Assembly (NCBI GenBank): GCA_965198005.1
Contig: CBDAOI010000004.1
Location: 1,632,001 to 1,696,000, forward strand
Length of the DNA: 64,000 nt
Direction: 5' to 3'
DNA from: Spirochaetia bacterium
Lineage (GTDB): Bacteria; Spirochaetota; Spirochaetia; SZUA-6; Bin103
The first letter of the stretch is position 1. The number at the start of each line of letters is the position of its first letter. The position numbers and the translations under genes are program-made. The notes beneath the pieces were generated by a model. The model was not told the DNA's origin. It ran no database searches and was given only the letters and a program-made list of their open reading frames with translations. This document shows positions 1 through 64,000 of this stretch, one piece after another.

Positions 1-2
1 TG

Positions 3-1760
3 GTGGCGTCGGCGGGGCTGCGGATCATGGTTGCGGGCGGCAACGCGATCGACGCGGCGGCGGCGATGGGCATCTGCGAGACGCTGATCGAGCCGCACAA
101 CTGCGGCATCGGCGGTGAGGTACCGGCGCTCATCTACTCGGCGCGCGAGCGGCGGACCTTCGCCATCTCCGGCGTGGGGTGGTCGCCGGCCGCGTTCACC
201 ATCGACTGGTGCCGCGACCACGGCATCGACCTCATTCCCGGCGACGGCTACCTGCCGGCGTGCGTTCCGGCGGTGGTCGGCACCTGGGCGGCCGCGCTGG
301 CCCGGTTCGGGACCATGAGCTTCGCCGAGATCCTGCAGCCCACCATCGAGTTCGCCGAGCAGGGCTTCCCGGCGTACGCGTCGCTGAGCCGCCACCTGCA
401 GGCGCAGCAGGCGACCTACACCGAGCGCTATCCGACCACCGGCGCGCTCTACCTGGCGGGCGGCGGCGCACCCGCCGTGGGCGACCTGCTGCGCAACCCC
501 GACTTCGGCGCCATGCTGCGCATCATGTGCCGGGCGGAGCAGGCAGCGCGGGTCCGCGGCCGGGTGGCCGGCATCGAGGCCGCCCGCGATGCCTTCTATC
601 GCGGCGAGATCGCCGAGCGGATCGTGCGCTTCATCACCGACCACCCGGTGACGGACGCCAGCGGTGCGCGGCACGCCGGACTCCTGACCAGCGATGACCT
701 GGCCGAGTGGCGCGCCGGCGTCGAGCAGCCGGTGACGCTGCACTATCGCGGCCTGGACGTGCACAAGTGCTCGTCGTGGACCCAGGGGCCGGTGTTCCTG
801 CAGCAGCTCGCGATTCTGCACAACCTGGACCTCGAGCGGCTGGGCCACAACTCCGCCGACTATCTGCACACCTGGGTCGAGTGCGCCAAGCTGGCATTCG
901 CCGACCGCGAGGCGTACTACGGCGATCCCGCTTTCGACCGCGTGCCGTTCGACGTGCTGCTGTCGCCCGGTTACGGCGCCGCCCGCGCCGGGCAGATCGC
1001 CGACACCGCCTCGCTCGCCCTGCGGCCGGGCGACGCCGGCGGCGCGCTGCCCGAGTACACGGCGCGCAGCGTACTCGCAGACAACCGCATCGGGTTGGGC
1101 CGCGCGACGCATGCGGCGGCCACGGCGCCGAACTCCGACGCCGCCGAGTCACGCCCGGCGGACGCGGCGCACCGCGGCGATACCACCCACCTGGACGCCG
1201 TGGACGCGGAGGGGAACATGGTGGCGGCCACGCCGAGCGGCGGCTGGATCGGTTCGTCGCCGGTGATCGCAGGACTCGGCTTCCCGCTCGGCACGCGCGG
1301 CCAGATGTTCTACCTCAATCCGCGGCGACCCAACGCCCTGCAGCCGCGCAAGCGGCCGCGGGCGACCCTCACGCCCACCATCGTCACCAGGGATGGCGCG
1401 CCGTACCTGGCGTTCGGCACCCCCGGCGGCGACGGCCAGGACCAGTGGACGCTGCAGTTCTTCCTGAACCACGTGGTGTTCGGCATGGACCTGCAGCAGG
1501 CGCTCGACGCCCCAACCGTCCACACCGAGCACTTTCCCTCATCGTTCTACCCGCGCGCCGCGCACCCCGGCCGGGTGGTCGCCGAGTCGCGCCTGCCGGA
1601 AGCGACCCTCGCCGAGCTGCGTCGCCGCGGCCACGACGTCTGGCTGACCGGCGGCTGGAGCAACGGCAAGGCGCTGGCAATCCGCTACCACGGCGACCGC
1701 GGAGTGATCGCCGGGGCCGCCACGGCCAAGGACAACATCGGCTACGCCATCGGCTGGTGA
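3..1760 (+). CDS. Gamma-glutamyltransferase family protein (5' end probably outside the window)
   Basis: GGNAIDAAAA N-terminal motif, AKLAFADR, catalytic-Thr motif GDTTHL, GTPGGD. Confidence 0.9.
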   Translation: MASAGLRIMVAGGNAIDAAAAMGICETLIEPHNCGIGGEVPALIYSARERRTFAISGVGWSPAAFTIDWCRDHGIDLIPGDGYLPACVPAVVGTWAAALARFGTMSFAEILQPTIEFAEQGFPAYASLSRHLQAQQATYTERYPTTGALYLAGGGAPAVGDLLRNPDFGAMLRIMCRAEQAARVRGRVAGIEAARDAFYRGEIAERIVRFITDHPVTDASGARHAGLLTSDDLAEWRAGVEQPVTLHYRGLDVHKCSSWTQGPVFLQQLAILHNLDLERLGHNSADYLHTWVECAKLAFADREAYYGDPAFDRVPFDVLLSPGYGAARAGQIADTASLALRPGDAGGALPEYTARSVLADNRIGLGRATHAAATAPNSDAAESRPADAAHRGDTTHLDAVDAEGNMVAATPSGGWIGSSPVIAGLGFPLGTRGQMFYLNPRRPNALQPRKRPRATLTPTIVTRDGAPYLAFGTPGGDGQDQWTLQFFLNHVVFGMDLQQALDAPTVHTEHFPSSFYPRAAHPGRVVAESRLPEATLAELRRRGHDVWLTGGWSNGKALAIRYHGDRGVIAGAATAKDNIGYAIGW

Positions 1761-1812
1761 CGCCGGCTCGCGCCAGGCGGACGACGTGTTCTTTCGGCGG
1801 TACCAAGCTCGG

Positions 1813-2649
1813 CTACCACATGACGAAGCCGCCCGGAGTGTTGATGTCCTGCCCGGTGATGCTGCGCGCTTCGTCGGAGGCGAGGAACACGGCCACGGCC
1901 GCCGCGTCGTCCGAGGTGCCGTGGTCCTGCACGTAGCCTTCGGACTGCAGCCAGTGCCCGGCCAGCACCTTGTTGGCCGGTTTCGGGCCGGGGGTATAGT
2001 TGATGTAGGTGTCGTCGTCTAACGGTTGTCCTCGGTAGCGGGCGAGCGCCTTGCCGTTCTCGTGGTCGCGCGCCGCGTGCCCGCCCGGACAGATGGCGTT
2101 GACGGTGACGTCATGGCGGCCCACCTCGGCCGCCAGCGTGCGGGTCAGGCCGATCACCGCCATCTTGGTGGTCGCGTACGGCGCGCGGTGGGGCAGGGGC
2201 TGCTTGCCGGTGGGCGAGCTGAAGGTGATGATCCGGCCGCGGCGACGGCGGATCATCTCCGGCAGCACCGCCTTGCAGCACAGGAAGATCGAATCGAGAT
2301 TGATCGCCAGCGTCTGTTTCCACTCGGCCAGCGTCACCTCGTGCAGGTCCTTGGTGGGGCCGGCGATGCCCACCACCGGGGCCAGGATGTCGATCGTGCC
2401 GTACTCGGCCAGCGTGCGCTCGACCATCCGGTTGACCTGCCGCTCATCCGCCACGTCGGTCCGAAAGCAAAGCGCGCGGCTGCCGGCCGCCCGCACCGCG
2501 GCGCCGGTGGTGGCGTCGAGCTCCTCGGCCGGCATCAGGTCGCAGATAGCCAGCAGCGCGCCCTCGGCGGCAAAGCGCCTGGCCATGGTTTCGGCATGAC
2601 CTCGTGCGGCACCGGTAATCAGTGCGACCTTGTTCTCCAGTCGTCCCAT
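1813..2649 (-). CDS. SDR family NAD(P)-dependent oxidoreductase
   Basis: ITGAARG Rossmann motif, YATTK catalytic motif, VNAICPG, ITGQ. Confidence 0.92.
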   Translation of the reverse strand: MGRLENKVALITGAARGHAETMARRFAAEGALLAICDLMPAEELDATTGAAVRAAGSRALCFRTDVADERQVNRMVERTLAEYGTIDILAPVVGIAGPTKDLHEVTLAEWKQTLAINLDSIFLCCKAVLPEMIRRRRGRIITFSSPTGKQPLPHRAPYATTKMAVIGLTRTLAAEVGRHDVTVNAICPGGHAARDHENGKALARYRGQPLDDDTYINYTPGPKPANKVLAGHWLQSEGYVQDHGTSDDAAAVAVFLASDEARSITGQDINTPGGFVMW

Positions 2650-2729
2650 TGCATCTCCTGTAGCGCGCCGTCAGCCCGCAGCAGCCGGCCAATTGCGGAA
2701 CATTACCGTGCGGTATAGCCTCACGCACA

Positions 2730-3137
2730 ATGGTCGACAAGGTTGCGGTCAATACTACTATCGGCAAGGATTCCAGCTTCCAGGGCCGTTGTGCGGTAAA
2801 GGGCAGCCTGCGCATCGACGGCCACTTCGAGGGGCCGCGACTCGAGGTCGAACAGCTCTACGTCGGACCGTCGGCGCGGATCAAGACCGACCTGTTCGTT
2901 ACCAGCGTGGTGGTGGAGGGGGTGGTGCTGGGCAACATAACGGCCGACAACCGCGTGCTGCTGTTGTCCACCGCACGCGTCATCGGCGATCTGCGCACCC
3001 CGGAGCTGATACTGCAGGACGGGGTGATCCTCGACGGCCGCTGCTCGGTCGGCCGCATGGGCCGGGACAGCGCCCACCGTTTCATCGCCGCGCTGTACGA
3101 AAAACAGGTGGCCGCCCCCGAAGCTGCCGCGCGCTGA
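2730..3137 (+). CDS. Bactofilin (polymer-forming cytoskeletal protein)
   Basis: TTIGKDSSFQG..GSLRIDG..VVVEGVVLGNI..ARVIGDL beta-helix pattern. Confidence 0.88.
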   Translation: MVDKVAVNTTIGKDSSFQGRCAVKGSLRIDGHFEGPRLEVEQLYVGPSARIKTDLFVTSVVVEGVVLGNITADNRVLLLSTARVIGDLRTPELILQDGVILDGRCSVGRMGRDSAHRFIAALYEKQVAAPEAAAR

Positions 3138-3241
3138 CCGTCACCCGCCGATGGTAGATCCGGCTACGCGAGCCGGCTCAGCAGACCCCGGACGAGCCGC
3201 TTGACATCGCGGGCTGCGTGCGGCACCTTTGGTTGGTAGTT

Positions 3242-3313
3242 GGCCCCTTCGTCTATCGGCTAGGACATGAGACTCTCATTCTCAAAAGAGGGGTTCGATT
3301 CCCCTAGGGGCTA
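3242..3313 (+). tRNA. tRNA-Glu (CTC)
   Basis: Acceptor stem GGCCCCT/AGGGGCT, anticodon arm TGAGA-CT CTC AT-TCTCA, GGTTCGATTCC T-loop; CCA not encoded. Confidence 0.95.
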
Positions 3314-3385
3314 ATCCAAGCGGGCGCTCGCTCAGGCTCGGCGCCTAGCCGCCGAATGCCCCGTACACGAGTTCGACGTGGCCGT

Positions 3386-4222
3386 TCACCACATCACCGA
3401 GCCGCCCTCCACGTTGAGGTCCTGGCCGGTGATGTGGCGCGCCTCGTCGGATGCGAGGAACACGGCCATGGCGGCCACGTCTTCGGGGGTGCCGAAGTCG
3501 TGCCGGTAGCCTTCAATGGCGGACCAGCGTCCCGCCAGGCTCGCGCCCTGGTTGGGTTGGTCCTCGGCGGGCGGCCGGTACTCTTTCTCATCGTACGGCG
3601 CGCCCAGGTATTCGGCCATGGCGCGCCGCAGTTCGCGGCTGCGCGCTTCATGCGAGCCCGGACAGATCGCATTCACCGTGATCCGATAGCGGCCGACGTC
3701 GGCGGCCAAGGTGCGGGTAAAGCCGATCACCCCCATCTTGGTGGTCGCATACGGCGCGCGGTGCACCAGCGGCTGCTTGCCGGTCGCCGAGCTGAAGTTG
3801 ATGATCCGACCCCGCCGCCGCCGGATCATCTCCGGCAGCACCGCCCTGGAACACAGAAACAGGGAGTCGAGATTGACCTGGAGCGTGAGGCGCCACTCGC
3901 CGAGGGACGTCTGCCAGATGTCCTTGGTCGGGCCGGCGATGCCGACCACGTTGCCCAGGATGTCGATGGTGCCGTACTCCTCGATGGTACGCTGCACCAT
4001 CGCGTTGACCTGCTCCTCGTCCGATACGTCGGTCTGAAAGCACAGCGCGCGCCGGCCGCACGCGCGGATTGCGGCGCCGGTGCTCTGTTCGAGCTGGCTG
4101 GTCGGGACGATGTCGCAGATCGCCAGATCGGCCCCTTCGCGGGCAAACCGCTTGGCGACCGCCTCGGCGTGACCGCGCGCCGCTCCGGTCACGAGCGCGA
4201 TCCTGCCTCTTAGGCGGCCCAT
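3386..4222 (-). CDS. SDR family oxidoreductase, paralog of 1813-2649
   Basis: VTGAARG, YATTK; start placed at MGRLRG by alignment to the paralog. Confidence 0.92.
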   Translation of the reverse strand: MGRLRGRIALVTGAARGHAEAVAKRFAREGADLAICDIVPTSQLEQSTGAAIRACGRRALCFQTDVSDEEQVNAMVQRTIEEYGTIDILGNVVGIAGPTKDIWQTSLGEWRLTLQVNLDSLFLCSRAVLPEMIRRRRGRIINFSSATGKQPLVHRAPYATTKMGVIGFTRTLAADVGRYRITVNAICPGSHEARSRELRRAMAEYLGAPYDEKEYRPPAEDQPNQGASLAGRWSAIEGYRHDFGTPEDVAAMAVFLASDEARHITGQDLNVEGGSVMW

Positions 4223-4414
4223 GCCGACCGTCCCGCGGCCGGCAGAGCAGCCGCCGGCAGAGCTTCGTACGTGCGCATACCGCGACAAAGAAAACAATAG
4301 AGCGGTGCGCGGGTCAACCCGTTTGCGTCACTACGTCACGCCGCGTCACCCCCCGATGCGCTTACCGGCGATTGACTGAAACCGGACCTCGTGCGATGAC
4401 GGCCGCACACGAGC

Positions 4415-5359
4415 ATGGCACGCCGCATCAATCGAGCGATCGAGCTGCTGGCCGACGGGGAGCCGGTCTACTACGCCGGCGGCCACACCGGGCTGGGGCG
4501 CACCTTCGGCAGCGTGCCGGCCGGCACGCTGACCGGCGAGCACTCTCCGATTCTGACCTGTGAGCAGGGCCGCACCGACGCCGGGCACTGGGCCGACTAC
4601 ATCAACGTCGGGTTCGAGCACGGCTCCTTCAATCCGGCCGGCCTCGATGACTATCTGCACGGCATGGTCGACGCCGGGCCGACCCGTAGCGGACACCGCA
4701 CGCCGGCGGTCATCGTCGAGGCGCCGGTCGGCGGGATCTCGCGCGAGATGGTGCGCTTCAATGCCTGGCAGTTCCAGCAGATCCTGGCGCGCGGGGTGCA
4801 CGGCATCATTCTGTGCCAGGCCACGGTGCCGGGGGCGGTGCAGGCGTTCGTGGAGGGCTGCCGCTACGCGGTGAACCGGACCGGCGTCGGCAAGGGGCTG
4901 GACGTCGGCTACCGCGGGATCGGCTCGGAACGGAGCGCAGCCCACGTCTGGGGCGTCGATGCCGATACTTACATCGCCAAGGCCGACCCCTGGCCGCTGA
5001 CCCCGGACGGAGAGCTGCTGCTGGGAGTCAAGATCGAATCGAAGGCGGCGGTGCCCCACGTCGAGGAGATCCTGGCCGTGCCCGGCATCATGTTCGCCGA
5101 GGTGGGACCCGGTGACCTGGGGCTGACCCTCGGCTACCGCAAGCTGCCCGATCCGTGGCCGCCGGAGATGGTCGAAATCGAGCAGCGGGTGGCGGAGGCC
5201 TGCCGGGCCAACGGCGTCGGCTTCCATCCGTTCACCGGCAACGTCGAGCTGGCCGACATCCCCGCCGTGATCGACCGCGGCGGCCGGTACTTCACCGCCA
5301 CCAGCGAGGAGTTGGCCAAGCTCGGCCGCGCCCATACGCGCCGCCGGATGCCCGTCTAG
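4415..5359 (+). CDS. HpcH/HpaI aldolase/citrate lyase-like protein
   Basis: EHG, QILARGVHGI, GVKIES, VGPGDLG motifs. Confidence 0.8.
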   Translation: MARRINRAIELLADGEPVYYAGGHTGLGRTFGSVPAGTLTGEHSPILTCEQGRTDAGHWADYINVGFEHGSFNPAGLDDYLHGMVDAGPTRSGHRTPAVIVEAPVGGISREMVRFNAWQFQQILARGVHGIILCQATVPGAVQAFVEGCRYAVNRTGVGKGLDVGYRGIGSERSAAHVWGVDADTYIAKADPWPLTPDGELLLGVKIESKAAVPHVEEILAVPGIMFAEVGPGDLGLTLGYRKLPDPWPPEMVEIEQRVAEACRANGVGFHPFTGNVELADIPAVIDRGGRYFTATSEELAKLGRAHTRRRMPV

Positions 5360-5365
5360 GACCCT

Positions 5366-6538
5366 TCAGGAAAGAAACACGTCCATGAACCGGTCGATCG
5401 CGAAGTGCTCTTCGAACAGGCGTTCGATCTCCGCGATCTTGCCGGTGTCGTATACCTGCAGCTTGGTGCTCTCGTAGATCCGGAACAGCCGCTCCTCGGT
5501 GGCGGCGGAATCTTCCCTGACGTACAGCGCCGGGACGCCGGCCCGGATCAGCGCGTCGCGCGCGCCCGCATCGACCGCCTCGGTCTCGCCGCAGGTGAGG
5601 ATCACTCCGGCGATGCCGCCGCGGCGCAGAATTGCCGCGTGATACTCGAGGATCAGGTGAATCCGCGGCGTCGAACTGGCGCCGATGATCAGGACGTCGC
5701 CCGGCCCCACGTAGTGCTCGATCTGTGACCGCAGTTGCCGCGCCGGCAGCGATACCAGCTTGACCGACATGCACGGGCGGCGCCAGGCGATCGCCTCCGG
5801 GTCGCCGAACGGCTCCACCTTCGGCAGCGCCCCCAGGATCACGCGCATCGAGGGCCGCGGCAGGTTGGGAATGACCGGCATGTAGCCGAAGATGTGCAGC
5901 GGCCCGCCGTTGGCGTGCGCGTAGCGCTGGTTGATCAGATCCTCGGTGATGTAGCGGCGCACCAGCTCCGCCTTTTCCGGAATCACCTTATTGATGATCA
6001 GCCCGCGTACGCGGCAGCCGTGATACAGGAAGTAGGTGAGATCGACGTCGATCATGTCCAGCGCCTGGCCGATGCCGGCGCCGGAAACGAAGATGGTCTC
6101 GGCGCCGAGCAGCTTCCCGACCACCGCGTTCGACAAGCCCACCACGCTGCCGACGCCGGGATGCCCCGACCCCTCGGCAATCACGATCCGCCGTCCGGCG
6201 AGATGCTTCAGAGCCTGGTCGATCTCCATCGACAGCGCGCGCGTGAGGCGCTTGCGGTAGCGCGAGTCGAGGTAGGAGCGGGTGAAGTTGCCGGAGAACC
6301 GGACCGGCGAAAGCTTCTCCAACGGCAGATCGGGGATCTGCGCGAACTCCCCGATCAACTCGACGTCCTTGTCCACCACGCTCGCGCCGTGGCGCACGAG
6401 CTGCTGGCCGACCGGCTTGAGGTAGCCGATCTCGTGCGCCGGGAGGTATTTGCGCAGTTGCGAGATCAGCCCGAGGCTGGTCACCGTCTTGCCCGCGTGC
6501 TGGCGGAAGCCGGTCAGATAGACGATGACGGGAGCCAT
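5366..6538 (-). CDS. BioD-like P-loop / DRTGG-type protein (phosphotransacetylase N-terminal-like)
   Basis: HAGKT Walker A, GYLKPVGQ, AEGSGHPGVGS, GLIINKV. Confidence 0.75.
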   Translation of the reverse strand: MAPVIVYLTGFRQHAGKTVTSLGLISQLRKYLPAHEIGYLKPVGQQLVRHGASVVDKDVELIGEFAQIPDLPLEKLSPVRFSGNFTRSYLDSRYRKRLTRALSMEIDQALKHLAGRRIVIAEGSGHPGVGSVVGLSNAVVGKLLGAETIFVSGAGIGQALDMIDVDLTYFLYHGCRVRGLIINKVIPEKAELVRRYITEDLINQRYAHANGGPLHIFGYMPVIPNLPRPSMRVILGALPKVEPFGDPEAIAWRRPCMSVKLVSLPARQLRSQIEHYVGPGDVLIIGASSTPRIHLILEYHAAILRRGGIAGVILTCGETEAVDAGARDALIRAGVPALYVREDSAATEERLFRIYESTKLQVYDTGKIAEIERLFEEHFAIDRFMDVFLS

Positions 6539-6565
6539 CGGCGTGAGCGCGGGACCGGCGCGTGC

Positions 6566-8533
6566 CTACCGGAACAGCTCGGCGATGCGGCTCGCGTACT
6601 GATCGGAGATCACGTGGCGCCGCATCTTCAGCGTATGGGTGAGCTCGCGCCCCACCTCGAACGGCTGCTGGATCAGCGCGATGCGGGCGATGCGCTCGAA
6701 GCTCTTGAACCCGTTCTTGGCGTTGACCCGGCTCTGCACTTCGCCCTGGATCAGGTTGCGGACCGCGTCGGTGGCGAGCAGCGCCGCCGGGTCGTCGCGC
6801 GGCAGTCCCTGCTCGGCGGCGAAGGCGGCCAGGTGGTCGGCGTTGGGCACGATCAGGGCGCCCAGGAAGCGCTGGTCCTGTCCCACCACCATGACGTGCT
6901 CGACGTAGTCCGACTGCCGCACCAGTTCCTCGATCGGCTCCGGCTCGACGTTCTCGCCGCCGAGCAGCACGACCGTGTCCTTGGCCCGCCCGGTGATCCG
7001 GATCTGACCGTCGACGGTGAGGGTGCCGATGTCACCGGTGTCCAGCCAGCCCTCGCCAGAGATCACCGTGGCCGTGTCGTCGACCCGCTTGTAGTAGCCG
7101 CGCATGATCTGCGGCCCGCGCACGTGGATCACGCCCCGCTCGCCGGGCGCCGCCTGCTCGCCGTTTTCCTTGACGATCTTGACCTCGGTGCCGGCCAGCG
7201 GCGGTCCTACCGTGCCGGTCACCGGCCGGCGCAGCGTCCGTACCGAGACCACCGGCGCGGCCTCGGTCAGCCCGTAGCCTTCCAGCACCACGATGCCGGC
7301 CGCGGCAAAGAACTCGTCCACGTAGCCGGGCAGGGCGCCCGCGCCGGACACGCCCGCCTTGAACCGCTTGCCGAGCCGGGCCGTGATCTTCTTGAACACC
7401 AGCACCGTGCCCAGGAGCTGGAACGGGGTGAGCAGCAGCAGCGGCAGGATCGCGGCCAGCATGTCGAGCACGCGCGGCCGGCGCGTAAACCGCGGCAACT
7501 GCCCGAGCAGCAGCATCTTCATCTTGCCGTGCAGAGCGCCGACGGCGATGAAAAACTTGAACAGCGCCGCCTTGACGCCGCCCTCGGCTTCGACGTTGCG
7601 ATACACGCCGGCGCGCACCGCCTCCCAGATGCGCGGCACGGTCGGGAAGTAGGTGGGGTTGGCCTCGACCAGATCGGCCAGCATCACGTCGCGGAGCGGT
7701 TTGGAGTAGGCGATGGTGGCGCCCGCGCACAGCCCTACGTACTCGATGATCCGTTCGTAGGAGTGCCACACCGGCAGCACCGAGAGCAGCGTGTCGTCGG
7801 TGCCGATGGGCAGCGAGTGGGGCATGGCATCGATCTGATACATGAAGTTGGCGTGGGTCAACATCACCCCCTTCGGTTCGCCGGTGGTGCCGGAGGTGTA
7901 GATGACGGTGGCTACGTCGTCGCCGGAGCCCGCGGCCACCGCCGCGCGAAACCGTGCCTCCGGTTGCTCCGACGCTTCCCCGGCTTGGCGCAGGTCGTCG
8001 ATGGTCACCACCCGCAGCCCGCGGCTGGCGGCCGCGGCGGCCGCGTCGCCGTCGAGGTCGGTCGGATCGAGCACGAACGCGGTGTGGAGCTGCGGCAGCC
8101 GATCCTTGATGCCCGCCAGCTTCGCCAACTGGGCCGCATCCTCGACGCAGGTCAGCTTGCAGTCGGCGTGTCCGAGGATGTAGGCCAGCTCGTCGCCGGT
8201 GGAATCGCTGCCGCGCGGCACGTCGACCGCGCCCAGTCCGAGCAGCGCCAGGTCGAGCAGCAGCCACTCCTTGCGCGTGTCGCAGATCAGGCCCACGTGA
8301 TCGCCGCGCGCCACCTCGTGGCGGGCCAGCCCCGCCGCCAGCGTGGCCACCTCCGCCAGGAGCTGCCGCTCGGTGGTCGGCTGAAACGGGCCGCCGGCGC
8401 CTCGACTGAGCACCGCGTTCTGGTCCGGGTACCGCTCCACCACGCGCAGGAAGCGCTGGGGGACGGTTTCGCCTGCCGCGCCGCCGGGGGTGCCGGGGCC
8501 GGGCGATTCTAAGTTCCGCGTAGACATAGCCAT
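6566..8533 (-). CDS. Long-chain fatty acid--CoA ligase
   Basis: IYTSGTTGEPKG, EGYGLTE, LDTGDIG, GRAKD AMP-binding motifs. Confidence 0.92.
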   Translation of the reverse strand: MAMSTRNLESPGPGTPGGAAGETVPQRFLRVVERYPDQNAVLSRGAGGPFQPTTERQLLAEVATLAAGLARHEVARGDHVGLICDTRKEWLLLDLALLGLGAVDVPRGSDSTGDELAYILGHADCKLTCVEDAAQLAKLAGIKDRLPQLHTAFVLDPTDLDGDAAAAAASRGLRVVTIDDLRQAGEASEQPEARFRAAVAAGSGDDVATVIYTSGTTGEPKGVMLTHANFMYQIDAMPHSLPIGTDDTLLSVLPVWHSYERIIEYVGLCAGATIAYSKPLRDVMLADLVEANPTYFPTVPRIWEAVRAGVYRNVEAEGGVKAALFKFFIAVGALHGKMKMLLLGQLPRFTRRPRVLDMLAAILPLLLLTPFQLLGTVLVFKKITARLGKRFKAGVSGAGALPGYVDEFFAAAGIVVLEGYGLTEAAPVVSVRTLRRPVTGTVGPPLAGTEVKIVKENGEQAAPGERGVIHVRGPQIMRGYYKRVDDTATVISGEGWLDTGDIGTLTVDGQIRITGRAKDTVVLLGGENVEPEPIEELVRQSDYVEHVMVVGQDQRFLGALIVPNADHLAAFAAEQGLPRDDPAALLATDAVRNLIQGEVQSRVNAKNGFKSFERIARIALIQQPFEVGRELTHTLKMRRHVISDQYASRIAELFR

Positions 8534-8925
8534 TCAGCCTCCGCTGCCAGCTCGTCGCCAACGTAGACCTTGCCACTCTGGCGGAGCGAGTTGGGAGTCA
8601 TTCGTTTGGTTCGTACCACGATCCGCGCCTCGTCGCCGGGACGCACCTGACGCCGGAAGCGGGCCTTCTCGACGCTGGCCAGGAAGCTGACGCCGGTCTC
8701 GCCCGCGGCCGCCGCGGCGGTTGCCCCCGCCCCGCCGCACTGCGCCATGCACTCGACCAACAGCACGCCCGGCACCACCGGATAGCCGGGGAAGTGTCCG
8801 GCGAAGAACGGCTCATCGGGTTTGAACCGCCTGTAGCCAATGATTTCGCCGTCACCGGCCTGCTCGATCCGGTCGACCAGCAGGAACGGGTCGCGGTGGG
8901 GCAGCAGCTCGGTGATCGGCCGCAC
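8509..8925 (-). CDS. fabZ: 3-hydroxyacyl-ACP dehydratase FabZ family
   Basis: LPHRDPFLLVD, FFAGHFPG..PGVLLVECMAQ; GTG start inferred. Confidence 0.88.
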   Translation of the reverse strand: MRPITELLPHRDPFLLVDRIEQAGDGEIIGYRRFKPDEPFFAGHFPGYPVVPGVLLVECMAQCGGAGATAAAAAGETGVSFLASVEKARFRRQVRPGDEARIVVRTKRMTPNSLRQSGKVYVGDELAAEAEWLCLRGT

Positions 8926-8926
8926 G

Positions 8927-10183
8927 CTAGATGATCCCCAGCTTGCGCGCCTGCGTGGCACAGGTCTCCAGCGCGCAGTCCAGCTCGTCGTCGCTGTGGA
9001 TCGCCATGTAGGAGGTGCGGATCAGCGCCCCGTCCGGCGGTGCGGCGGGACTCACCACCGGATTGGTGTACAGCCCGTGATCCATCAGCGCCCGGTAGAA
9101 TTGAAAGGTGAGGACGTCGTCGCCGATGATCAGCGGCACGATCGGCGTCTCGGTATCGCCGACGTTGAATCCCAGGCGTTTGAACTCGCGGATCATGCGC
9201 TGGCCGATCGCCTGCAGGCGCTGCGTATGGTGCGGCTCCTCCTTCATGATGCGCAGGGCCGTAGCAACCGCGGCGATGGTGGCGGGCGGCATGCTGGCGC
9301 TGAAGATGAACGAGCGCGCGTTGTGCTTGACATGGTCGATCACGTCGGCTTCGCCGGCGATGAAGCCACCCACGGCGCCGAATGACTTGGAGAAGGTGCA
9401 CATCAGGATATCGGCCGCGTCGTAGCAGTCGAAGTGCTCCTGGGAGCCGCGTCCGGTAGCGCCGATCACGCCCAGGGAGTGCGCTTCATCCAGGTACAGG
9501 CGGGCGCCGTAACGGCGCCCGAGGTCTCCCAGCTCCGGCAGCGGCGCGATGTCGCCGTCCATGGAGAATACGCCGTCGGTTACGATCAACTTGCCGCCGC
9601 CGTCGTTCACGCTGCGCAGCAGGCGCTCCAGGTCCTCGAGATCGTTGTGATGATAGCGGTGGATGCGGGCGCCGCCGGTGATGCCCGCGGCCAGGAACAT
9701 GCCGTCCATCAGCGAGCCGTGGTTGAGCCGGTCGGAGAACACGTGGTCGCGGCGCCCGACCAGGGCCTGAATCGCTCCCAGATTGGTCTGGTACCCGGTG
9801 GTGAACGACAGCGTGGCGGGCTTGCTCACGAACTCCGCCAGCTCCGTTTCCAGCTCCTCGTGCAGATGCAGGGTTCCGTTCAGGAAGCGCGAGCCGGAAC
9901 AGCTCGTGCCATACCGGCGGGTGGCTGCGATCGCCGCCTCGATGACCCGCGGGTCCCACGACAGGCCGAGGTAGTTGTTCGAGCCGATCATGATCAGCTC
10001 GCGGCCGTCGATGATGACACGTGAACCGAGGTTCTCCTGAATCGCGGTGTAGTAGGGATAGAAGCCGATCGCCTCCACCCGGGCCGCCTTCTGCGCGATG
10101 TAGGTGCGTACTTTCTGAAACAGATCCGTGGGCTGGTCGCTTGCGGGTGCTCGCTGCATCGTTATGTATAAGCCTGCTGGCAT
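8927..10183 (-). CDS. PLP-dependent alpha-oxoamine synthase, most like serine palmitoyltransferase
   Basis: GSNNYLGL, GTSCSGSRFLNGT, DGVFSMDGD, DEAH, TFSKS; start could be 10159. Confidence 0.8.
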   Translation of the reverse strand: MPAGLYITMQRAPASDQPTDLFQKVRTYIAQKAARVEAIGFYPYYTAIQENLGSRVIIDGRELIMIGSNNYLGLSWDPRVIEAAIAATRRYGTSCSGSRFLNGTLHLHEELETELAEFVSKPATLSFTTGYQTNLGAIQALVGRRDHVFSDRLNHGSLMDGMFLAAGITGGARIHRYHHNDLEDLERLLRSVNDGGGKLIVTDGVFSMDGDIAPLPELGDLGRRYGARLYLDEAHSLGVIGATGRGSQEHFDCYDAADILMCTFSKSFGAVGGFIAGEADVIDHVKHNARSFIFSASMPPATIAAVATALRIMKEEPHHTQRLQAIGQRMIREFKRLGFNVGDTETPIVPLIIGDDVLTFQFYRALMDHGLYTNPVVSPAAPPDGALIRTSYMAIHSDDELDCALETCATQARKLGII

Positions 10184-10271
10184 TGTGATACACCGTATCC
10201 AGCCGAATGTAAAGGACGCTCCCGCGGCGTCTGCCGCGTCTGCCGCACCCGCTGCATCGCCGGCCCGCCCG

Positions 10272-10928
10272 CTACCGCTCGCGGCCGGCCAGGGCGGCGA
10301 ACAGGCGGGTGTACGCCGGGTCGTCCCAGCTCCGGATGCCGATGGCCCGCGCCAGAATCGATCCGTCCTTGTCGATGACGTAGCTCATCGGCAGGGTGCG
10401 GGCGCCGTAGGTCGCCGCCGTGGAGCCGTCGCTGTCGAGCAGCACCGGGAACGTGAGCCCCAACTCCTGCACGAACTGTTCCACCACCGCCGCCTGCTCC
10501 TGCAGGTTCACGGCCACCACCGCGAAGCCGGGGGTGCCCGCGAGGGAGTCGTGCAGCCGCTGCATGGCCGGCATCTCGGTGCGGCAGGGCGCGCACCAGG
10601 TGGCCCAGAAGTTCAGGAACACGACGCTGTCGCGATACGTATCGAGCGAATAGGGGTCTCCGGCCACGTCCTGCAGAGAGAAGTCCACCGCGGCCACCGT
10701 GCGCTGCGGCATCTGGAAGCCGAGGTTCTGCATCTGCGCCAGCAGCGGGTCGCTGCCGGTGGCGGCGGTCACCGAGGCTGCCGGCGCCGCCTCGGGGTCG
10801 GGTGCGAGCGCCGGCGCCGGATGCCGTTCGCGCCACCCGAAGCCGGCGCCGCCGACCGCGGCCAGCGTGCCCAGTGCAAGTACCAGCACCCCGGGCCTGA
10901 AGGCGCGCACCGTACGCTGCATCGTCAT
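10272..10928 (-). CDS. TlpA-family thiol:disulfide oxidoreductase
   Basis: NFWATWCAPCRTEMP motif, N-terminal TM segment; ATGA overlap with upstream gene. Confidence 0.9.
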   Translation of the reverse strand: MTMQRTVRAFRPGVLVLALGTLAAVGGAGFGWRERHPAPALAPDPEAAPAASVTAATGSDPLLAQMQNLGFQMPQRTVAAVDFSLQDVAGDPYSLDTYRDSVVFLNFWATWCAPCRTEMPAMQRLHDSLAGTPGFAVVAVNLQEQAAVVEQFVQELGLTFPVLLDSDGSTAATYGARTLPMSYVIDKDGSILARAIGIRSWDDPAYTRLFAALAGRER

Positions 10929-11617
10929 TGCCAGGAGCGCATGGTAGCGAACCCCTGGTGCGTGAACAAGCTGAGCGCCAGCACCGTGCCATTGAAGATC
11001 GCGTGCGCCCACGCCAGCCGATGTACCGAGCGGCGCCGGCGGTACAGTACGGCCAAGCCGCTGCCGAGCACCAGCGCCACCGCCGCCGCCAGCCAGCCCT
11101 GATACAGGTGCCCGGCGCTGAACAGCAGCGACGCCGCCAGCACCGCGACCCAGGGCGGTGTGGCGATCTCGTCCAGCAGGGTGAGCAGGTAGGCGCGGAA
11201 GTACAGTTCCTCGCGGTAGGCGCCGAGCAGCACGAACGCGATCGCCAGCGGCGCCTGGGACAGACCCTCCAGGCGCCAGCGTTCGCCGCGCAGCAGGGCG
11301 TTCGCTACCGGTTCCGGCAGCGCCGCCACCAGCAGCGACGCCAGCACCAGCACGCCCAGCGCGGCCGCCGCGATCAGCGGCGCGTCCGCGGCGTCGCGCC
11401 ACCGCGCCGTCAGGCCGAACCGCGGCCAGGCCGGGTCGGCGCGCAGCACTGCCGCCAGCACCGCGAGCTGCAGCAGCGAGCCGGCGGTGGTGGTGGCCAG
11501 GGTACGGGCGGGGCCGAGCAGTCCGGGCGCCAGAAACAGCAGCACGAACAAGCCTGCCATCTGGGCCAGCGCCGGCACCCGCCGGCGTCGCGCCAGCGTG
11601 CGGTCTGCCTGCTCCAT
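10925..11617 (-). CDS. CPBP (CAAX) family intramembrane metalloprotease
   Basis: EELYFRAY, FSAGHLYQG, AHAIFN motifs. Confidence 0.88.
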   Translation of the reverse strand: MEQADRTLARRRRVPALAQMAGLFVLLFLAPGLLGPARTLATTTAGSLLQLAVLAAVLRADPAWPRFGLTARWRDAADAPLIAAAALGVLVLASLLVAALPEPVANALLRGERWRLEGLSQAPLAIAFVLLGAYREELYFRAYLLTLLDEIATPPWVAVLAASLLFSAGHLYQGWLAAAVALVLGSGLAVLYRRRRSVHRLAWAHAIFNGTVLALSLFTHQGFATMRSWQ

Positions 11618-11724
11618 GGGGGCCATCTTAGCCGCCAAGGCCTCCTCCGACCGCCCGCGGCCGCGAGCGCGTGTCCGGGCGCCGGTGAAGCGGCAGGGTC
11701 GCGCGGGTCGTTGAACCAATTGAA

Positions 11725-13245
11725 GTGGTGGCCAACCGGCAGGGGCCGGGCAACCGGCAGGGACTGCTCGTCCGACAGGGGCTGGGCGTCCGGCAGCGGC
11801 GCAGGCGCGCCCGCCGCGGCCGCGCGCGCCGAGGCGGACCGCGGCCGATCGAACCGGCGGTGGCCGCGGCCGTGGCCGTGGTAGCGGTCCTGCTGGCGCT
11901 GCCGCACGTGGGGCGGTCCGCGGTGGACGGCGGCGGCGTGCTGCTGCTGGTCACCCCGGCGCTGGTGCCGGCGGCGCTGGCCGCGGTGGCGCCGGCGCGC
12001 TGGCGGTGGCGGAGTCTGGTGCTGGCGGCGGCGGCCGGGTGCACGCTGGCGGTCGGCCTCGACCTGGGCGCGCGCTGGCGTCTGGCCGGTTACGGCGCGG
12101 CGCTGCCGCCGGCGGCGATCGACGAGCTGCACGGCACGCTGCTGCAGGACGACCGCCCGACCGCCGGCGGCACCCGCTACCGGATTGCGGTCGACACGGT
12201 CGGTTCCACCCGCATGGCGGTGCGGGCGACGGCCCGGTTCACCGCCACGGTGACCGCCCCGGGCAGCTCCGCACGCGCCTACCGCGGCCAGCGCCTGCGT
12301 GTGCACGGGGTTGCAGTGCGGGCCGCGAGCGGCGGCCGCCTGCTGGTCGACGGGCGCCGCGCCCGGGTCGTGCCGGCGGCTGCGGCATCCGGGCGGCCTG
12401 CCGCGGTACGCGCCGGCGTACGGGCGCGTGTGGAGCACCTCATCCAGCGCCAACGCGGGCCCGCCGCGGCGCTGCTGGCCGCCCTCCTGCTCGGCGACCG
12501 CCATCACCTGACCGCGGAACAAGTGGCGGCGTTCCGGCGCGCCGGGGCGATGCATCTGCTGGCGCTGTCCGGCCTGCACGTGGGGCTGGCCTATGCGGTT
12601 GCGGCCACCTTGGCACGGGGCGTGACCTGGCTGGGGGCGATGCTCGTGCCGCGCGGCCAGCGCTGCTGGGTCGCATTGGCGGCCGGCCTGGGGGTCGCCG
12701 CGGTGTTTCTCTACGTGGAGCTCGCCGGGTCACGCGCGTCTCTGGCGCGGGCCGCGACCATGCTGGCGCTGGCGCGCGCGGGGGCGCAGCTCGGGCGGCC
12801 GGCGCGGTCGCTCAACCTGCTGGCGTGGTCCGCGCTGGTGGTGCTGGCGGCTGACCCGGCGGTGGTGCACGAGCTGTCGTTTCAGCTCTCCTACACGGCG
12901 CTGCTCGGCATCCTCCTGCTCGGGCCTGCTCTGGCTGACCGCCTGCCCGCGCTGCTGCCGATTTCCCTGCGGTCCGGGATCGGCATGGCGGTGGGGGCGC
13001 AGGCGGCGACGCTGCCGCTGGTGCTGGCGACCTTCGGCAGCGCCTATCCGGTCGGCGCCGTGTCCGGGCTGGTCCTCGTCCCCTATACGGCGCTGTTTCT
13101 GTGGACCGGGATGGTGGGCTTGGCGCTCGCGGTCCTCAGCGCCGGAGGTACGGAGCCCGCTACCGCCGGCGTGCTGAACCTGATGTATAGTGGCTTCGAG
13201 ATGTTGAACGGACTGTTCGCATGGGCGCCCGGGATCCGGATGTGA
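11725..13245 (+). CDS. comEC: ComEC/Rec2 family competence membrane protein (start uncertain)
   Basis: ALLLGDR, GAMHLLALSGLHVG, SFQLSY; typical comEC-rsmA adjacency. Confidence 0.85.
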   Translation: MVANRQGPGNRQGLLVRQGLGVRQRRRRARRGRARRGGPRPIEPAVAAAVAVVAVLLALPHVGRSAVDGGGVLLLVTPALVPAALAAVAPARWRWRSLVLAAAAGCTLAVGLDLGARWRLAGYGAALPPAAIDELHGTLLQDDRPTAGGTRYRIAVDTVGSTRMAVRATARFTATVTAPGSSARAYRGQRLRVHGVAVRAASGGRLLVDGRRARVVPAAAASGRPAAVRAGVRARVEHLIQRQRGPAAALLAALLLGDRHHLTAEQVAAFRRAGAMHLLALSGLHVGLAYAVAATLARGVTWLGAMLVPRGQRCWVALAAGLGVAAVFLYVELAGSRASLARAATMLALARAGAQLGRPARSLNLLAWSALVVLAADPAVVHELSFQLSYTALLGILLLGPALADRLPALLPISLRSGIGMAVGAQAATLPLVLATFGSAYPVGAVSGLVLVPYTALFLWTGMVGLALAVLSAGGTEPATAGVLNLMYSGFEMLNGLFAWAPGIRM

Positions 13246-14126
13246 ATCACAACTCGCCGGCCGCGATCCGGGCTCTGCTCGGCAGCCACAACCTGCGCCC
13301 CCAGAAACGCTGGGGGCAGAACTTCATGGTCAATCCCCGCGCGCGGGCAAAGCTGGTGACCACGCTGGACGCTCGGCCGGAGGATACCGTATGGGAGATC
13401 GGCCCGGGGCTGGGCGCCCTCACCGCCGCGCTCCTGAAGCGCTGTGCGCGCCTGGTGGTGTTCGAAATCGACCACGGACTGATCCGCCTGCTGGAGCGCG
13501 AATACGCGGCGGACTCGCGGCTCACCATCGTCCCGGGCGACTACCTGCGCACCTGGCGCACCGCCGCCGCCCGCGTTGCCCCCGACCGCATCATCGGCAA
13601 TCTCCCGTTCAGCAGCTCGTCGGCGATCATCGCCGCCCTGATCGAGCACGACGCCGTGCCGGCCGCCTGCGTGTTCACGGTGCAGAAGGAGTTGGCGCAG
13701 CGCGCGGCGGCCGCGCCCGGCACCCGCAACTACTCGTCGTTCTCCGTCCTGTGCCAGTGTCTGAGCGAGGTCACGGATCACGGGGAGTTGGCCCCCCGCA
13801 CCTTCTATCCGGTGCCGGAGGTGACCGCCTCGGTGATCGAGTTGCGGCGCGCCGAGCGCGCGGCCCAGGTGCGCAGCCGCCCGATTCTGTTCCAATTGAT
13901 CCGGACCTGCTTCCACGCCCGCCGCAAGACGCTACGCAACAACCTGCTGGCCCAGGGGCAGTTCGGTCTGCCGAAGTCGAAGCTGCTGGAGGCGGTGGAG
14001 GAGGTCGGCGTCGATGCGGGCCTGCGCGCCGAAGAGCTGGCCCCGCGCACCATCATCGCGCTGGCCAACACGCTGGTCACGCACGGAGCGGTGACCGGCG
14101 CGCCGGCCGCCGGCGCCCAGGAGTAG
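13242..14126 (+). CDS. rsmA: 16S rRNA m6,2A dimethyltransferase
   Basis: KRWGQNF, EIGPGLGALT, GNLPF, FYPVPEV, RRKTLRNNL. Confidence 0.93.
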   Translation: MNHNSPAAIRALLGSHNLRPQKRWGQNFMVNPRARAKLVTTLDARPEDTVWEIGPGLGALTAALLKRCARLVVFEIDHGLIRLLEREYAADSRLTIVPGDYLRTWRTAAARVAPDRIIGNLPFSSSSAIIAALIEHDAVPAACVFTVQKELAQRAAAAPGTRNYSSFSVLCQCLSEVTDHGELAPRTFYPVPEVTASVIELRRAERAAQVRSRPILFQLIRTCFHARRKTLRNNLLAQGQFGLPKSKLLEAVEEVGVDAGLRAEELAPRTIIALANTLVTHGAVTGAPAAGAQE

Positions 14127-14163
14127 CGCCCCAAAACCGTTGCCCCGGGGCGCGCGGTGCGGG

Positions 14164-15066
14164 TCAGGCCGCGCCGGCTGCCGCCTCCAGGTCGTGGTAG
14201 TCCGCCAGCACCCGCTGCAGCTCGGCCTTGGCGCTCGCGCCGAGCGGCGTCATCGGCAGCCGGTAGCGTTCCTCGACCAGGCCCGCCAGGTGCATCGCCG
14301 CCTTGACCGGAATCGGGTTGGTGTCCAGTCCCATGAGCGCGCTGATCACCGGCAGCAGCTTGTAGTGCTCGGCCCGCGCTGCGGCGGTGTCGCCGGCCAG
14401 CATGCGGTTGACCAGCGCCACCATCGCCTCCGGGAGCAGGTTGCTGGTGACCGAGATCACCCCGTTGCCGCCGAGCGCCATCAGCGGCAGCGTTACCTCG
14501 TCGTCTCCCGAGAGCACCGTGAAGTCCGGCGGCCGGCGGCGGATCAGATCCATCATTTGCGAAATGTCTCCGCTCGCCTCCTTCACGCCGACGATGTTGG
14601 GATGCTCCGCCAGCGCCAGCATGGTCCGGTTGTCGATGTTCTTGCCGACGCGGCCGGGGATGTTGTAGACGATCAGCGGCAGGTCGACTTGGTCCGCGAT
14701 CAGCCGGAAGTGGCGCAGAAAACCCTCCTGAGACGGCTTGTTGTAGTAACCCGCGACGTGCAGACTCGCCTGCGCCCCGACCTCGCGTGCGAACCGGGTG
14801 TGCTCCAGCGCCTCGACCGTGTTGTTCGACCCGCACCCGGCGATCACCGGCACGCGTCCGGCGGCCTGCTCGAGCACCACGCGGATCACCTCGTGGTGCT
14901 CGTCATCGGTCAGGGTCGGACTCTCCCCGGTGGTGCCGACCGGTACCAAGCCGGTAATCCCGGCCGCGATCTGCCGGTCGACCAGCCCGCGCAGGGTGTC
15001 GCGGTCCAATTCTCCGGACGCGGTGAACGGCGTAACCAGCGCCGTGTAGGTGCCTTCAAACCTCAT
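14164..15066 (-). CDS. dapA: 4-hydroxy-tetrahydrodipicolinate synthase
   Basis: ALVTPF, GTTGESPTL, YYNKPSQEG, YNIPGR, GVKEASG. Confidence 0.95.
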   Translation of the reverse strand: MRFEGTYTALVTPFTASGELDRDTLRGLVDRQIAAGITGLVPVGTTGESPTLTDDEHHEVIRVVLEQAAGRVPVIAGCGSNNTVEALEHTRFAREVGAQASLHVAGYYNKPSQEGFLRHFRLIADQVDLPLIVYNIPGRVGKNIDNRTMLALAEHPNIVGVKEASGDISQMMDLIRRRPPDFTVLSGDDEVTLPLMALGGNGVISVTSNLLPEAMVALVNRMLAGDTAAARAEHYKLLPVISALMGLDTNPIPVKAAMHLAGLVEERYRLPMTPLGASAKAELQRVLADYHDLEAAAGAA

Positions 15067-15832
15067 GCGTGCTCTCCTTGGCTAACATCTCGTCGATGAA
15101 GTCGTCGATTCCAAAAAAACCGCTCTTGCGCGGTTCGGCGGCGAGCCAGGTCGCCACTTGTAACGCTCCGGCCGCCAGCGCGGCTCGTCCGCGCGCGCGG
15201 TGGGTCAACTCGATCGTGTCGTCGAGCGAGTCGAACAGCAGCACGTGCGTGCCCGGCTCCTCGCCGCCGCGCACCGACGCCACGTGCAACTCGTCGGCCT
15301 CGATCGGGCGGTCCAGCCGTTCGGTTGCCACCCGCCGCTTGCGCGTGCTGCTGGCCAGCACGGCGGCGGCCAGCGTGAGCGCCGTGCCCGACGGAGAATC
15401 CGCCTTGCGCCGGTGATGGCGTTCGAACACCGCCGCGTCATAGTCAGGGAACGGCTCCATCAGGGCCGTGGCCTGGCCCGCCAAGCGCAGGAACAACTGC
15501 ACGCCCAGCGAGAAGTTGGTCGCATGCAGGTAGCCGCTGCAGCCGCCCTCGATGATGGCGCGCACTTCCTCCAGCCGCGCGCCCCAGCCGGTGGTGCCGA
15601 CCGCGGCGTTGAGCCCCGCCGCCGCGTAGCCGCGCGCGTTGTCCACCACCGCCTCGGCGATGCTGAACTCGATCGCTACGTCGGCGCCCGCCGCGATCTC
15701 CGGGGTGAGCCGGGCGGCATCGGCATCGGCGGCGACCGGGTCGACGCGGGCTACGATCTCGTGCCCGGCGGCGGCCGCTACGCGCGCGGCCTCGCGGCCC
15801 ATGCGGCCGTAGCCCACGATCGCGATCCTCAT
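15056..15832 (-). CDS. dapB: 4-hydroxy-tetrahydrodipicolinate reductase
   Basis: GYGRMG, GTTGW, NFSLGV, HHRRKADSPSGTA. Confidence 0.95.
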   Translation of the reverse strand: MRIAIVGYGRMGREAARVAAAAGHEIVARVDPVAADADAARLTPEIAAGADVAIEFSIAEAVVDNARGYAAAGLNAAVGTTGWGARLEEVRAIIEGGCSGYLHATNFSLGVQLFLRLAGQATALMEPFPDYDAAVFERHHRRKADSPSGTALTLAAAVLASSTRKRRVATERLDRPIEADELHVASVRGGEEPGTHVLLFDSLDDTIELTHRARGRAALAAGALQVATWLAAEPRKSGFFGIDDFIDEMLAKESTHEV

Positions 15833-15896
15833 CTCAAGCCACCCATGACGGTCATCATAGCGCGTCTGGCCGCGGCGGCCAAGCGCACCGGGTGCT

Positions 15897-16228
15897 AGTA
15901 TATCATATCATTGACAATCGTATGTCCCGCTTGTATGGTCGATGGTGTGGAGTGGTGGGGTCCGGTCACCGCAATATCGGGTGCAGCAGTAGCGGTAGTG
16001 GCGATCGCGGCCGCGATCACCACTACCATTCAAGAGCATCCGGGATGAAGTCAAGAGCATCCGTGGGAGAGCTCAAGGTTCAGATCGGAACGGACATCCG
16101 CCGCGGGAGCTGAAGCGACCTGCTTACCGAATATCTGTTACAACGGGCGCGTGTCGTTGCTGCTTCAACGCCACTCTCGCTGCCTGCCTGCGGCGCCGCT
16201 CGACCCGGGGCAACCCAGCGCGTGGCGT
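15897..16228 (+). pseudogene. Internally deleted copy of the 23438-24548 coiled-coil gene region
   Basis: Blocks nearly identical to about 23438-23584, 23780-23806 and 24410-24547, joined directly. Confidence 0.85.
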
Positions 16229-16253
16229 ATCCGGTGTGGCACGGCTCATTGGC

Positions 16254-17255
16254 TCATTCATAGCGCACCCTCGGATCCAGGACCGCGTAGACCAGGTCGA
16301 TGAGCAGATTGATCACCACCACCCCAGTGGCGAACAACAGGTTGATGCCGGAGACCATCGGGTAGTCTCGGTCATTGAGGGCATGCAGAAAGAGGCGACC
16401 GAGCCCCGGCAGGTTGAAGATGTTCTCCATGATCACCGCGCCCCCCACCAGGATCGGCAACTGCAGGCCGATCAGGGACACCACCGGGATGAGGGCATTC
16501 TTGGCGGCGTGCCGGATCACCACGGCCCGCTCCTTCAGCCCCTTGGACCAAGCGGTCCGGATATAGTCCTGCCTCAGCACCTCCAGCATCATGGTGCGCG
16601 TCATCCGCATGGTGGCGGCCGCCGAGGCCGTTCCCAGTATCAGGCCGGGAATGAGGAACACCGCCAGATTCCCCAGCGGGTCTTTCGTGAAGGAAACCAG
16701 CTCCAGCGGCGGCGCCCAGCCCCACCAGATGGCCGGGTAGATCATGACCATGACGCCCAGCCAGAAGTTGGGCGTGGCCAGGCCGATGATGGCGACCGAG
16801 CGCCCCAGGAAGTCTGCGACCGTATCCTGGCGAATCGCCGAGTAGATGCCGACCGGCAGCGCGATCACCAGCCCGATGAGGATTGCCATCAAACCAAGCT
16901 CGATGGTTACCGGCAGTCTACCTAGTATCCTGTCCTCTACCGCCAAACCGCCATACAGTGATTCGCCAAGCGTACCCTGGAGGAGACCTTTGAAGTGGGA
17001 CTCACCGGTAACCCGGTCAGGGGTCGGCAACACCCCTATCCAGCGTCCGTACTGCACCCAGACAGGCACATCCAATCCCAGCCGACGCTCGAGCGCTGCA
17101 CGGTCAATCCCCCCCGTTACGTAGATCTGCACCCGAGCCTCCAATACGTCTATGACATCGCCGGGGATGAAGCGGACCGAGAGAAAGACCAGGATGCTCA
17201 AGATAAACAGGGTGGGGACGACCAGCAGCAGCCGCCGGATGATGTAGGCTCTCAT
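16254..17255 (-). CDS. Peptide/nickel ABC transporter permease (DppB/OppB-like)
   Basis: MRAYIIRR, DYIRTAWSKGL EAA loop, ENIFNLPGLG. Confidence 0.93.
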   Translation of the reverse strand: MRAYIIRRLLLVVPTLFILSILVFLSVRFIPGDVIDVLEARVQIYVTGGIDRAALERRLGLDVPVWVQYGRWIGVLPTPDRVTGESHFKGLLQGTLGESLYGGLAVEDRILGRLPVTIELGLMAILIGLVIALPVGIYSAIRQDTVADFLGRSVAIIGLATPNFWLGVMVMIYPAIWWGWAPPLELVSFTKDPLGNLAVFLIPGLILGTASAAATMRMTRTMMLEVLRQDYIRTAWSKGLKERAVVIRHAAKNALIPVVSLIGLQLPILVGGAVIMENIFNLPGLGRLFLHALNDRDYPMVSGINLLFATGVVVINLLIDLVYAVLDPRVRYE

Positions 17256-17374
17256 GTCTTCGTAGTAAATGGGCGCCGGGAAGATCGAGGCTCCCGGCGC
17301 CCTTCTCTGCAGGCAGAACGAGCGCGAAACGCCCGCGGACCCCGCTGCCAGGCGTGGTCCGCGAAGCCGTTGCC

Positions 17375-19156
17375 TCAGAATCCCATTTCTTTCTTCAGGG
17401 CACTATCAATCCAGAGACGGGAGAAGATCACTTCCTCGCCCCCGCTTGATATCAGTTCACCGTTATAGCCTATGAGCCACGGCTGGTTCACCGAAAACTG
17501 TGGAAGCAAAGGACCATATATCGTCCAGTATTGCTCTAATGCGTACATGACCAAGTCTGGCACCAGCCTGTTCCGCTCCTCGACGGTGGTCGCGGCTGCG
17601 GCTGCGGCATGCATGGCGTCATAAGTCGGGTCGTTGACGCTGCTATTTACACCATCCGTGGTAAACCCACTCATGATTGACACTGCCCACTGCATGGAAA
17701 CAGCATACGCCGTATCGTTACTGGCCATTTCGTATTCCTGAGCTTTTCTTCTGGGGCCCCATGCAGCGTTTGGCGTTACTTCAACCTCCACATCAACGCC
17801 AATCTTCTTCCAGTATGAAGCGGCTAATTCCGCATAGTTTAGATCGAAACGCTCAAGGTGCATCAACACGGTCTTGAATCTAGTGCCGTCCGCGCCGCGA
17901 GGATACCCGGCAGCATCAAGCAACGCTTCGGCCCCTTCCGGGTTATACGTGCGGCCCTTCTGGAGCTCCTCGGGCCACTCTTCAAATGGGGTGGAACCGT
18001 CTGTCATGAAACGGCCCAGCCGCCCTTGAGGCATCGGATCTGAGAAACCCTTGAAGTACGAATTGTCAATGGTTTCGAAGTCCAGTGCCATGTTCATTGC
18101 CTTGCGCACCCTGATGTCGTCAAAGGGTTCTATCTGAGTGTTCATTGCAAAACCATTGTCCGATCGAAACCGTACCGGCCACAATTCGACGTCGGGGTTG
18201 GTCCGCTGGATGCTCTCTACCTGCTCGATAGTCCGGAGTTGAGCTACCCCGGCCACACCCACGTAATCCACCTTACCCGTGCGCATTGCCGCCAGTTGTG
18301 TTGCCACTTCGGGCATAATCAGAGCCCTTAACGTGTCAACATATGGCAAACGGTTTTCCGGGTATTTTTCGTCGTAGCCCCAGTAGCCAGGATTCTTGGT
18401 ATAGGTGATGGAGCTGCCCTCGGTCCAGTCAGTCAGCTCAAAAGGACCGGTGCCGACCAGGTTGCTCCAAGCCGTTACGTCCCCGTGTTCCTTGATCACC
18501 TCGGGGGGGTACATGACAGCAAGGGAGTCGTCGAGGATAACCATCAGCGTAAGGAGATTTGGCTCCTTCAGCTTGAAAACCACCGTCCATTTGTCGGTGG
18601 CCGTTATGGATTCGAATGACACCCCAGTCAAAACACTATAAGCAGCGCTAGGTTCGGTGAAGCCGCTGCCCAGACCCAGAGTACGGTGAAAGTTATATAC
18701 GACATCGTCGGCAGTCAGCTCCCGACCGTTCATTGGTGCCTTATCGTGCCAGTGAACGCCCTGGCGGACTTTGACGACAACTGTTTTGTCGTCGGGCATT
18801 TCCCAGCTCTCCGCCAGAGCCCCCCTCGTGTACTTTGGAGCGGCCATGGTCGGGAAGTTATATTCGTCCCTGGGCGTTGCCCAGTCGCCGATGCCTAGCT
18901 TCTCTACGACCAGGCCCACGGCCACGACACCCCCACTCAAATGTTTGTCAGTATGCGAGGGCGATTCTTTCTTGACGTAGGTTATTGTCCCGCCATACTC
19001 CGGCGCGGTCACCATCTTGCCGGTGGTCGGGTCGGTCACCATTTCCTTCTCCATCGCCGCGGCCGGCTCCTCCTCCGAGGCAGCCGCCCAGAGGCCGGTG
19101 GCGGTCAGTGCGAGGCCACACAGCACGGCGAGCGAAATGCGCATTACGAAATGCAT
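17375..19156 (-). CDS. ABC transporter substrate-binding protein, family 5
   Basis: Signal peptide, PEYGG, LAESWE, VGTGPF, PFDDIRVRKA. Confidence 0.93.
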   Translation of the reverse strand: MHFVMRISLAVLCGLALTATGLWAAASEEEPAAAMEKEMVTDPTTGKMVTAPEYGGTITYVKKESPSHTDKHLSGGVVAVGLVVEKLGIGDWATPRDEYNFPTMAAPKYTRGALAESWEMPDDKTVVVKVRQGVHWHDKAPMNGRELTADDVVYNFHRTLGLGSGFTEPSAAYSVLTGVSFESITATDKWTVVFKLKEPNLLTLMVILDDSLAVMYPPEVIKEHGDVTAWSNLVGTGPFELTDWTEGSSITYTKNPGYWGYDEKYPENRLPYVDTLRALIMPEVATQLAAMRTGKVDYVGVAGVAQLRTIEQVESIQRTNPDVELWPVRFRSDNGFAMNTQIEPFDDIRVRKAMNMALDFETIDNSYFKGFSDPMPQGRLGRFMTDGSTPFEEWPEELQKGRTYNPEGAEALLDAAGYPRGADGTRFKTVLMHLERFDLNYAELAASYWKKIGVDVEVEVTPNAAWGPRRKAQEYEMASNDTAYAVSMQWAVSIMSGFTTDGVNSSVNDPTYDAMHAAAAAATTVEERNRLVPDLVMYALEQYWTIYGPLLPQFSVNQPWLIGYNGELISSGGEEVIFSRLWIDSALKKEMGF

Positions 19157-19172
19157 CAGATAACTCCTGTTG

Positions 19173-19260
19173 CTCGAGAGTACTGAATCGACTGCCGGCC
19201 CCTCGCCTACTCTCGAGTTATGCCTGCTTCAACGCCGGCGAGCACAAGCGAGGGCGACAG
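19173..19260 (-). promoter_or_regulatory. Conserved two-helix RNA element upstream of the SBP Shine-Dalgarno (copy 1)
   Basis: Helix B CTCGAGAGTA/TACTCTCGAG; helix A CTGTCG-CCCTCGCTT pairs with AGGCGAGGG-CGGCAG; homologs at 35851 and 47623. Confidence 0.7.
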
Positions 19261-19313
19261 CGCGGGTCCCCAGGCGGTACGGCGCTTGGAGACGAGCCCG
19301 GGTTTAGTCGTGG

Positions 19314-19340
19314 TTAGTCGTAACCGGTCTTGGGTGCCAT
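19314..19340 (-). CDS. Putative leader peptide MAPKTGYD
   Basis: AAGGAGG SD upstream; homologous to MTPKTGYD at 35780 with synonymous codon changes. Confidence 0.6.
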   Translation of the reverse strand: MAPKTGYD

Positions 19341-19739
19341 CCCATCCTCCTTTGACGTGCGCGCACCACCGGCCGTTCGGATCGCGTCGGGACCTGCGTC
19401 CCAGCGTCCACGCGGCTGGCGAGGCGAGTTGGATTGGATTGGCCGGCGACGCCGGCGGTAGAGTTGATAAGTGGGTTGATGAGGCCCGGTACGCCGGTCT
19501 CGGCGCTGAACGGACACCGCGTGAGGCGCCGGATGGGTTAGCTGTGTTGGGGGGGGGGGACTCCTCACCATTAAGCAAGCGCGCCGCGAGCTGATTTTCA
19601 GCAAATCTCGGCGCGCGGCTGTCAGGGGAACAGAGTGTCATAAGCGTTGACGTGTTATAAGTCACTCAAGCCCTCCGCAGGTGAGGCACAGCCATACCCA
19701 GATGTAGTCGCGATGTCGCGATTGACTGGATCCCACCCT

Positions 19740-19768
19740 ATCGTAACCTCCGCTCCCGTGGACGTCAA
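19740..19768 (-). promoter_or_regulatory. Sigma70-type promoter TTGACG-N17-TACGAT for the SBP leader
   Basis: Same position as TTGACT-N17-TATTAT at 35277 within the homologous block. Confidence 0.7.
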
Positions 19769-20224
19769 CCACGAATCGGCCCAGCAATTCTCGGTGAACG
19801 GCAGTCGATGGCCTGAAGAGACAGTCTGGAGGGGCCCCCACCATTCGCCAACCCCCGCCGCGAAAGGATTCCGGGGGGGAGGGGATGGGCAAGGGTAGGA
19901 CGCGCCGGTTGCGTTGCCCCTAACCGGTGGCAGCGCTGAGTAGTGTTTTCAGCCATCTTTTGCATCCGTTCAAACCTGAGACTTTCAGTATGCCACCCCT
20001 GCGGCACAAATCAACAGGAAAAACTGGCGAATTGAAGGTTTCTTGAGATTTCTTTCGGGCAGCCGCGGCAGCCGAGAGCCCCTCGCGGCGCCGACTCGGG
20101 CGCATCGCCCCTCCAGAGCCGTCATTCGCCGGCGATGTGGCCGTCCGCAGGCCGTTCACCGTCCACGTCGGCCTCACAGCGGCCCGCTGAGGGCATTCCA
20201 GCCCCTCGGGGGTAGCCTGGGTAC

Positions 20225-22140
20225 GAGCGCCAGGCTAACTGGCATATGACAGAGGGTGAAAGTCCCTCGGAACGAAGGAGCAGCCAATCCACGTTTCTCC
20301 GCGAGCCGTGCGTTGGCACCTGCGAGGGTGCAGGCGAAGCGTCGGCAGCGGTGCGTGCGGGCAGAGTTATGGAGCGCCGCAAAATACGACATCTGGAGTG
20401 CCGAGACTCTGTACTCGGTCGAAGGCAACACCGGTCGAGCCAGTATGGTGAGGATCGACCGGGCTCCACGGCGTCGAAGAACTCAGGCACGTGCGTACGT
20501 CATATACCGGGACCTGGGAGGTCTTCGGGTCGTCCCGGCGAGTCGTCGCCGGGACCGCGGAGGGAAGGCGTGAGGCTGGACCAAAGATGAACGACCCGAA
20601 GGAGTCGGACATGGGCATAGTAGCGGCGAAGCCGGCGAACAAGGGAGCGCAAGCGACTGCGGAGACGGTGGAGCGAAGGCCCATGACCAACGGGAATTCG
20701 CAAGGTCAAAGCACGGGCCGGACGCAGAGTCGGGCAACCGTGACACAGGCGGCCGAGCGGATACGGCAATTCGTAAAGAGAGAACCGCAGGAGAAACTCA
20801 CTGCGCTGCTGCACCACGTGACGCCGGAAGCGCTGCGGGTGGCCTATTACGCGCTGAAGCGTGAAGCGGCCCCGGGGGTGGACGGGATGACGTGGCGGGA
20901 GTACGAGACGGGGTTGGAAGTGCGCTTGCACGACCTGCACCGGCGAGTACACACAGGAGCGTACCGAGCGACCCCGGTACGGCGGGTCAACATCGACAAG
21001 CCGGACGGAGGCACACGACCGCTGGGGGTGGCCGCGCTGGAGGACAAGATCGTCCAGAAGGCCGTGGTGGATGTGATCCTGACACCGATCTATGAGGAGG
21101 AATTTCTCGGGATCAGCTATGGGTTTCGACCGGGGCGCGGGGCACACGATGCGTTGGACGCACTGGCCTACGCCATCGAACGGCGCGAAGTGAACTGGAT
21201 ATTGGACGCGGACATTCGCGCCTACTTCGACACGATCTCGCGGGACTGGTTGATCAGATTCCTGGAGCATCGGATTGGAGATCGGCGGGTGCTGCGGCTG
21301 ATAAAGAAGTGGCTGCGCGCTGGGGTACTGGAAGAAGGCCGACAGATCGACGCGGGGCGGGGTACAGCGCAAGGGTCGGTGATTTCACCGATGCTCGCGA
21401 ATATATACTTGCACTACGTGTTGGACCTGTGGGTCACCAAGAAGTGGCGGCCGCAGGAGGCGCGCGGAGACATGATCATAGTGCGCTACGCAGATGACTA
21501 TGTCGCCGGGTTCGAGCATCGTGACGATGCGGAACGCTTCCTGCGGGAACTGAAGGAGCGATTCAGAGGCTTCGAGCTGGAACTGAACGCCGACAAGACC
21601 CGACTCCTCGAGTTTGGACGGTATGCCGAAAGGAACCGCCGAGCACGTGGGGAAGGGCGACCGGAGACGTTCGACTTTCTGGGTTTCACGCATTATTGCA
21701 GGAAGGACAGGAAAGGACGCTTCGGGCTGGGGCGGAAGCCAATTCGGAAGCGGATGAATCGTACGCTGAAGAGGATCAAGATCGAGCTCCGCAGACGAAT
21801 GCATGATGACGTGATGGAAACCGGGCGCTGGCTGGGACGGGTACTGCGCGGATGGCTCAACTACTACGCGGTACCCACCAGCTACCGCTATCTGCACCGA
21901 TTCGTGTGGCGTCTGCGAGGAATCTGGGTAAAGATTCTACGCCGGAGGTCCCAGAAGGACCGATTCTCCTGGGCTTGGATGCTGGCGATCAGCATCAAGC
22001 TGTGGCCCCAACCCCGAATCGTACACTCATGGCCGGACCGGCGATTTGCCGTCAACCACCGAAGGTAGGAGCCGGATGGTTTAACGACCACGTCCGGATC
22101 TGTGCGGGGGGCGCCGGGTAACCGGCGTTCCTACCGCGCC
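20225..22140 (+). mobile_element. Group II intron, full length, probably bacterial class E-like
   Basis: RT ORF; D5 GAGCCGGATG..CGTCCGGATC at about 22069; D6 ending CCTACCGCGCC; EBS1 GTACTC (20411-16) pairs with IBS1 GGGTAC (20219-24); boundaries agree with the empty-site homolog at 22560. Confidence 0.9.
20587..22068 (+). CDS. ltrA: Group II intron reverse transcriptase/maturase, no endonuclease domain
   Basis: AAPGVDG, RPLGVAALEDKIVQ, GTAQG..ISPMLANIYLH, VRYADD, FDFLGF, maturase GWLNYY. Confidence 0.93.
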   Translation: MNDPKESDMGIVAAKPANKGAQATAETVERRPMTNGNSQGQSTGRTQSRATVTQAAERIRQFVKREPQEKLTALLHHVTPEALRVAYYALKREAAPGVDGMTWREYETGLEVRLHDLHRRVHTGAYRATPVRRVNIDKPDGGTRPLGVAALEDKIVQKAVVDVILTPIYEEEFLGISYGFRPGRGAHDALDALAYAIERREVNWILDADIRAYFDTISRDWLIRFLEHRIGDRRVLRLIKKWLRAGVLEEGRQIDAGRGTAQGSVISPMLANIYLHYVLDLWVTKKWRPQEARGDMIIVRYADDYVAGFEHRDDAERFLRELKERFRGFELELNADKTRLLEFGRYAERNRRARGEGRPETFDFLGFTHYCRKDRKGRFGLGRKPIRKRMNRTLKRIKIELRRRMHDDVMETGRWLGRVLRGWLNYYAVPTSYRYLHRFVWRLRGIWVKILRRRSQKDRFSWAWMLAISIKLWPQPRIVHSWPDRRFAVNHRR

Positions 22141-22405
22141 CCCCTGCAACACCCGTCAACGCCGATTCCCGGCACCGCTGGCTCCGTATTGACCGCGCCG
22201 CCACCGCCCGCAGCCCAGCCTGGTCGGGTCGCAGCCACCTCCAGGACCAGCTACTAGCGACGGCAGACCTCCTCGAGCGTCAAGCCGCCGCTCCGTCAGT
22301 CGCCGCGCGCGCGGGGAATTGGGCCGTTGCTGCGGCCGTCGCGGCGCTCCGGAGGTGCAACCGCGAGCCGCTCGTCGGTTGAGTTCGAGGCTGCTCGGAC
22401 AGGAG

Positions 22406-22648
22406 CGGCAGCACGAGCGCCGCCGCGGCGACGATCTCGGCACTCGGACCCGTTCAGGGCCGGCATTCACGGCCGATTGGCCGGCAGCGGGCCGCTCGGC
22501 GTCCGAGTCGGCCTCATAGCGGCCCCCTGACGGCCTTCCAAACCCAGGGAGATACCCCAGGGTACCCCCAGAATCCCGCAAAGTGCCCGTCAAAGCCGTT
22601 TCCCACCACCGCTGACACCGCTGACACGCCGCGCGGTCCGCCACCCCG
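22406..22648 (+). repeat. Diverged, intron-free second copy of the intron target region (20066-20224 + 22141-22205)
   Basis: Shared blocks GTCGGCCTCAYAGCGGCCC, GGGTAC^CCCC, CCCGTCAAMGCCGWTTCCC, CACCGCTG. Confidence 0.75.
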
Positions 22649-22745
22649 GCTCCCGTGTGCCACCTCGAACATCAATCCGAGACCGGCACTGATCAGCGCT
22701 TGCAGGTCAGGAACGACGTGAGGTGCGGGCTGCAGAGCCCCCCCC

Positions 22746-23014
22746 AGTCGCGCCCAAACCCGCGCGGCGGCTCGACGCTCTCCAGTTCGGCAAGATCAAG
22801 CCCGCACATCGCCTCCAGCCGCTGTGCGAGCGCGGACTCCTGGAGACTGTCGGGCAAGTGGTCGAGCCACGCTTGATACTCACCCTGGAGGTCGAGCAGG
22901 GTGCCTACCGCATCCTGCCAGCGCTGCGGTCGGGACCTGCGGTCTTGCGGCCTGCGGTACTGCACCCGGGGCTGCGCTGCCTTGCGGCGCTCTCGATAGC
23001 GCCGTTGTCGTTCC
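22746..23014 (-). pseudogene. Truncated small conserved hypothetical protein of mobile elements (RSRPQRW...PPRGFGRD)
   Basis: Recognisable ERQRRYR..RRSRPQRWQDAV..YQAWLDHLP..PPRGFGRD sequence, fused to an IS110 tail. Confidence 0.55.
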
Positions 23015-23232
23015 GTGCGGTCACGCAGCATCGCGCACGCCACCGCGAGCAACCGGTCCGCGACCGTACGCAGCGCCCGGCCATGGCGCTGCCCGCGCGC
23101 GCGTAGCGCCGCATACCGCTCCCGACTCACCGGATCGTGCTGGATCGCCACCCGCGCCCAGTGATACATCGCGTTGCTCAGCCGCTGGTTGCAGGCACGG
23201 CGCATGCTCACCTGGCAACTCTTCCCCTGCGA
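23015..23232 (-). mobile_element. IS110-family transposase C-terminal remnant
   Basis: GKS..MRRACNQRLSNAMYHWARVA..YAALRARG..ALRTVADRLLAVACAMLRDRT. Confidence 0.7.
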
Positions 23233-23446
23233 TTGATCAGCCCGTTGCGTTCCTCCTGCAACTCGGCAGTCCGGCGCGACCATTCCCGCAACTCGATCAC
23301 CGGCGGTGCCTGCACCTGCAACTGACGAAAGCTGCTGATAAGAAATCAGCCAGCCCGGCAGGTATCTTTGGCTCACTTACTCGTGATGGCAGGCCCAGCT
23401 TGCGGGTCAGGGGAGTACCGGAGTAGCCATGAGCCGCAGTATATCA

Positions 23447-23475
23447 TTGACAATCGTATGTCCCGCTTGTATAGT
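23447..23475 (+). promoter_or_regulatory. Sigma70 promoter TTGACA-N17-TATAGT
   Basis: Near-consensus hexamers and spacing; GTG follows 7 nt downstream. Confidence 0.75.
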
Positions 23476-23482
23476 CGATGGC

Positions 23483-23878
23483 GTGGAGTGGTGGGGTCCG
23501 GTCACCGCAATATCGGGTGCGGCAGTCGCGGTAGTGGCGATCGCGGCCGCGATCACCAGACCATTCAAGAGCATCCGGGATGAAGCTCGGCAGGCCCATG
23601 CCCTGATCGGGGAGAACATCAATGCCGTGCGCACCGACCTGGGCGCCAAGATCGACGGCGTGCGCGCCGAACTGCATGCCGACATCAAGGCGGTAGATGC
23701 CAAGGTCGACGGCGTGCGCACCGACCTCACCGCCAAGATCGACGGCGTGCGCACCGACCTGACCGACTTGGCCAAAGACGTGGGAGAGCTCAAGGTCCAG
23801 ATCGGCCGGATCGACGAACGCACCAGAGCATCGACCGAACAGACGAACGCTCCACTCCCGTCACCCCCACAGCATTAG
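23483..23878 (+). CDS. Small membrane-anchored coiled-coil repeat protein
   Basis: N-terminal hydrophobic helix followed by AKIDGVRTDL-type repeats. Confidence 0.7.
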   Translation: MEWWGPVTAISGAAVAVVAIAAAITRPFKSIRDEARQAHALIGENINAVRTDLGAKIDGVRAELHADIKAVDAKVDGVRTDLTAKIDGVRTDLTDLAKDVGELKVQIGRIDERTRASTEQTNAPLPSPPQH

Positions 23879-23899
23879 TGCACAGGCGGATGAAGTGGG

Positions 23900-24300
23900 C
23901 TACGCGACGCCTTCCCGCGGCTTGTCGGGCGGCTGGTTGCGGCTGCTCCAGAACAGCCCCTCGATGATTCCCTCGACCTTCGACAGCCGGTCCCCGATGT
24001 TGACGACGCGTGCGGTGAGTTCCTTGAAGCCGGCCTGCATCTCTGCCCGCAGCCGGCCGTCGCCGGCCCTTATTTCGTCCCGCAACGCGCTCTCGACGCC
24101 CTTTATTTCGTCCCGCAACGCGCTCTCGACGCCCTTTATTTCGTCCCGCAACGTGCTCTCGACGCCCTTTATTTCGTCCCGCAACGCGCCTCACTGGCCC
24201 GCAACTCGCGCAACTCGTGACGGATGCCGCGATTGGACGCCAACGTCACGGTGCCGAGGGCGATTGTCGCTGCGATGATCCCTATCAGCTCCAGGCTCAT
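23900..24300 (-). pseudogene. Frameshifted membrane-anchored coiled-coil protein with 11-aa repeats
   Basis: GGAGAGG SD + MSLELIGIIAATIALG; 1-nt deletion near 24190 shifts the frame out of the LRDEIKGVESA repeats. Confidence 0.7.
24068..24189. repeat. 33-bp tandem repeat, about 3.6 copies
   Basis: TTATTTCGTCCCGCAACG recurs at 24070, 24103, 24136 and 24169. Confidence 0.95.
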
Positions 24301-24548
24301 GTACACCTCTCCGGCGCTCCGCTCCCTGCCCGGCAGTCTACCGCTTGGCGGCCACGGTGTCACCTTGGCTGCGGCCCCACGCCTCCTCGCCACGCCGAAG
24401 TCGCGCACGACGGACATCCGCCGCGGGGAGCTGAAGCGACCTGCTTACCGAATATCTGTTACAACGGGCGCGTGTCGTTGCTGCTTCAACGCCACTCTCG
24501 CTGCCTGCCTGCGGCGCTGCTCGACCCTGGGGCACCGCAGCGCGTGGC

Positions 24549-24640
24549 TCAGGGACACCACCGGGATGAGGGCATTCTTGACGGCGTGCCGGATCACCAC
24601 GGCCCGCTCCTTCAGCCCCTTGGACCAGGCGGTGCGGATA
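24549..24640 (-). pseudogene. ABC permease internal fragment
   Basis: IRTAWSKGLKERAVVIRHAVKNALIPVVSL, near-identical to 16472-16563. Confidence 0.85.
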
Positions 24641-24659
24641 GGGCGTGGCTTCAATGAGT

Positions 24660-24700
24660 AAGGGAGCTGGGAAGTCTGAGCCTCCCAGCTCCCTTTTTTT
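24660..24700 (+). terminator. Rho-independent terminator-like hairpin
   Basis: AAGGGAGCTGGGA/TCCCAGCTCCCTT stem ending in a T7 run. Confidence 0.7.
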
Positions 24701-24731
24701 GGCCTGAGGCCAGGCACAACGGGTGCAACCC

Positions 24732-24908
24732 CTAATGCCCCATTTCTTCCTTCAGCTCAGAATCAACCCAGAGGCGGGTGAAGACCGTATTGTATTGACC
24801 GCGTCCCAACGCCAATTCACCGTTAAAACTCTTGACCCACGGCTGGACGGCCACATACTGTGGGGCCGCACCACCCCATATCTGCCAGAACTGCTCTATC
24901 GCATACGA
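24732..24908 (-). pseudogene. C-terminal remnant of another family-5 SBP
   Basis: Manual translation YAIEQFWQIWGGAAPQYVAVQPWVKSFNGELALGRGQYNTVFTRLWVDSELKEEMGH*. Confidence 0.85.
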
Positions 24909-25132
24909 GGCGATCAGCCGGAGCGGTTAGTTGTTTCTCGGTTCGAAAAGTGTGTGTGTGTGGGGGGGGGGGACGATAGGATGCACCGGCTGCGTCACTG
25001 CCAACCGGCCACTGCGCTGACTGTCATCATGGCACCCTCCCGGTGCACCCGAGCACGCCCGCCGCACCCCGGCGCTTCGGCGAGCGCGCACGCCTTGCGC
25101 GGCGGACGAGCGTTTCCGTATGATGCGCGGCG

Positions 25133-25930
25133 ATGGAGTTGGGAGTCTACGGCCTGGGCCGCTTCGGGACGTTCTGGGCCGCGGAGCTGGCCCGACACTT
25201 CACGGTATGCGCCTACTCGCGCCGCGCCCATCACGCTCCGGCCGGCGTGCGGATAGTGTCCGAGGACGAGTTGCTGCAGTGCCCGGTGGTCGTGCTGTGC
25301 GTGGCCATCTCGGCCATGGAGGAGGTAGCCGAACGCATCCGCCCGCGCCTCGGGGCCGACACACTGGTGATGGACACGTGCTCGATCAAGGGGTTCCCGG
25401 CGCGCGTCATGACGGAACGGTTGCCCGCGGCGACGCGCATTCTGGCCACCCATCCGCTGTTCGGCCCCGACTCGGCCCGCGCCGGCGTAGCCGGGCAGCC
25501 GATGATCCTCTGCCCGGTGCGGTTGAGCGCCGCCGAAGTGGGGGAGTGGCAGGGCCGGTTCCGGGCCATGGGGCTGCGCGTCATCACCATGACCCCGGAG
25601 CAGCACGACCGGGAGGCGGCGTTCACGCAGGGCGTGACCCACTACCTCGGCCGCGTGCTGGCCGAGATGGGGTTGCGCGATTCCCCGATCTCGACCGTCG
25701 GCTATCAGCAGCTCCGCACCATCGTGGAGCAGACCTGCAACGACTCGCTGCAGCTCTTCCTCGACCTCCAACGGTACAATCCCTACACGCGGGCGATGCG
25801 CGACCGCCTCGAGCGGGCGCTGGGCACCGTCAAGGCCCGGCTCGACGCGCCGGCTCCCGGCGAACCGTCGACCGGGCGGCCCGTTCGTCCGGATCGTCCG
25901 GGCGCGTCCGGTCAGTCCGGTCAGGCTTGA
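25133..25930 (+). CDS. tyrA: Prephenate/arogenate dehydrogenase
   Basis: GLGRFG, DTCSIK, THPLFGP, PEQHDREAAFTQG. Confidence 0.88.
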   Translation: MELGVYGLGRFGTFWAAELARHFTVCAYSRRAHHAPAGVRIVSEDELLQCPVVVLCVAISAMEEVAERIRPRLGADTLVMDTCSIKGFPARVMTERLPAATRILATHPLFGPDSARAGVAGQPMILCPVRLSAAEVGEWQGRFRAMGLRVITMTPEQHDREAAFTQGVTHYLGRVLAEMGLRDSPISTVGYQQLRTIVEQTCNDSLQLFLDLQRYNPYTRAMRDRLERALGTVKARLDAPAPGEPSTGRPVRPDRPGASGQSGQA

Positions 25931-26001
25931 GCGGCTTGATCAGTGACGATTGCATGCCATACGCTGTAGGCGCGCCGTCCGGAGCGCGCACGCCGATGTT
26001 C

Positions 26002-26074
26002 GGGCCGCTAGCTCAGTAGGTAGAGCAACAGCCTTTTAAGCTGTGGGTGCGGGGTTCGATCCCCCGGCGGCTCA
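26002..26074 (+). tRNA. tRNA-Lys (TTT)
   Basis: GGGCCGC/GCGGCTC acceptor stem, AGCTCAG D-arm, ACAGC-CT TTT AA-GCTGT, GGTTCGATCCC. Confidence 0.95.
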
Positions 26075-26144
26075 TTCCGATAGCCATGATGCGAAGCAGT
26101 ACAGGGTCGCGACACGACCAGGCGCCGCCGCGAGGGGGCAGCGG

Positions 26145-27458
26145 ATGATGCGCGCCGGCTATACCCGAGCGGAGCGCGCTTGGGTGCTGTACGACATCGG
26201 CAACTCCGCGTACGTGCTGGCGGTCGTGACCGCGATCTTTCCGCTGTTCTTCAAGAACGTGGTCGCCGCGGACGTCCCCGACGCCGATTCGACCGCCTGG
26301 CTGGCCTACGCCAGCAGCCTGTACACCCTGGTGGTGGCCGTGCTGGCCGCCGTGCTGGGTCCGCTGGCCGACTACGAAGGGCGCAAGAAACGGTTCTTTG
26401 CGCTGTTCTTCGGTATCGGCGTGGTCACCACCGGCGTGCTGGCGTTTGCCGCCGAGGGGCGGGCCGCGGTGACGCTCGCGGTCTACGTCCTGTCCTCGAT
26501 CGGCTTTGCCGGCGCCAACGTGTTCTACGACTCCTTTCTGACCGACGTCACGTCACCGGAACGGATGGATCGGTTGTCCAGCAGCGGCTACGCCTGGGGC
26601 TACATCGGCAGCACGGTGCCGTTCGTGGTGGCCATGGCGGTGGTGGTGGGGGGGCCGGAGCTCGGCGTGCTGGCGACCACGGTCTCGGTGCGCATCGCGT
26701 TTCTGATTACCGCCGTATGGTGGGTGGCGTTCACCGTGCCGCTGCTGCGCCGAGTACGGCAGACGCAGTTCATCCCGCGGGTAGAGTCTCCGCTGCGCCA
26801 CAGCTTCGCGCGCGTGGCGGAGCTGGTGCGCGAGCGCCGGCAGTACCGCACGGTGCTGCTGTTTCTGGCGGCCTATTTCTTCTACATCGATGGCGTGGGC
26901 ACGGTGATCAAGCTGGCCACGGCGTACGGCACCGACCTGGGTCTGTCCGCCAATACGCTGCTGCTGATGCTGCTGGTGGTGCAGGTGGTGGCGTTTCCGT
27001 GCGCCCTGATCTACGGACACCTGGCGCGGACGCACGTGTTGTCCGTCCGTACCCTGCTGCTGGTCGGGGTCGGCGTGTACGTACTGGTGACGGTGCTGGC
27101 GTTCGCTATTCCGCGGCTGCCGGTGCCGGCGCAGGTGCCGCTGTTCTGGGTGATCTCGATGCTGGTGGCCAGCTCGCAGGGGGGCATCCAGGCGCTCTCC
27201 CGCTCCTACTTCGGCCAGTTGATCCCGGCCGCCGCGTCGGCCGAGTTCTTCGGGTTCTACAACATGTTCGGCAAGTTCGCGGCCATCCTGGGGCCGCTGC
27301 TGGTGGGGCTGTTCGCCCAGCTCACCGGCGATTCGAGCATCGGCGTGCTCAGCATCGCCGTGCTGTTCGTGGTCGGCGGCGTGCTGCTGCTGCGGGTGCC
27401 GCGGCAGCCGAGCGCGGCCGTAGCCGAATACTCGCCACCGCCCGCGCCGGCCGGTTAG
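26145..27458 (+). CDS. MFS transporter (UMF1/Atg22-like)
   Basis: WVLYDIGNSAY, NVFYDSFL, GGIQALSRS, EFFGFY. Confidence 0.88.
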   Translation: MMRAGYTRAERAWVLYDIGNSAYVLAVVTAIFPLFFKNVVAADVPDADSTAWLAYASSLYTLVVAVLAAVLGPLADYEGRKKRFFALFFGIGVVTTGVLAFAAEGRAAVTLAVYVLSSIGFAGANVFYDSFLTDVTSPERMDRLSSSGYAWGYIGSTVPFVVAMAVVVGGPELGVLATTVSVRIAFLITAVWWVAFTVPLLRRVRQTQFIPRVESPLRHSFARVAELVRERRQYRTVLLFLAAYFFYIDGVGTVIKLATAYGTDLGLSANTLLLMLLVVQVVAFPCALIYGHLARTHVLSVRTLLLVGVGVYVLVTVLAFAIPRLPVPAQVPLFWVISMLVASSQGGIQALSRSYFGQLIPAAASAEFFGFYNMFGKFAAILGPLLVGLFAQLTGDSSIGVLSIAVLFVVGGVLLLRVPRQPSAAVAEYSPPPAPAG

Positions 27459-27464
27459 ATCAGG

Positions 27465-28643
27465 TCAACCGCGGGCGAGCACGGGGGGCGCCAGATCCCC
27501 GATTGAGCCGCCGAGATCACCATCGTCGGCAGTCCGCTCGCGGGTGGCCGGCCGGGCCGGTGCCGGCACCGGGGTGTCGTACTGGTAGCCGGGCTCGACC
27601 TGCTGCCGCTTCCAGGTGGCGCGCATCTCGCGCCAAGCGCCGAGCACGCTCTTCGCCTCCGGCAGGTCGCCGGCGATCGCGGTGCGCAGCTTGCGCAGGT
27701 TGTAGCACGGCACGCCGGCGTACATGTGGTGCTCCATGTGGTAGTTCATGCGCCAGTACATGAGCGACGAGACCGGGTCCAGCTTGATGGTGCGCGTGCA
27801 CTTGCGGAAGTCGGCCACGTTGTCGCGCAGGCCGCAGTGCATCGGCAGAAACACCAGACAGCGCCACCAGTTGGCGATGAACCGGGAGAGGGTGATGAAC
27901 ACCGGCAGCAGCCAAAGCTGGAGCAGGATGGCCGCGCCGATGACCGCGGCGTGGAACAGCAGAATCTTGCGCGCCCAGCGCACCGCCTTGATCCGCTCCT
28001 CGGGGTGGGCCGCGTACAGCGCCGCCAGCCACTCCCGCGTGCGCGGGGCGAGCGGCTCGGTCTCGCCGAGGGAGTCCGGGCCCAGCGGCCGGCCAAGCGC
28101 GGTTTGCACCGTGTCCCGGACCCGGGCGATCACCCCGTCGCACGCCGGCGCGCCGAACAGGTTGAAGGTAAACAGTTGCACCACGATCAGGGCCCGCAGC
28201 GCAGCCGACTGCGGCAGCACCACCTCCCGGTCACCGTCCGGATGCAGCGTGTAGCGATGGTGATAGGTGTGGCTGAGCGCGTAGTCGTCCGGGTTGAACC
28301 AGGTTATGAGCGAGAACAGGCGCAGAAAGAAGCGATTGAGCGCCTTGGTCTTGAACACCGTACCGTGGTCCAGCTCGTGCGACGCCGCCCCCAGGAAGCT
28401 GGCGAAGGTGCCGTACGCGAACAGCGCCACGGCGAAGGCCAGCCACTGCTGGCGGGCGAACAACCAGGCGGTGACCAGGGCCATCCCGACCAGGCACGCA
28501 CCTACCCCCAACGTCTGCAGCCAACCCTGCAGGTCGCTGCGCTGCATGAGCCGGCGCAGCAGCGCCGGCTCGATCGGACTGCGGTACCACTTTACGCGCA
28601 GCGAACGGCGGACGTCGGCCAGCGGTGGACGTGGGTTCGACAT
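27465..28643 (-). CDS. Fatty acid desaturase family protein
   Basis: His boxes HELDH, HTYHH, HMEHH. Confidence 0.85.
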   Translation of the reverse strand: MSNPRPPLADVRRSLRVKWYRSPIEPALLRRLMQRSDLQGWLQTLGVGACLVGMALVTAWLFARQQWLAFAVALFAYGTFASFLGAASHELDHGTVFKTKALNRFFLRLFSLITWFNPDDYALSHTYHHRYTLHPDGDREVVLPQSAALRALIVVQLFTFNLFGAPACDGVIARVRDTVQTALGRPLGPDSLGETEPLAPRTREWLAALYAAHPEERIKAVRWARKILLFHAAVIGAAILLQLWLLPVFITLSRFIANWWRCLVFLPMHCGLRDNVADFRKCTRTIKLDPVSSLMYWRMNYHMEHHMYAGVPCYNLRKLRTAIAGDLPEAKSVLGAWREMRATWKRQQVEPGYQYDTPVPAPARPATRERTADDGDLGGSIGDLAPPVLARG

Positions 28644-28760
28644 GGCACGAAACTGGTTGGATCGCGCGTGCGAGTCAAGGAGAATTTCCGCCGAGTCCGG
28701 CGGGCCCGGCGGGACCACATCTCTTGACTTCGTCCGGGCGCTGTGTTTATTTCAGCGGCC

Positions 28761-29807
28761 ATGGCCCACACGGTTGTAGTGGATGACGGCACGACCTCGC
28801 GCGACGCCAAGGGCGAATGGGTGCCGGCGCGGATGCGCGCGGCGCCGGGCCGCGGGACGAAGGCGTTGCTCCTGCGCCAGATCAGGACCGTGTTCGGTTT
28901 CCCCGGCCTGCTCTGGCCGTGGCCGGCGATGTACGCCGGCCTTGCCCTGATCACTTGGCTGTACCTCCAGCCGGGCGCCGCGGTGCTCGGATTCAACGAT
29001 CTGAGCCGGTTCGAGCTGCGCTTCGACTGGCTGCTGCTGATGTACGCGCGCAACGTCGCGCTCGCGATCCTGATCTACGGCGGGTGGCACCTGCCGCTCT
29101 ATTGGCAGCGCATTCAGGGGACGCGGTTCAAGTACAACAGGCGGTGGCTGACCAGGAACAGCAAGGCGTTCCTGTTCCGCAACCAGCTCTGGGACAACCT
29201 GTTCTGGACCCTGGTCAGCGGAGTCGGCATCTGGACCATATACGAGGCGCTGATGCTGTGGGCGTACGCGGAAGGCTGGCTGGCGATCATGGAGTTCCGC
29301 AACAACCCGATCTGGTTCGTGGCGTTGTTCCCGGTGATCACCATCTGGAACGACTTCCACTTCTACTTCGTGCATCGCCTGCTGCACTGGAAGCCGCTGT
29401 ATCGCGCGGCGCACTATCTGCATCACCGCAACGTCAACGTCGGACCGTGGTCAGGCTTGGCGATGCATCCGCTGGAGCACGTCATCTACCTGACGCGCTG
29501 GTTGATTCTGTTGGTGGTTCCCTCCCATCCGCTGCACATGATCTACGTGATGCACTGGGCGGCGCTCGGGGCTGCGCCCGGGCATACCGGCTTCGAGGAG
29601 ATGGTGGTGCACAAGAAGGGCGACGTCCGCATGCCGGTCAAGTCGTTCAACCACTACCTCCATCACCGCTACTTCGAGTGCAACTACAGCGGCGGGCCGC
29701 TCCCGCTCGACCGCCTGTTCGGGACGTTCCACGACGGCAGCCCGGAGGCGCACGCGCGCATGCGGGCCAAACGGAAAATGCCGCGGGAGGCCGCGCAGCA
29801 CCCCTGA
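28761..29807 (+). CDS. Sterol desaturase / fatty acid hydroxylase family protein
   Basis: HRLLH, HYLHH, HPLEH, HYLHH His boxes, LDRLFGT. Confidence 0.87.
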   Translation: MAHTVVVDDGTTSRDAKGEWVPARMRAAPGRGTKALLLRQIRTVFGFPGLLWPWPAMYAGLALITWLYLQPGAAVLGFNDLSRFELRFDWLLLMYARNVALAILIYGGWHLPLYWQRIQGTRFKYNRRWLTRNSKAFLFRNQLWDNLFWTLVSGVGIWTIYEALMLWAYAEGWLAIMEFRNNPIWFVALFPVITIWNDFHFYFVHRLLHWKPLYRAAHYLHHRNVNVGPWSGLAMHPLEHVIYLTRWLILLVVPSHPLHMIYVMHWAALGAAPGHTGFEEMVVHKKGDVRMPVKSFNHYLHHRYFECNYSGGPLPLDRLFGTFHDGSPEAHARMRAKRKMPREAAQHP

Positions 29808-29855
29808 GACGGGCCGAGGTTCAGTGCGAATCCAGCTCGGCGGCGGAGCCCGCCC

Positions 29856-31409
29856 TCAGCCGTCCGCCACCTCGAACGCGGTCACGTTGCGCGTCTCGCG
29901 GCTGAACTCCACCCCGATCAGGTGGATCGGCTGTTTCAGGTGACGGTACTTGGCCGCGTAATCCCGGCTCTCGAGCTGCGCCAGCGCCGACCCCGGCGGC
30001 GCCATCTCCACGACCTTGAACTCGAACAGGTACACGTGCCCGCCGGTGCGCACCGCCATGTCCAGCCGACCGTGGCTGCTCGACTCCTCCACTGCGATCT
30101 CGTACCCCAGCGCCGCGAAGTAGGAGTAGACCACGCTTGCGTAGAAGCCCTCGTAATCGGCGATGGCGTTGTTCGTGTACCACTGGTACGGGATGCTCGC
30201 GAAAAAGGCGTGGAACAGCTCCTTCAGCCCCGCGCAGTCGTGCGCCTCCAGCAATCGCGCCAAACGCACGCTGTTGGCCGTCTGCCGCTCCGCGTCCTGC
30301 ACCAGTTGCCGCAGCAGCACCCGGTTCAGGCTCTGGCGCACCTCCCGGTTGGGATAGCCCAGCCGATACAGCGCCATGCCGCCCAGCTCCTCTTCCCCCG
30401 TAATCGTCAGGTAGCCGGTCTGGAACAGCAGCGCTTCGGTGCCGATGTGCTCTACGTCGAACTTCGACAGCAGATCCTCCGTGCTCACCGTCCGGTCCAG
30501 TGACACCGACGCGACCCGGCGCTCGAACAGCGTGTCCACCAGGAACGCCGGGGTCCCGGTCTCGAACCAGTGGGCGGCAAACTTGCGACGGCGCAGCAGC
30601 AGCAGCACGTCGTACGGGTTGTACACCCTCTCCGCGCCCAGCCAGCTATAGCCGTTGTACCACTCGCGCACCCGCTCCCGGTCCAGGCCTTCCAACTCCG
30701 GCGCGAACACCGTCTCCAGGTCGCCCTCCGTGTAGCCGCAGATCGACGAGTAAGCCGGATCCAGGGTGATGTCGGTGAGGTTGTTCAGGTCGGAAAACAA
30801 GCTCACCTTGGTGAACTTGCTCACCCCGGTCACGAACGTGAACCGCACGTGCGCGTCGCTCGCCTTGATCACCCCGTACAGGCCGCGCAGGTAGTCGCGG
30901 TTGGCACGGGCGATCTCCGGCGTCTCCAGCGCGTCCAGGATCGGCTTGTCGTACTCGTCCACCAGCACCGCCACCCGCTGCCCGCTCCGCTCGTGCAGCG
31001 ACCGGATCAGGTAGCCGAACCGTTCAGGCGGCGTGTCGTAGCGCGGACTCACCCCGGTGGCTACCTCCATGCCGTCCAACTGCGCCGCCAGGTTGATCCG
31101 GAGATAGCCCGGATCCTTGAAGCTCCCGCCGGCGAAGTCCAGCCGCACCACCGGGTGGCGCGCCGACCAGTTCCAGTCCCCGTGGTCGTGGACGTGGAGC
31201 CCCGTGAACAGCTCCTCGTTGCCCTCGAACAGCTCCTTCAGGGTGTCCAGAAGCAGACTCTTGCCGAACCGCCGCGGGCGCGACAGGAAATAGTGGGCGC
31301 CTTCATCGAGCAGCCGTTCGATGTAGGGCGTCTTGTCCACGTAATAACAGTCCTGTTCGCGCAGCTTGCGGAAGGTCTGCATGCCGATGGGCAGTCTGCG
31401 TCGGGCCAC
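29856..31409 (-). CDS. AAA-ATPase-like protein with C-terminal PD-(D/E)XK nuclease domain, copy 1
   Basis: LPIGMQTF, RPRRFGKS, LVDEYDKP, GRLDM..FEFK..QL..RDYA. Confidence 0.9.
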   Translation of the reverse strand: MARRRLPIGMQTFRKLREQDCYYVDKTPYIERLLDEGAHYFLSRPRRFGKSLLLDTLKELFEGNEELFTGLHVHDHGDWNWSARHPVVRLDFAGGSFKDPGYLRINLAAQLDGMEVATGVSPRYDTPPERFGYLIRSLHERSGQRVAVLVDEYDKPILDALETPEIARANRDYLRGLYGVIKASDAHVRFTFVTGVSKFTKVSLFSDLNNLTDITLDPAYSSICGYTEGDLETVFAPELEGLDRERVREWYNGYSWLGAERVYNPYDVLLLLRRRKFAAHWFETGTPAFLVDTLFERRVASVSLDRTVSTEDLLSKFDVEHIGTEALLFQTGYLTITGEEELGGMALYRLGYPNREVRQSLNRVLLRQLVQDAERQTANSVRLARLLEAHDCAGLKELFHAFFASIPYQWYTNNAIADYEGFYASVVYSYFAALGYEIAVEESSSHGRLDMAVRTGGHVYLFEFKVVEMAPPGSALAQLESRDYAAKYRHLKQPIHLIGVEFSRETRNVTAFEVADG

Positions 31410-31582
31410 GCCTCATCTTACCCCGTCGCCCGACGGATTCAAACACACCCTGTCGGCTTGTCGGCTCGGAGAGATGGACACGCACCGCACGCCTGACGAT
31501 ACCCCTGACCTGACCCTGCGTCGGAATGCGCCGGAAAAAGGTGCTTGACGCCTTGCTGTCTCCCGAGACGGCGAGCCCGCCC

Positions 31583-33136
31583 TCAGCCGTCCGCCACCTC
31601 GAACGCGGTCACGTTGCGCGTCTCGCGGCTGAACTCCACCCCGATCAGGTGGATCGGCTGTTTCAGGTGACGGTACTTGGCCGCGTAATCCCGGCTCCGG
31701 AGCTGCGCCAGCGCCGACCCCGGCGGCGCCATCTCCACGACCTTGAACTCGAACAGGTACACGTGCCCGCCGGTGCGCACCGCCATGTCCAGCCGACCGT
31801 GGCTGCTCGACTCCTCCACTGCGATCTCGTACCCCAGCGCCGCGAAGTAGGAGTAGACCACGCTTGCGTAGAAGCCCTCGTAATCGGCGATGGCGTTGTT
31901 CGTGTACCACTGGTACGGAATACTCGCGAAGAAGGCGTGGAACAGCTCCTTCAGCCCCGCGCAGTCGTGCGCCGCAAGCAGCCGTTGCAGGCGGATGCTG
32001 TTCGCGGTCTGCTGTTCGCTGTCCTCCACCAGATGCTGCAGTAGATACTCATTCAGGCTCTGCCGCACCTCGCGGTTGGGGTAGCCCAGCCGGTACAGCG
32101 CCTTGCCGCCCAGCTCCTCTTCCCCGGTGATCGTGAGGTAACCGGTCTGGAACAGCAGCGCCTCGGTGCCGATGTGCTCTACGTCGAACTTCGACAGCAG
32201 CGCCTCGGTGCTCACCGTCTGGTCCAGCGACACCGACGTGACCCGCCGCTGGAACAGCGTGTCCACCAGGAACGCCGGGGTCCCGGTCTCGAACCAGTGG
32301 GCGGCAAACTTGCGACGGCGCAGCAGCAGCAGCACGTCGTACGGGTTGTACACCCTCTCCGTACCCAGCCAGCTATAGCCGTTGTACCACTCGCGCACCC
32401 GCTCCCGGTCCAGGCCTTCCAACTCCGGCGCGAACACCGTCTCCAGGTCGCCCTCCGTGTAGCCGCAGATCGACGAGTAAGCCGGATCCAGGGTGATGTC
32501 GGTGAGGTTGTTCAGGTCGGAAAACAAGCTCACCTTGGTGAACTTGCTCACCCCGGTCACGAACGTGAACCGCACGTGCGCGTCGCTCGCCTTGATCACC
32601 CCGTACAGGCCGCGCAGGTAGTCGCGGTTGGCACGGGCGATCTCCGGCGTCTCCAGCGCGTCCAGGATCGGCTTGTCGTACTCGTCCACCAGCACCGCCA
32701 CCCGCTGCCCGCTCCGCTCGTGCAGCGACCGGATCAGGTAGCCGAACCGTTCAGGCGGCGTGTCGTAGCGCGGACTCACCCCGGTGGCTACCTCCATGCC
32801 GTCCAACTGCGCCGCCAGGTTGATCCGGAGATAGCCCGGGTCCTTGAAGCTCCCGCCGGCGAAGTCCAGCCGCACCACCGGGTGGCGCGCCGACCAGTTC
32901 CAGTCCCCGCGGTCGTGGACGTGGAGCCCCGTGAACAGCTCCTCGTTGCCTTCGAACAGCTCCTTCAGGGTGTCCAGAAGCAGACTCTTGCCGAACCGCC
33001 GCGGGCGCGACAGGAAGTAATGCTTGCCCTCGTCCAGCAACCGCGCGATGTAGGGCGTCTTGTCCACGTAATAACAGTCCTGTTCGCGCAACTCGCGGAA
33101 GGTCTGCATGCCGATGGGCAGTCTGCGTCGGGCCAC
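31583..33136 (-). CDS. AAA-ATPase-like protein with C-terminal PD-(D/E)XK nuclease domain, copy 2
   Basis: Same motifs; near-identical tandem duplicate at 1727-bp offset. Confidence 0.9.
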   Translation of the reverse strand: MARRRLPIGMQTFRELREQDCYYVDKTPYIARLLDEGKHYFLSRPRRFGKSLLLDTLKELFEGNEELFTGLHVHDRGDWNWSARHPVVRLDFAGGSFKDPGYLRINLAAQLDGMEVATGVSPRYDTPPERFGYLIRSLHERSGQRVAVLVDEYDKPILDALETPEIARANRDYLRGLYGVIKASDAHVRFTFVTGVSKFTKVSLFSDLNNLTDITLDPAYSSICGYTEGDLETVFAPELEGLDRERVREWYNGYSWLGTERVYNPYDVLLLLRRRKFAAHWFETGTPAFLVDTLFQRRVTSVSLDQTVSTEALLSKFDVEHIGTEALLFQTGYLTITGEEELGGKALYRLGYPNREVRQSLNEYLLQHLVEDSEQQTANSIRLQRLLAAHDCAGLKELFHAFFASIPYQWYTNNAIADYEGFYASVVYSYFAALGYEIAVEESSSHGRLDMAVRTGGHVYLFEFKVVEMAPPGSALAQLRSRDYAAKYRHLKQPIHLIGVEFSRETRNVTAFEVADG

Positions 33137-33344
33137 GCCTCATCTTACCCCGTCGCCCGACGGATTCAAACACGCGGCACCAGTATATACCCTGACCTTG
33201 ACTCGGCGTCCCCGGCTTGTGGACGCCTACGCGCCCGGTGCTGCCGCCGTTGCGTGCCGCGGTGCGTTCGGGGTAGCGCCGTCAGCCCTTCACGCCGCCC
33301 TGGGTAAGGCCCTGGGGTTGAGCGGCTTCGGAGCTCAAGCCCAA

Positions 33345-33660
33345 CGGCTGACGGTTCTCTCGTCGAATCGCTCGGTGGCGCGGGGTGCGCCGATCGAGGC
33401 GGTGGGGCATACGGACCTCCTGGTACGCAATGCGCGCGGCGAGCGGCAGCGCATCGTGCAGGCCGACCAGATACTGTTCCTGCATCCGGCGCGAGGTGGG
33501 CACGGGCGCGCTGCCGGAGGTGGTGCTGGAGGTGGACAACACCACCGACGTACGCCGCGGCAAGCTCGGCTCTCCGAGTCGTGGGGTTTTCCGGAGGTGT
33601 GGGCGGAGGTGCCGGACGAGCCCGCGCCGAGCCGGCCAGCGGCGCTTGGTCCCGGCAGCG
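33345..33660 (+). pseudogene. Uma2-like endonuclease remnant
   Basis: Frameshifted QADQ..LHP / PEVVLEVDNTTDVRRGKL / WGFPEVW. Confidence 0.55.
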
Positions 33661-33806
33661 GCGGCGTGAGCGCGGGGCCCTTGACGTGATACAGGGTTGA
33701 TAGGGGGCGCAGTTGTGCCTACAATAATGCTTCTGGCGCCGTGCTGGAGTTCATCGAAGCAAACGGAGAGTCCGTGTTATCAACTGCTCGAACCGGAACA
33801 GGTTGA

Positions 33807-34490
<684 letters not shown>

Positions 34491-34493
<3 letters not shown>

Positions 34494-34850
34494 CTCGGAC
34501 TCTACGAGTCGTGGGGCTTTCGGGAGGTGTGGGTGGAGGTGCCGGACGAGCCTGCGCCGAGCCGGCCGGCTGTGCTTGGTCCCGGTCTGACGATCTACGT
34601 GTCGGGGCGGGCGGGGCTGCGTCCGGCGCCGGCGAGCTGAATCGGGTGGGGCGTTTGCTGGGTGCTGCGGAGGGCACGGGGCCGGATAGCGATCCGTTCT
34701 TGCGGAGCCAGCGCCGCGAGAGCCACGCCGCGGGATGGGTAGGGGGGCATGCCGAAGGCCGGGCGGAGGCCCAGCGTGCGAGTGCGCTACAGGTGCTCGA
34801 GACCCGTGGCGTTGCCGTATCGGCTTCCCTGGCGGCGCGGTTGGCAGAGA
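34491..34850 (+). pseudogene. Second Uma2-like remnant
   Basis: KLGLYESWGFREVWVEVPD and RVGRLLG..GTGPDSDPFLR in broken frames. Confidence 0.55.
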
Positions 34851-34946
34851 TGGACACGCACCACACCTCTCACCTTGACCCTGCGTCGGAATGCGCCGGA
34901 AAAGGTGCTTGACGCCTTGCTGTCTCCCGAGACGGCGAGCCCGCCC

Positions 34947-35113
34947 TCAGCCGTCCGCCACGTCGAACGCCGTCACGTTGCGCGTCTCGCGGCTGAACAC
35001 TGGTACGGAATGCTCGCGAAGAAGGCGTGAAACAGCTCCTTCAGGCCCGCGCAGTCGTGCGCCTCCAGCTTGCGGAAGGTCTGCATGCCGATGGGCAGTC
35101 TGCGACGGGCCAC
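34947..35113 (-). pseudogene. Third AAA-ATPase copy, collapsed to 167 nt
   Basis: Start, a middle patch and the stop region of copies 1/2 are joined; upstream -10 and downstream flank retained. Confidence 0.9.
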
Positions 35114-35276
35114 ACCTCATCTTACCCCGTCGCCGGTCGAGTGGCCGCCGCCGGCGCAGCCTGATCGCGGGTGCTACGCCGGGCGTAAGCTTGTCGACGG
35201 GGTGTCGGAGTGTCGGGGTGCTGATCGATCTGCCGGGTGACTTCAAGAAACTTCGGCAGTTGGGCCGTTTCGTGGT

Positions 35277-35305
35277 TTGACTCCCACGGGAGCCGAGGTT
35301 ATTAT
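35277..35305 (+). promoter_or_regulatory. Sigma70 promoter TTGACT-N17-TATTAT for the SBP leader
   Basis: Consensus spacing; homologous to 19740-19768. Confidence 0.72.
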
Positions 35306-35311
35306 ATGGTG

Positions 35312-35495
35312 GGATGCAGTCAATCGTGACTACATCTGGGTATAGCTGTGCCTCACCTGCGGAGGGCTTGAGTGACTTATAACACGTCAACGCTTATGAC
35401 ACTCTGTTCCCCTGACAGCCGCTCGCCGAGAATTGCTGAAAATCAGCTCGCGGCGGGCTTGCTTAATGGTGAGGAGTCCCCCCCCACACACACAC
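35312..35495 (+). ncRNA. Candidate structured 5' leader domain (homolog at about 19545-19733, minus strand)
   Basis: CCTCACC(35351)/GGTGAGG(35468) closing helix, GAGTG/CACTC arm, GCTCGCCG/CGGCGGGC arm with GCTGA-AAA-TCAGC tip. Confidence 0.5.
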
Positions 35496-35779
35496 TTTTC
35501 GTACAACAGAGCAACCGAGAACAACTAACCGCTCCGGCTGATCGCTCCGTGCGCGTCCCCGCGCACGCCGTCGCCTTCACCACGACGCCTGCGCCCACGG
35601 CGGCAGCCAGCCGTGGCGCCGGCTCGTGCGATCGCCGACCGAGCCAGCGCAGCGACGTCGTCACCTTCACAGCCCGCCACCGCCCGGCGCCGGCCTTGCC
35701 GACCACTCGGACTCGCTGCCTCGCCGACCGACACAGGCGTGGGGTGCCACGCCTGTCCACGCATACAAGGAGGCACGGG

Positions 35780-35806
35780 ATGACACCCAAGACGGGATAC
35801 GACTAA
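35780..35806 (+). CDS. Putative leader peptide MTPKTGYD
   Basis: AAGGAGG SD; conserved with 19314-19340. Confidence 0.6.
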   Translation: MTPKTGYD

Positions 35807-35850
35807 CGCCCCAAGACCGCCGCGCGGGGCGGACACGGAACGACCGAGGG

Positions 35851-35905
35851 TGTCGCCCTTGCTTTCGAGAGTAGGCGAGGGGTCGGCAGTGGAATCGGTA
35901 CTCTC
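35851..35905 (+). promoter_or_regulatory. Conserved two-helix RNA element (copy 2)
   Basis: GAGAGTA/TACTCTC; TGTCG-CCCTTGCTT pairs with AGGCGAGGG-CGGCA. Confidence 0.7.
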
Positions 35906-35932
35906 AGAATCAACAATTCGAGGAGATTCTCA

Positions 35933-37717
35933 ATGAGTAATCTGTTCAAAACATGCGTCGCCGTAGTGTTCGGTCTCGTGCTGATCGCCATCGGCGTCGG
36001 GGCAAGCCCGGCCGGGGAAGAGGAGCCGGCCGCGGCGATGGAGAAGGAGATGGTGCTCGACCCCACCACCGGCAAGATGGTGTCGGCGCCGGAGTATGGC
36101 GGCACATTCACCTGGGGCGATGCCACCGGGGCTCCGCACTGTGACCCTCACATCCATGGCTGGGGGCCACGGGCCATCGACGGCGTTGCAGAGAGGCTAG
36201 GCATCAGGGACTGGGCAGCAGATAGGAACGAAATCAGCTTTTCAGACTCTTATACTCCTCTCCGTTTCGTGAGAGGGGCGCTGGCGGAAAGCTGGGAGAT
36301 GATCGACTCACTGACGTATGTCTACCACATCCGCAAGGGCGTTCGCTGGCACGACAAAGCGCCGATGAATGGTCGGGAGTTCACTGCCCAGGATGTCGTA
36401 TACAACTTTCACCGTTATACGGGTTCGGGCAGCGGCTTCACCGAACCTAGCGCCGCTGCTGGCACACTCGCTTCGATACCACTCGAATCGATAACCGCCA
36501 GCGACGATTCGACGGTTGTCTTCAAGCTGACGCAGCCAAAGGTAGACTTGCTGGATGTCCTTGCCATCGACTGGAGTGCCGCTATGTTACCCCCAGAGGT
36601 AATCGAGCAATACGGCGACCTGACGGACTGCGACAACATGGTCGGTACCGGGCCCTATATGCTGACAGAATGGGTCGATAACACGTCTATGACGTATTCC
36701 AAGAATCCTGACTACTGGGGCTTTGACGAAAAATATCCGGAGAACCGCTTGCCCTACATCGACCAGATAAACCGGCTAATCATGCCGGAAAAGGAAACAC
36801 AGCTGGCGGCGCTACGCTCGGGTAGGCTCGATTACATCGGTCAGTCCGGCGGGGGTCAGTTACAAGTGGCCCAGGTGGAGAACCTACAGCGGACCAACCC
36901 CGAAATCGTTTTATACCCGTGGGCCTTTCGGTCGGAGACCTCTGTTGCATTCAACCTGCGCCACCCGTCGCCCTTTCAAGACATCAGGGTTCGCAAGGCG
37001 ATGCAGATGGCCATTGATCTGGAGACCATCAACAATACTTACTTTCGTGGCTTTGCAATGACGAAACCCCAAGGAATCATAGGAGACGGTCTGAAGGGGT
37101 ACTACATCCCATTCGAAGAGTGGCCCGAAGAGACCAGGAAAGTCTTTGCGTATGACCCGGAAGGGGCCGAAGCGTTGCTTGATGAGGCTGGGTATCCGCG
37201 CGGTGCGGATGGCATTCGATTCAAGACCGTCCTGAACCCCGTGCCCTCGTGGGATGTGGGTTATCAAGAAATAGCCGCTGAATACTGGGCTGCGATTGGC
37301 GTTGACGTAGAGGTTAAGATAACTGAAGTCGCTCAACTGATGGCGCTGGTAACTGAAGGTACTTATGAAGGGATGGCCTATATGGATATCGGCAATGACG
37401 GCTCGATTCAATGGCTGATGAGTGTTCTTCAAATCGGAGCGCAATGGGGCCGCACAGGACATCAGGACCCGGTGATGGACGCCAAGGCAAAAGCCGCTAT
37501 GGCCGCTACCAGGCTCGAGGAGCAGCAGCGGCTGGTGGCGGAGGCAGATATGTACTCGATCCAGCAGCATTGGTTCATATGGGGTCCTAAAGTTCCCCAA
37601 TTTGAGGCGGTGCAGCCGTGGGTGATAGGTTTTAACGGTGAAATCTGGTATACTACACATGCGCCTTTCGAGCGCCTGTGGATCGATAGTGCGCTGAAGA
37701 GCGAAATGGGTTTCTGA
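35933..37717 (+). CDS. ABC transporter substrate-binding protein, family 5
   Basis: Signal peptide, EEEPAAAMEKEMV, PEYGG, LAESWE, VGTGPY. Confidence 0.93.
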   Translation: MSNLFKTCVAVVFGLVLIAIGVGASPAGEEEPAAAMEKEMVLDPTTGKMVSAPEYGGTFTWGDATGAPHCDPHIHGWGPRAIDGVAERLGIRDWAADRNEISFSDSYTPLRFVRGALAESWEMIDSLTYVYHIRKGVRWHDKAPMNGREFTAQDVVYNFHRYTGSGSGFTEPSAAAGTLASIPLESITASDDSTVVFKLTQPKVDLLDVLAIDWSAAMLPPEVIEQYGDLTDCDNMVGTGPYMLTEWVDNTSMTYSKNPDYWGFDEKYPENRLPYIDQINRLIMPEKETQLAALRSGRLDYIGQSGGGQLQVAQVENLQRTNPEIVLYPWAFRSETSVAFNLRHPSPFQDIRVRKAMQMAIDLETINNTYFRGFAMTKPQGIIGDGLKGYYIPFEEWPEETRKVFAYDPEGAEALLDEAGYPRGADGIRFKTVLNPVPSWDVGYQEIAAEYWAAIGVDVEVKITEVAQLMALVTEGTYEGMAYMDIGNDGSIQWLMSVLQIGAQWGRTGHQDPVMDAKAKAAMAATRLEEQQRLVAEADMYSIQQHWFIWGPKVPQFEAVQPWVIGFNGEIWYTTHAPFERLWIDSALKSEMGF

Positions 37718-37914
37718 GCATGTCGCCGTAGGCGACTTGCAGTGGACCCGCCTTCAGGCGGGGCACGAGCGGCTCCGCCGTTGGCTGAATCAATCGCCCG
37801 TTGGGCGATTGAAACGGGAGTCGCTGCGCGACTCCACGAGCACCGCGGGCGCCGGGAGGACGCTTCCGAGTGCGCTTCAGAGCGCGCTTCCCGGCGCTCA
37901 TTTACCACGAAGAT

Positions 37915-38868
37915 ATGAGAGCCTATGTCATCAGGCGCGTATTGCTGGTCATCCCCACTCTGTTCATATTGACCATAGTCGTCTTTCTCTCGGTCCACTT
38001 CCTCCCGGGCGATGTCATAGACGCCATGGTGGGTGACATGCAATACCAAATGGGCTTCGACCGTGCAGCTCTCGAGCGTATGCTGGGATTGGATGTGCCT
38101 GTCCCCGTGCAGTATGGACGCTGGATAGGAGGTATCTTCCTGCACGGCACACTTGGCGAATCGCTGTGGGGCGATAGCCCGGTAGAGGAGTTGCTACGAG
38201 ACGGGCTGCCGGTAACGCTGGGGCTTGGCTTCCTGGCTATCGTCATCGGGCTGGTGATCGCGCTGCCGGTCGGCATCTTCTCGGCGATCCGTCAGGGTAC
38301 CTTTACCGACTACGCGGGGCGCTCGGTCGCCATCATCGGCCTGGCAACGCCCAACTTCTGGATAGCAGTCATGGTCTTGCTGTATCCGGCCATCTGGTGG
38401 GGCTGGACGCCGCCCTTGCAGTGGGTTCCCTTCACCGAAGACCCGCTGGGGAATCTCGGGGTGCTGATCATTCCCAGTCTGATTCTGGGGACCTACCTGT
38501 CGGCCAGCACCATGCGGATGATCCGCACCACGATGCTGGAGGTGCTCCGGCAGGATTATGTGCGGACGGCCTGGTCGAAGGGGTTGCGGGAGCGGGCCGT
38601 GGTGATGCGACATGTCGTCAAGAATGCCCTCATCCCGGTGGTTTCGCTGGTCGGCCTGCAGTTGCCGATCCTGGTCGGCGGGTCGGTGATCATCGAGAAC
38701 ATATTCAACCTGCCGGGCGTAGGTCGGCTCATGGTAGATGCGCTGGGACGCAGAGACTACCCGGTGGTCTCCGGTGTGAACCTGATGTTCGCCACTGGGG
38801 TCATGGCGATCAATCTGGTTACCGACCTGATGTATCCCTATCTGGACCCCCGACTCCGTTATGAATGA
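37915..38868 (+). CDS. ABC permease (DppB-like)
   Basis: MRAYVIRR, DYVRTAWSKGL. Confidence 0.93.
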   Translation: MRAYVIRRVLLVIPTLFILTIVVFLSVHFLPGDVIDAMVGDMQYQMGFDRAALERMLGLDVPVPVQYGRWIGGIFLHGTLGESLWGDSPVEELLRDGLPVTLGLGFLAIVIGLVIALPVGIFSAIRQGTFTDYAGRSVAIIGLATPNFWIAVMVLLYPAIWWGWTPPLQWVPFTEDPLGNLGVLIIPSLILGTYLSASTMRMIRTTMLEVLRQDYVRTAWSKGLRERAVVMRHVVKNALIPVVSLVGLQLPILVGGSVIIENIFNLPGVGRLMVDALGRRDYPVVSGVNLMFATGVMAINLVTDLMYPYLDPRLRYE

Positions 38869-39733
38869 TAGGGGGCGCAGTTTCTTTGTCAGGCTGTGGC
38901 GGGAACGGCCGGTGGGTGCTGTCGGCGGCATCATCGTACTGATCTTGATTCTGGTCAGTATCTTGGCCGATTTCCTTGCGCCTTATCGCCCGCGGGAGGT
39001 GAACCTGCCAGACATCTTGCAAGGTCCGTCGGCCACTCATCTCCTGGGTGCCGACCACCTGGGGCGAGACGTCCTGAGCCGCCTCATTCACGGGGCGCGC
39101 ATCTCGATATTCGTCGGGTTTGCCGCGACCACCCTCAACGTTGTCGTGGCCGGGCTGATCGGCGGCACGTCGGGCTTCCTGGGCGGCAAGCTGGACCTGG
39201 TGGTGCAGCGCTTCGTCGATGCCTGGATGTCGTTCCCGGGACTACTGCTGCTGTTGACGGTCATGTCGATAACGGGGCGGGGGATTCTACAGCTCATCGT
39301 GGTGCTGGGCATCGTCGGCGGCATCCCCGCCTCACGCGTGGTGCGAGGGGCTGTGCTCGGGGTCAAGGAGAATACCTACTTTCAAGCCGCGGAGGTGATC
39401 GGCTGCTCGACAGGGAAGACGCTGGTTCGCCACGTGCTGCCCAACATCGCGGCTCCGATAATCGTCATCTTCAGCATCAACATCGGGGCGGTGATCATCA
39501 CCGAGGCGTCTCTGAGCTTCCTCGGTTTCGGTCTGCCGCTCCGGATTCCCAGTTGGGGCGGCATGCTCAGTCGGGAAGGGCGCCAGTACATGGAGATGGC
39601 GCCGCGGCTGGCTCTGTGGCCCGGCCTCTGCCTGACGATCGTCGTCTACAGTCTGAACATGTTCGGCGACGCGGTGCGCGACCTGCTCGACCCGCGGCTG
39701 CGCGGTGGTACCGGTCGTTACGGCGGCAGGTAA
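38861..39733 (+). CDS. ABC permease (DppC-like)
   Basis: LGADHLGRD, HVLPN, EASLSFLGFG, GDAVRDLLDP. Confidence 0.93.
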   Translation: MNDRGRSFFVRLWRERPVGAVGGIIVLILILVSILADFLAPYRPREVNLPDILQGPSATHLLGADHLGRDVLSRLIHGARISIFVGFAATTLNVVVAGLIGGTSGFLGGKLDLVVQRFVDAWMSFPGLLLLLTVMSITGRGILQLIVVLGIVGGIPASRVVRGAVLGVKENTYFQAAEVIGCSTGKTLVRHVLPNIAAPIIVIFSINIGAVIITEASLSFLGFGLPLRIPSWGGMLSREGRQYMEMAPRLALWPGLCLTIVVYSLNMFGDAVRDLLDPRLRGGTGRYGGR

Positions 39734-39789
39734 GGTGACAGGTAAGCTGACAGGTAAGCAGGAGGAGAGTTGCTCGATCGTGCGGAGGA

Positions 39790-40962
39790 CTAGTGCGCCT
39801 TGGGCGGGTGGCGGGCGAGGGCGGCCTCGTCCGGCTCGGTGCCCCAGCCCGGGGTGTCGGGCAGGTGCAGGTGGCCCTGGCGGATGTCCGGCGCCACGGT
39901 GAACAACTGGTCGTCCCACGGTCCCCGGTCGACGTCGGTCTCCATGATGCGCAGGTTGGGCACCGCCGCGCACAAGTGGGCGCTCATCATCGTCGCCAAG
40001 TGTCCGTAGTAGTTGTGCGGGGCGACGTTGATCTGGTGGGCGTCGGCGATCGCCGCGATCTTCATTGATTGCCAGACGCCGTTCCAGACCGCGTCGATGA
40101 TCGCCACGTCCATCGCCTGCAGCCGGAAGTAGGGGAGGAACGCGGTCGGGGTGATCAGCGACTCGCACGAGCTGATGGTATGCGGGCTGCCGCGCCGCAC
40201 GTCGGCCAGCGCTTCCGGGTGCGGGGTGTCGATCTCGAACCAGAAGACGTCCAGATCGGCCAGCGCCCGCAGGATCCGCAGGTACCCCTCCGGTTTCGCG
40301 TTGTAGTTGAGGTCCACCAGGATGTCCAGGTCGGGCCCGGCGCCGTCGCGAAACGCCTCCAGATGGGCGCGGAGCTGGCGGATGACGTGCCGCTCCACGT
40401 TCTGGTCGGGTTGAAACGGGTGGCCGAATCCCGGTGCCCAGCCGGTCACCGTCTCCCCGCGGTAGTCGAAGATGTTGGTCTTGAGCGCGGTGAAGCCCGA
40501 TTCCCGTACCTCGGCGCCGAGCGCCCGGATGCCGTCCAGGCCGGTCACCGTGGTGCGGTGCAGGCCGGGATGGGCGATGCGCCAAGTGCCGCAGTGCGAC
40601 CAGTACACGCGGATCCGGTCGCGTATCTTGCCGCCGAGCAGCTCGCAGCACGGCACGCCGAGCAGCTTGGCCTTGGCGTCGAGCAGGGCGTTCTCGAGCG
40701 CCCCGATTCCCATCGCCATCACGCCCGACATCGACTGGCGCGCCCGCGCCTGCAACTTGGCGAACACCCGTTCCGTGTCCTGCACGCGCTCGCCGGCCAC
40801 GAACGGGGTCAGCCGCTGCACCACGCTGGTGACGCCGGCGGCGCCCTGATGCTCGTCGTACTCGCTCCAGCCGACGAGGCCGTCCTCGGTGGTGAGCTTG
40901 ACGAAGTGATAGTTGCGCCAGCCGGCGTCGCAGTGGCGCGTCTCGATGCTGCGGACCTTCAT
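39790..40962 (-). CDS. Mandelate racemase / muconate lactonizing enzyme (enolase superfamily)
   Basis: GLVGWSE, ALLDAKAK..LLGG, DLN, VAPHN, PDTPGWG. Confidence 0.88.
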   Translation of the reverse strand: MKVRSIETRHCDAGWRNYHFVKLTTEDGLVGWSEYDEHQGAAGVTSVVQRLTPFVAGERVQDTERVFAKLQARARQSMSGVMAMGIGALENALLDAKAKLLGVPCCELLGGKIRDRIRVYWSHCGTWRIAHPGLHRTTVTGLDGIRALGAEVRESGFTALKTNIFDYRGETVTGWAPGFGHPFQPDQNVERHVIRQLRAHLEAFRDGAGPDLDILVDLNYNAKPEGYLRILRALADLDVFWFEIDTPHPEALADVRRGSPHTISSCESLITPTAFLPYFRLQAMDVAIIDAVWNGVWQSMKIAAIADAHQINVAPHNYYGHLATMMSAHLCAAVPNLRIMETDVDRGPWDDQLFTVAPDIRQGHLHLPDTPGWGTEPDEAALARHPPKAH

Positions 40963-41059
40963 GCCGCAGAACGCCGCTTCGCTGTGGTTTGCATGACCAG
41001 ACAGTACGTGGTCAGAATAGGGTGTGGCAAGCGCGCACCGACCGCCGCGACCGACGGGA

Positions 41060-41523
41060 GATGGAGCAGGTCCAGAACGTGCCACACGATTGCTGGACCG
41101 CCCGATCATCACGCCCGAGTTCGACCCGTCGATCGGGCGCAACATCCAGGGGCCGTCGATCATCCGGGGCCGCGTCTGTTCAACCCGAATATGCGCCACA
41201 GCGCGCTGCTGGTGCGCCACGAGACGCTGTACGTGTTCTGGACGCAGGTCGGGCACGCCCCGGAGCGGATCCTGCTGAGCACGATCGACCTTGCGGGCGA
41301 CTGGCGCGCGTGGCGGGAGTCGGCGCCGGTGGAGGTTCTGCGCCCCGAGCGAGTCTGGGAGGGCGCCGCGGCGCCGGTGCGGTCGTCGGTGCGCAGCACC
41401 GCGTATGGGATCGTCAACCAGCTTCGCGATCCGGCCATCCTGGAGGATGAAGGCCGCACCTACCTGCTGTACGCCGTCGCCGGCGAGAGCGGCATCGCGC
41501 TGGCGGAGCTGCGGTTTGAGTGA
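41060..41523 (+). pseudogene. Internally deleted hypothetical protein, possibly beta-propeller hydrolase-like
   Basis: N-terminal piece PIITP..NIQGPSIIR is out of frame with C-terminal MRHSA..NQLRDPAI..LLYAVAGESGIA. Confidence 0.55.
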
Positions 41524-42385
41524 CTCGAACGACCGCGGACCACCGCGGCCGCCGGCGCTGCGTCCCCCGCCCGGCGCCTGCGATACCCACGTGCACTTCT
41601 ACGACGCGCGCTACCCGGAGGCGCCGACCTCCCGCTTCTACCCCCCGGACGCCGGCGTGGAAGAGTATCGCCGGCTGCAGGCACGGCTCGGGCTGGAGCG
41701 GGTGGTGACCGTGCAGCCGTCGACCTACGGCACCGACAACTCCTGCCAACTCGCCTGCCGCCGCGCGTTCGGCGACGCCGCCCGCCTGGTGGTGGTGGTG
41801 GACGCGGCGGTCACCGGCGCCGAGCTGGAAACCTGGACCCGGCGCGGCGCGCGCGGCGCCCGGTTCTACATGCTGCGCGGCGCGCCGCTGTCCTGGGAGC
41901 AACTGGAGCCCGTGGCCGCGCGTGTGCACGAGTTCGGCTGGCACATCCAACTGCAGACCGATGGCCGCGAGCTGGCCGACCTCAAGCCGCGGCTCGCGGC
42001 CCTGCCGGGCGACCTGGTGATCGACCATATCGGTCGCTTTATGGAGCCCGTGGGCGTCGCTCACCCGAGCTTCCGGGCGCTGCGGGAACTGGTCGAACGC
42101 GGGCGCTGCTGGGTCAAGCTGTCGGCCCCGTACGAGTCGTCGCGGCGCGCTCCGCCATTCGACGACCTGCGGGAGATGGCGCGGACGCTGGTCCGGACCG
42201 CGCCGGAGCGTATGCTGTGGGCGACCAACTGGCCGCACCCCAACCACCACGGCCAATACGACGACGCCGCCCTGCTCGATCTGCTGCTGGACTGGACCGA
42301 CGACGCCGCCACCCGCCGGCGCATTCTGGTCGACAACCCGGCCCGGCTCTACGGGTTCGCTGCCAGCCCGACCAGCTCCGACTAG
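41516..42385 (+). CDS. Amidohydrolase family 2 (lactonase-like)
   Basis: ACDTHVH, VQPSTYGTDN, IDHIG, WVKLSAPY, WATNWPHP. Confidence 0.88.
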   Translation: MSDSNDRGPPRPPALRPPPGACDTHVHFYDARYPEAPTSRFYPPDAGVEEYRRLQARLGLERVVTVQPSTYGTDNSCQLACRRAFGDAARLVVVVDAAVTGAELETWTRRGARGARFYMLRGAPLSWEQLEPVAARVHEFGWHIQLQTDGRELADLKPRLAALPGDLVIDHIGRFMEPVGVAHPSFRALRELVERGRCWVKLSAPYESSRRAPPFDDLREMARTLVRTAPERMLWATNWPHPNHHGQYDDAALLDLLLDWTDDAATRRRILVDNPARLYGFAASPTSSD

Positions 42386-42607
42386 CTGGCGGACGATTGT
42401 CGATCAGGCGCGGGGCCCGTAAGATCGGCGCGACTACAGGCCGCCTGCGGAGCCGCGTCTCAGCTTGGCGCACCACTCGCCGGACCGGTTCGACCTTGCC
42501 GAGCGCCGCCGCAACGCCATGGCGTACGTCAACGAAATCGGCCGGCGCGCCGCCGACGGCCGCATCGCCTGCGCCTTGGACGCGTCGCCGCCGACGGCAG
42601 CGAGTAC

Positions 42608-42740
42608 GTGCCCGGCTTCACGGTGTCGGCGGTGGTCGACACCACGGGCGCCAGCGACGCCTTCGACGCCGCGCTGGCCGTCGGGCCGGCCGAGGGCCGC
42701 CCCCTCCCCAAGGCCGCCCGTTTCGCCAACGCCGTAGCGG
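42608..42740 (+). pseudogene. PfkB/ribokinase C-terminal fragment
   Basis: VVDTTGASDAF..AARFANA (degenerate DTTGAGD motif). Confidence 0.7.
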
Positions 42741-43000
42741 TGCTATGCTGCACCGCGCTCGCTACCCTGCCGGCCCTACCGTCGGCGGGCGGAGGTGGAC
42801 GCATTCGCAGCATCCGGAGCCGGTGTTGCCTGATTGCGCTACAATAGGTGGTTCCCAATCGCGCGTTACGACGATAAGATGTGTATTGGCATGTACCTGA
42901 GTTACGTGGCACCGGATGGCGGGCTGTGCACGCATGCTGCTTCTTGCGTATCCCACGGAATCCTCGCTATACCGCGAATTGAGACTGACGGAGAACCTGA

Positions 43001-43870
43001 TTGACTTTCCATTTGCAAGCCATTTGTAGCGGTCGCTCGGGATTCGAGCGGCTTAGCCAACTCGCCAAGTCGACCGAGCATCTTTTCGCCGACCATCTTG
43101 AACTCAACATTTCGCAAGTAAGCTCGTTCGACGGCAACATGGCCGCTCCGCTGGGAGTTGTACTGGCGCATGTTACGGATGACTTCAACTTTGTTGAGAT
43201 TGTTGCCATCCCCTCAGGTATCAAGCGAGTACTCCGAAAGAACCGATTTCTTACGCACTTTCGCTATAGTCCGATGGATGACATTCATGGTACTACGATG
43301 CCCTATCGTCGCCTTCGACTGACTGATGAAGGAGCATTCGAGGACTACATCCAACTGCAACTCAAAGATAAGGCCATTCCCGAGATGTCCGCAAAAGCGA
43401 GCCAAAGATTCAAGCAGAAGGTATTTGAAGTATACCAAAATGCTGTTTCTCACTCGGAATCTGACGTTGGCGTGTTCGTTTGCGGCCACATGTTCCCGCG
43501 CGAAAATCGTCTCGACTTTACCATCGCTGATGGCGGTATGGGTATTCGTGATGCTGTGCGTGGTTACTTCAAAACTGATAGAATCAGTTCGATTGCAGCA
43601 CTAAAATGGGCTCTGGAGCAGAATCACACCACAAAACGTGGTAGTCATCCTGGTGGCCTTGGTCTTGGGTTTCTTCGAGCATTTTCCGCTCTGAACGAAG
43701 GAAAGATTCGGATTGTCTCGCGGTTCGCGTTTTATGAATTTGACTGTGGACAAGAAGCATTCCACAAAATGCAGTATGACTTCCCCGGAACCGCCGTAAC
43801 GGTTCAGATCAACACTGCCGATACAGGGAAGTATATTCTACCCGCAGAGATCACTACGGAGGAACCATGA
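43001..43870 (+). CDS. HATPase_c / anti-sigma kinase-like ATP-binding protein
   Basis: N-box EVYQNAVSHS, G1 DGGMGI, G2 GGLGLG, GTAV; STAS-like N-terminus. Confidence 0.8.
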   Translation: MTFHLQAICSGRSGFERLSQLAKSTEHLFADHLELNISQVSSFDGNMAAPLGVVLAHVTDDFNFVEIVAIPSGIKRVLRKNRFLTHFRYSPMDDIHGTTMPYRRLRLTDEGAFEDYIQLQLKDKAIPEMSAKASQRFKQKVFEVYQNAVSHSESDVGVFVCGHMFPRENRLDFTIADGGMGIRDAVRGYFKTDRISSIAALKWALEQNHTTKRGSHPGGLGLGFLRAFSALNEGKIRIVSRFAFYEFDCGQEAFHKMQYDFPGTAVTVQINTADTGKYILPAEITTEEP

Positions 43871-44235
43871 CCGAACCGATTCTCGTGCGAGTGTACGACA
43901 TCGTAGGGGGCCCGCTCGGCGTGTCAACCGAGGATGGTCAGCGCTTGCATGACAAGATTGCGCCACTCCTCAAGGCCGGTACGCCGGTCGTTCTTTCATT
44001 CGAACGCATCGAGACGATGATATCGGCATTTCTCAACGCAGCCGTTGGGCAACTCTACGGTGAGTTGTCTGAAGATAGTGTCGATCACCTGCTGTCTGTC
44101 AGCGATATGGCTCTCGACGATAGCCACGTGTACCAACACGTTGTCACGAACGCGAAGGCTTACTTCAAAGACCCTGGCAAGTTTGAAAGGGCATGGAGAG
44201 AAGAATTGGGCTCCGAAATGGATGATGAAGAATAA
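43867..44235 (+). CDS. STAS-like domain protein (DUF4325-like)
   Basis: VSTEDGQ..VVLSF..MISAFLNAAVGQLY; ATGA overlap with upstream gene. Confidence 0.8.
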   Translation: MTEPILVRVYDIVGGPLGVSTEDGQRLHDKIAPLLKAGTPVVLSFERIETMISAFLNAAVGQLYGELSEDSVDHLLSVSDMALDDSHVYQHVVTNAKAYFKDPGKFERAWREELGSEMDDEE

Positions 44236-44776
44236 AGCACACAACTTGTCTGGGTATTCATTCCAAAGGGGCGAGTCGTTGCTGTTCGACACTAACGTGT
44301 GGCTCTATCTCTATCCCGCACCGGCGGCGAGCGTCTATCGGCATGCAGCAAGGTACAGCAGCGGGTTAAAATCAATGCTTCAGGCAGGCGCGCAGATGGT
44401 TGTCGACGCAGTCGTGCTTAGTGAGTACTTGAATCGTTATTGTCGTATCGAGTGGAGCGCAAACCATAGGGCAATGTATCGAGACTTCAAGGCATTCCGT
44501 ATGTCAGCTGATTTCGCGCCGGCTGGGCAAGCAGCGGCTGCCTATGCAAATCAGATACTAAAGCTTGGCAAGCGTTACGATCACCCGTTTTCGCTAATCG
44601 ATCTCATGCGAATACTGACCGATTTCGAATCTGGATTGTGCGATTTCAACGATGGTTTGCTAGTGGAGACCTGCCGCCATCATGGATGGAAAATCGTGAC
44701 GAACGATTCTGATTTTGTCTCTGGGGGTATCGAAGTCTTGACCACGAACCCCAAGCTCTTGAAAGCGTGTCCATAG
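44222..44776 (+). CDS. PIN-domain ribonuclease
   Basis: FDTNVW, SEYLN, DFND, VTNDSDF acidic motifs. Confidence 0.82.
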   Translation: MMKNKAHNLSGYSFQRGESLLFDTNVWLYLYPAPAASVYRHAARYSSGLKSMLQAGAQMVVDAVVLSEYLNRYCRIEWSANHRAMYRDFKAFRMSADFAPAGQAAAAYANQILKLGKRYDHPFSLIDLMRILTDFESGLCDFNDGLLVETCRHHGWKIVTNDSDFVSGGIEVLTTNPKLLKACP

Positions 44777-44897
44777 ACCGTATGGGTATGCGGAGAAGTG
44801 ACGCGGAGAGATCTGAGGGGAAGCAGGCTCTCCGGTTGGTGTACGACACGCCGCTGCCGCCGACCCGCTCGCCACGGTGGCTGCGGCCGCCGGCAGC

Positions 44898-46112
44898 TCA
44901 GTCGGTGGGCAACGCCGCGCCGTACAGAAAGTCGACCAGGTTGATATGCCGAATGCCGTCGAGGGGTCCCGGCGCGACGGGGTCCAGCGAGAGCATCACC
45001 TTGGCGTGGGCGTCGCCGGTGCCGAGCAGGGCGGACTTCTCCCGCTCGAGTGTCTCCGGGGACTCGATCAGATAACTCACCTGCACGTACACGCGGCCCT
45101 GCGCGCCTTCGGCGACGAAGTCGACCTCGTGGGCGCCGGCAACCCCCACCGCGACCCGGTAACCCCGGCGCAGCAACTCGTGGAACACCAGATTCTCCAG
45201 GTCGCCGGCAATCCACCGTTCCTGCGTGCCCAGCAACCCATGACGCAGGCCGAGGTCGCCCAGGTAGTACTTGCTGCCGATCTGCAGATGGCGCCTGCCG
45301 CGCAGGTCGAACCGGTCGACTTTGTCCAGCACGAACGCTTCGCACAGATACGAGAGGTAGTTGAGGACCGTATCGGCCGTGCCGCGTCGCTGATGGGACC
45401 GCATGAAGTCGGAGATTCTCTTGCCCGACGTGAGATTGCCGACGTTGTCCATCGCGAAGCGGACGATCGACTCGAACGTGTCCGGATCGCGAATGGATCG
45501 CCGCTGCACGACGTCCCGCAGCGCGATCGTGCTGTAGACGTCGCCCAGCATCTGCCGCACGAGGTCCGGAGAAAGGTCGGTGTGGAGCAGCCCCGGCAGG
45601 CCGCCCAACGTTCGGTAGCGCGCGAACAGCTCGGCTCTCGACGGCTTCCCCGGTTGGGTCGCCGCGAAGAGGTCCGCGAACTCGCGCAGCGAAAGCGGCA
45701 GCACGCGAAGCGTGAGGTAGCGCCCGGCAAGCCGCGTGGCCAGCTCCCCGGCGAGCAGCGTCGAGTTCGAGCCGGAGACCACGACGCGGGTCTCGTTGCG
45801 GTTCTGGAGCGAGGCCACCGCACGTTCCCAGTCGTCAATCTGTTGGATCTCGTCGACGATGACACAGGTCGGGCCGCCGGCCCCCTCCCGCCGTACATGG
45901 GCCACGAGATCTCCCGCTCCGCGGATGAATTCGAAGGAGAGATCCTCCATGTCGACGTACACGACGCGGGTTCGACTACGCAGACGCGCGGCGAGTTGGC
46001 GCAGGAGCACGCTCTTGCCGACGCGCCGAAGGCCGACCACCGCTACGGCCACCGGCGCCTCTACGTACCGCGCCAGTTTGTCCAGGTAGAGAGCACGTTC
46101 GATCTCGAACAT
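44898..46112 (-). CDS. AAA ATPase (AAA_14 + DUF4143-like)
   Basis: GLRRVGKS, VDEIQ, SGSNS, KYYLGDLGL, LENLVF, EVDFV. Confidence 0.88.
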   Translation of the reverse strand: MFEIERALYLDKLARYVEAPVAVAVVGLRRVGKSVLLRQLAARLRSRTRVVYVDMEDLSFEFIRGAGDLVAHVRREGAGGPTCVIVDEIQQIDDWERAVASLQNRNETRVVVSGSNSTLLAGELATRLAGRYLTLRVLPLSLREFADLFAATQPGKPSRAELFARYRTLGGLPGLLHTDLSPDLVRQMLGDVYSTIALRDVVQRRSIRDPDTFESIVRFAMDNVGNLTSGKRISDFMRSHQRRGTADTVLNYLSYLCEAFVLDKVDRFDLRGRRHLQIGSKYYLGDLGLRHGLLGTQERWIAGDLENLVFHELLRRGYRVAVGVAGAHEVDFVAEGAQGRVYVQVSYLIESPETLEREKSALLGTGDAHAKVMLSLDPVAPGPLDGIRHINLVDFLYGAALPTD

Positions 46113-46198
46113 GTTCCAATTATAGGGCGCGCGGCATAGGCGCGGCACGCGGTGGCCGTCGGATTGCCGCACGCGGCCGGGAACGGATAGAGTGAGGC

Positions 46199-47248
46199 AT
46201 GGCTAACACAGACCGTATCCGCGTCGGGCTGGTCGGCGCCGGCGGCATCACCCTGTTCCGCCACATTCCGGGATTGCAGAAGATCGACGGGGTGACGATC
46301 GCAAGCATCTGCAACCGCAGCCGCGCGTCGTCGGAGAAGGTCGCGCGGGAGCATGGCATCGAACGAATCTACGACGACTGGCGTGAGCTGGTGAACGCCG
46401 ACGACACCGACGCGATCTTCGTCGGGACCTGGCCCTATCTCCACTGCCCGGCCACGCTGGCCGCGCTGGAGGCGGGCAAGCACGTATTCACCCAGGCGCG
46501 GATGGCGATGAACGCCACCGAGGCGCGCACCATGCTGGCCGCCGCGCGCCGCAACCCGCACCTGGTGACCCAGATCTGTCCGGCGCCGCACACCCTGGCG
46601 GTGGACCGTACCGTGCGCCGGCTGATCGTCGAGGGCTACCTCGGCGACGTGCTGGCTCTGGAGATCTGCGACACGGGCGCGTTCATCGACCGCGACGCGC
46701 CGCTGCACTGGCGGAACGACGAGTCGTTGAGCGGGCTCAACGTCATGAGCATGGGCATGCTCTACGAGACCATCCTCAAGTGGGTCGGCCCGGCCACGCG
46801 GATCTCGGCCCTGGCGAGCACCTTCGTCAAGGCGCGCCGGGTCGACCACGGCACCCTGCGGGCCACCACCATCCCCGACCACCTGGTCGTGCTCGGCGAG
46901 CTGGCCTGCGGCGCGCAGCTCACCTTGCAGACCTCGTCGGTGATGGGCCACGGCTGGAGCGGTGTAACCGTGTACGGCAGCGAGGCGACGCTGCGCTACA
47001 AGCTGTTCGACGACAAGCTGTACGCGGCCCGGCGCGGCGACGAGGGCGGCGACCCGTTCCGCCCGATAGACATCCCCACCGGCGAGTTCGGCCCCTGGCG
47101 CGCCGAGGAGGAGTTCGTGAGCGCCATCCGCGGCCAGGAGTCGGTGACCCACGTCAACTTCGTCGACGGCGTCCGCTACATGGAGTTCTCCGACGCGGTG
47201 CACCGCAGCCTGCGCGAGCAACGCACGGTAGCGGTCCCGTTCCAGTAG
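46199..47248 (+). CDS. Gfo/Idh/MocA family oxidoreductase
   Basis: VGLVGAG, ALEAGKHV; QARM replaces the usual EKP. Confidence 0.85.
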   Translation: MANTDRIRVGLVGAGGITLFRHIPGLQKIDGVTIASICNRSRASSEKVAREHGIERIYDDWRELVNADDTDAIFVGTWPYLHCPATLAALEAGKHVFTQARMAMNATEARTMLAAARRNPHLVTQICPAPHTLAVDRTVRRLIVEGYLGDVLALEICDTGAFIDRDAPLHWRNDESLSGLNVMSMGMLYETILKWVGPATRISALASTFVKARRVDHGTLRATTIPDHLVVLGELACGAQLTLQTSSVMGHGWSGVTVYGSEATLRYKLFDDKLYAARRGDEGGDPFRPIDIPTGEFGPWRAEEEFVSAIRGQESVTHVNFVDGVRYMEFSDAVHRSLREQRTVAVPFQ

Positions 47249-47622
47249 CCCTGGGTGGCGAGGTTCGCCGAGCGTGATCCGCCACGAGCCGGGCGCCTGG
47301 GGTTGGGGTGACCGGGGGTGACCACCGAGTCGTTTGACAGGGTGGCCGCGTCCATGCTAGCGTGCCTCGCCTTGGGGTTTGACGGATCGGTGATGAAGCG
47401 CCATGATGACAGTCAGCGCGGTGACCGGTTGGCGGTGACGCAGGGTATCGCGCGTTGCCTATACTCACACCCCAATGGGGTCACACCGGCCATGGTGTCG
47501 CCCCGGGCGGCCGGTGCTTGCAGTCGTACAAGGAGGAGCCGCACCCGGATGTAGAGCCTGACCGTATACGGATAGAGCGGGATCAAGCCCGAGCGGCCCC
47601 GCGCCGACTCGGCAACTCCAGC

Positions 47623-47708
47623 CTGCCGCCCTTCGCTTTCGGGTCGCCTGCAATGCAGCCAGACCTCGGGAGTAGGCGAAGGACCGGCAGTGGCCTCAGT
47701 ACTCCCGA
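47623..47708 (+). promoter_or_regulatory. Conserved two-helix RNA element (copy 3)
   Basis: TCGGGAGTA/TACTCCCGA and CTGCCG-CCTTCGCTT/AGGCGAAGG-CGGCAG, with compensatory changes relative to copies 1 and 2. Confidence 0.72.
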
Positions 47709-47727
47709 ACAATAGGAGACCTACATC

Positions 47728-49542
47728 ATGAGTAGCGGAATGACCAAAACGTGCCTCGCGGTGCTGTTCGGTCTCGCCTTGGCCGTGACCGGCCTCTGGG
47801 CGGCTGCCGCCGAAGAGGAGCCGGCCGCGGCGATGGAGAAGGAGATGGTGCTCGACCCCACCACCGGAGAGATGGTGAGCGCGCCGGAGTACGGCGGGAC
47901 CATCACCAGTCTGTTCCATCCCGGCTGGCAGACCGAGCATGCCGACATGTGGCACTACCGCAGTGTCATCCACCCCACCAAGATCGTCTTGGAGAGAATG
48001 GGTGGCGGTGACTGGGGACTGCCCAGAGACGAATTCGCCTTCGCCGGTGCCATCCCGAATCTACCTCAATACACCGGCAAGCTGGCCGAGAGCTGGGAAC
48101 AGCCCGACGCCACGACGATTGTTCTCAACATCCGCAAGGGGGTGAAGTGGCACGACAAGGAACCGATGAACGGCCGCGAGCTGGTCGCCGACGACGTCGT
48201 GTTCAACTTCAGTCGCAATCTGGGGCTGGGCGAGTTTGCCGCGGATGGACCGAGCCCGGTGATCAGCGTGCTGGGGACGCTGCCGGTCGAATCGATCACG
48301 GCAACCGACAGCCATACGGTCGTGATCACGTTGCAGCAACCGATGCTCGCCGCGCTGTACCACATCATCGCCGACATCTACGGCAATCAGTACCCGCCCG
48401 AAGTGATCAGGCAGGACGGCGACGCCAAGGATTGGAACAAGCTGGTAGGCACCGGGCCGTTCATGTTGACCGACAGGGTGGAAGACGTTGCCCTGACCTA
48501 TACCAAGAACCCGGACTATTGGGGCTTTGACGAGAAGTTTCCGGACAACCGCCTGCCCTATGTCGACGAGTTCAGGGGCGTGATCATGCCGGACGAATCG
48601 ACGCGCCTGGCGGCGCTGCGCTCGGGCCAGCTCGACGTGCTGGGTGGTCCCGCCGCGTATGCGCTCTCACCCGGCCCCTCGACCGAGGGCCTGGCGCGCA
48701 CCAACGCGGAGCTCAAACAGTTTGCGTACCAGAATCGCAGCCAGAATTCCGCCGCCTTCAACCTGAAAGCGCCGCCCTTCGACGACGTTCGGGTGCGTAG
48801 GGCGATCCAGATGGCCCTCGACCTGGAGACGGTAGCGGCCACCTACTTCAAGGGCTATGCAGATCCCACACCTCGCGGCGTGGTCGGCATCGCCAACACC
48901 GGGTACGCGTTCCCGGTTGCGGAGTGGTCCGACGAACTCAAGGGTTACTACAGCTATGACCCGGCAGGAGCAGAGGCGCTCCTCGATGAGGCGGGATATC
49001 CGCGCGGCGCCGACGGCGTCAGATTCCAGACCATATTCAACGCCCATCCCAGCCCAGCGGCAACCGATCAGGGCTTTGTCGCGATAATGATCCAGTTTTG
49101 GGATGCGATCGGCGTCGACGTGGACCTCTTGGTCGCGGATGGCGCGGCCTTCGGCCCGATGATCCAGAATGCCGACTACGAAGGGATACTCTGGTTCATT
49201 ACCGGCTGGAACAGGCCGCTTCCGGTGACCACCATCGGCTGGCAGGCCACGGGTGCGTACAACAACGCCACCGGACACAGCGTGGAGGAGTATGACGCGA
49301 TGATCGCCGCCGTGGGCGCGGCGACGACGGTCGAGGAGGAACGGCAGTTGATCCTGGAGGCGGATCGGTACCTGATCGAGAATCACCTGTACCTGTGGGG
49401 TCCGATCATGCCGCAGGTTGCGGTGACGCAGCCGTGGATCGTCGGCTACAACGGCGAAAACAATCTGGGCGACGTCGACAGCTACACGATCTTTGCTCGC
49501 CTGTGGATCGACCACCAGATGAAGGAGTCGATGGGGCACTAG
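47728..49542 (+). CDS. ABC transporter substrate-binding protein, family 5
   Basis: Same N-terminal signature and family-5 motifs as the other SBPs. Confidence 0.93.
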   Translation: MSSGMTKTCLAVLFGLALAVTGLWAAAAEEEPAAAMEKEMVLDPTTGEMVSAPEYGGTITSLFHPGWQTEHADMWHYRSVIHPTKIVLERMGGGDWGLPRDEFAFAGAIPNLPQYTGKLAESWEQPDATTIVLNIRKGVKWHDKEPMNGRELVADDVVFNFSRNLGLGEFAADGPSPVISVLGTLPVESITATDSHTVVITLQQPMLAALYHIIADIYGNQYPPEVIRQDGDAKDWNKLVGTGPFMLTDRVEDVALTYTKNPDYWGFDEKFPDNRLPYVDEFRGVIMPDESTRLAALRSGQLDVLGGPAAYALSPGPSTEGLARTNAELKQFAYQNRSQNSAAFNLKAPPFDDVRVRRAIQMALDLETVAATYFKGYADPTPRGVVGIANTGYAFPVAEWSDELKGYYSYDPAGAEALLDEAGYPRGADGVRFQTIFNAHPSPAATDQGFVAIMIQFWDAIGVDVDLLVADGAAFGPMIQNADYEGILWFITGWNRPLPVTTIGWQATGAYNNATGHSVEEYDAMIAAVGAATTVEEERQLILEADRYLIENHLYLWGPIMPQVAVTQPWIVGYNGENNLGDVDSYTIFARLWIDHQMKESMGH

Positions 49543-49611
49543 TAGAGCTGCTTGAGATCCTGAGCCCACCCGCTCGGCACGCTCCGGGCGGGTGGGCTTT
49601 GCTGGCGTCAC

Positions 49612-50571
49612 ATGAGAGCGTACATCATCCGGCGGGTGCTGCTCGTCATCCCCACGCTGTTCATCCTGAGCGTCTTCGTCTTCCTCTCGGTGCGCTTCCT
49701 GCCCGGCGACGCGATCGACGTCATGCTGGACAAGGCCGGCTGGATCGGCGCGGCCAACGTGGACCGGGCGGCGCTCGAGCAGATGCTCGGACTGGACCTG
49801 CCCGCCTACGTGCAGTACGGACGCTGGATCGGCGGCATCGTGCTGCGCGGCACGCTGGGCGAGTCGCTGTGGGGCGGCGAGGCCATCGAGAGCAAGATCA
49901 TCGAGCGCCTGCCGGTGACGCTGGAGCTTGGCGTTCTGGCGATCGTGATCGGGGTGCTGATCGCCGTGCCGGTGGGCATCTATTCGGCGATGCGCCAGGA
50001 CACGGTCGGCGACTACGCCGGACGGACGATCGCCGTGATCGGCCTGGCCACGCCCAACTTCTGGCTCGGAGTGATGGTGATGCTGTACCCGGTGATCTGG
50101 TGGGGCTGGTCGCCATCGATCGAGTTGATCCGCTTCACCGACGACCCGCTGGGCAACCTGGGCATGTTCCTGGTGCCGAGCGCTATTCTCGGCACCGCGA
50201 TGGCGGCCAGCACCATGCGCATGACGCGCACCATGATGCTGGAGGTGCTGCGCCAGGATTACATCCGCACCGCCTGGGCCAAGGGGCTGAGCGAGCGGCT
50301 GGTCGTGGTCAGGCACGCCGTGAAGAACGCGTTCATTCCGGTGGTGACCCTGATCGGCCTGCAGCTCCCGATCCTGGTAGGCGGCTCGGTGATCATGGAG
50401 AACATCTTCGTCCTGCCGGGGTTGGGGCGGGTGCTGCTGACGGCCCTTACGGACCGCGACTATCCGGTCGTCATGGGAGTGAACCTGTCCTTCGGTGCGA
50501 TGGTGCTGGGGGTGAACCTGCTGATCGACCTGCTCTATCCCTACCTGGACCCGCGGGTCCGCTACCGCTAA
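49612..50571 (+). CDS. ABC permease (DppB-like)
   Basis: MRAYIIRR, DYIRTAWAKGL. Confidence 0.93.
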   Translation: MRAYIIRRVLLVIPTLFILSVFVFLSVRFLPGDAIDVMLDKAGWIGAANVDRAALEQMLGLDLPAYVQYGRWIGGIVLRGTLGESLWGGEAIESKIIERLPVTLELGVLAIVIGVLIAVPVGIYSAMRQDTVGDYAGRTIAVIGLATPNFWLGVMVMLYPVIWWGWSPSIELIRFTDDPLGNLGMFLVPSAILGTAMAASTMRMTRTMMLEVLRQDYIRTAWAKGLSERLVVVRHAVKNAFIPVVTLIGLQLPILVGGSVIMENIFVLPGLGRVLLTALTDRDYPVVMGVNLSFGAMVLGVNLLIDLLYPYLDPRVRYR

Positions 50572-50581
50572 CGGGGAGCGA

Positions 50582-51469
50582 GTGAACGTGAGGAACGCTC
50601 CGCCAGCACCACACCACTGGCTGGTCGATCTCCTGGTCAGGTTGGTCAAGACCAAGCCGCTCGGAACCGCGTGCGGGATGGTCGTGCTGGCACTGATTCT
50701 GGTCAGTGTGTTCGCCGACGTGCTGGCGCCCTATCCGTACGACGAGATTCGCCTGATGGAGATTCTGGAAGGGCCATCGGCGCGGCACCTGCTGGGCACC
50801 GACAACGTGGGGCGGGACTTCCTGAGCCGCATCATCCACGGGGCGCGGGTGTCGCTGCTGGTCGGTCTGGCCGCCACCAGCATCAGTGTCGTGGTGGCCG
50901 TGCTGGTGGGCGGCGTCACCGGATTCCTGGGTGGCAAGCTGGACCTGGTGGTGCAGCGGTTCGTCGATGCCTGGATCGCCTTTCCGGGATTGCTCTTGCT
51001 GCTCACCCTGATGTCGGTCTTGGGCCGCGGTGTGCTGCAGATCATCCTGGTGCTCGGCATCTCGGGCGGCATCGGCAGCGGCTCACGGGTCGTGAGAAGT
51101 GCCGTGATCGCCATCAAGGAGAACGTCTACTTCGAGGCGGGAGCGGCGATCGGCTCCTCCAAGTGGCGTACGCTGATCCGCCACGTGCTGCCCAACATCG
51201 CGCCGCCGGTCATCATCATCTTCAGCATCAGCGTCGGCGGCTACATCCTGAGCGCGGCATCGCTGAGCTTCCTCGGTTTCGGCCTGCCGCCCGACGTCCC
51301 CGACTGGGGCGGCATGCTGAGCCGCGAGGGGCGCCAGTACATGGAGGCGGCGCCGCGGCTGGCGCTCTGGCCGGGCCTGTGCCTGACGCTGGTGGTGTAC
51401 AGCCTGAACATGTTCGGCGATGCCCTGCGCGACCTGCTCGACCCGCGGCTCAGGGGCGGCGGACGGTGA
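50582..51469 (+). CDS. ABC permease (DppC-like)
   Basis: LGTDNVGRD, HVLPN, SLSFLGFG. Confidence 0.93.
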   Translation: MNVRNAPPAPHHWLVDLLVRLVKTKPLGTACGMVVLALILVSVFADVLAPYPYDEIRLMEILEGPSARHLLGTDNVGRDFLSRIIHGARVSLLVGLAATSISVVVAVLVGGVTGFLGGKLDLVVQRFVDAWIAFPGLLLLLTLMSVLGRGVLQIILVLGISGGIGSGSRVVRSAVIAIKENVYFEAGAAIGSSKWRTLIRHVLPNIAPPVIIIFSISVGGYILSAASLSFLGFGLPPDVPDWGGMLSREGRQYMEAAPRLALWPGLCLTLVVYSLNMFGDALRDLLDPRLRGGGR

Positions 51470-51982
51470 GTACCGGGCTCTGAACAAGAAGTGACAGCGG
51501 GGCGGTCTCCGTGCGGCAGAGGCGGCGCCGCGGCTGGCGCTGTGGCCCGGCCTGTGCCTGACGGTCATCGGCTGGGGCATTTGCGGTCCGGACGCCGGCA
51601 AGGTATGATGGCTCCGCTATGGCAGGCCCGCATCCTTCCGGCAGGTCGGCGGTCGAACCCGTGACCGTCTCTCAAGAGAGGATCCACCGGGGGTCCTGGG
51701 CGTAGGCGACACCCGCGTATTGCCGAGCACACCGTCCGCGATTGGCAATCGGCACTGGCACGTAGCTGGGCCACCTCGGCATCGCCTGCATCACTTGGCA
51801 CAAGAACTTCAAGGGCGAGGACTGGCCGGATGAGGATTTCCGCACGCTTGAGGTACCGATCCATGGGCCCACTGGAACCAATGAGGCTACCAATCGTTGA
51901 CAGAGTGAATACGTACGGTAATAATATCTGTCCACGGATCGCGGGCCCGGCAAGTGTCTGCGAGACGGGCAAGGAGGCGAAC

Positions 51983-52957
51983 ATGCCGGCATTGACAGGG
52001 GTGCAACTCGAGGAGTTTCAGCGAGAGGGCTACCTGTTGATCGAGGGGCTGTTCGATCCGGCTGAGACACTGGACCCGATCTTCGAAGAGTACGCTGGCG
52101 TTCTGCATCGTCTGGCTGAGAAGCTCCAGGCCGCCGGCGAGCTGGCCTCAGCCTACCGGGAGCTGCCGTTTGGGGATCGCGTCATTCGGATCTACGCTGA
52201 GACCGGCAAGACTTACGAGGCCTACTTTGACTTCAGCCTTCCTCGGGCCGGTGTCAAGAAGGACTCACCGATCTGGGTCGGGCCTACCGTGTTTCGTACG
52301 CTCATAAACTCGTCTCTGCTCGACGTCGTGGAATCGGTAATAGGTCCTGAGATTCTCGCGAATCCGGTGCAGCACGTCCGAATCAAGCCTCCGGAGCGCC
52401 TGGTACCGGCGAGCGCGACTGCGAATGCTAAAGTAGTGTCCACTCCCTGGCATCAGGACAATGGGGTCTTTGAGCCGGAGGCGGACGAGACCGACACGCT
52501 CACTGTGTGGTTTCCGCTTGTGGACGCTACCGTCGAGAATGGTTGTTTGCAAGTGATTCCGCGTAGCCATACCGGCGGCCTCATTACCCACTGTCCCACT
52601 CCCACCCTCGGTCCCGCGATTCCGGACACGTTCCTCGACTCGAACCTGGCGATCACCATCCCTATGCGCCGTGGCGACGTCCTGCTCATCCACAAGAAGA
52701 CGTGCCATTCGTCGTTGGCAAACGTGAGTGACGAGGTGCGGATCAGTTTCGACCTGCGCTACCAACCAATTGGCCAACCGACCGGCAGAAACGGCTACCC
52801 GGGATTCGTTGCCCGCAGTCGCGCCAATCCGGAAGCGGAGATCCGTGATCCAGTCGTCTGGGCGGATCTTTGGTACGCGGCCAGGGACGAGCTGGCGGCC
52901 ACTACGGACGAACCGGTGTACGACCGGTGGGACGGCACGCACCCGGGTTGTGCGTGA
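51983..52957 (+). CDS. Phytanoyl-CoA dioxygenase family (Fe/2OG) protein
   Basis: TPWHQD, WFPLVDATVENGCL..PRSH, CHSS..N.S..R; AAGGAGG SD. Confidence 0.88.
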   Translation: MPALTGVQLEEFQREGYLLIEGLFDPAETLDPIFEEYAGVLHRLAEKLQAAGELASAYRELPFGDRVIRIYAETGKTYEAYFDFSLPRAGVKKDSPIWVGPTVFRTLINSSLLDVVESVIGPEILANPVQHVRIKPPERLVPASATANAKVVSTPWHQDNGVFEPEADETDTLTVWFPLVDATVENGCLQVIPRSHTGGLITHCPTPTLGPAIPDTFLDSNLAITIPMRRGDVLLIHKKTCHSSLANVSDEVRISFDLRYQPIGQPTGRNGYPGFVARSRANPEAEIRDPVVWADLWYAARDELAATTDEPVYDRWDGTHPGCA

Positions 52958-53023
52958 GCTACAACCACCCATGACCAAGCGCGAGAAAAACATTGTAATA
53001 GAGTATTGAGAAAGGGGGACGTA

Positions 53024-54007
53024 ATGGATAGATATCTTGTAACCGGTGCAACCGGATTTATCGGGCGAGAAGTTGTGCATCAGCTGCTATCCCTTGGAAA
53101 AGAGGTAACAGCCCTGGGGCGTACGACTCCTGATGAAGAGATTTCTTTTATACAGGCCGATTTAACCGATAGTCACGGTTTGGAGCAGGCTTTAGAGGGT
53201 CGCAAGTTTGAATGTATTTTGCATATTGCCTCGTTACCGGGCGACACGGGGGATTCCGTACAAATGGTTCAGGTCAACGTAAATGGCTGTCAGAATATAT
53301 TGGAGTATGCCCGTAGGTCCGGAGTGAATAGGTTTGTGTTGACAAGCAGTGTCTCCGCTTATGAATGGTATCCAGCAACCAAGTTCAACGCTCCGGATTA
53401 TATGCCGGTAGATGAGGAACACCCCTGTAGACCCAAGGATATGTATTCCACCACGAAGCGAGCACAAGAGCTATTGGCCATGACATATTATTGGCAATAC
53501 AAAGTACCAACGACCGCTTTGAGACTGGTCGCGGTCGTTGGACCTCGTGGTCGGGGGGGAGGACGTGGATATCGTGAGTTGGCCGAAATGATGGCTGAGG
53601 GGACAAGCGTCAAAATCCCACATTTTTCTGCCGACGAATTGTGTCACTATGTAGATTTGCGGGATGCAGGGCGTATGCATATCGCTTTGGCCGAACACCC
53701 CAAGGCGGTTGGTGAGATCTTTAACTGCGCTGGTCCCGAATCTACACGAGGGACTGAGTTTGCTGACGTTGTCCAACGATTGGTTCCTGGAATCGACGTG
53801 GAATACGGTTTCCCTTGGAGTATGGCCCAGGGAGGCGAGATTGCATTCAATATGTCGAAAACTGAACGACTGGTCGATTTTATACCGCGCTATTCTATTT
53901 CCGATTCCCTCCAAAGTATAAAGGACTGGATCGATGCTGGCGGTCTGGAGAAGGACAAGCTCAGCCAGAAAGAATCTTTTGGCGCTGGAGAAATAGGGGA
54001 GAGATAA
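53024..54007 (+). CDS. NAD-dependent epimerase/dehydratase
   Basis: TGATGFIG, TSS, YSTTK. Confidence 0.88.
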   Translation: MDRYLVTGATGFIGREVVHQLLSLGKEVTALGRTTPDEEISFIQADLTDSHGLEQALEGRKFECILHIASLPGDTGDSVQMVQVNVNGCQNILEYARRSGVNRFVLTSSVSAYEWYPATKFNAPDYMPVDEEHPCRPKDMYSTTKRAQELLAMTYYWQYKVPTTALRLVAVVGPRGRGGGRGYRELAEMMAEGTSVKIPHFSADELCHYVDLRDAGRMHIALAEHPKAVGEIFNCAGPESTRGTEFADVVQRLVPGIDVEYGFPWSMAQGGEIAFNMSKTERLVDFIPRYSISDSLQSIKDWIDAGGLEKDKLSQKESFGAGEIGER

Positions 54008-54718
54008 ATGGAAAGATCATTACAAGAAGAAATGCTCGAAAAATTGCGGAGCTTCAATACCCCGACCGTGTCGAACATTGTTGCTACGTATTCCGAGAAT
54101 CCCCTCTGTCTCGGTCTCTATGACGCCTGGAACGGCAGATGGTATACGGATCAATCGGTTCGCTGTGCGTTTCCGGAGATGGGGAGAAGAATAGGACATG
54201 CATTTACAATGATTTATTCAACGCCTGACCCGGAGTACCCGCAATTGTTGTTCGCGGATTTGATAGAAGCGCTGGACAAGGCGAAAAAGCCTATTATCGT
54301 CGTATGTCAGCAAACCTATCCGGACGGTATTGTCGATAGAGCGGGACTGTTTGGAGGTCAATCAACAGCACTATATAAGGCGTGTGGGGTGGTGGGGGTA
54401 GTGACTAATGGTCCTTCTCGAGATTTGGATGAAATGCGTCCATTCGGAGTGCAATATATTATGAGTGGCACTACAGCCGGACATGGAGAGTTCGCTTTGA
54501 GGGCACTCAATGTACCTGTTTCGGTTGCGGGAATGGATGTGACATCTGGTGATATGATTCATATGGATGAACATGGCGCGTGCAAGTTCCCGGAAGATAA
54601 GCTGGCAGATATTTGTAAGAATATTGATGTTCTTGCCAGGAAAGAAGAAGAACAGGTCGAAGCGATACTAGCAGCAAAGACAGTGGAGGAAATAAAGGAA
54701 GCTTGGCCAGAGAAATAG
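54008..54718 (+). CDS. RraA family (HMG aldolase-like) protein
   Basis: TPTVSN, GVVTNGPSRDLDE, GDMIHMDEHG. Confidence 0.85.
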   Translation: MERSLQEEMLEKLRSFNTPTVSNIVATYSENPLCLGLYDAWNGRWYTDQSVRCAFPEMGRRIGHAFTMIYSTPDPEYPQLLFADLIEALDKAKKPIIVVCQQTYPDGIVDRAGLFGGQSTALYKACGVVGVVTNGPSRDLDEMRPFGVQYIMSGTTAGHGEFALRALNVPVSVAGMDVTSGDMIHMDEHGACKFPEDKLADICKNIDVLARKEEEQVEAILAAKTVEEIKEAWPEK

Positions 54719-54735
54719 GTGGGAGTTGAGTAGGT

Positions 54736-55722
54736 ATGCGGGCCTATATTATCAGGAGATTATTGGTACTCATACCCACCGTCCTCCTGGTGAGTATGAT
54801 GATCTTCGTGGTGATGCGCATTCTTCCAGGCGACATAATAACCGCGATGATGGCAGCATCTCCGGACGAAAGCTTTTCGGAATACCAAAGAGCTTTACTA
54901 CTGATCAAGCTGGGGCTGGATGCACCACTACATGTTCAGTATGGACGGTGGATGGGATTTCTTCCCCAGATGGATGGCAGTTTCAGAGGTATTCTTCAAG
55001 GCGACTTGGGGGTTTCCTGGTGGAGAGTGACGCCCGTGGCCGAACTACTGGCGCTTAAATGGCCAGTAACCCTTGAACTTGGCGTCATCGGGCTACTGAT
55101 AGCCCAACTGATAGCCTTGCCTACAGGTATATACTCAGCGATACGGCAGGATCAATGGGGTGACTATATAGCGCGTAGCGTTGCCATATTGTGTATCTCC
55201 GTCCCGGGGTTCTGGTTAGGGACTATCATAATAGTATTCCCCTCAATATGGTGGGGCTATATGCCACCCATCATGCTTATCCCGTTTTTTGAGGACCCAA
55301 TAGGCAATCTGAGAATGTTCGTCGTGGCGGCTATCGTTCTGGGCATGGAATTGTGTGGGAGAACCATGAGAATGACCCGAACCATGATGCTGGAGGTGTT
55401 GAGGAAAGATTATATCAGGACAGCCTGGGCAAAGGGGCTAAGGGAGAGGATAGTCGTCATAAGGCACGCCCTGAAGAATGCGCTGATCCCGGTAATCACC
55501 ACAATAGGAATTCAGGTGCCCATCCTGGTTGGGGGCACCGTTATTATAGAGCAGATATTTGTGCTACCCGGGATGGGCCGCCTAATGATAACTGCGGTCC
55601 TTCAAAGAGACTACCCGCTGGTTAACGGAATAATGCTGGTTTTTGCGGCCGTCCTGGTGCTGATAAATCTAGCGGTTGACCTAACCTACGCCTATTTGGA
55701 CCCCAGGATTCGTTATAGATAA
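54736..55722 (+). CDS. ABC permease (DppB-like)
   Basis: MRAYIIRR, DYIRTAWAKGL. Confidence 0.92.
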   Translation: MRAYIIRRLLVLIPTVLLVSMMIFVVMRILPGDIITAMMAASPDESFSEYQRALLLIKLGLDAPLHVQYGRWMGFLPQMDGSFRGILQGDLGVSWWRVTPVAELLALKWPVTLELGVIGLLIAQLIALPTGIYSAIRQDQWGDYIARSVAILCISVPGFWLGTIIIVFPSIWWGYMPPIMLIPFFEDPIGNLRMFVVAAIVLGMELCGRTMRMTRTMMLEVLRKDYIRTAWAKGLRERIVVIRHALKNALIPVITTIGIQVPILVGGTVIIEQIFVLPGMGRLMITAVLQRDYPLVNGIMLVFAAVLVLINLAVDLTYAYLDPRIRYR

Positions 55723-55725
55723 TGA

Positions 55726-56646
55726 GTGATGGTGGCCGATAGCTCATCAGGGAACGCAGCCGAAATGGAGAGACGCTCCACACCGGTCAATTTCCTGATA
55801 AGGCTGGTGAAGGAAAAGCCACTGGGTGCTGTGGGTGGAATCATAACCTTTATCCTGCTTCTCACCGGTATTTTTGCCGATTTCCTTCCCGCCTATGGAA
55901 CAAATGAAGTTCATATGGAAGATATCATGGTTCCACCATCAGTCCGGTACTGGTTGGGGACGGATAACCTGGGGCGAGACGTGCTCTCTCGTGTCATCTT
56001 CGGGGCTCGCGTCTCGGTGATTGTCGGTTTGGGAGCTTCTACTGTAATAACGATTCTCGCTTCAATTATCGGTATTATGACCGGGTACATCGGCGGTAAT
56101 TTTGACCTCATAGTGCAACGGTTTGTCGATGCCCTCATGAGCGTGCCAGGTCTAATTCTTATGATGGTCTTGATATCCATCATCGGGCCGGGTATGTGGC
56201 AGGTGATCGTTGTTATGGGGATACGACTGGGCGTCACCAGTTCGAGGGTAATAAGGAGCGCGGTCATCAGTATCAAGGAGGATACGTATGTGGAGGCGGC
56301 GGCGGCAATTGGCTGTTCTACCTCCAGGATACTTACGCGCCATATCCTGCCCAATATCATGGCTCACGCAATTGTCATATTCACCACTAGGATGCCGACG
56401 GTTATTATAGCTGAGGCTAGCCTGAGCTTTCTTGGCTTTGGTATCCCTCCGTCGACTCCGAGCTGGGGAGGCATGCTTAGTGGCGGTGCGCGTGCCTATA
56501 TGTTCAGGGCGCCGTGGATGGTCATATGGCCTGGTGTTGCCCTGGCTGCGGTGGTGTATGGTATAAATATGTTTGGCGATGCACTGAGAGACTTGTTGGA
56601 CCCAAAGCTGAGGGGTGGTGCGGGGCGCTATGGGTTGAGAGAGTGA
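55726..56646 (+). CDS. ABC permease (DppC-like)
   Basis: LGTDNLGRD, HILPN, EASLSFLGFG. Confidence 0.92.
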   Translation: MMVADSSSGNAAEMERRSTPVNFLIRLVKEKPLGAVGGIITFILLLTGIFADFLPAYGTNEVHMEDIMVPPSVRYWLGTDNLGRDVLSRVIFGARVSVIVGLGASTVITILASIIGIMTGYIGGNFDLIVQRFVDALMSVPGLILMMVLISIIGPGMWQVIVVMGIRLGVTSSRVIRSAVISIKEDTYVEAAAAIGCSTSRILTRHILPNIMAHAIVIFTTRMPTVIIAEASLSFLGFGIPPSTPSWGGMLSGGARAYMFRAPWMVIWPGVALAAVVYGINMFGDALRDLLDPKLRGGAGRYGLRE

Positions 56647-56798
56647 AACAAGAAGCCTTAAGGAGAGTTGACGACACGGGAGGAGAACTGGATGTGCATG
56701 ATTACAGGATCTTGAAAACACGTGGTAGGATGCCCGGGATTCAAGATATCGGCAAGGCAATGAGAAGCAAGAAACATTCTATACTGAGGAGTTGGATT

Positions 56799-58508
56799 GT
56801 GAAAACCAGGATTTTTGTCGTAGTACTGGCGTTCGCGGTGGTAGCGACCCTTGCTTTTTCCGTCGGTGAGACGGAAGAGGATGTGGCAGCAGAAGAGGTG
56901 GAAGCAGGTGTGCCCCAATATGGTGGCACGCTCACTATTTTCCATGGCAAGCAATATATGGCAGACCCACCAAGCCCGGACATAGCTGATGGTATGTTCC
57001 CGTTCCATTGGCTACAGATCATGCAGGAGAGGCCAATAATTGGCGACTTCGAGAAGTACGGGATCAGGGGCACTGGTGAATTTTCATTTCAGTTGCGTAC
57101 GTTCATCCCCGAGAAGTTCATGAAAGGCAACGTGCTCGAAAGTTGGGAGGTTAGTCCCGAGAATATAACCTGGCGCATACGGCCGGGAATAGACTGGCAG
57201 GATGTGCCGCACATAATGAAAGCCCGGGAACTTACTGCCGAGGATGTTGTCGCTGACGTGAAATACTTCTTGGCGTCTCCGCCAGGGAAGAGTGTCGCGC
57301 GGTATATAGGGGACGTATATGCCACGGACAGATACACCGCTGTTCTTGAATTCACCAAGTTCGATCTTGGTTGGTACTATCGCCTTGGCTATGAAGACCG
57401 CGCCATAATAAGTCCACCTGAAACGGAAGGTTCCAAGAAGTGGGAAGATCAGGTTGGCACGGGACCATTCATATTCAAAGAGTATGTCGTTGGTTCTCAC
57501 ATGAGCTTCAAGAGCAACCCTGATTGGTGGAAAACGACGATCATCGACGGCGTGGAATATCAAGTACCGTTTGTAGACGAGATAATAAAGCCCATCATTC
57601 CCGATGAGGCTACCCAGATGGCCGCGCTGCGGACGGCGAAGCTTGATTACGTTCATTATGTGCCCGTCAGGCAGTGGGAAAACTTGGACACAACAGCCCC
57701 TGAGCTGGTAAGCGCCAGACTGGTTGCGGAAAGGGGAATGACTGTAGCTTTGAAGACCAGTGAGGCACCTTTTGACGATGTGAACGTACGGCGAGCCTTG
57801 ATGATTGGCACAGACATGAAAGCCTTCGCTGACGCCATGGGTGTGGGACCACTACCGACATACTGGTTCCCAATGTATCCGGGGAATCCCACAGTTTTCA
57901 CTACACTGGAAGAACTGCCTTCGGAAACCCGATTGCTGTTTGACTATAACCCGGAACTGGCCAGACAGATGCTGGCAGATGCTGGTTACCCCGATGGCTT
58001 TGAGATGGAACATTGGACTGCAACCGAAGCCACCGAACTGGATGCAGCGGATCTGCTTAAATACCAGTGGGCTCAGATTGGCGTTGACGTCAAGATAATG
58101 GCATCCGACTATATCAACTTTGATGATGCCCGAAGGTACAAAAGATACAGTCACAGCGTCATGGACTTCGCTGGGACGGCCAATCCGACTGATGCGCTCG
58201 TCCTCCGCGGGGGGACGGACCAGCCCCTCAACTACGCTGACTGGTCGGACGAGTATTTTGATGAGATGCTGGCCAAGATAGCCGAAGAGGAAGATTACGT
58301 TGAGCGAGACCGCCTAATCAAGAAGGCAGCCGCACATATGCTCAATGAGGCTAAGTCCATACCTCTCTACACTGAGCAGGAAGGGCTCTTTTGGTGGCCG
58401 TGGGTAAACAATTTCTATGGCGAGACCAACCTCGGAGACAATGATAACGAAACCCCCCTGGCCTACGCCTGGATTGACCAGAAGCTGAAGGCAGAGATGG
58501 GATACTAG
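56799..58508 (+). CDS. ABC transporter substrate-binding protein, family 5 (copy A)
   Basis: GAGGAG SD + GTG, signal peptide, PQYGGTL, VGTGPF. Confidence 0.92.
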   Translation: MKTRIFVVVLAFAVVATLAFSVGETEEDVAAEEVEAGVPQYGGTLTIFHGKQYMADPPSPDIADGMFPFHWLQIMQERPIIGDFEKYGIRGTGEFSFQLRTFIPEKFMKGNVLESWEVSPENITWRIRPGIDWQDVPHIMKARELTAEDVVADVKYFLASPPGKSVARYIGDVYATDRYTAVLEFTKFDLGWYYRLGYEDRAIISPPETEGSKKWEDQVGTGPFIFKEYVVGSHMSFKSNPDWWKTTIIDGVEYQVPFVDEIIKPIIPDEATQMAALRTAKLDYVHYVPVRQWENLDTTAPELVSARLVAERGMTVALKTSEAPFDDVNVRRALMIGTDMKAFADAMGVGPLPTYWFPMYPGNPTVFTTLEELPSETRLLFDYNPELARQMLADAGYPDGFEMEHWTATEATELDAADLLKYQWAQIGVDVKIMASDYINFDDARRYKRYSHSVMDFAGTANPTDALVLRGGTDQPLNYADWSDEYFDEMLAKIAEEEDYVERDRLIKKAAAHMLNEAKSIPLYTEQEGLFWWPWVNNFYGETNLGDNDNETPLAYAWIDQKLKAEMGY

Positions 58509-58574
58509 GTAGTAGCAGCCAACACCGAAAGAGCTTCGGCAATTCCGTATAGGGGATCAATAGCCAGAGGTAGA

Positions 58575-58605
58575 AGAGGGGCGGGAGATAATCTCCCGCC
58601 CCTCT
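58575..58605. terminator. 14-bp hairpin downstream of SBP copy A
   Basis: AGAGGGGCGGGAGA-TAA-TCTCCCGCCCCTCT; no clear U-tract. Confidence 0.5.
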
Positions 58606-58839
58606 AACATTATACCTGAATTCTACACAAAGGGGGGTGAACGACGTTGCTATGGCAACAGTCTTGTCCGTGAGAGGAATGCTTCTGGTTTTGCTACCCC
58701 TCTCCCGTTCACGAGTACGAATGATTTCTACGCTGTCAATGGTTATGCGTACTTCACGGGCGGTACGCCTCCAGGTGTGGAACCGTACCCAACCGAACTG
58801 GGCCGCCGTCTCGTTGATGCCGGCACGGGTCGGAGAATA

Positions 58840-59658
58840 ATGAAGATTCTGGTCACGAACGACGACGGCATCGATTCGCCCGGCATCCAGGCTCTCGCCG
58901 AAGCGATGAGTCGGGTCGGCGAGGTGCTCATTGTTGCCCCGGACCGAGAACAGAGTGGCGTCGGCACTGCCGTATCCTTTCACAACGGCATTGCTGTCGC
59001 GGAACGAACTTCTTCCATTAAAGGGGCGCGTGCCTATGCGGTCAGCGGCACACCGAGCGATTGTGTGTTCCTGGGCCTGGGGCCATTGGCTGAAGGCAAG
59101 ATACACCTCGTCGTGTCCGGCATCAACACGGGCGCCAATGTTGGTAATGCCGTCCTGGGGTCGGGGACCACCATGGCGACCCGCGTGGCTCATGAGCGCA
59201 GTCCCAGGATCCCATCAATTGCCGTCTCGCTGAGCCTAGATGGGCCGCAAGACCGCAGAGAGCCGCTTTTCCACCTTGCCGCCACGGTTTCCGAATTATT
59301 GGCGCGCCGCATAGCAGAGGGTGAAATGCCGACGGGCATCACCCTCAATGTGAACGTCCCCAGTGTTCCTAGCGGAGAAATCCGGGGTATTGCCGTGACC
59401 CGACTCTCTCCCATTAGTTACTGGAAACTACGAACGGAGCAGCGCGGCGATGGACTCTACTACAACAAGCTCTCCGCAATCGCAGCGGACCATCCCGACA
59501 TCGTAGAGGGGACCGATGTCTGGGCTCTCAATCGGGGCCTTATATCCATCACCCCGTTACGCCTGGAAGTCACCGACGATACCCAACTGCCAGCGCTGCG
59601 GGAGCATACGCCTCACCTCGAGTCCGCTCTCGAGCGGATTGTTGTCGAGGTTCCGTGA
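58840..59658 (+). CDS. surE: 5'/3'-nucleotidase SurE
   Basis: ILVTNDDG, APDREQSG, GTPSDC, VSGIN.G.N, ISITPL. Confidence 0.92.
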   Translation: MKILVTNDDGIDSPGIQALAEAMSRVGEVLIVAPDREQSGVGTAVSFHNGIAVAERTSSIKGARAYAVSGTPSDCVFLGLGPLAEGKIHLVVSGINTGANVGNAVLGSGTTMATRVAHERSPRIPSIAVSLSLDGPQDRREPLFHLAATVSELLARRIAEGEMPTGITLNVNVPSVPSGEIRGIAVTRLSPISYWKLRTEQRGDGLYYNKLSAIAADHPDIVEGTDVWALNRGLISITPLRLEVTDDTQLPALREHTPHLESALERIVVEVP

Positions 59659-59739
59659 TAGGGCGCGGTCGGTGCCCGCGGCTAGGCTGGAATGAGGAGC
59701 GAGCACAGCTGGGTGGTTGACGCGCCCCTCGGTGGCGGC

Positions 59740-59997
59740 GGAGAGCGGGTCTCCCGAGTACCTGCTGAGCTGGAATCGCGGGCACTGGTCGATCGAGGCC
59801 AAAAACCACCTGCGCCGTGACGCCACCAAGACGCCGGCCGCGACTGGCGCGGCTTTGCACCGGCCAACCGCAAGACCTGCAACAACATCGCGCTGGCGAT
59901 GATTCTACATCAGGGGAACACCAACGCGGCTGCCGCCCTGCGCCATTTTAGGCTCCACCGGAAGGCGGCATTCGCGGCTCTGCTGTCGCCCGGCTGA
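59740..59997 (+). mobile_element. ISAs1-family transposase C-terminal remnant
   Basis: RGHWSIE..H.RRD and CNNIALA in broken frames. Confidence 0.6.
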
Positions 59998-60421
59998 GCC
60001 GGTCGCGCGTTCCGCCCCGCGGCAACCCCCTCTGAATGCCCCAACACCCTACCCGCAGGGCCGGGCGGTAGCCGGTGGGCTGTGAAGTCCTCCGTCATCC
60101 CCTCGACGATCGCGGCGGAGGCATTGACTCCAGTTGACCACGTTGGGCGAATATGAGAGAAGAGTGGTCCATGAACACCACGTGACCTGCAGACACGACA
60201 CCTACGGGTCGCACAGTGTGATCGAGTCGGTGCGTCACGATCCCCTGAGTGGGGGCCTCACCGCTCAGCGGTTCCGCCCGCGCGCCACAGGTCTGAGACT
60301 CAAACCGCCCGAGAGGGCATCAGCATGCCGGACGCGTTGGGGCGAGTAGCCGCGTGGCGACGGCCGTCAGATCGGGATGGTGGAGAGACACCTGTGCAGT
60401 TGCTTGATGCTCCGCACGGTT

Positions 60422-62394
60422 ATATGGTATATGGCTTGGTGTTGCCCTGGCTGCGGTGGCGTATGCACTGAGAGACTTGTTGGACCCAAGGCTGAGGGGT
60501 GGTGCGGGGCGCTATGGGTTGAGAGAGTGAAACAAGAAGCCTTAAGGAGAGTTGACGACACGGGAGGAGAACTGGATGTGCATGATTACAGGATCTTGAA
60601 AACACGTGGTAGGATGCCCGGGATTCAAGATATCGGCAAGGCAATGAGAAGCAAGAAACATTCTATACTGAGGAGTTGGATTGTGAAAACCAGGATTTTT
60701 GTCGTAGTACTGGCGTTCGCGGTGGTAGCGACCCTTGCTTTTTCCGTCGGTGAGACGGAAGAGGATGTGGCAGCAGAAGAGGTGGAAGAAGGTGTGCCCC
60801 AATATGGTGGCACGCTCACTATTTTCCATGGCAAGCAATATATGGCAGACCCACCAAGCCCGGACATAGCTGATGGTATGTTCCCGTTCCATTGGCTACA
60901 GATCATGCAGGAGAGGCCAATAATTGGCGACTTCGAGAAGTACGGGATCAGGGGCACTGGTGAATTTTCATTTCAGTTGCGTACGTTCATCCCCGAGAAG
61001 TTCATGAAAGGCAACGTGCTCGAAAGTTGGGAGGTTAGTCCCGAGAATATAACCTGGCGCATACGGCCGGGAATAGACTGGCAGGATGTGCCGCACATAA
61101 TGAAAGCCCGGGAACTTACTGCCGAGGATGTTGTCGCTGACGTGAAATACTTCTTGGCGTCTCCGCCAGGGAAGAGTGTCGCGCGGTATATAGGGGACGT
61201 ATATGCCACGGACAGATACACCGCTGTTCTTGAATTCACCAAGTTCGATCTTGGTTGGTACTATCGCCTTGGCTATGAAGACCGCGCCATAATAAGTCCA
61301 CCTGAAACGGAAGGTTCCAAGAAGTGGGAAGATCAGGTTGGCACGGGACCATTCATATTCAAAGAGTATGTCGTTGGTTCTCACATGAGCTTCAAGAGCA
61401 ACCCTGATTGGTGGAAAACGACGATCATCGACGGCGTGGAATATCAAGTACCGTTTGTAGACGAGATAATAAAGCCCATCATTCCCGATGAGGCTACCCA
61501 GATGGCCGCGCTGCGGACGGCGAAGCTTGATTACGTTCATTATGTGCCCGTCAGGCAGTGGGAAAACTTGGACACAACAGCCCCTGAGCTGGTAAGCGCC
61601 AGACTGGTTGCGGAAAGGGGAATGACTGTAGCTTTGAAGACCAGTGAGGCACCTTTTGACGATGTGAACGTACGGCGAGCCTTGATGATTGGCACAGACA
61701 TGAAAGCCTTCGCTGACGCCATGGGTGTGGGACCACTACCGACATACTGGTTCCCAATGTATCCGGGGAATCCCACAGTTTTCACTACACTGGAAGAACT
61801 GCCTTCGGAAACCCGATTGCTGTTTGACTATAACCCGGAACTGGCCAGACAGATGCTGGCAGATGCTGGTTACCCCGATGGCTTTGAGATGGAACATTGG
61901 ACTGCAACCGAAGCCACCGAACTGGATGCAGCGGATCTGCTTAAATACCAGTGGGCTCAGATTGGCGTTGACGTCAAGATAATGGCATCCGACTATATCA
62001 ACTTTGATGATGCCCGAAGGTACAAAAGATACAGTCACAGCGTCATGGACTTCGCTGGGACGGCCAATCCGACTGATGCGCTCGTCCTCCGCGGGGGGAC
62101 GGACCAGCCCCTCAACTACGCTGACTGGTCGGACGAGTATTTTGATGAGATGCTGGCCAAGATAGCCGAAGAGGAAGATTACGTTGAGCGAGACCGCCTA
62201 ATCAAGAAGGCAGCCGCACATATGCTTAATGAGGCTAAGTCCATACCTCTCTACACTGAGCAGGAAGGGCTCTTTTGGTGGCCGTGGGTAAACAATTTCT
62301 ATGGCGAGACCAACCTTGGCGACAATGATAATGAAACCCCCCTGGCCTACGCCTGGATTGACCAGAAGCTGAAGGCAGAGATGGGATACTAGGC
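60422..62394 (+). repeat. Near-identical direct duplication of about 56517-58510 (offset 3884 bp)
   Basis: Identical except for a few substitutions and a deletion of about 20 nt in the permease tail. Confidence 0.95.
60683..62392 (+). CDS. ABC transporter substrate-binding protein (copy B)
   Basis: Differs from copy A by EVEAG->EVEEG in the translations provided. Confidence 0.92.
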   Translation: MKTRIFVVVLAFAVVATLAFSVGETEEDVAAEEVEEGVPQYGGTLTIFHGKQYMADPPSPDIADGMFPFHWLQIMQERPIIGDFEKYGIRGTGEFSFQLRTFIPEKFMKGNVLESWEVSPENITWRIRPGIDWQDVPHIMKARELTAEDVVADVKYFLASPPGKSVARYIGDVYATDRYTAVLEFTKFDLGWYYRLGYEDRAIISPPETEGSKKWEDQVGTGPFIFKEYVVGSHMSFKSNPDWWKTTIIDGVEYQVPFVDEIIKPIIPDEATQMAALRTAKLDYVHYVPVRQWENLDTTAPELVSARLVAERGMTVALKTSEAPFDDVNVRRALMIGTDMKAFADAMGVGPLPTYWFPMYPGNPTVFTTLEELPSETRLLFDYNPELARQMLADAGYPDGFEMEHWTATEATELDAADLLKYQWAQIGVDVKIMASDYINFDDARRYKRYSHSVMDFAGTANPTDALVLRGGTDQPLNYADWSDEYFDEMLAKIAEEEDYVERDRLIKKAAAHMLNEAKSIPLYTEQEGLFWWPWVNNFYGETNLGDNDNETPLAYAWIDQKLKAEMGY

Positions 62395-62431
62395 AATAAC
62401 AGCTAACCTGAGAACCAGAAAGGAATAGAGA

Positions 62432-63487
62432 TTGGGAGAAATACGAGTATCCTATATTGGAATTGGTAATTGCGTAAGCGCCATATTACAGGGAATTGAG
62501 TACTACAAGAATTCCGATGATACTACGGGACTTATGCACGCCGATATTGGTGGTTACAAGGTAACCGACATTGTTCCGGTTGCCGCCTTCGACGTGGATA
62601 AGCATAAAATCGGCCAAGATCTTTCCAAAGCTATTTTTGCCGAGCCCAATAGTGCACTTAGGTTTTCTGATGTCCCGAACCTTGGGGTTAAAGTGATGAT
62701 GGGACCGGTTATGGACGGCGTAACGGAGCATCTATCGCAGAAAGTAACGATAGCGGATGCAGCGGCGGCGGATATTGAAAAGGTGTTTAAACAAACCCAA
62801 ACGGAAGTGGTGGTCAACAATCTGCCTACCGGTGCGGTCGAAGCCTCCGAGTTTTATGCTACGGCAGCAATCAATTCCGGTGCTGCGTTTGTAAATGGGA
62901 TGCCAGCGCTTATCGCAAACGATGAGAGGTTCGCGAATATGGCTAAACGCAAAGGAGTTCCACTAATCGGGGACGATATCAAAAGCCAAATCGGAGGGAC
63001 CATCTTCCACAGAACTTTGTTAAAGCTATTTCTCGATCGTGGGGCTAAGATCCTGAACACATACCAACTCAACGTGGGCGGCAATACCGATTTCTTCAAC
63101 CAGTTGACGAGGAAAGAGTCAAAGCTCTTTACCAAGGGGCAAGCTTACAAGAGCTTGGTTCCTTATGAGTTTGACTTTTGGGGAGGAGCGGCGGGGCATA
63201 TCGAGCACCTACAGGACACCAAACACGCGTGGACAATCCTGGAGGGCAAAGAGTTCGGCGGTAATCCAATAAAAATTATTGCCTGGTTCGAGGTTTCGGA
63301 TAGTCCCAATTATGCAGGCTGTATGGTTGACGGCATTCGGTGTGCCAAGCTGGGATTGGATAGAAACGTCAGCGGAGTCCTCACGTCTGCTGCGGCTTAT
63401 CTGACCAAGTGTCCTCCGGAAAAAATGGACGATAACGAAGCGAAACGGCGGCTCGATGAGTTTATAGAGGGCAAACGAGAGCGTTAG
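62432..63487 (+). CDS. ino1: myo-inositol-1(3)-phosphate synthase
   Basis: GIGNC, AAFDVD..KIG.DL, GDDIKSQIG, YQLNVGGNTDF, DSPN.AG. Confidence 0.9.
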   Translation: MGEIRVSYIGIGNCVSAILQGIEYYKNSDDTTGLMHADIGGYKVTDIVPVAAFDVDKHKIGQDLSKAIFAEPNSALRFSDVPNLGVKVMMGPVMDGVTEHLSQKVTIADAAAADIEKVFKQTQTEVVVNNLPTGAVEASEFYATAAINSGAAFVNGMPALIANDERFANMAKRKGVPLIGDDIKSQIGGTIFHRTLLKLFLDRGAKILNTYQLNVGGNTDFFNQLTRKESKLFTKGQAYKSLVPYEFDFWGGAAGHIEHLQDTKHAWTILEGKEFGGNPIKIIAWFEVSDSPNYAGCMVDGIRCAKLGLDRNVSGVLTSAAAYLTKCPPEKMDDNEAKRRLDEFIEGKRER

Positions 63488-63510
63488 CGCTTGGGATACC
63501 AGGACAAAGA

Positions 63511-64000
63511 ATGAAACCCAATCTGGTTGCAGTCGGGCATTTGATGAAGGAAATGATCAGATTTCCTGGACAAACCCTTGGGCCGGTATTGGGAGGAGCC
63601 GCTGCGTACTATGCAGTTGTCGCCAGCAGGTTAGGGACGAGTACTGGAATTGTCAGCTACATAGGCAAAGATATGCCTAGTGAGCTACTTGATCCCTTAC
63701 ATCAAACCGGGGTTGATGTAAGGGGTATCAGGGTAGAAGGCAATGAAAGCAGATCGAGTGAGCTTCTTTATGACAAGAGGGGTCACAAGACCATGCGGTA
63801 CCCGGCAAAGGGGCAGCCGATCCGTTTTAGGGATATTCCGAATGACTATCTTCAAGCAGATATGATCTATGTTTGTCCTCAGGAATGGGAGGTTTCTCTA
63901 CCCGTTATTGAGCAGCTTTCAAAATCCGGCAGGCGTTTGGCGGTCGAGCTCGGTGGGTATGGGGGCGCTCACTGCAGTTATCATCCAAACAAGGAAGAAG
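63511..64000 (+). CDS. PfkB family carbohydrate kinase (3' truncated by the window edge)
   Basis: Manual translation MKPNLVAVGH..LGGAAAYYAVVASRLG..IGKD..GVDVRG. Confidence 0.8.
   Translation, partial: MKPNLVAVGHLMKEMIRFPGQTLGPVLGGAAAYYAVVASRLGTSTGIVSYIGKDMPSELLDPLHQTGVDVRGIRVEGNESRSSELLYDKRGHKTMRYPAKGQPIRFRDIPNDYLQADMIYVCPQEWEVSLPVIEQLSKSGRRLAVELGGYGGAHCSYHPNKEE

Follow-up and report, generated by a model that had tools for sequence, protein, structure and literature searches.

F1, a sequence of about 225 nt that stands before SBP_bac_5 operons, is probably a portable promoter-plus-leader cassette, restricted to one lineage and recently spread by recombination, and not a metabolite sensor. 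The host, with a genome of 4.89 Mb in 4 contigs and 66% G+C, appears to be an uncultured sponge-associated spirochaete. Two copies of F1, named A and B, lie in the window, that is, the whole stretch of 64,000 nt that was analysed; their parts and surroundings are given in Table 1. Copy A (35261-35495, forward strand) and copy B (19543-19783, reverse strand) are 89.7% identical over 242 alignment columns, one 8-nt indel included, and only 3 columns out of 131 differ in the three-way-junction domain. The likeness breaks off abruptly at the poly-C run of each copy, and the SBP proteins encoded downstream are just 54% identical. A preliminary description of this DNA had recorded a homologous block at two loci; the homology holds, its confinement to these loci does not, as the genome contains 22 copies of at least 210 nt with 86-100% identity, besides 5 partial ones (100-192 nt) and 13 short fragments. 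The full and partial copies together span 75-100% identity; numerous dispersed, nearly identical copies are a trait shared with MITEs.

Table 1. Features of the two F1 loci in the window (positions count from its first letter)
Feature	Position	Strand	Basis and remarks
F1 copy A	35261..35485	+	promoter, 5' hairpin, three-way-junction domain, poly-C end; used as query, 86-95% identical to 21 other copies of at least 210 nt
Sigma70-like promoter TTGACT-17-TATTAT, copy A	35277..35305	+	predicted start near 35312
Predicted 5'-terminal transcript hairpin, copy A	35312..35337	+	MFE fold; indel-rich segment, pi 0.055
Three-way-junction domain, copy A	35345..35478	+	MFE fold; least variable F1 segment
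Junction helices, copy A	closing 35351-35357 with 35468-35474; arm 1 about 35360-35414; arm 2 about 35417-35464	+	MFE fold
C-rich, G-poor tract 3' of junction	35476..35555	+	C = 33, G = 15 in 80 nt; rut-like by composition only
Poly-C run, 3' edge of cassette, copy A	35478..35485	+	C run of varying length closes every full copy
Locus-specific rest of leader A	35486..35932	+	no repeat of it with at least 85% identity at the other F1 loci
Mini-ORF MTPKTGYD in leader A	35780-35806	+	within the locus-specific remainder
SBP_bac_5 gene A, 594 aa	35933..37717	+	PF00496, E = 7e-68
Permease genes downstream of SBP A	37870-38868, 38861-39733		
F1 copy B	19543..19783	-	aligned to copy A
Sigma70-like promoter TTGACG-17-TACGAT, copy B	19740..19768	-	predicted start near 19733
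Three-way-junction domain, copy B	19559..19692	-	166.4 bits with covariance model R1; poly-C 19559-19549 at its end
SBP_bac_5 gene B, 593 aa	17375..19156	-	PF00496, E = 5e-67
Group-i upstream extension at copy B	19787..20207, resumes 22147-22551 past group II intron	-	common to about 12 F1 copies
Group II intron with RT ORF in group-i extension	20208..22146	+ (opposite strand to F1)	RF02005, 169.5 bits; RVT_1

The genome contains 138 SBP_bac_5 paralogs, counted as tblastn matches with at least 35% identity over at least 300 aa to a 594-aa SBP_bac_5 protein. Among the 27 F1 copies of at least 100 nt, 23 are co-oriented with such a paralog and lie no more than 1.4 kb upstream of it. Two further copies precede one internally deleted and one degraded SBP gene, which brings the number to 25 of 27, and the remaining two are truncated fragments. 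Given the share of the genome taken up by such upstream windows, chance alone would account for about 0.5 of 27. Sequence shared by F1 loci at 85% identity or more comprises only the cassette and short extensions and stops short of the coding sequence in every case. These extensions are found upstream in about 12 copies, as a different one of about 170 nt in about 6, and downstream over 100-200 nt in 7 to 11 copies, and those of a sub-family are 99-100% identical. The upstream extension at copy B is split by a group II intron, of which the genome has about 20 copies with 98-99.8% identity; in F1 copies without the intron the two parts adjoin directly. A second repeat family, F2 (172 nt), carries its own promoter-like hexamers, has a 47-nt piece in common with F1 and precedes 12 SBP paralogs other than the F1-linked ones. 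No account of F1 or of promoter-cassette exchange in sponge spirochaetes was met in the open-access abstracts that were searched.

The sigma70-like hexamers match at 10 of 12 positions in copy A and at 9 of 12 in copy B, and at least 9 positions are matched in 21 of the 22 full copies, with a spacer of 17 nt in 21 copies and of 18 nt in one. The site of copy A is the sole sigma70-like site within 34900-36000 and that of copy B the sole one within 19100-20250, where shuffled sequences lead one to expect 0.1-0.2. The claim of the preliminary description that sigma70 promoters with 17-nt spacers stand far upstream of both SBP genes is borne out, each being the sole site in about 1.1 kb. To the extent that a nucleotide sequence can establish it, F1 provides the promoter of the operon, with transcription probably starting near the two positions predicted in Table 1. 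If the start is assumed to lie about 7 nt past the -10 hexamer, the predicted leaders are about 621 nt for SBP A and about 577 nt for SBP B, and no sense-strand intrinsic terminator was found before the SBP ATG at either locus in the window. Across all loci the distance between the end of F1 and the ATG varies from 208 to 1029 nt. Since F1 supplies the promoter, mRNAs would therefore begin about 380-1200 nt before the SBP start codon, a range that counts about 175 nt of F1 transcript.

Sponge metatranscriptomes bear on these leaders in the form of assembled contigs. Two contigs, from two runs of one study, cover 35458-36029 (572 nt) and 35520-36029 (514 nt) with 0 mismatches, and both link the locus-specific leader A with the first 97 nt of the SBP A coding sequence; long leaders are therefore plausible. 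F1-core contigs (bins 35340-35487) are found in 3 of the 4 RNA-library runs, from three studies. The segment 35118-35339 has no contig in any of the 4 runs, which is not evidence on the start site, as F1 copies diverge there and contigs break at repeats. SBP leaders of about 600 nt, as earlier proposed, thus agree with the predicted lengths, with the absence of another promoter-like site or a terminator and with the bridging contigs of one study; they are plausible rather than proven because the RNA data are contigs, which may include DNA, break at repeats and show neither ends nor strand.

The three-way junction drawn in the preliminary description is the same as the MFE fold of 35312-35492 (-65 kcal/mol; z = -2.33; stability equalled by 4 of 200 shuffles), and the junction is likewise the MFE fold of 22 of 23 homologs when each is folded singly. 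A hairpin 0-4 nt from the predicted 5' end is seen in the folds of all 22 copies of the window's genome (G000) and is weak in the single copy of a sister species (G001). The three parts of F1 differ in their variability. Among copies of G000, pi falls from 0.123 in the promoter part to 0.055 in the 5' hairpin segment and to 0.019 in the junction domain, so that the domain varies 3-6 times less than the promoter half does; identity of the G000 consensus to G001 rises in the same order from 56% through 66% to 89%. Uniform conservation that reflects recent duplication only had been named as one finding that would speak against a structured domain. Conservation is not uniform, as these values indicate. 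The high identity among F1 copies reflects mainly recent spread and recombination rather than long-term retention.

Of the 134 positions of the domain, 15 are substituted in G001 relative to the G000 consensus, and only 5 of these substitutions fall at the 86 paired positions. The G001 domain keeps the same architecture, at -55.2 kcal/mol compared with -49.8 kcal/mol for the consensus. When 15 substitutions were placed at random in each of 2000 mutants, 0.9% of these equalled G001 in fold stability, or 0.2% if the same from-to substitution types are used, and 0.7% or 0.65%, depending on the null model, score like G001 on the consensus structure; this test of fold preservation concerns one species pair, the G000 consensus and G001. 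The junction domain appears to be under selection to keep its fold, and its lower diversity could partly reflect a younger mosaic module or more efficient conversion. An ORF that starts at 35372 or 35396, crosses the poly-C run and reaches 35806 was considered as the cause of the conservation and rejected: no Shine-Dalgarno sequence was seen, and the differences mostly change the amino acid, since by hand translation most differences between G000 and G001 and 3 of 4 common polymorphisms within G000 are nonsynonymous.

Covariation adds little to this picture. In the alignment 95.8% of cells pair, with hardly any variation among the pairs; both partners change in a single pair, and 79 of 500 shuffles reach the observed covariation score, which is thus no better than theirs. 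With G001 as the only other genome found to have a full copy, tests of the R-scape type, which had been recommended, are without power. The arm which had been cited for keeping its pairing between copies A and B comes down to one position (columns 176/209), with U-G in 12 copies, G-C in 2 that form a recently duplicated pair, U-A in 1, and no pairing in 8 of 23.

F1 is narrowly distributed. A covariance model of the domain identified 23 full copies in G000, one in G001 and none in the other 22 of 24 family genomes, several of which are single-contig assemblies 95-98% complete. The homology search that had been proposed for the supposed aptamer thus places the full domain in 2 of 24 genomes only. 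Rearranged partial versions of the domain are found in a further genome, G005, and at a second site in G001. By blastn in 40 relatives and by pattern scans of 185,579 species genomes and of JGI metagenomes, G001 alone was found to have a full copy; the other pattern matches either had no broader similarity to F1 or were related leader repeats of a G001-like record.

Within the genome, F1 does not follow the history of the gene family. Mapping F1 onto a FastTree phylogeny of 120 full-length paralogs, 22 of them F1-linked, takes 21 gains or losses, compared with a mean of 20.4 and a minimum of 17 after shuffling; co-inheritance of F1 with gene duplication is therefore ruled out. F1 is also missing from the orthologous loci of sister species at all 4 loci that were checked. 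In two sister species the SBP A orthologs (91% and 81% aa identity) are preceded not by F1 but by a different, TTGACA promoter, the remnant of which reads TCGACG in the window's genome; homology with these orthologs resumes about 180 nt past the poly-C run and not at the run. SBP B orthologs in G001, G003 and G005 (96%, 94% and 92% aa identity) likewise have no F1 upstream. In G003 the SBP B leader is 94% identical from window position 19557 downward and is headed by another promoter cassette ('P0'); the poly-C run is therefore a junction at SBP B. A blastn search of G000 for P0-like copies returned only the one used as query. In G001 the SBP B leader cannot be aligned beyond about 130 nt from the ATG, the protein being 96% identical. 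At two further F1 loci the orthologous DNA (88% and 82% nt identity) begins 58 nt and about 300 nt after F1, and F1 is absent. Conversely, the gene downstream of the single G001 copy has as its best counterpart in G000 a paralog without F1 (69% aa identity). Those 'empty' orthologous loci that are readable have a different promoter cassette in the place of F1, not a clean insertion site. Finally, when common polymorphic sites of the junction domain are taken two at a time, all four combinations of alleles occur in 5 of 10 pairs, and F1 copies therefore recombine. The scatter of F1-linked genes on the tree, the absence of F1 at orthologs and the poly-C junction together lead to the conclusion that F1 has spread recently between leaders as a recombining cassette, the mechanism being presumably recombination or gene conversion.

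The leaders that F1 heads are diverse. Among the downstream leader peptides, M-x-PKTGYD is found at 2 loci, M-(I/V/T)-LKEP...RAA at 7, MQILTVYG at 2 and MQN/MRN at 3, and none was detected at 9; only 2 of the 8 M-x-PKTGYD leaders have F1. An RBS-proximal hairpin motif is present in 8 of 23 F1-linked, 3 of 12 F2-linked and 32 of 103 other genes. A link of F1 to one leader peptide is ruled out by this variety, and F1 is thus an independent module heading varied leaders. The preliminary description had supposed one regulatory system made up of the domain, a leader peptide and a switch; with at least four peptide types or none, and a spacing of hundreds of nucleotides that differs from locus to locus, no such unit is recognised. 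The 80 nt after the junction domain contain 31-47 C and 12-27 G in 23 of 23 copies, and the genome has a rho gene (698 bits).

That the junction is an aptamer-like (riboswitch) sensor working together with the leader peptide and the RBS-proximal switch is, in our judgement, very improbable. Its architecture is of a kind that would suit such a role: a three-way junction, which is common among aptamers, lies in the 5' leader of transporter operons, and the fold is constrained between two species. Rfam, however, gave no match to F1 at gathering thresholds, and a search of both loci with the cutoff relaxed to E = 10 yielded for the F1 region only unrelated families, the best of them at 4.5. Hammerhead-like or other ribozyme readings of the junction find no support in these scans either. 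With covariation at the level of shuffles and the full domain in so few genomes, the term 'aptamer-like' is not upheld: F1 has no curated family, no breadth of distribution with compensatory changes and no coupled terminator or RBS-helix platform. The genome and metagenome pattern scans brought no real match, the orthologous leaders do without the domain, and 113 of 138 paralogs do so as well, including 6 of the 8 with the M-x-PKTGYD peptide. The domain is moreover nearly invariant although the paralogs presumably bind different substrates, and between it and the ATG lie varying distances and varying peptide modules or none.

Three other explanations call for weighing against the cassette. According to one, F1 is a selfish non-autonomous mobile element, MITE-like or an IS110-type passenger, with promoter-like hexamers and fold incidental or serving its own mobility. 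Many near-identical copies in one genome, a single one in a sister species and none in 22 others form the distribution that Croucher et al. took as a sign of parasitism in repeats of pneumococci (PMC3049150). The near-identity of the sub-family extensions points the same way, as do the group II introns within the same repeats and the IS110-type Transposase_20 matches, about 7 of 16 of which lie 1-10 kb upstream of group-i copies on the same strand. Such matches are nevertheless found within 10 kb of only about 7 of the 27 copies, at least 1 kb away, and no IS110 remnant is seen near copy A or the group-ii copies. An IS110-family bridge RNA is encoded in the non-coding end of the element beside the recombinase gene; this identity was considered for F1 and rejected, given these distances. 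No terminal inverted repeats of at least 8 nt were found that would join the two ends of 35200-35560, and the empty-site comparisons point to cassette replacement rather than to simple insertion with target duplication. Target and orientation are strict, all of the 25 copies before SBP genes being co-oriented, and the promoter is kept in all full copies except one, with no alternative promoter detected at the two loci of the window. A purely selfish element is for these reasons unlikely.

A multi-copy sRNA gene, whose transcript of about 175 nt would end by Rho in the C-rich tract and act in trans, with read-through into the SBP gene as secondary, is still less probable. F1 does possess its own promoter and a compact, stable fold directly followed by a C-rich, G-poor tract, rho is present, and core contigs recur in three studies; on the other side, no sense-strand intrinsic terminator was found, contigs run from 35458, inside the 3' helix of F1, through the whole leader into the coding sequence, and F1 always stands upstream of a co-oriented SBP operon without another promoter-like site. 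To about the same small degree we allow for an element acting as DNA, either a regulator site or a recombination hot spot, whose RNA fold is a by-product of palindromic DNA. Both strands fold about equally well (antisense -49.0 and -55.6 kcal/mol), and the MFE test is significant for the antisense strand too (0.4%). At least five other repeat families terminate in an 18-nt motif related to the one within F1 (GTTCACCGAGAATTGCTG), with a TTGAC box following at a distance of 8-18 nt, and F1 copies recombine. Only the 'same structure' test favours the sense strand, however: G001 fits the consensus structure of that strand (0.65% of the null) but not that of the antisense strand (34%). Being situated downstream of the promoter, the domain would be transcribed, and 130 nt of conservation is long for an operator. 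The promoter-plus-leader cassette accordingly remains our preferred reading of F1.

Several known systems resemble F1 in part. Rfam riboswitch aptamers and leader RNAs are, like F1, folded 5'-leader domains of transporter operons; F1 is set apart from them by having no family, breadth, covariation or fixed expression platform and by being exchangeable between unrelated leaders. Leader RNAs that act on termination include the tna leader with its rut site, RARE of mgtCBR, and the put and EAR antiterminator RNAs. If the conjecture about Rho given below holds, F1 would resemble them as a structured leader element that precedes a C-rich region for Rho loading. The parallel is one of possible function: F1 is similar to none of them in sequence or by Rfam, and a link to Rho is suggested by tract composition and the presence of a rho gene. 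In the upstream homology box of the Borrelia erp/ospEF type, a conserved promoter-bearing 5' flank precedes diverged paralogs and is kept alike by recombination. F1 is similar in its promoter-bearing flank and diverged coding sequences, and differs in that the Borrelia box belongs to plasmid prophages and short leaders; to our knowledge no structured RNA domain or poly-C hinge has been described for it.

Dispersed intergenic repeats come closer. In Neisseria, Correia repeat-enclosed elements (CREE) are inserted at TA, beside unrelated genes and in both orientations, and pneumococcal BOX elements are modular in build. F1, unlike CREE, has no terminal inverted repeats, occurs in one orientation almost only before one paralog family, and appears to replace cassettes. 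CREE have inverted repeats as their boundaries and create promoters at their termini, and they have in common with F1 that they are short dispersed intergenic repeats which can provide a promoter for the adjacent gene, are co-transcribed as structured RNA and alter the expression of the neighbour (PMC2649163). The pneumococcal BOX, RUP and SPRITE repeats are interspersed, highly structured and co-transcribed, dense in one species, sparse in its nearest relative and almost lacking elsewhere, a distribution that F1 shares; they are, unlike F1, not described with a gene's promoter or with one gene family (PMC3049150). From these known kinds F1 differs in lacking inverted termini, in its strict orientation and tie to one gene family, in combining a conserved promoter with a constrained fold, and in its apparent exchange with other promoter cassettes at a homopolymer hinge.

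As a working scheme, F1 would begin with a sigma70-type promoter close to the consensus, continue with a 5' hairpin that varies and a highly stable junction RNA of about 130 nt, and end in a poly-C run, and would be placed atop the long mosaic leaders of about 25 of about 140 SBP_bac_5 ABC-transporter operons in a sponge-associated bacterium. Recombination or gene conversion between leaders would have brought it there, the poly-C run serving as one of the junctions, and other promoter cassettes would have been displaced by it. A role of F1 at the RNA level seems indicated, and a cis-acting one is favoured because the 5' hairpin and the junction stand ahead of a C-rich, G-poor tract in a genome that has rho. 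The junction domain would then most likely act on its own transcript, where it may either shield the long untranslated leader from 5'-end-dependent decay or modulate premature Rho-dependent termination; this role as stabiliser or anti-Rho element is a conjecture suggested by position and composition. More tentative, and doubtful as a whole, is the proposal that F1 serves as a portable 'expression cassette', a strong promoter joined to a cis RNA that protects the leader against decay or Rho loading, and that swaps at the poly-C hinge re-assign strong expression among the roughly 140 SBP operons.

In practical terms, F1 offers a compact natural unit of promoter and stable 5' RNA whose effects on stability or termination may be tested with reporters. 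It also advises caution in annotation, as very high intergenic identity between paralogous loci here marks a spreading repeat and not an ancient riboswitch. If the cassette reading holds, regulatory turnover could be measured directly here, where orthologs 92-96% identical have unrelated leaders. If the proposal is true, the transporter repertoire would be tuned by recombination of cassettes, with leaders evolving far faster than the genes they precede, and a very large transporter family would be controlled in part by exchangeable promoter and leader modules rather than by fixed, vertically inherited regions.

Comparison across sister species indicates that the leader of the SBP_bac_5 gene downstream of copy B of F1, the dispersed promoter-plus-leader repeat, is turned over far faster than the gene itself. 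Orthologs of this gene (SBP B) in the sister-species genomes G001, G003 and G005 encode proteins of 92-96% identity, whereas their leaders (extracted loci L106, L107 and L108, respectively) are unrelated to window 19157-19560 or only partly alignable with it. The G001 leader differs in its promoter and holds the 8-nt repeat CCCTCACG eight times.

The coordinates of several other features are collected in the following table.

Further features (window coordinates unless a locus is named)
Feature	Position	Strand	Remark
18-nt motif GTTCACCGAGAATTGCTG	~19794-19811	-	repeat-family 3' end
Variant of GTTCACCGAGAATTGCTG	35418-35435	+	inside F1
Small ORF starting MATLSVRALPDPLHRRFKLL	extracted locus L010:1604-1930	-	~4 more copies, upstream of group-ii F1 copies
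Deleted remnant of this ORF	~35243-35264		by copy A
Truncated SBP_bac_5 fragment	34013-34912	+	299 aa ORF, PF00496 partial; just upstream of copy A
144-codon ORF	35372-35806	+	starts inside F1
Group II intron	20208-22146	+	RF02005 plus RT ORF
IS110-family Transposase_20 match	22693-23376	-	one of 16 in genome
92-nt stretch	24549-24640		

The motif GTTCACCGAGAATTGCTG makes up the 3' end of five or more repeat families in the genome that have nothing else in common. Genome-wide, its 13-nt core is found at 103 sites with at most one mismatch, a TTGAC box usually lies 8-18 nt past the motif, and at several places the apparent left end of an IS110-type element starts directly after it. One possibility is that the motif serves as an insertion target, another that it is a common upstream promoter element.

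Mobile elements are also encountered near F1. The group II intron is present in about 20 genome copies of 98-99.8% identity, several of which share one insertion point, on the opposite strand of the repeat upstream of the 'group i' F1 copies, the set with a common upstream extension. The Transposase_20 matches include both fragments and longer ORFs, and about seven of them precede same-strand F1 copies at a distance of 1-10 kb. Elsewhere in the window, the 92-nt stretch recurs at more than 150 genome sites with 76-98% identity; it probably represents a conserved segment of the paralogous transporter operons and not an independent repeat.

Two reading frames overlap F1 itself. The small ORF starting MATLSVRALPDPLHRRFKLL extends into the 5' edge of F1, and its copies are 99-100% identical to one another; its match to a FitA-like RHH antitoxin is weak (E = 5e-4, below the cut-off). 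By copy A, the 144-codon ORF crosses the poly-C run that forms the 3' edge of F1 and is in frame with the MTPKTGYD mini-ORF of the SBP A leader, sharing its stop codon, and an altered length of the C-run would shift the frame of this longer ORF.

Follow-up and report, generated by a model that had tools for sequence, protein, structure and literature searches.

A conserved eight-codon upstream reading frame as a candidate regulatory leader peptide of peptide-importer operons in a sponge-associated Spirochaetia bacterium

Results

Two transporter leaders carry the same eight-codon reading frame

We analysed a 64-kb stretch of DNA (hereafter the window; GCA_965198005.1, contig CBDAOI010000004.1, positions 1,632,001-1,696,000) from the 4.89 Mb genome (4 contigs, 66% G+C) of a sponge-associated, uncultured Spirochaetia bacterium. 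At two loci on opposite strands, a gene of the SBP_bac_5 family is preceded by a leader that holds a Shine-Dalgarno (SD) sequence, an eight-codon mini-ORF, a conserved box and a hairpin, referred to here as the switch hairpin; at the first locus, two OppB/OppC-type permease genes follow (Table 1). The two SD-preceded MxPKTGYD frames had been described in an earlier note on this DNA, and both read as reported there in sequence and in position. The copies differ at three positions, namely ACA/GCA, which exchanges Thr for Ala, ACG/ACC and GGA/GGT, and we confirmed the note's statement that the last two are synonymous. Searching the window with ATGRCNCCNAARACNGGNTAYGAYTRR, a degenerate back-translation of M-[AT]-PKTGYD-stop, at up to 2 mismatches returned only these two copies, and no match in any of 100 shuffled windows.

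Two longer frames overlap the mini-ORFs. A 144-codon ORF (35372-35806) in frame with copy 1 was dropped because there is no conservation upstream of the SD. In copy 2, an overlapping 13-codon ORF, MGWHPRPVTTNHD, begins with 0 spacing after the SD; it was set aside because it is restricted to closely related copies that share the spacer ATGGGATGG.

Table 1. Features of the three mini-ORF leaders in the window and of the genes behind them.
Feature	Position	Strand	Details
Promoter-like site TTGACT-17 nt-TATTAT	35277..35305	+	consensus match only, 10/12 positions; shuffle mean 0.1
SD AAGGAGG, copy 1	35767..35773	+	read directly; 6-base spacer to ATG
Mini-ORF copy 1, MTPKTGYD	35780..35806	+	ATG ACA CCC AAG ACG GGA TAC GAC TAA
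Conserved box GTGTCGCCCTTGCTTTC, copy 1	35850..35866	+	alignment; CCCTTGC can pair with hairpin loop GCGAGGG to form a pseudoknot
Switch hairpin GAGAGTA...TACTCTC, copy 1	35867..35905	+	just 5' of the transporter ribosome-binding site
SBP_bac_5 gene, copy 1, 594 aa	35933..37717	+	Pfam PF00496, E 7e-68
OppB/OppC-type permease genes	37870-38868; 38861-39733	+	PF00528 on both; PF12911 on the second
SD AAGGAGG, copy 2	19346..19352	-	read directly; 5-base spacer to ATG
Mini-ORF copy 2, MAPKTGYD	19314..19340	-	ATG GCA CCC AAG ACC GGT TAC GAC TAA
Conserved box CTGTCGCCCTCGCTTG, copy 2	19245..19260	-
Switch hairpin CTCGAGAGTA...TACTCTCGAG, copy 2	19173..19217	-
SBP_bac_5 gene, copy 2, 593 aa	17375..19156	-	Pfam PF00496, E 4.7e-67
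SD AAGGAGG, third leader	47530-47536	+	12 bases upstream of ATG
Third leader, MQILTVYG type, TAG at codon 2	47549..47575	+	ATG TAG AGC CTG ACC GTA TAC GGA TAG
Switch hairpin, third leader	47668-47706	+
SBP_bac_5 gene, third leader	47728-49542	+	intact

Promoter-like sites lie ~475 nt upstream of mini-ORF copy 1 and ~400 nt upstream of copy 2. The sequence around the first of these sites is common to the copy 2 leader, and a conserved stretch that includes a poly-C tract follows downstream. By its match to the consensus, the copy 1 site, ~630 nt ahead of the transporter gene, likely marks the start of a leader of ~620 nt. A 572-nt contig from a sponge metatranscriptome library matches 35458-36029 with 0 mismatches and so connects mini-ORF copy 1 through the switch to the beginning of the transporter gene, although it is weak evidence for co-transcription because RNA libraries can contain DNA. 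The RNA evidence consists of contigs rather than reads, and library bins that lack cover (e.g. 35135-35241, in 4/4 runs) prove nothing.

Together, the box and the hairpin are compatible with a conserved, pseudoknotted RNA element. Across their 23 pairs, 89.4% of alignment cells are paired, compared with 28-51% in slid controls, and double changes occur in 8 pairs. In the pseudoknot helix, 98% of cells are paired, with one C-G to U-A double change in 4 sequences. No Rfam family matched at gathering score anywhere in the window; at E-values up to 10, the region 35650-35960 gave only a chance-level match to tpke11 (E 3.4), and neither the mini-ORF nor the switch was matched. A sequence pattern for the switch found 36 matches in G000, 22 in G010, 8 each in G002 and G008, 7 in G007 and 2 in G001. 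Outside the genus it gave two single matches, which is the control level, indicating that the switch is confined to the genus.

The earlier note had placed the mini-ORF 45-55 nt ahead of the switch. This holds for the distance to the conserved box GTCGCCCT (45 and 55 nt) but not for that to the hairpin, which measures 60 and 99 nt. Stop codon and hairpin are 60 to 127 nt apart in those copies where a hairpin could be located, so the spacing is not fixed; the distance from the stop to the box likewise varies, from 25 to 84 nt. We found no intrinsic terminator on the leader strand within 35200-36000 or 19100-19900. The linkers also lack the C-rich, G-poor composition of rut sites, their C and G contents being balanced except in one copy (20 C, 7 G), although Rho sites are hard to predict with confidence. 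Neither inspection by eye nor minimum-free-energy folds showed the mini-ORF to pair consistently with the box, the hairpin or the transporter ribosome-binding site. The variable linker, the lack of a recognisable terminator on the leader strand and the composition of the linkers speak against a precise or fixed steric coupling between the mini-ORF and what lies downstream, as do the sister leaders described below, whose mini-ORFs have 1 or 3 codons or lack a canonical start, and a decayed copy ahead of an intact transporter ORF.

Copies of the mini-ORF are concentrated in one genus

The earlier note had suggested searching related genomes for an SD followed by M.PKTGYD and a stop. Searching with the mini-ORF pattern found further copies in the genus. 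The window's genome contains 8 M-x-PKTGYD-stop ORFs and no match to the reversed control pattern; when Arg is allowed in place of Lys, two MTPRTGYD frames are added, for a total of 10 mini-ORFs, all of them upstream of a switch hairpin. In an order-wide scan of 92 genomes, the pattern occurred in three, the window's own, G007 (3 copies) and G010 (4 copies), so that it is present in two of the genus's 10 other genomes and in none of the 81 outside it (reversed control, 0). Among prokaryotes at large, sampled as one genome per species, the pattern hit 8 stretches: six came from two records titled Spirochaetia bacterium, one was a contig of a metagenome-assembled genome (MAG) titled Aggregatilineales bacterium that likewise has the full architecture (L022), and one was a chance match. 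Metagenomes contributed a single genuine copy, which has a downstream deletion, and a further chance match. Among the pattern matches rejected as chance, L019 sits within a coding region and L025 in AT-rich DNA, both in unrelated settings. Removal of duplicates left 19 distinct copies (10 from the window's genome, 3 from G007, 4 from G010, and one each from the MAG contig and the metagenome contig). The class-A copy L013, from G007, belongs to a leader remnant, which follows a permease gene and ends where other DNA cuts it off.

Codon variation points to selection on the peptide

The earlier note had proposed a codon-level comparison across related genomes as a check on its claim of a translated peptide under selection. 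We aligned the 19 distinct copies on their ATG, and found the peptide conserved and the variation mostly synonymous. Codon 2 is CAA, CAG, CCA, ACA, ACG, GCA or GAA and thus encodes Q, P, T, A or E. All following codons keep their amino acid or its charge: codon 3 is CCC in 18 copies and CCG in one (Pro), codon 4 AAG in 17 and CGC in two (Lys, Arg), codon 5 ACC in 18 and ACG in one (Thr), and codon 6 GGA in 12, GGT in three, GGC in two and GGG in two (Gly), while codons 7 and 8 are TAC (Tyr) and GAC (Asp) in all 19. The stop is TAA in 18 copies and TAG in one. From codon 3 through the stop, the variable positions are 8, 14, 17 and 26, all of them third positions, plus the entire Lys/Arg codon, in which all three bases differ (AAG to CGC) and the basic residue is retained. 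At least 8 of the 9 minimal changes are synonymous or stop-preserving, compared with 14 of the 63 possible single-base changes (binomial test, p = 4e-5, a rough value because the copies are related paralogues and orthologues and not independent samples). The peptide sequence is therefore conserved, as would be expected of a termination-arrest leader peptide of the TnaC, MsrDL or PepNL type, with synonymous changes only, apart from one Lys-to-Arg replacement.

The edges of the conserved block coincide with those of the reading frame. Column entropy over the 19 copies is 0-0.5 bit from -3 to the stop, with codon 2 and the third position of the Gly codon excepted, and jumps to ~1.7 bits at the first base past the stop, so that conservation ends exactly at the stop codon. 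Upstream of the ATG, the conserved positions are those of the SD (-13 to -5) and a near-invariant GGG just before the start codon. Sister forms of the peptide differ by in-frame deletion, of 6 nt between MKHPTRYD and MKSPYD and of 12 nt between MTPRTGYD and MTPD. We regard as well supported both that the mini-ORF is translated and that selection acts on amino acids 3-8, with residue 2 left free.

Some of the conservation exceeds what the peptide would call for. Synonymous sites other than that of the Gly codon are steadier than the flanks and than neutral drift would lead one to expect: CCC stands in 18 of 19 copies, even though the genome prefers CCG for Pro, and TAC and GAC never vary. Two close copies, moreover, show covariation of GGT...TAA and GGC...TAG in a possible hairpin, GGYUA-CGAC-UARCC. 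An extra constraint at the nucleotide or codon level thus probably exists besides selection on the peptide. Taken together with the near-invariant GGG, and with leaders that lack a start codon and still retain GGGAT...GACTAACGC, these features would also suit an untranslated RNA or DNA site, recognised by a protein or a small RNA or forming a local fold, that merely resembles an ORF. We give that explanation very little credence: the variable sites have a three-base periodicity, conservation breaks off at the stop, the SD keeps its proper spacing while the spacer sequence varies, related classes differ by whole codons, the putative hairpin is unsupported in the 12 GGA copies, and the region matches no Rfam family.

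The codons themselves bear on whether the frame could sense charged tRNA. The earlier note's observation that a run of sensor codons is absent was borne out, codons 3-8 being six different codons, unlike in attenuators of the trpL, pheL and hisL type, and no terminator-like site was found on the leader strand in 35200-36000 or 19100-19900. If ribosomes slowed at the Pro, Lys, Thr, Gly, Tyr or Asp codons when amino acids are scarce, peptide uptake could be switched on, an idea that fits the conserved amino-acid identity and the Opp/Dpp-type peptide importers encoded by the operons. In known attenuators (trpL, pheL, hisL), however, single codons confer weak sensitivity, and here the repeated codons are missing, no conserved terminator or alternative hairpin spans the end of the ORF, and the downstream spacing varies. 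Sensor-codon attenuation is accordingly unlikely, and charged-tRNA sensing as the function of this frame strikes us as highly improbable.

Translation signals and stop codon preference

Of the 19 copies, 17 have an AGGAGG-type SD, matched with no more than one mismatch, 5-7 nt ahead of the start codon; in L010 and L012, purine-rich runs of G take its place. The 16S rRNA of the organism ends in GGATCACCTCCTTT, which carries CCTCC, so AAGGAGG is a perfect SD. The predicted unpaired probability is 0.40-0.65 from -20 to +35, above the ~0.25-0.35 of most of the flanks (-70 to -30 and +50 to +115). The SD, the anti-SD, the promoter-like site and the RNA-library contig all agree with an upstream ORF that has its own ribosome-binding site inside a leader.

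The choice of stop codon sets the mini-ORFs apart from other genes. TAA ends 18 of 19 copies, as against 114 of 1355 long ORFs genome-wide (8%), among which TGA (863) and TAG (378) prevail.

A wider family of mini-ORF leaders

The PKTGYD peptide is, by sequence, one class within a larger family of leaders that bear mini-ORFs. We catalogued 62 distinct leaders, 33 from the window's genome and 29 from relatives, all restricted to the genus. Their most widely kept feature is AGGAGG with at most one mismatch (57/62). In 45 of the 62, a start codon 3-14 nt past AGGAGG opens a mini-ORF of 1-9 codons: seven leaders have a single codon (ATG or TTG, followed directly by TAG), 13 have three codons (MQN, MRN, MEN, MKL, MKP, MKD or MFP), eight have six, 16 have eight and one has nine. 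These 45 frames end in TAA (25), TAG (11) or TGA (9). Among the eight-codon classes, the sole common residues are T5, Y7 and a D8 or G8.

The scan reported no mini-ORF of up to nine codons behind AGGAGG in the other 17 leaders. Three of these (L012, L050, L051) do have an intact mini-ORF behind an SD that the AGGAGG match missed, and seven keep the SD and the stop-like GACTAACGC end, their ATG being replaced by ATA, GTA or CTA. The window's third leader (Table 1) has a stop at its second codon, and its type was identified by comparison with intact MQILTVYG and MQTLTVYD copies elsewhere in the same genome. Frameshifted homologues, which the earlier note had named as a sign against coding, are represented by one decayed class-A copy (L033), also among the 17, where ATG has become AAG and 1 nt has been inserted in the mini-ORF, and which is followed by an intact 612-codon transporter ORF; in the 19 copies, changes beyond codon 2 are mostly synonymous.

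The start-stop, decayed and start-less sister leaders imply that ribosome loading alone may suffice. An SD with a tiny ORF could keep a ribosome on the long leader, and thereby maintain coupling to RNA polymerase, block Rho or RNase, or shield the pseudoknot from upstream sequence, while the peptide itself has no role. That the SD outlasts every other feature of the family accords with this, as do the unrelated sequences of the one-, three- and six-codon sister ORFs, the persistence of an SD without a canonical start in seven leaders, the intact transporter genes behind decayed or stop-at-codon-2 copies, and the length of the leader, ~620 nt if the predicted promoter is real. Loading by itself does not explain, however, why the amino acids at residues 3-8 are preserved when codon 2 and the flanks drift, why a Lys-to-Arg change spans three bases, why all four Gly codons are used, or why TAA is preferred. 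On balance, we consider it the main rival explanation, though a rather unlikely account of the eight-codon class.

Discussion

Considering the sequence evidence as a whole, the mini-ORF is most likely a new regulatory leader peptide. The earlier note, based on two copies, had suggested ribosome-coupled attenuation, possibly by a ligand-dependent arrest peptide; our results bear out part of this, namely a translated frame selected for its peptide, and leave attenuation and arrest as hypotheses. Our leading, still tentative proposal, to which we assign not quite an even chance, is that the block is a translated eight-codon upstream ORF, M-x-P-K/R-T-G-Y-D-stop, in the leaders of Opp/Dpp-type ABC importers, and that it regulates in cis through the dwell time of the ribosome. 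Since translation arrives at the stop codon before a chain of eight residues can have emerged from the ribosome, the best explanation for selection on the peptide is an effect in cis. The nascent chain would act on the peptidyl-transferase centre or on termination and so control the time that the ribosome spends at the stop; as with MsrDL and TnaC, a small molecule may influence this dwell. What becomes of the leader further downstream would then depend on whether the ribosome stays parked or is released, through access of Rho, decay of the RNA or folding of the pseudoknot, and this in turn would set the expression of the transporter. A stall at the stop codon, possibly ligand-dependent, is plausible by analogy with these known leader peptides.

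The octapeptide could instead leave the ribosome and act in trans, as an intracellular signal or as a ligand of a regulator or transporter. Its amino-acid sequence is under selection, a genome can contain as many as 10 copies of its core, and the neighbouring genes encode peptide-binding proteins. Against this stand the absence of an export signal, with no processing or export genes noted alongside, and the location of the frame, which always lies in cis within a leader and is never free-standing, the remnant L013 excepted; moreover, the sister classes shrink to three codons or to a start-stop pair. We attach scarcely any weight to a trans-acting peptide.

The closest parallel to the cis-acting leader peptide that we favour is MsrDL, a hexapeptide (MYLIFM) in the leader of the macrolide-resistance gene msrD that, in the available text of the report, stalls ribosomes at its UAA stop codon; there, an alanine scan found all mutated residues to be needed with the exception of residue 2, and UAA is prevalent among variants (PMC10314930). 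The available description matches the present peptide in its very short leader ORF with its own ribosome-binding site, its free residue 2 and its prevailing UAA. These shared features, namely the very short peptide, the free second residue and the UAA preference, lead us to favour a leader peptide that sets dwell. As far as that text goes, MsrDL differs in that it senses a ribosome-bound antibiotic and relieves an intrinsic terminator, whereas here no terminator was found and the genes encode nutrient importers. The two peptides have no sequence similarity, and the stall documented for MsrDL is proposed here by analogy.

TnaC acts through a Rho (rut) site beside its stop codon, in contrast to the present linkers, which are not rut-like in composition. 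In the accessible parts of the published accounts, the tryptophanase leader peptide TnaC inhibits the termination of its own translation in response to a free metabolite (PMC8450073, 10.1101/2021.03.31.437805). In the proposed reading, the mini-ORF would resemble TnaC as a leader peptide that controls a downstream operon, one for catabolism and uptake in the case of TnaC. By the same accounts, TnaC has 24 residues, fills the exit tunnel and ends in Pro-UGA, whereas the peptide described here has 8 residues and ends in Asp-UAA.

Other known leaders share single features with this one. The leader peptides of cat86 (5 residues) and cmlA (8 residues) end in Asp, and their sequence matters for a ligand-dependent stall; they depend on drugs, stall during elongation and unmask an adjoining ribosome-binding site. 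The present mini-ORF is likewise an ultra-short peptide with Asp at its end, but the main start codon lies at least 126 nt past its stop (35806 to 35933 in copy 1). The leader of mgtA, which senses Mg2+, contains mgtL, an ORF that is rich in proline codons and overlaps alternative stems. Like mgtL, the mini-ORF combines a short ORF with a structured RNA in one long leader, allowing two inputs (the sensing role here being proposed); unlike mgtL, it is separated from its RNA element by a variable linker. The sister ATG-TAG pairs and three-codon ORFs behind strong SDs recall the start-stop and minimal ORFs of other bacteria, and 13 of 15 tested upstream ribosome-binding sites were translated in a study of S. 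meliloti, according to the available text (10.1101/520783, PMC13285730). The reported examples, so far as these texts describe them, are single loci that act through translational coupling or occlusion of a nearby start, whereas the family described here is multi-copy and paralogous, includes one class with a conserved peptide and has a distant main start.

A more far-reaching version of the proposal is that the mini-ORFs form a family of termination-arrest peptides that sense natural metabolites, with class-specific small molecules (e.g. the cargo of the transporter) read by the different peptides (x-PKTGYD, MKSPYD, MQ-x-LTVY-D/G, M-x-N and MK-P/L) and a shared RNA sensor in the pseudoknot. 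We hold this to be improbable. If true, it would place dozens of paralogous uptake operons in one symbiont genome under individual two-input control.

A literature search for PKTGYD found no paper, and one for leader peptides in combination with substrate-binding proteins found nothing on this system. As a cis-regulatory leader peptide, the mini-ORF belongs to a known kind of element; what is new is the peptide family, its occurrence in many copies across paralogous importer operons alongside a pseudoknot element, and the sister mini-ORFs of graded length. Well-studied ultra-short leader peptides sense antibiotics, and to our knowledge few leader peptides sense natural metabolites, TnaC and SpeFL among them. 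Should the mini-ORF prove to be only a ribosome-loading site, it would be a modest addition to the known bacterial upstream ORFs. As a leader peptide, it is an octapeptide that selection has maintained in as many as ten nutrient-uptake leaders of a single genome, and a compact candidate for control of termination, according to the physiology of the cell, by a nascent chain of just eight residues. The sister leaders with 1-, 3- and 6-codon ORFs amount to a natural deletion series in which what the peptide does might be told apart from what ribosome loading does, and the family as a whole shows how a sponge-associated bacterium may tune many paralogous transporters individually.

Start-stop mini-ORFs and leaders lacking a canonical start

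In the third leader of the window, the mini-ORF belongs to the MQILTVYG class and carries a stop at codon 2, leaving a start-stop pair, and the SBP_bac_5 gene downstream of it is intact. Leaders of the M-x-N class have their start codon at proper SD spacing, often with TAG immediately after. This start codon plus TAG is recurrent across several genomes and has two origins, either CAG to TAG or a 7-nt duplication (GATGTAG GATGCAG).

Another class, present in the genome of the window (G000) and its relatives, lacks a canonical start. In these leaders AAAGGAGG is kept, with six bases after it and then a frame of three codons that ends in TAA-CGC; the start position holds ATA, GTA or CTA, and ATG occurs in locus L039 only (MKD). 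They either have non-canonical starts or are what a deletion between GGGAT repeats has left behind.

We also noted a possible hairpin at the mini-ORF end, pairing as GGUUA-CGAC-UAACC in one copy and as GGCUA-CGAC-UAGCC in its close paralogue. The compensatory pair involves the third base of the Gly codon together with the stop codon, and the other mini-ORF copies gave this hairpin no support.

Coordinates of leaders and flanking features (window positions, or contigs C2 to C4 of G000)
Feature	Location	Strand	Detail
Group II intron domain match RF02005	20259-20483	+	169.5 bits
525-codon ORF	20491-22068		downstream of RF02005 match
299-codon ORF	34013-34912	+	matches SBP_bac_5 middle part only (profile positions 115-253)
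Shared leader upstream part, copy 1	35277-35500	+	promoter-like site, then conserved sequence
Shared leader upstream part, copy 2	19768-19560	-	as copy 1
Third leader	47530-47575	+	AAGGAGG, 12 bases, ATG TAG AGC CTG ACC GTA TAC GGA TAG
SBP_bac_5 gene	47728-49542	+	downstream of third leader
Putative mini-ORF-end hairpin	19327-19312	-
Its close paralogue	C4:2346335-2346361
M-x-N start-TAG leaders	C2:465334, C3:886779, C4:944730		also loci L026, L031, L032, L041
Leaders without canonical start	C4:700798		further copies on C3 and C4; relatives' loci L036, L047, L048

Leader surroundings and leaders without the mini-ORF module

The copy-1 and copy-2 leaders have in common a promoter-like site and, downstream of it, ~170 nt of conserved sequence, which closes with GGTGAGGAGT and a poly-C tract. 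This tract may be unstable, since its length differs among copies: copy 1 has 7 C and copy 2 has 11 C, while further G000 leaders have 19-20 C. The RF02005 match and the 525-codon ORF lie near the upstream edge of the copy-2 leader, and the 299-codon ORF just upstream of the copy-1 leader is a truncated substrate-binding gene.

One 209-kb contig (L022) belongs to a MAG whose title reads Aggregatilineales bacterium, yet its leader is almost the same as in genomes that carry the title Spirochaetia bacterium; either this contig has been mis-binned or there is an inconsistency among the public titles.

In genome G007, an intact MAPKTGYD mini-ORF sits immediately 3' of a permease gene end (L013), and because unrelated DNA with opposite-strand ORFs follows, this locus is a leader remnant that an insertion has cut. 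Two leaders of genome G002 (L028 and L029) lack the SD and mini-ORF module; in them a strong promoter-like TTGACC, 17 nt, TATAGT precedes the switch hairpin by ~95 nt. Since both retain the switch, the pseudoknotted box and hairpin element that elsewhere follows the mini-ORF, the switch can exist in the absence of the mini-ORF.

Follow-up and report, generated by a model that had tools for sequence, protein, structure and literature searches.

Most genes of a very large SBP_bac_5 subfamily in this Spirochaetia genome are preceded by what looks like a real, undescribed control element: an RNA leader whose anatomy recurs from copy to copy, whose helices covary, whose place and orientation are fixed, and which RNA contigs show in continuity with the coding sequence. 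The evidence for the structure is good; how it works is something that we infer. Our leading interpretation, which we hold tentatively and as somewhat short of probable, is that the leader is a transcribed and selected RNA structure that may act in cis on translation initiation or message stability, and not via SD pairing.

Three copies of the element in the window

The element was initially annotated as an RNA switch of two helices, A and B, occurring three times in the window (the whole stretch of DNA analysed here, 64,000 nt). On rechecking the coordinates, the same element was found at all three sites, directly 5' of SBP genes. The arm order that had been described (A5'-B5'-A3'-B3') was correct, as were the compensatory changes in helix A (CCCTCGC/GCGAGGG versus CCTTCGC/GCGAAGG) and in helix B (GAGAGTA/TACTCTC versus GGGAGTA/TACTCCC). 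Helix A is hereafter P1 and helix B is PK; P2 is an optional hairpin in loop 1. The features of the three copies are as follows.

47623-47636, + strand: copy 3, 5' arm of P1 (CTGCCGCCCTTCGC), pairs with 47676-47690
47642-47665, + strand: copy 3, optional hairpin P2 in loop 1 (GGTC..CTGC-AAT-GCAG..GACC), present in the MFE fold
47666-47674, + strand: copy 3, 5' arm of PK (TCGGGAGTA), pairs with 47700-47708, with covariation
47676-47690, + strand: copy 3, 3' arm of P1 (GCGAAGG-AC-CGGCAG, with a 2-nt bulge), pairs with 47623-47636
47700-47708, + strand: copy 3, 3' arm of PK (TACTCCCGA), with covariation
47709-47730, + strand: copy 3, A/U-rich spacer, SD AGGAG (47714-47718) and ATG (47728)
47728-49542, + strand: SBP_bac_5 gene of copy 3, then two permease genes (49612-50571 and 50582-51469)
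47528-47554, + strand: copy 3, upstream SD-like box (ACAAGGAGG) and degenerate start-stop mini-ORF ATG TAG (47549-47554)
35851-35905, + strand: copy 2, minimal pseudoknot without P2 (P1 35851-35862 / 35875-35889; PK 35865-35873 / 35899-35905)
35765-35806, + strand: copy 2, ACAAGGAGG box and mini-ORF MTPKTGYD* (35780-35806)
35933-37717, + strand: SBP_bac_5 gene of copy 2 (ATG 35933), then two permease genes
19173-19260, - strand: copy 1, pseudoknot with P2 insert (P1 19260-19248 / 19206-19192; PK 19217-19208 / 19182-19173)
19314-19354, - strand: copy 1, CAAAGGAGG box and mini-ORF MAPKTGYD* (19340-19314)
17375-19156, - strand: SBP_bac_5 gene of copy 1 (ATG 19156)

In these copies the element ends approximately 20-30 nt 5' of the ATG. 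The three genes encode proteins of approximately 600 aa, all SBP_bac_5 (E 4e-67 to 7e-68), for which NCBIfam returned sub-threshold likeness only, to DppA, Opp and NikA-type binding proteins. Their operons comprise the SBP gene, two permease genes and then unrelated enzymes, with no ATPase gene after; a PhyH dioxygenase and an epimerase follow the permeases in the copy 3 operon, and DHDPS- and DapB-like genes follow in that of copy 1. In the closest paralogs of copy 3, the mini-ORF at the place of its degenerate ATG TAG reads MQILTVYG*.

The element had not been recognised as a known riboswitch, and this still holds against Rfam 15: at the gathering threshold the whole window yielded only a group II intron domain and two tRNAs, while copies 3 and 1 searched at E ≤ 10 gave noise only, to unrelated families (E 2.7 and 7.7). 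The intron hit covers domains D1-D4 (RF02005, 169.5 bits) at 20259-20483 (+), approximately 1 kb from the copy 1 leader, and the 525 aa ORF lying 3' of it (20491-22068, +) may be the intron-encoded protein.

Family size and placement in the genome

The home genome (G000; 4.89 Mb, 66% G+C) contains 32 occurrences of a 22-nt core at up to two mismatches, as opposed to none for the reversed control, which is more than chance. A covariance model of P1 and P2 built from 31 copies (R1, defining class 1) gave at least 74 matches at E ≤ 0.01 in this genome, 69 of these 74 lying directly 5' of an SBP ORF on the same strand in an automated test; by eye, three of the five misses either adjoin SBP genes whose starts are truncated or represent a remnant element. 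Among the SBP genes without an R1 match, a second, more uniform leader class of equal topology was found (class 2), and the corresponding model of P2 and PK enclosing P3 (R2) gave at least 80 matches, with 76 of the 80 directly 5' of an SBP ORF on the same strand. The element, which might have turned up independently of SBP 5' ends or orientation, does not do so. Together the two models mark at least 128 distinct sites. PF00496 has at least 133 matches in the same genome (133 of 226 candidates scored), and the element precedes 113 of the 139 family ORFs with an intact N-terminus (39 with R1 only, 74 with R2), leaving 26 without a match; these family counts are lower bounds, with 150 first-look candidates scored per search. 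Across the family the 3' end of the fold stands 14-36 nt 5' of the SBP_bac_5 start codon, and we propose to define the motif by this placement, the crossing of P1 and PK, and the core GAGAG/CUCUC, all of which were found.

Several loci depart from the simple arrangement of one leader and one gene. Tandem leaders, or a second element approximately 700 nt upstream, apparently duplicated, occur at G000:C4:381237-381443, C2:475709-476502 and C3:1033069-1033282, and tandem leader pairs were seen at three R2 sites. Frameshifted or truncated SBP genes stand behind intact leaders at G000:C2:761954, C4:580412, C4:2346210, C4:1126254 and C1:261222 (core positions) and could be either pseudogenes or homopolymer assembly errors; long C runs are present in leaders. 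Approximately 15 further SBP genes have a third type of leader, without GAGAGTA, in which nested hairpins (GCCGGAGTATCCGGC ... CACGGGTACCGGGACnnnGTCCCGATCCCGAAAACGAGGAGGAG) lie directly before a strong SD, for example near 71700, 79101 and 82883 on the - strand of G000:C1 and at 183270 and 194961 on the + strand of C4 (strand coordinates).

The paralogous proteins share a median identity of 47-49% and their coding DNA 0.59-0.62, whereas identity of the RNA element among paralogs is 0.70 in class 1 and 0.88 in class 2. The greater constancy of the RNA element than of the protein would fit purifying selection. One coding block (..EEEPAAAMEKEMV..) is near-identical in nucleotides among paralogs at 47818-47868, approximately 19060-19100 (-) and approximately 36020-36060 (+), and at 47818-47868 it coincides with a spike in RNA-contig depth of 273-568. 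As this adjoining N-terminal block is also near-identical, gene conversion of the 5' module may contribute to leader identity, and the leader and N-terminal module may have been homogenised together in this way.

Fold and covariation

The arms run in the order P1-5', (P2), PK-5', P1-3', loop, PK-3', an order that, as read from the sequence, defines an H-type pseudoknot. When 29 copies (27 distinct) are aligned with MAFFT, 89.1% of cells pair, compared to 38-46% for slid partners, and seven of the ten PK pairs change on both sides. An R1-guided alignment of class 1 (72 matches, 64 distinct, from G000 and six congeners) pairs at 87.3% against 28-51% slid, with changes on both sides in 19 of 30 pairs overall and in four of the seven P2 pairs. 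None of 500 shuffles reached the covariation score in either alignment, although related sequences can beat such shuffle controls without any structure. Because PK lies outside the R1 model, its covariation support is independent of the alignment method; the variants observed are GAGAGTA/TACTCTC, GAGAGTG/CACTCTC, GAGAGCA/TGCTCTC, GGGAGTA/TACTCCC and GAAAGCG/AGCTTTC. Class 2 (75 matches, 64 distinct) pairs at 94.5-94.6% against 32-51% slid with little variation, its copies being too uniform to prove much alone; its P1, which is outside the R2 model, changes from U-A to C-G in two sequences. The covariation claimed from three copies for both helices extends to alignments of 29, 72 and 75 sequences, in which P1, P2 and PK are all supported. 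Single-sequence folding energy, which is uninformative in this G+C-rich DNA, was not unusual in the three window copies (z -1.45, -0.33 and -0.81).

Class 2 leaders consist of CTGGC (5' arm of P1), the hairpin CGTCCGC-GTT-GCGGGC (P2), GAGAGTA (5' arm of PK), GCCAG (3' arm of P1), an extra hairpin GGAGCGG-CAAT-CCGCTCC (P3), a nearly invariant GCAA and TACTCTC (3' arm of PK). P1 is wholly different between the classes, with 13 bp in class 1 and 5 bp in class 2, whereas the PK core GAGAG/CUCUC is kept in both classes and in a sister-genus relative. The remaining parts are variable: P2 is absent from copy 2 and from a subgroup of approximately 65 nt, and other variants carry a hairpin between the PK 5' and P1 3' arms, so that hairpins occur in all three loops (P3 in the last), while P1 and PK persist everywhere. 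By eye, the two classes have no conserved unpaired nucleotides in common.

From general RNA geometry, loops of at least 4-5 nt across PK and of 9-10 nt across the bulged 13-bp P1 would appear sufficient for the crossing fold. Covariation cannot separate simultaneous from alternating formation of P1 and PK; since the two helices share no nucleotides, simultaneous folding is the simpler reading.

Transcription

In four metatranscriptome runs of a single study, labelled as sponge metagenome, 74-80% of the sampled words of 47300-49300 are present. Difference-free contigs span 47410-47762 in one run (X1) and 47410-47652, 47410-47707 and 47410-47650 in the other three, the X1 contig joining leader, pseudoknot and coding start. 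Across the four runs, RNA-contig depth is 14-22 over the leader and 15-25 over the CDS, compared with 0-3.5 over the upstream gene, a contrast that argues for RNA rather than DNA; being assembled contigs from one study, these data show neither strand, ends nor level, DNA carry-over is possible, and uncovered stretches upstream of the leader are not evidence.

Although each of the four runs has a locus-specific contig that starts at 47410, we rejected this position as a transcription start: it lies exactly 30 nt inside a stretch shared among paralogs (47382/47399-47439) and therefore reads as an assembly-graph break. A promoter-like TTGACG-17-CATGAT (9/12) at 47379-47407 (+), inside the shared high-depth stretch 47382-47439, is a lead only. 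A simple terminator scan saw no sense-strand terminator in the copy 3 leader or in a class 2 leader.

Upstream mini-ORFs and hairpin modules

In class 1 leaders a conserved CAAAGGAGG box precedes a tiny ORF that reads MQPKTGYD*, MAPKTGYD*, MTPRTGYD* or MKSPYD*, with the pattern M[QATP]P[KR]TGYD* and synonymous variation in the Gly and Thr codons. In some class 1 subgroups the mini-ORF is reduced to MQN*, VKL* or M* (start-stop), or has no start codon, and the class shows no overlap of the mini-ORF with a terminator hairpin of the kind an attenuator would have. Class 2 leaders encode MILKEP[H/Y/stop]ARAA* (e.g., L084, L136; G000:C4:111865-112051), the last codons of which form the 5' arm of a 13-pair G+C stem (96.5% paired) with the cap CCGGG-TGAA-CCCGG. 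The 3' arm of this stem is enclosed by a helix, TGAGTCA/TGACTCA, whose arms cross it and which shows a few compensatory changes, giving a second crossing-arm arrangement 5' of the pseudoknot that translation of the mini-ORF could open. As to attenuator features in class 2, the mini-ORF overlaps the G+C stem, the T-rich run that follows varies, and the simple scan saw no sense-strand terminator.

Distribution

Among ten same-genus genomes, R1 matches were found in six (57, 21, 31, 21, 8 and 6 matches) and R2 matches in seven (39, 29, 1, 59, 34, 4 and 1); overall, seven of the ten carry the element. R2 matched none of 13 sister-genus genomes and R1 matched only marginally, in four of the 13; both models found nothing in 17 genomes of other families of the order or in 150 other genomes sampled from the phylum, where absence means not found among the genomes searched, given that genomes are incomplete and the filters strict. 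Two congeners with complete genomes, G009 and G010, lack the element; they have 59 and 53 SBP_bac_5 matches and one subfamily member each, without a pseudoknot leader, while G007 has 26 subfamily members and 12 model matches.

The sister-genus relative is a single-copy leader, CACGAGAGCAGGCG...CGCCyCTCTCGAACGGGTGGAGGAATCCCATG, which keeps the GAGAG/CUCUC helix along with a CTGC-GCTT-GCAG hairpin (loci L046-L049 and L183, in genomes G013, G020, G019, G022 and G018). The marginal matches share a common start sequence, ATGACGAAC, approximately 9 nt downstream; two of the four loci open an ORF of at least 497 aa there, and the one tested (L047) is an SBP_bac_5 protein (E 1e-71), while the other two have no intact ORF in that frame. 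This leader is apparently a nested form and possibly ancestral. Apart from it, the loose pattern CGAGAG..CTCTCG..GGAG occurs in the sister genus at control level.

A scan of genome contigs returned 27 stretches, 24 of them in three Spirochaetia bacterium records. A genuine class 2 leader lies on a 4-kb contig labelled Acidobacteriota (JAPPFQ010000701.1) from a sponge-derived bin, and two stretches without the PK 3' arm were dismissed as chance matches. Scanning metagenome contigs with a degenerate form of the 22-nt core gave seven stretches, none confirmed by R1 or R2; in the best of these (L163, E 0.006, 20 bits), no SBP start was seen by eye.

Proposed mechanism and rival explanations

Across 59 leaders a median of 14 nt lies between the end of the PK 3' arm and the SD, and the spacer has a G+C content of 0.38-0.42 (class 1 mean 0.42) as against 0.66 for the genome. 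The last approximately 20 nt before the class 2 start can form a small hairpin, e.g., CATACG-GAGAAA-CGTATG, with the start codon in the stem and part of the SD in the loop; its CATAGG..CCTATG variants (A5 columns ~255-280) look compensatory, and it is missing in some subgroups.

We suggest that the pseudoknot was copied along with its gene as the SBP_bac_5 subfamily grew to more than 100 members. P1 and PK would form together as a compact cap ending approximately 14 nt before the SD, which would leave an A/U-rich, single-stranded landing pad for the ribosome, and the effect of the fold, in cis, would be on the initiation of translation or on how stable the SBP message is. The fold might keep a long G+C-rich leader and its upstream mini-ORFs away from the ribosome site or, alternatively, serve as a platform presented at the edge of the ribosome footprint, SD pairing presumably not being the means. 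Regulatory input would more likely arrive via the upstream mini-ORF and hairpin modules or via a trans-acting factor, for instance one that reads the GAGAG/CUCUC helix. Purely structural shielding does not explain why GAGAG/CUCUC is kept across both classes and the sister-genus relative.

The initial annotation had proposed that an open helix B frees its 3' arm (ACUCY) to pair with the GGAG of the SD and so block translation. ACUCU can indeed pair with GGAGU on paper, and partition-function folding puts the probability of this pairing above 0.5 in 6 of 59 leaders; however, the pairing is not predicted in the other 53 (mean probability over all 59, 0.11), the spacing between the PK 3' arm and the SD varies (14-36 nt separate the end of the arm from the start codon), and SD accessibility is unchanged by blocking both PK arms (predicted SD pairing of 0.51 unconstrained and 0.48 blocked, with the 59 leaders folded from P1 to start+30). 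The proposal finds no support in this analysis, and we consider such a switch very improbable. Still harder to credit, and the last explanation we would choose, is that the sequence does nothing as RNA and is a repeat at the DNA level, or a 5' cassette kept uniform by gene conversion. In favour of this are the copy number (at least 128 in 4.9 Mb), the occurrence of some leaders in tandem, and the greater likeness among paralogs of the leader and N-terminal coding block than of the rest of the gene. Against it, the element keeps a strict orientation and distance relative to SBP starts, three helices are preserved by compensatory changes, and only 5 of 74 R1 and 4 of 80 R2 matches fail the automated placement test. 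An intergenic repeat of the REP/MITE type was rejected on the same placement (69 of 74 and 76 of 80), the copies not being spread regardless of gene, distance and orientation.

Explanations that assign the fold a signal deserve more weight. A trans-acting protein or small RNA that reads either the GAGAG/CUCUC helix or the shape of the pseudoknot, and thereby turns the entire SBP regulon down or up, would account for the retention of the PK helix sequence in both classes, whose P1 helices wholly differ, and in the sister-genus relative. The fold ends 14-36 nt before the start codon, which by the footprint size of the 30S subunit on mRNA is near the edge of the stretch it covers; pseudoknot operators of ribosomal-protein mRNAs act through a bound regulator, and a fold shared by more than 100 operons with unrelated downstream enzymes suits a global signal. 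Against such a regulator, the two classes have no conserved single-stranded motif in common, and compensatory changes at the top of PK (UA, UG, CA, CG) show sequence tolerance there; on balance we think it unlikely, though worth keeping in view. The same grade attaches to a broader proposal, that the fold serves a new class of regulatory RNA as its sensing or docking part, with more than 100 operons under a single signal (a metabolite, a second messenger or a dedicated RNA-binding factor), and that it acts jointly with the tiny upstream ORFs, whose C-terminal residues (..TGYD-stop; MILKEP..RAA-stop) are conserved at the peptide level. Were it true, no larger cis-RNA regulon would be known from a single bacterial genome. 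A riboswitch, in which the pseudoknot is an aptamer stabilised by a small molecule reporting global state (a nutrient or second messenger), is a good deal less credible. An H-type pseudoknot in the 5' UTR near the SD is the design of several known classes, and strong covariation with no known family match is what a new one would show. Structured leaders before ABC binding-protein genes have also been proposed as candidates, e.g., the livJ motif in the passages of Narunsky et al. (2024; PMC11109978) that describe it. However, the large hairpin insertions in the loops, the lack of an expression platform overlapping the fold or of a sense-strand terminator-like site, and the confinement to one genus all speak against it. 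An aptamer specific for a substrate is unlikely, since classes 1 and 2 have no conserved unpaired nucleotides in common from which a pocket could be built and since operons differ in their downstream enzymes; the signal might instead be a global ligand or a trans-acting factor.

Whatever its mode of action, this is a leader without a catalogued relative that precedes approximately four-fifths of a giant transporter family expressed in sponge metatranscriptomes. If it controls expression, it would show by what means a sponge-associated lineage not yet in culture keeps a very large set of nutrient-uptake systems coordinated or tunes them one by one. Its natural variants, from minimal 55-nt forms to those with hairpins in each loop, are a ready mutational series for a pseudoknot beside the ribosome site. 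Should it prove a structural shield only, it would still clearly exemplify a leader that was amplified together with its gene family and has stayed more constant than the protein.

Comparison with known systems

The SAM-II, preQ1-II/III and guanidine-III riboswitches are likewise single H-type pseudoknots in the 5' UTR near the ribosome site, in which the SD is part of, or is masked by, the 3' strand of the pseudoknot and the loop nucleotides contacting the ligand are conserved. In the present element, by contrast, the SD is approximately 14 nt downstream, the loops vary or bear hairpins, and there is no covariance-model match. The rpsO/S15, alpha operon/S4 and T4 gene 32 operators, which are single-copy and autoregulatory with a known protein partner, also place a pseudoknot immediately 5' of the initiation region, where ours too could act at ribosome binding; their pseudoknots include the SD or start region, whereas the present fold leaves the SD out and recurs in more than 100 copies. 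Judged by the position of the SD, the element belongs to neither group: unlike in the riboswitches, the PK 3' strand neither contains nor masks it (median distance 14 nt; pairing probability above 0.5 in 6 of 59 leaders), and both SD and start are outside the fold in copies 1-3, unlike in an S15-type operator.

In Rhizobiales, the trans-acting small RNAs AbcR1 and AbcR2 pair near the SD of many ABC binding-protein mRNAs. Our system would resemble theirs in joint post-transcriptional control of many such mRNAs, if there is any, although AbcR has no shared cis pseudoknot. The strong SD-like box and tiny ORF upstream of the pseudoknot are reminiscent of the leader-peptide systems tna and pyrBI and of STAB-SD, the stabiliser of cryIIIA mRNA. 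That likeness concerns the upstream modules only, and here the mini-ORFs vary in length and sequence from class to class, and the start codon is missing in some copies.

The motif did not turn up in full-text searches of the literature or in passages of two motif catalogues, whose supplementary motif lists may include it. Nearest in kind, going by the passages that describe it, is the livJ motif, a strong riboswitch candidate before LIVBP-type ABC binding-protein genes, mostly in Streptomyces (Narunsky et al., 2024; PMC11109978). Both are structured 5' leaders recurring before genes for ABC periplasmic binding proteins and found by comparative analysis, the ligand being unidentified in livJ as described there (PMC11109978). 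Compared by description and not by sequence, the two differ in protein family and in phylum, and the prediction for livJ puts the SD within an internal bulge of its P1 (PMC11109978), whereas here it is outside the fold. We file the present element as a new RNA motif of a known general kind, the structured cis-acting mRNA leader, and one that is unusual in its copy number and in its co-amplification with a gene family.
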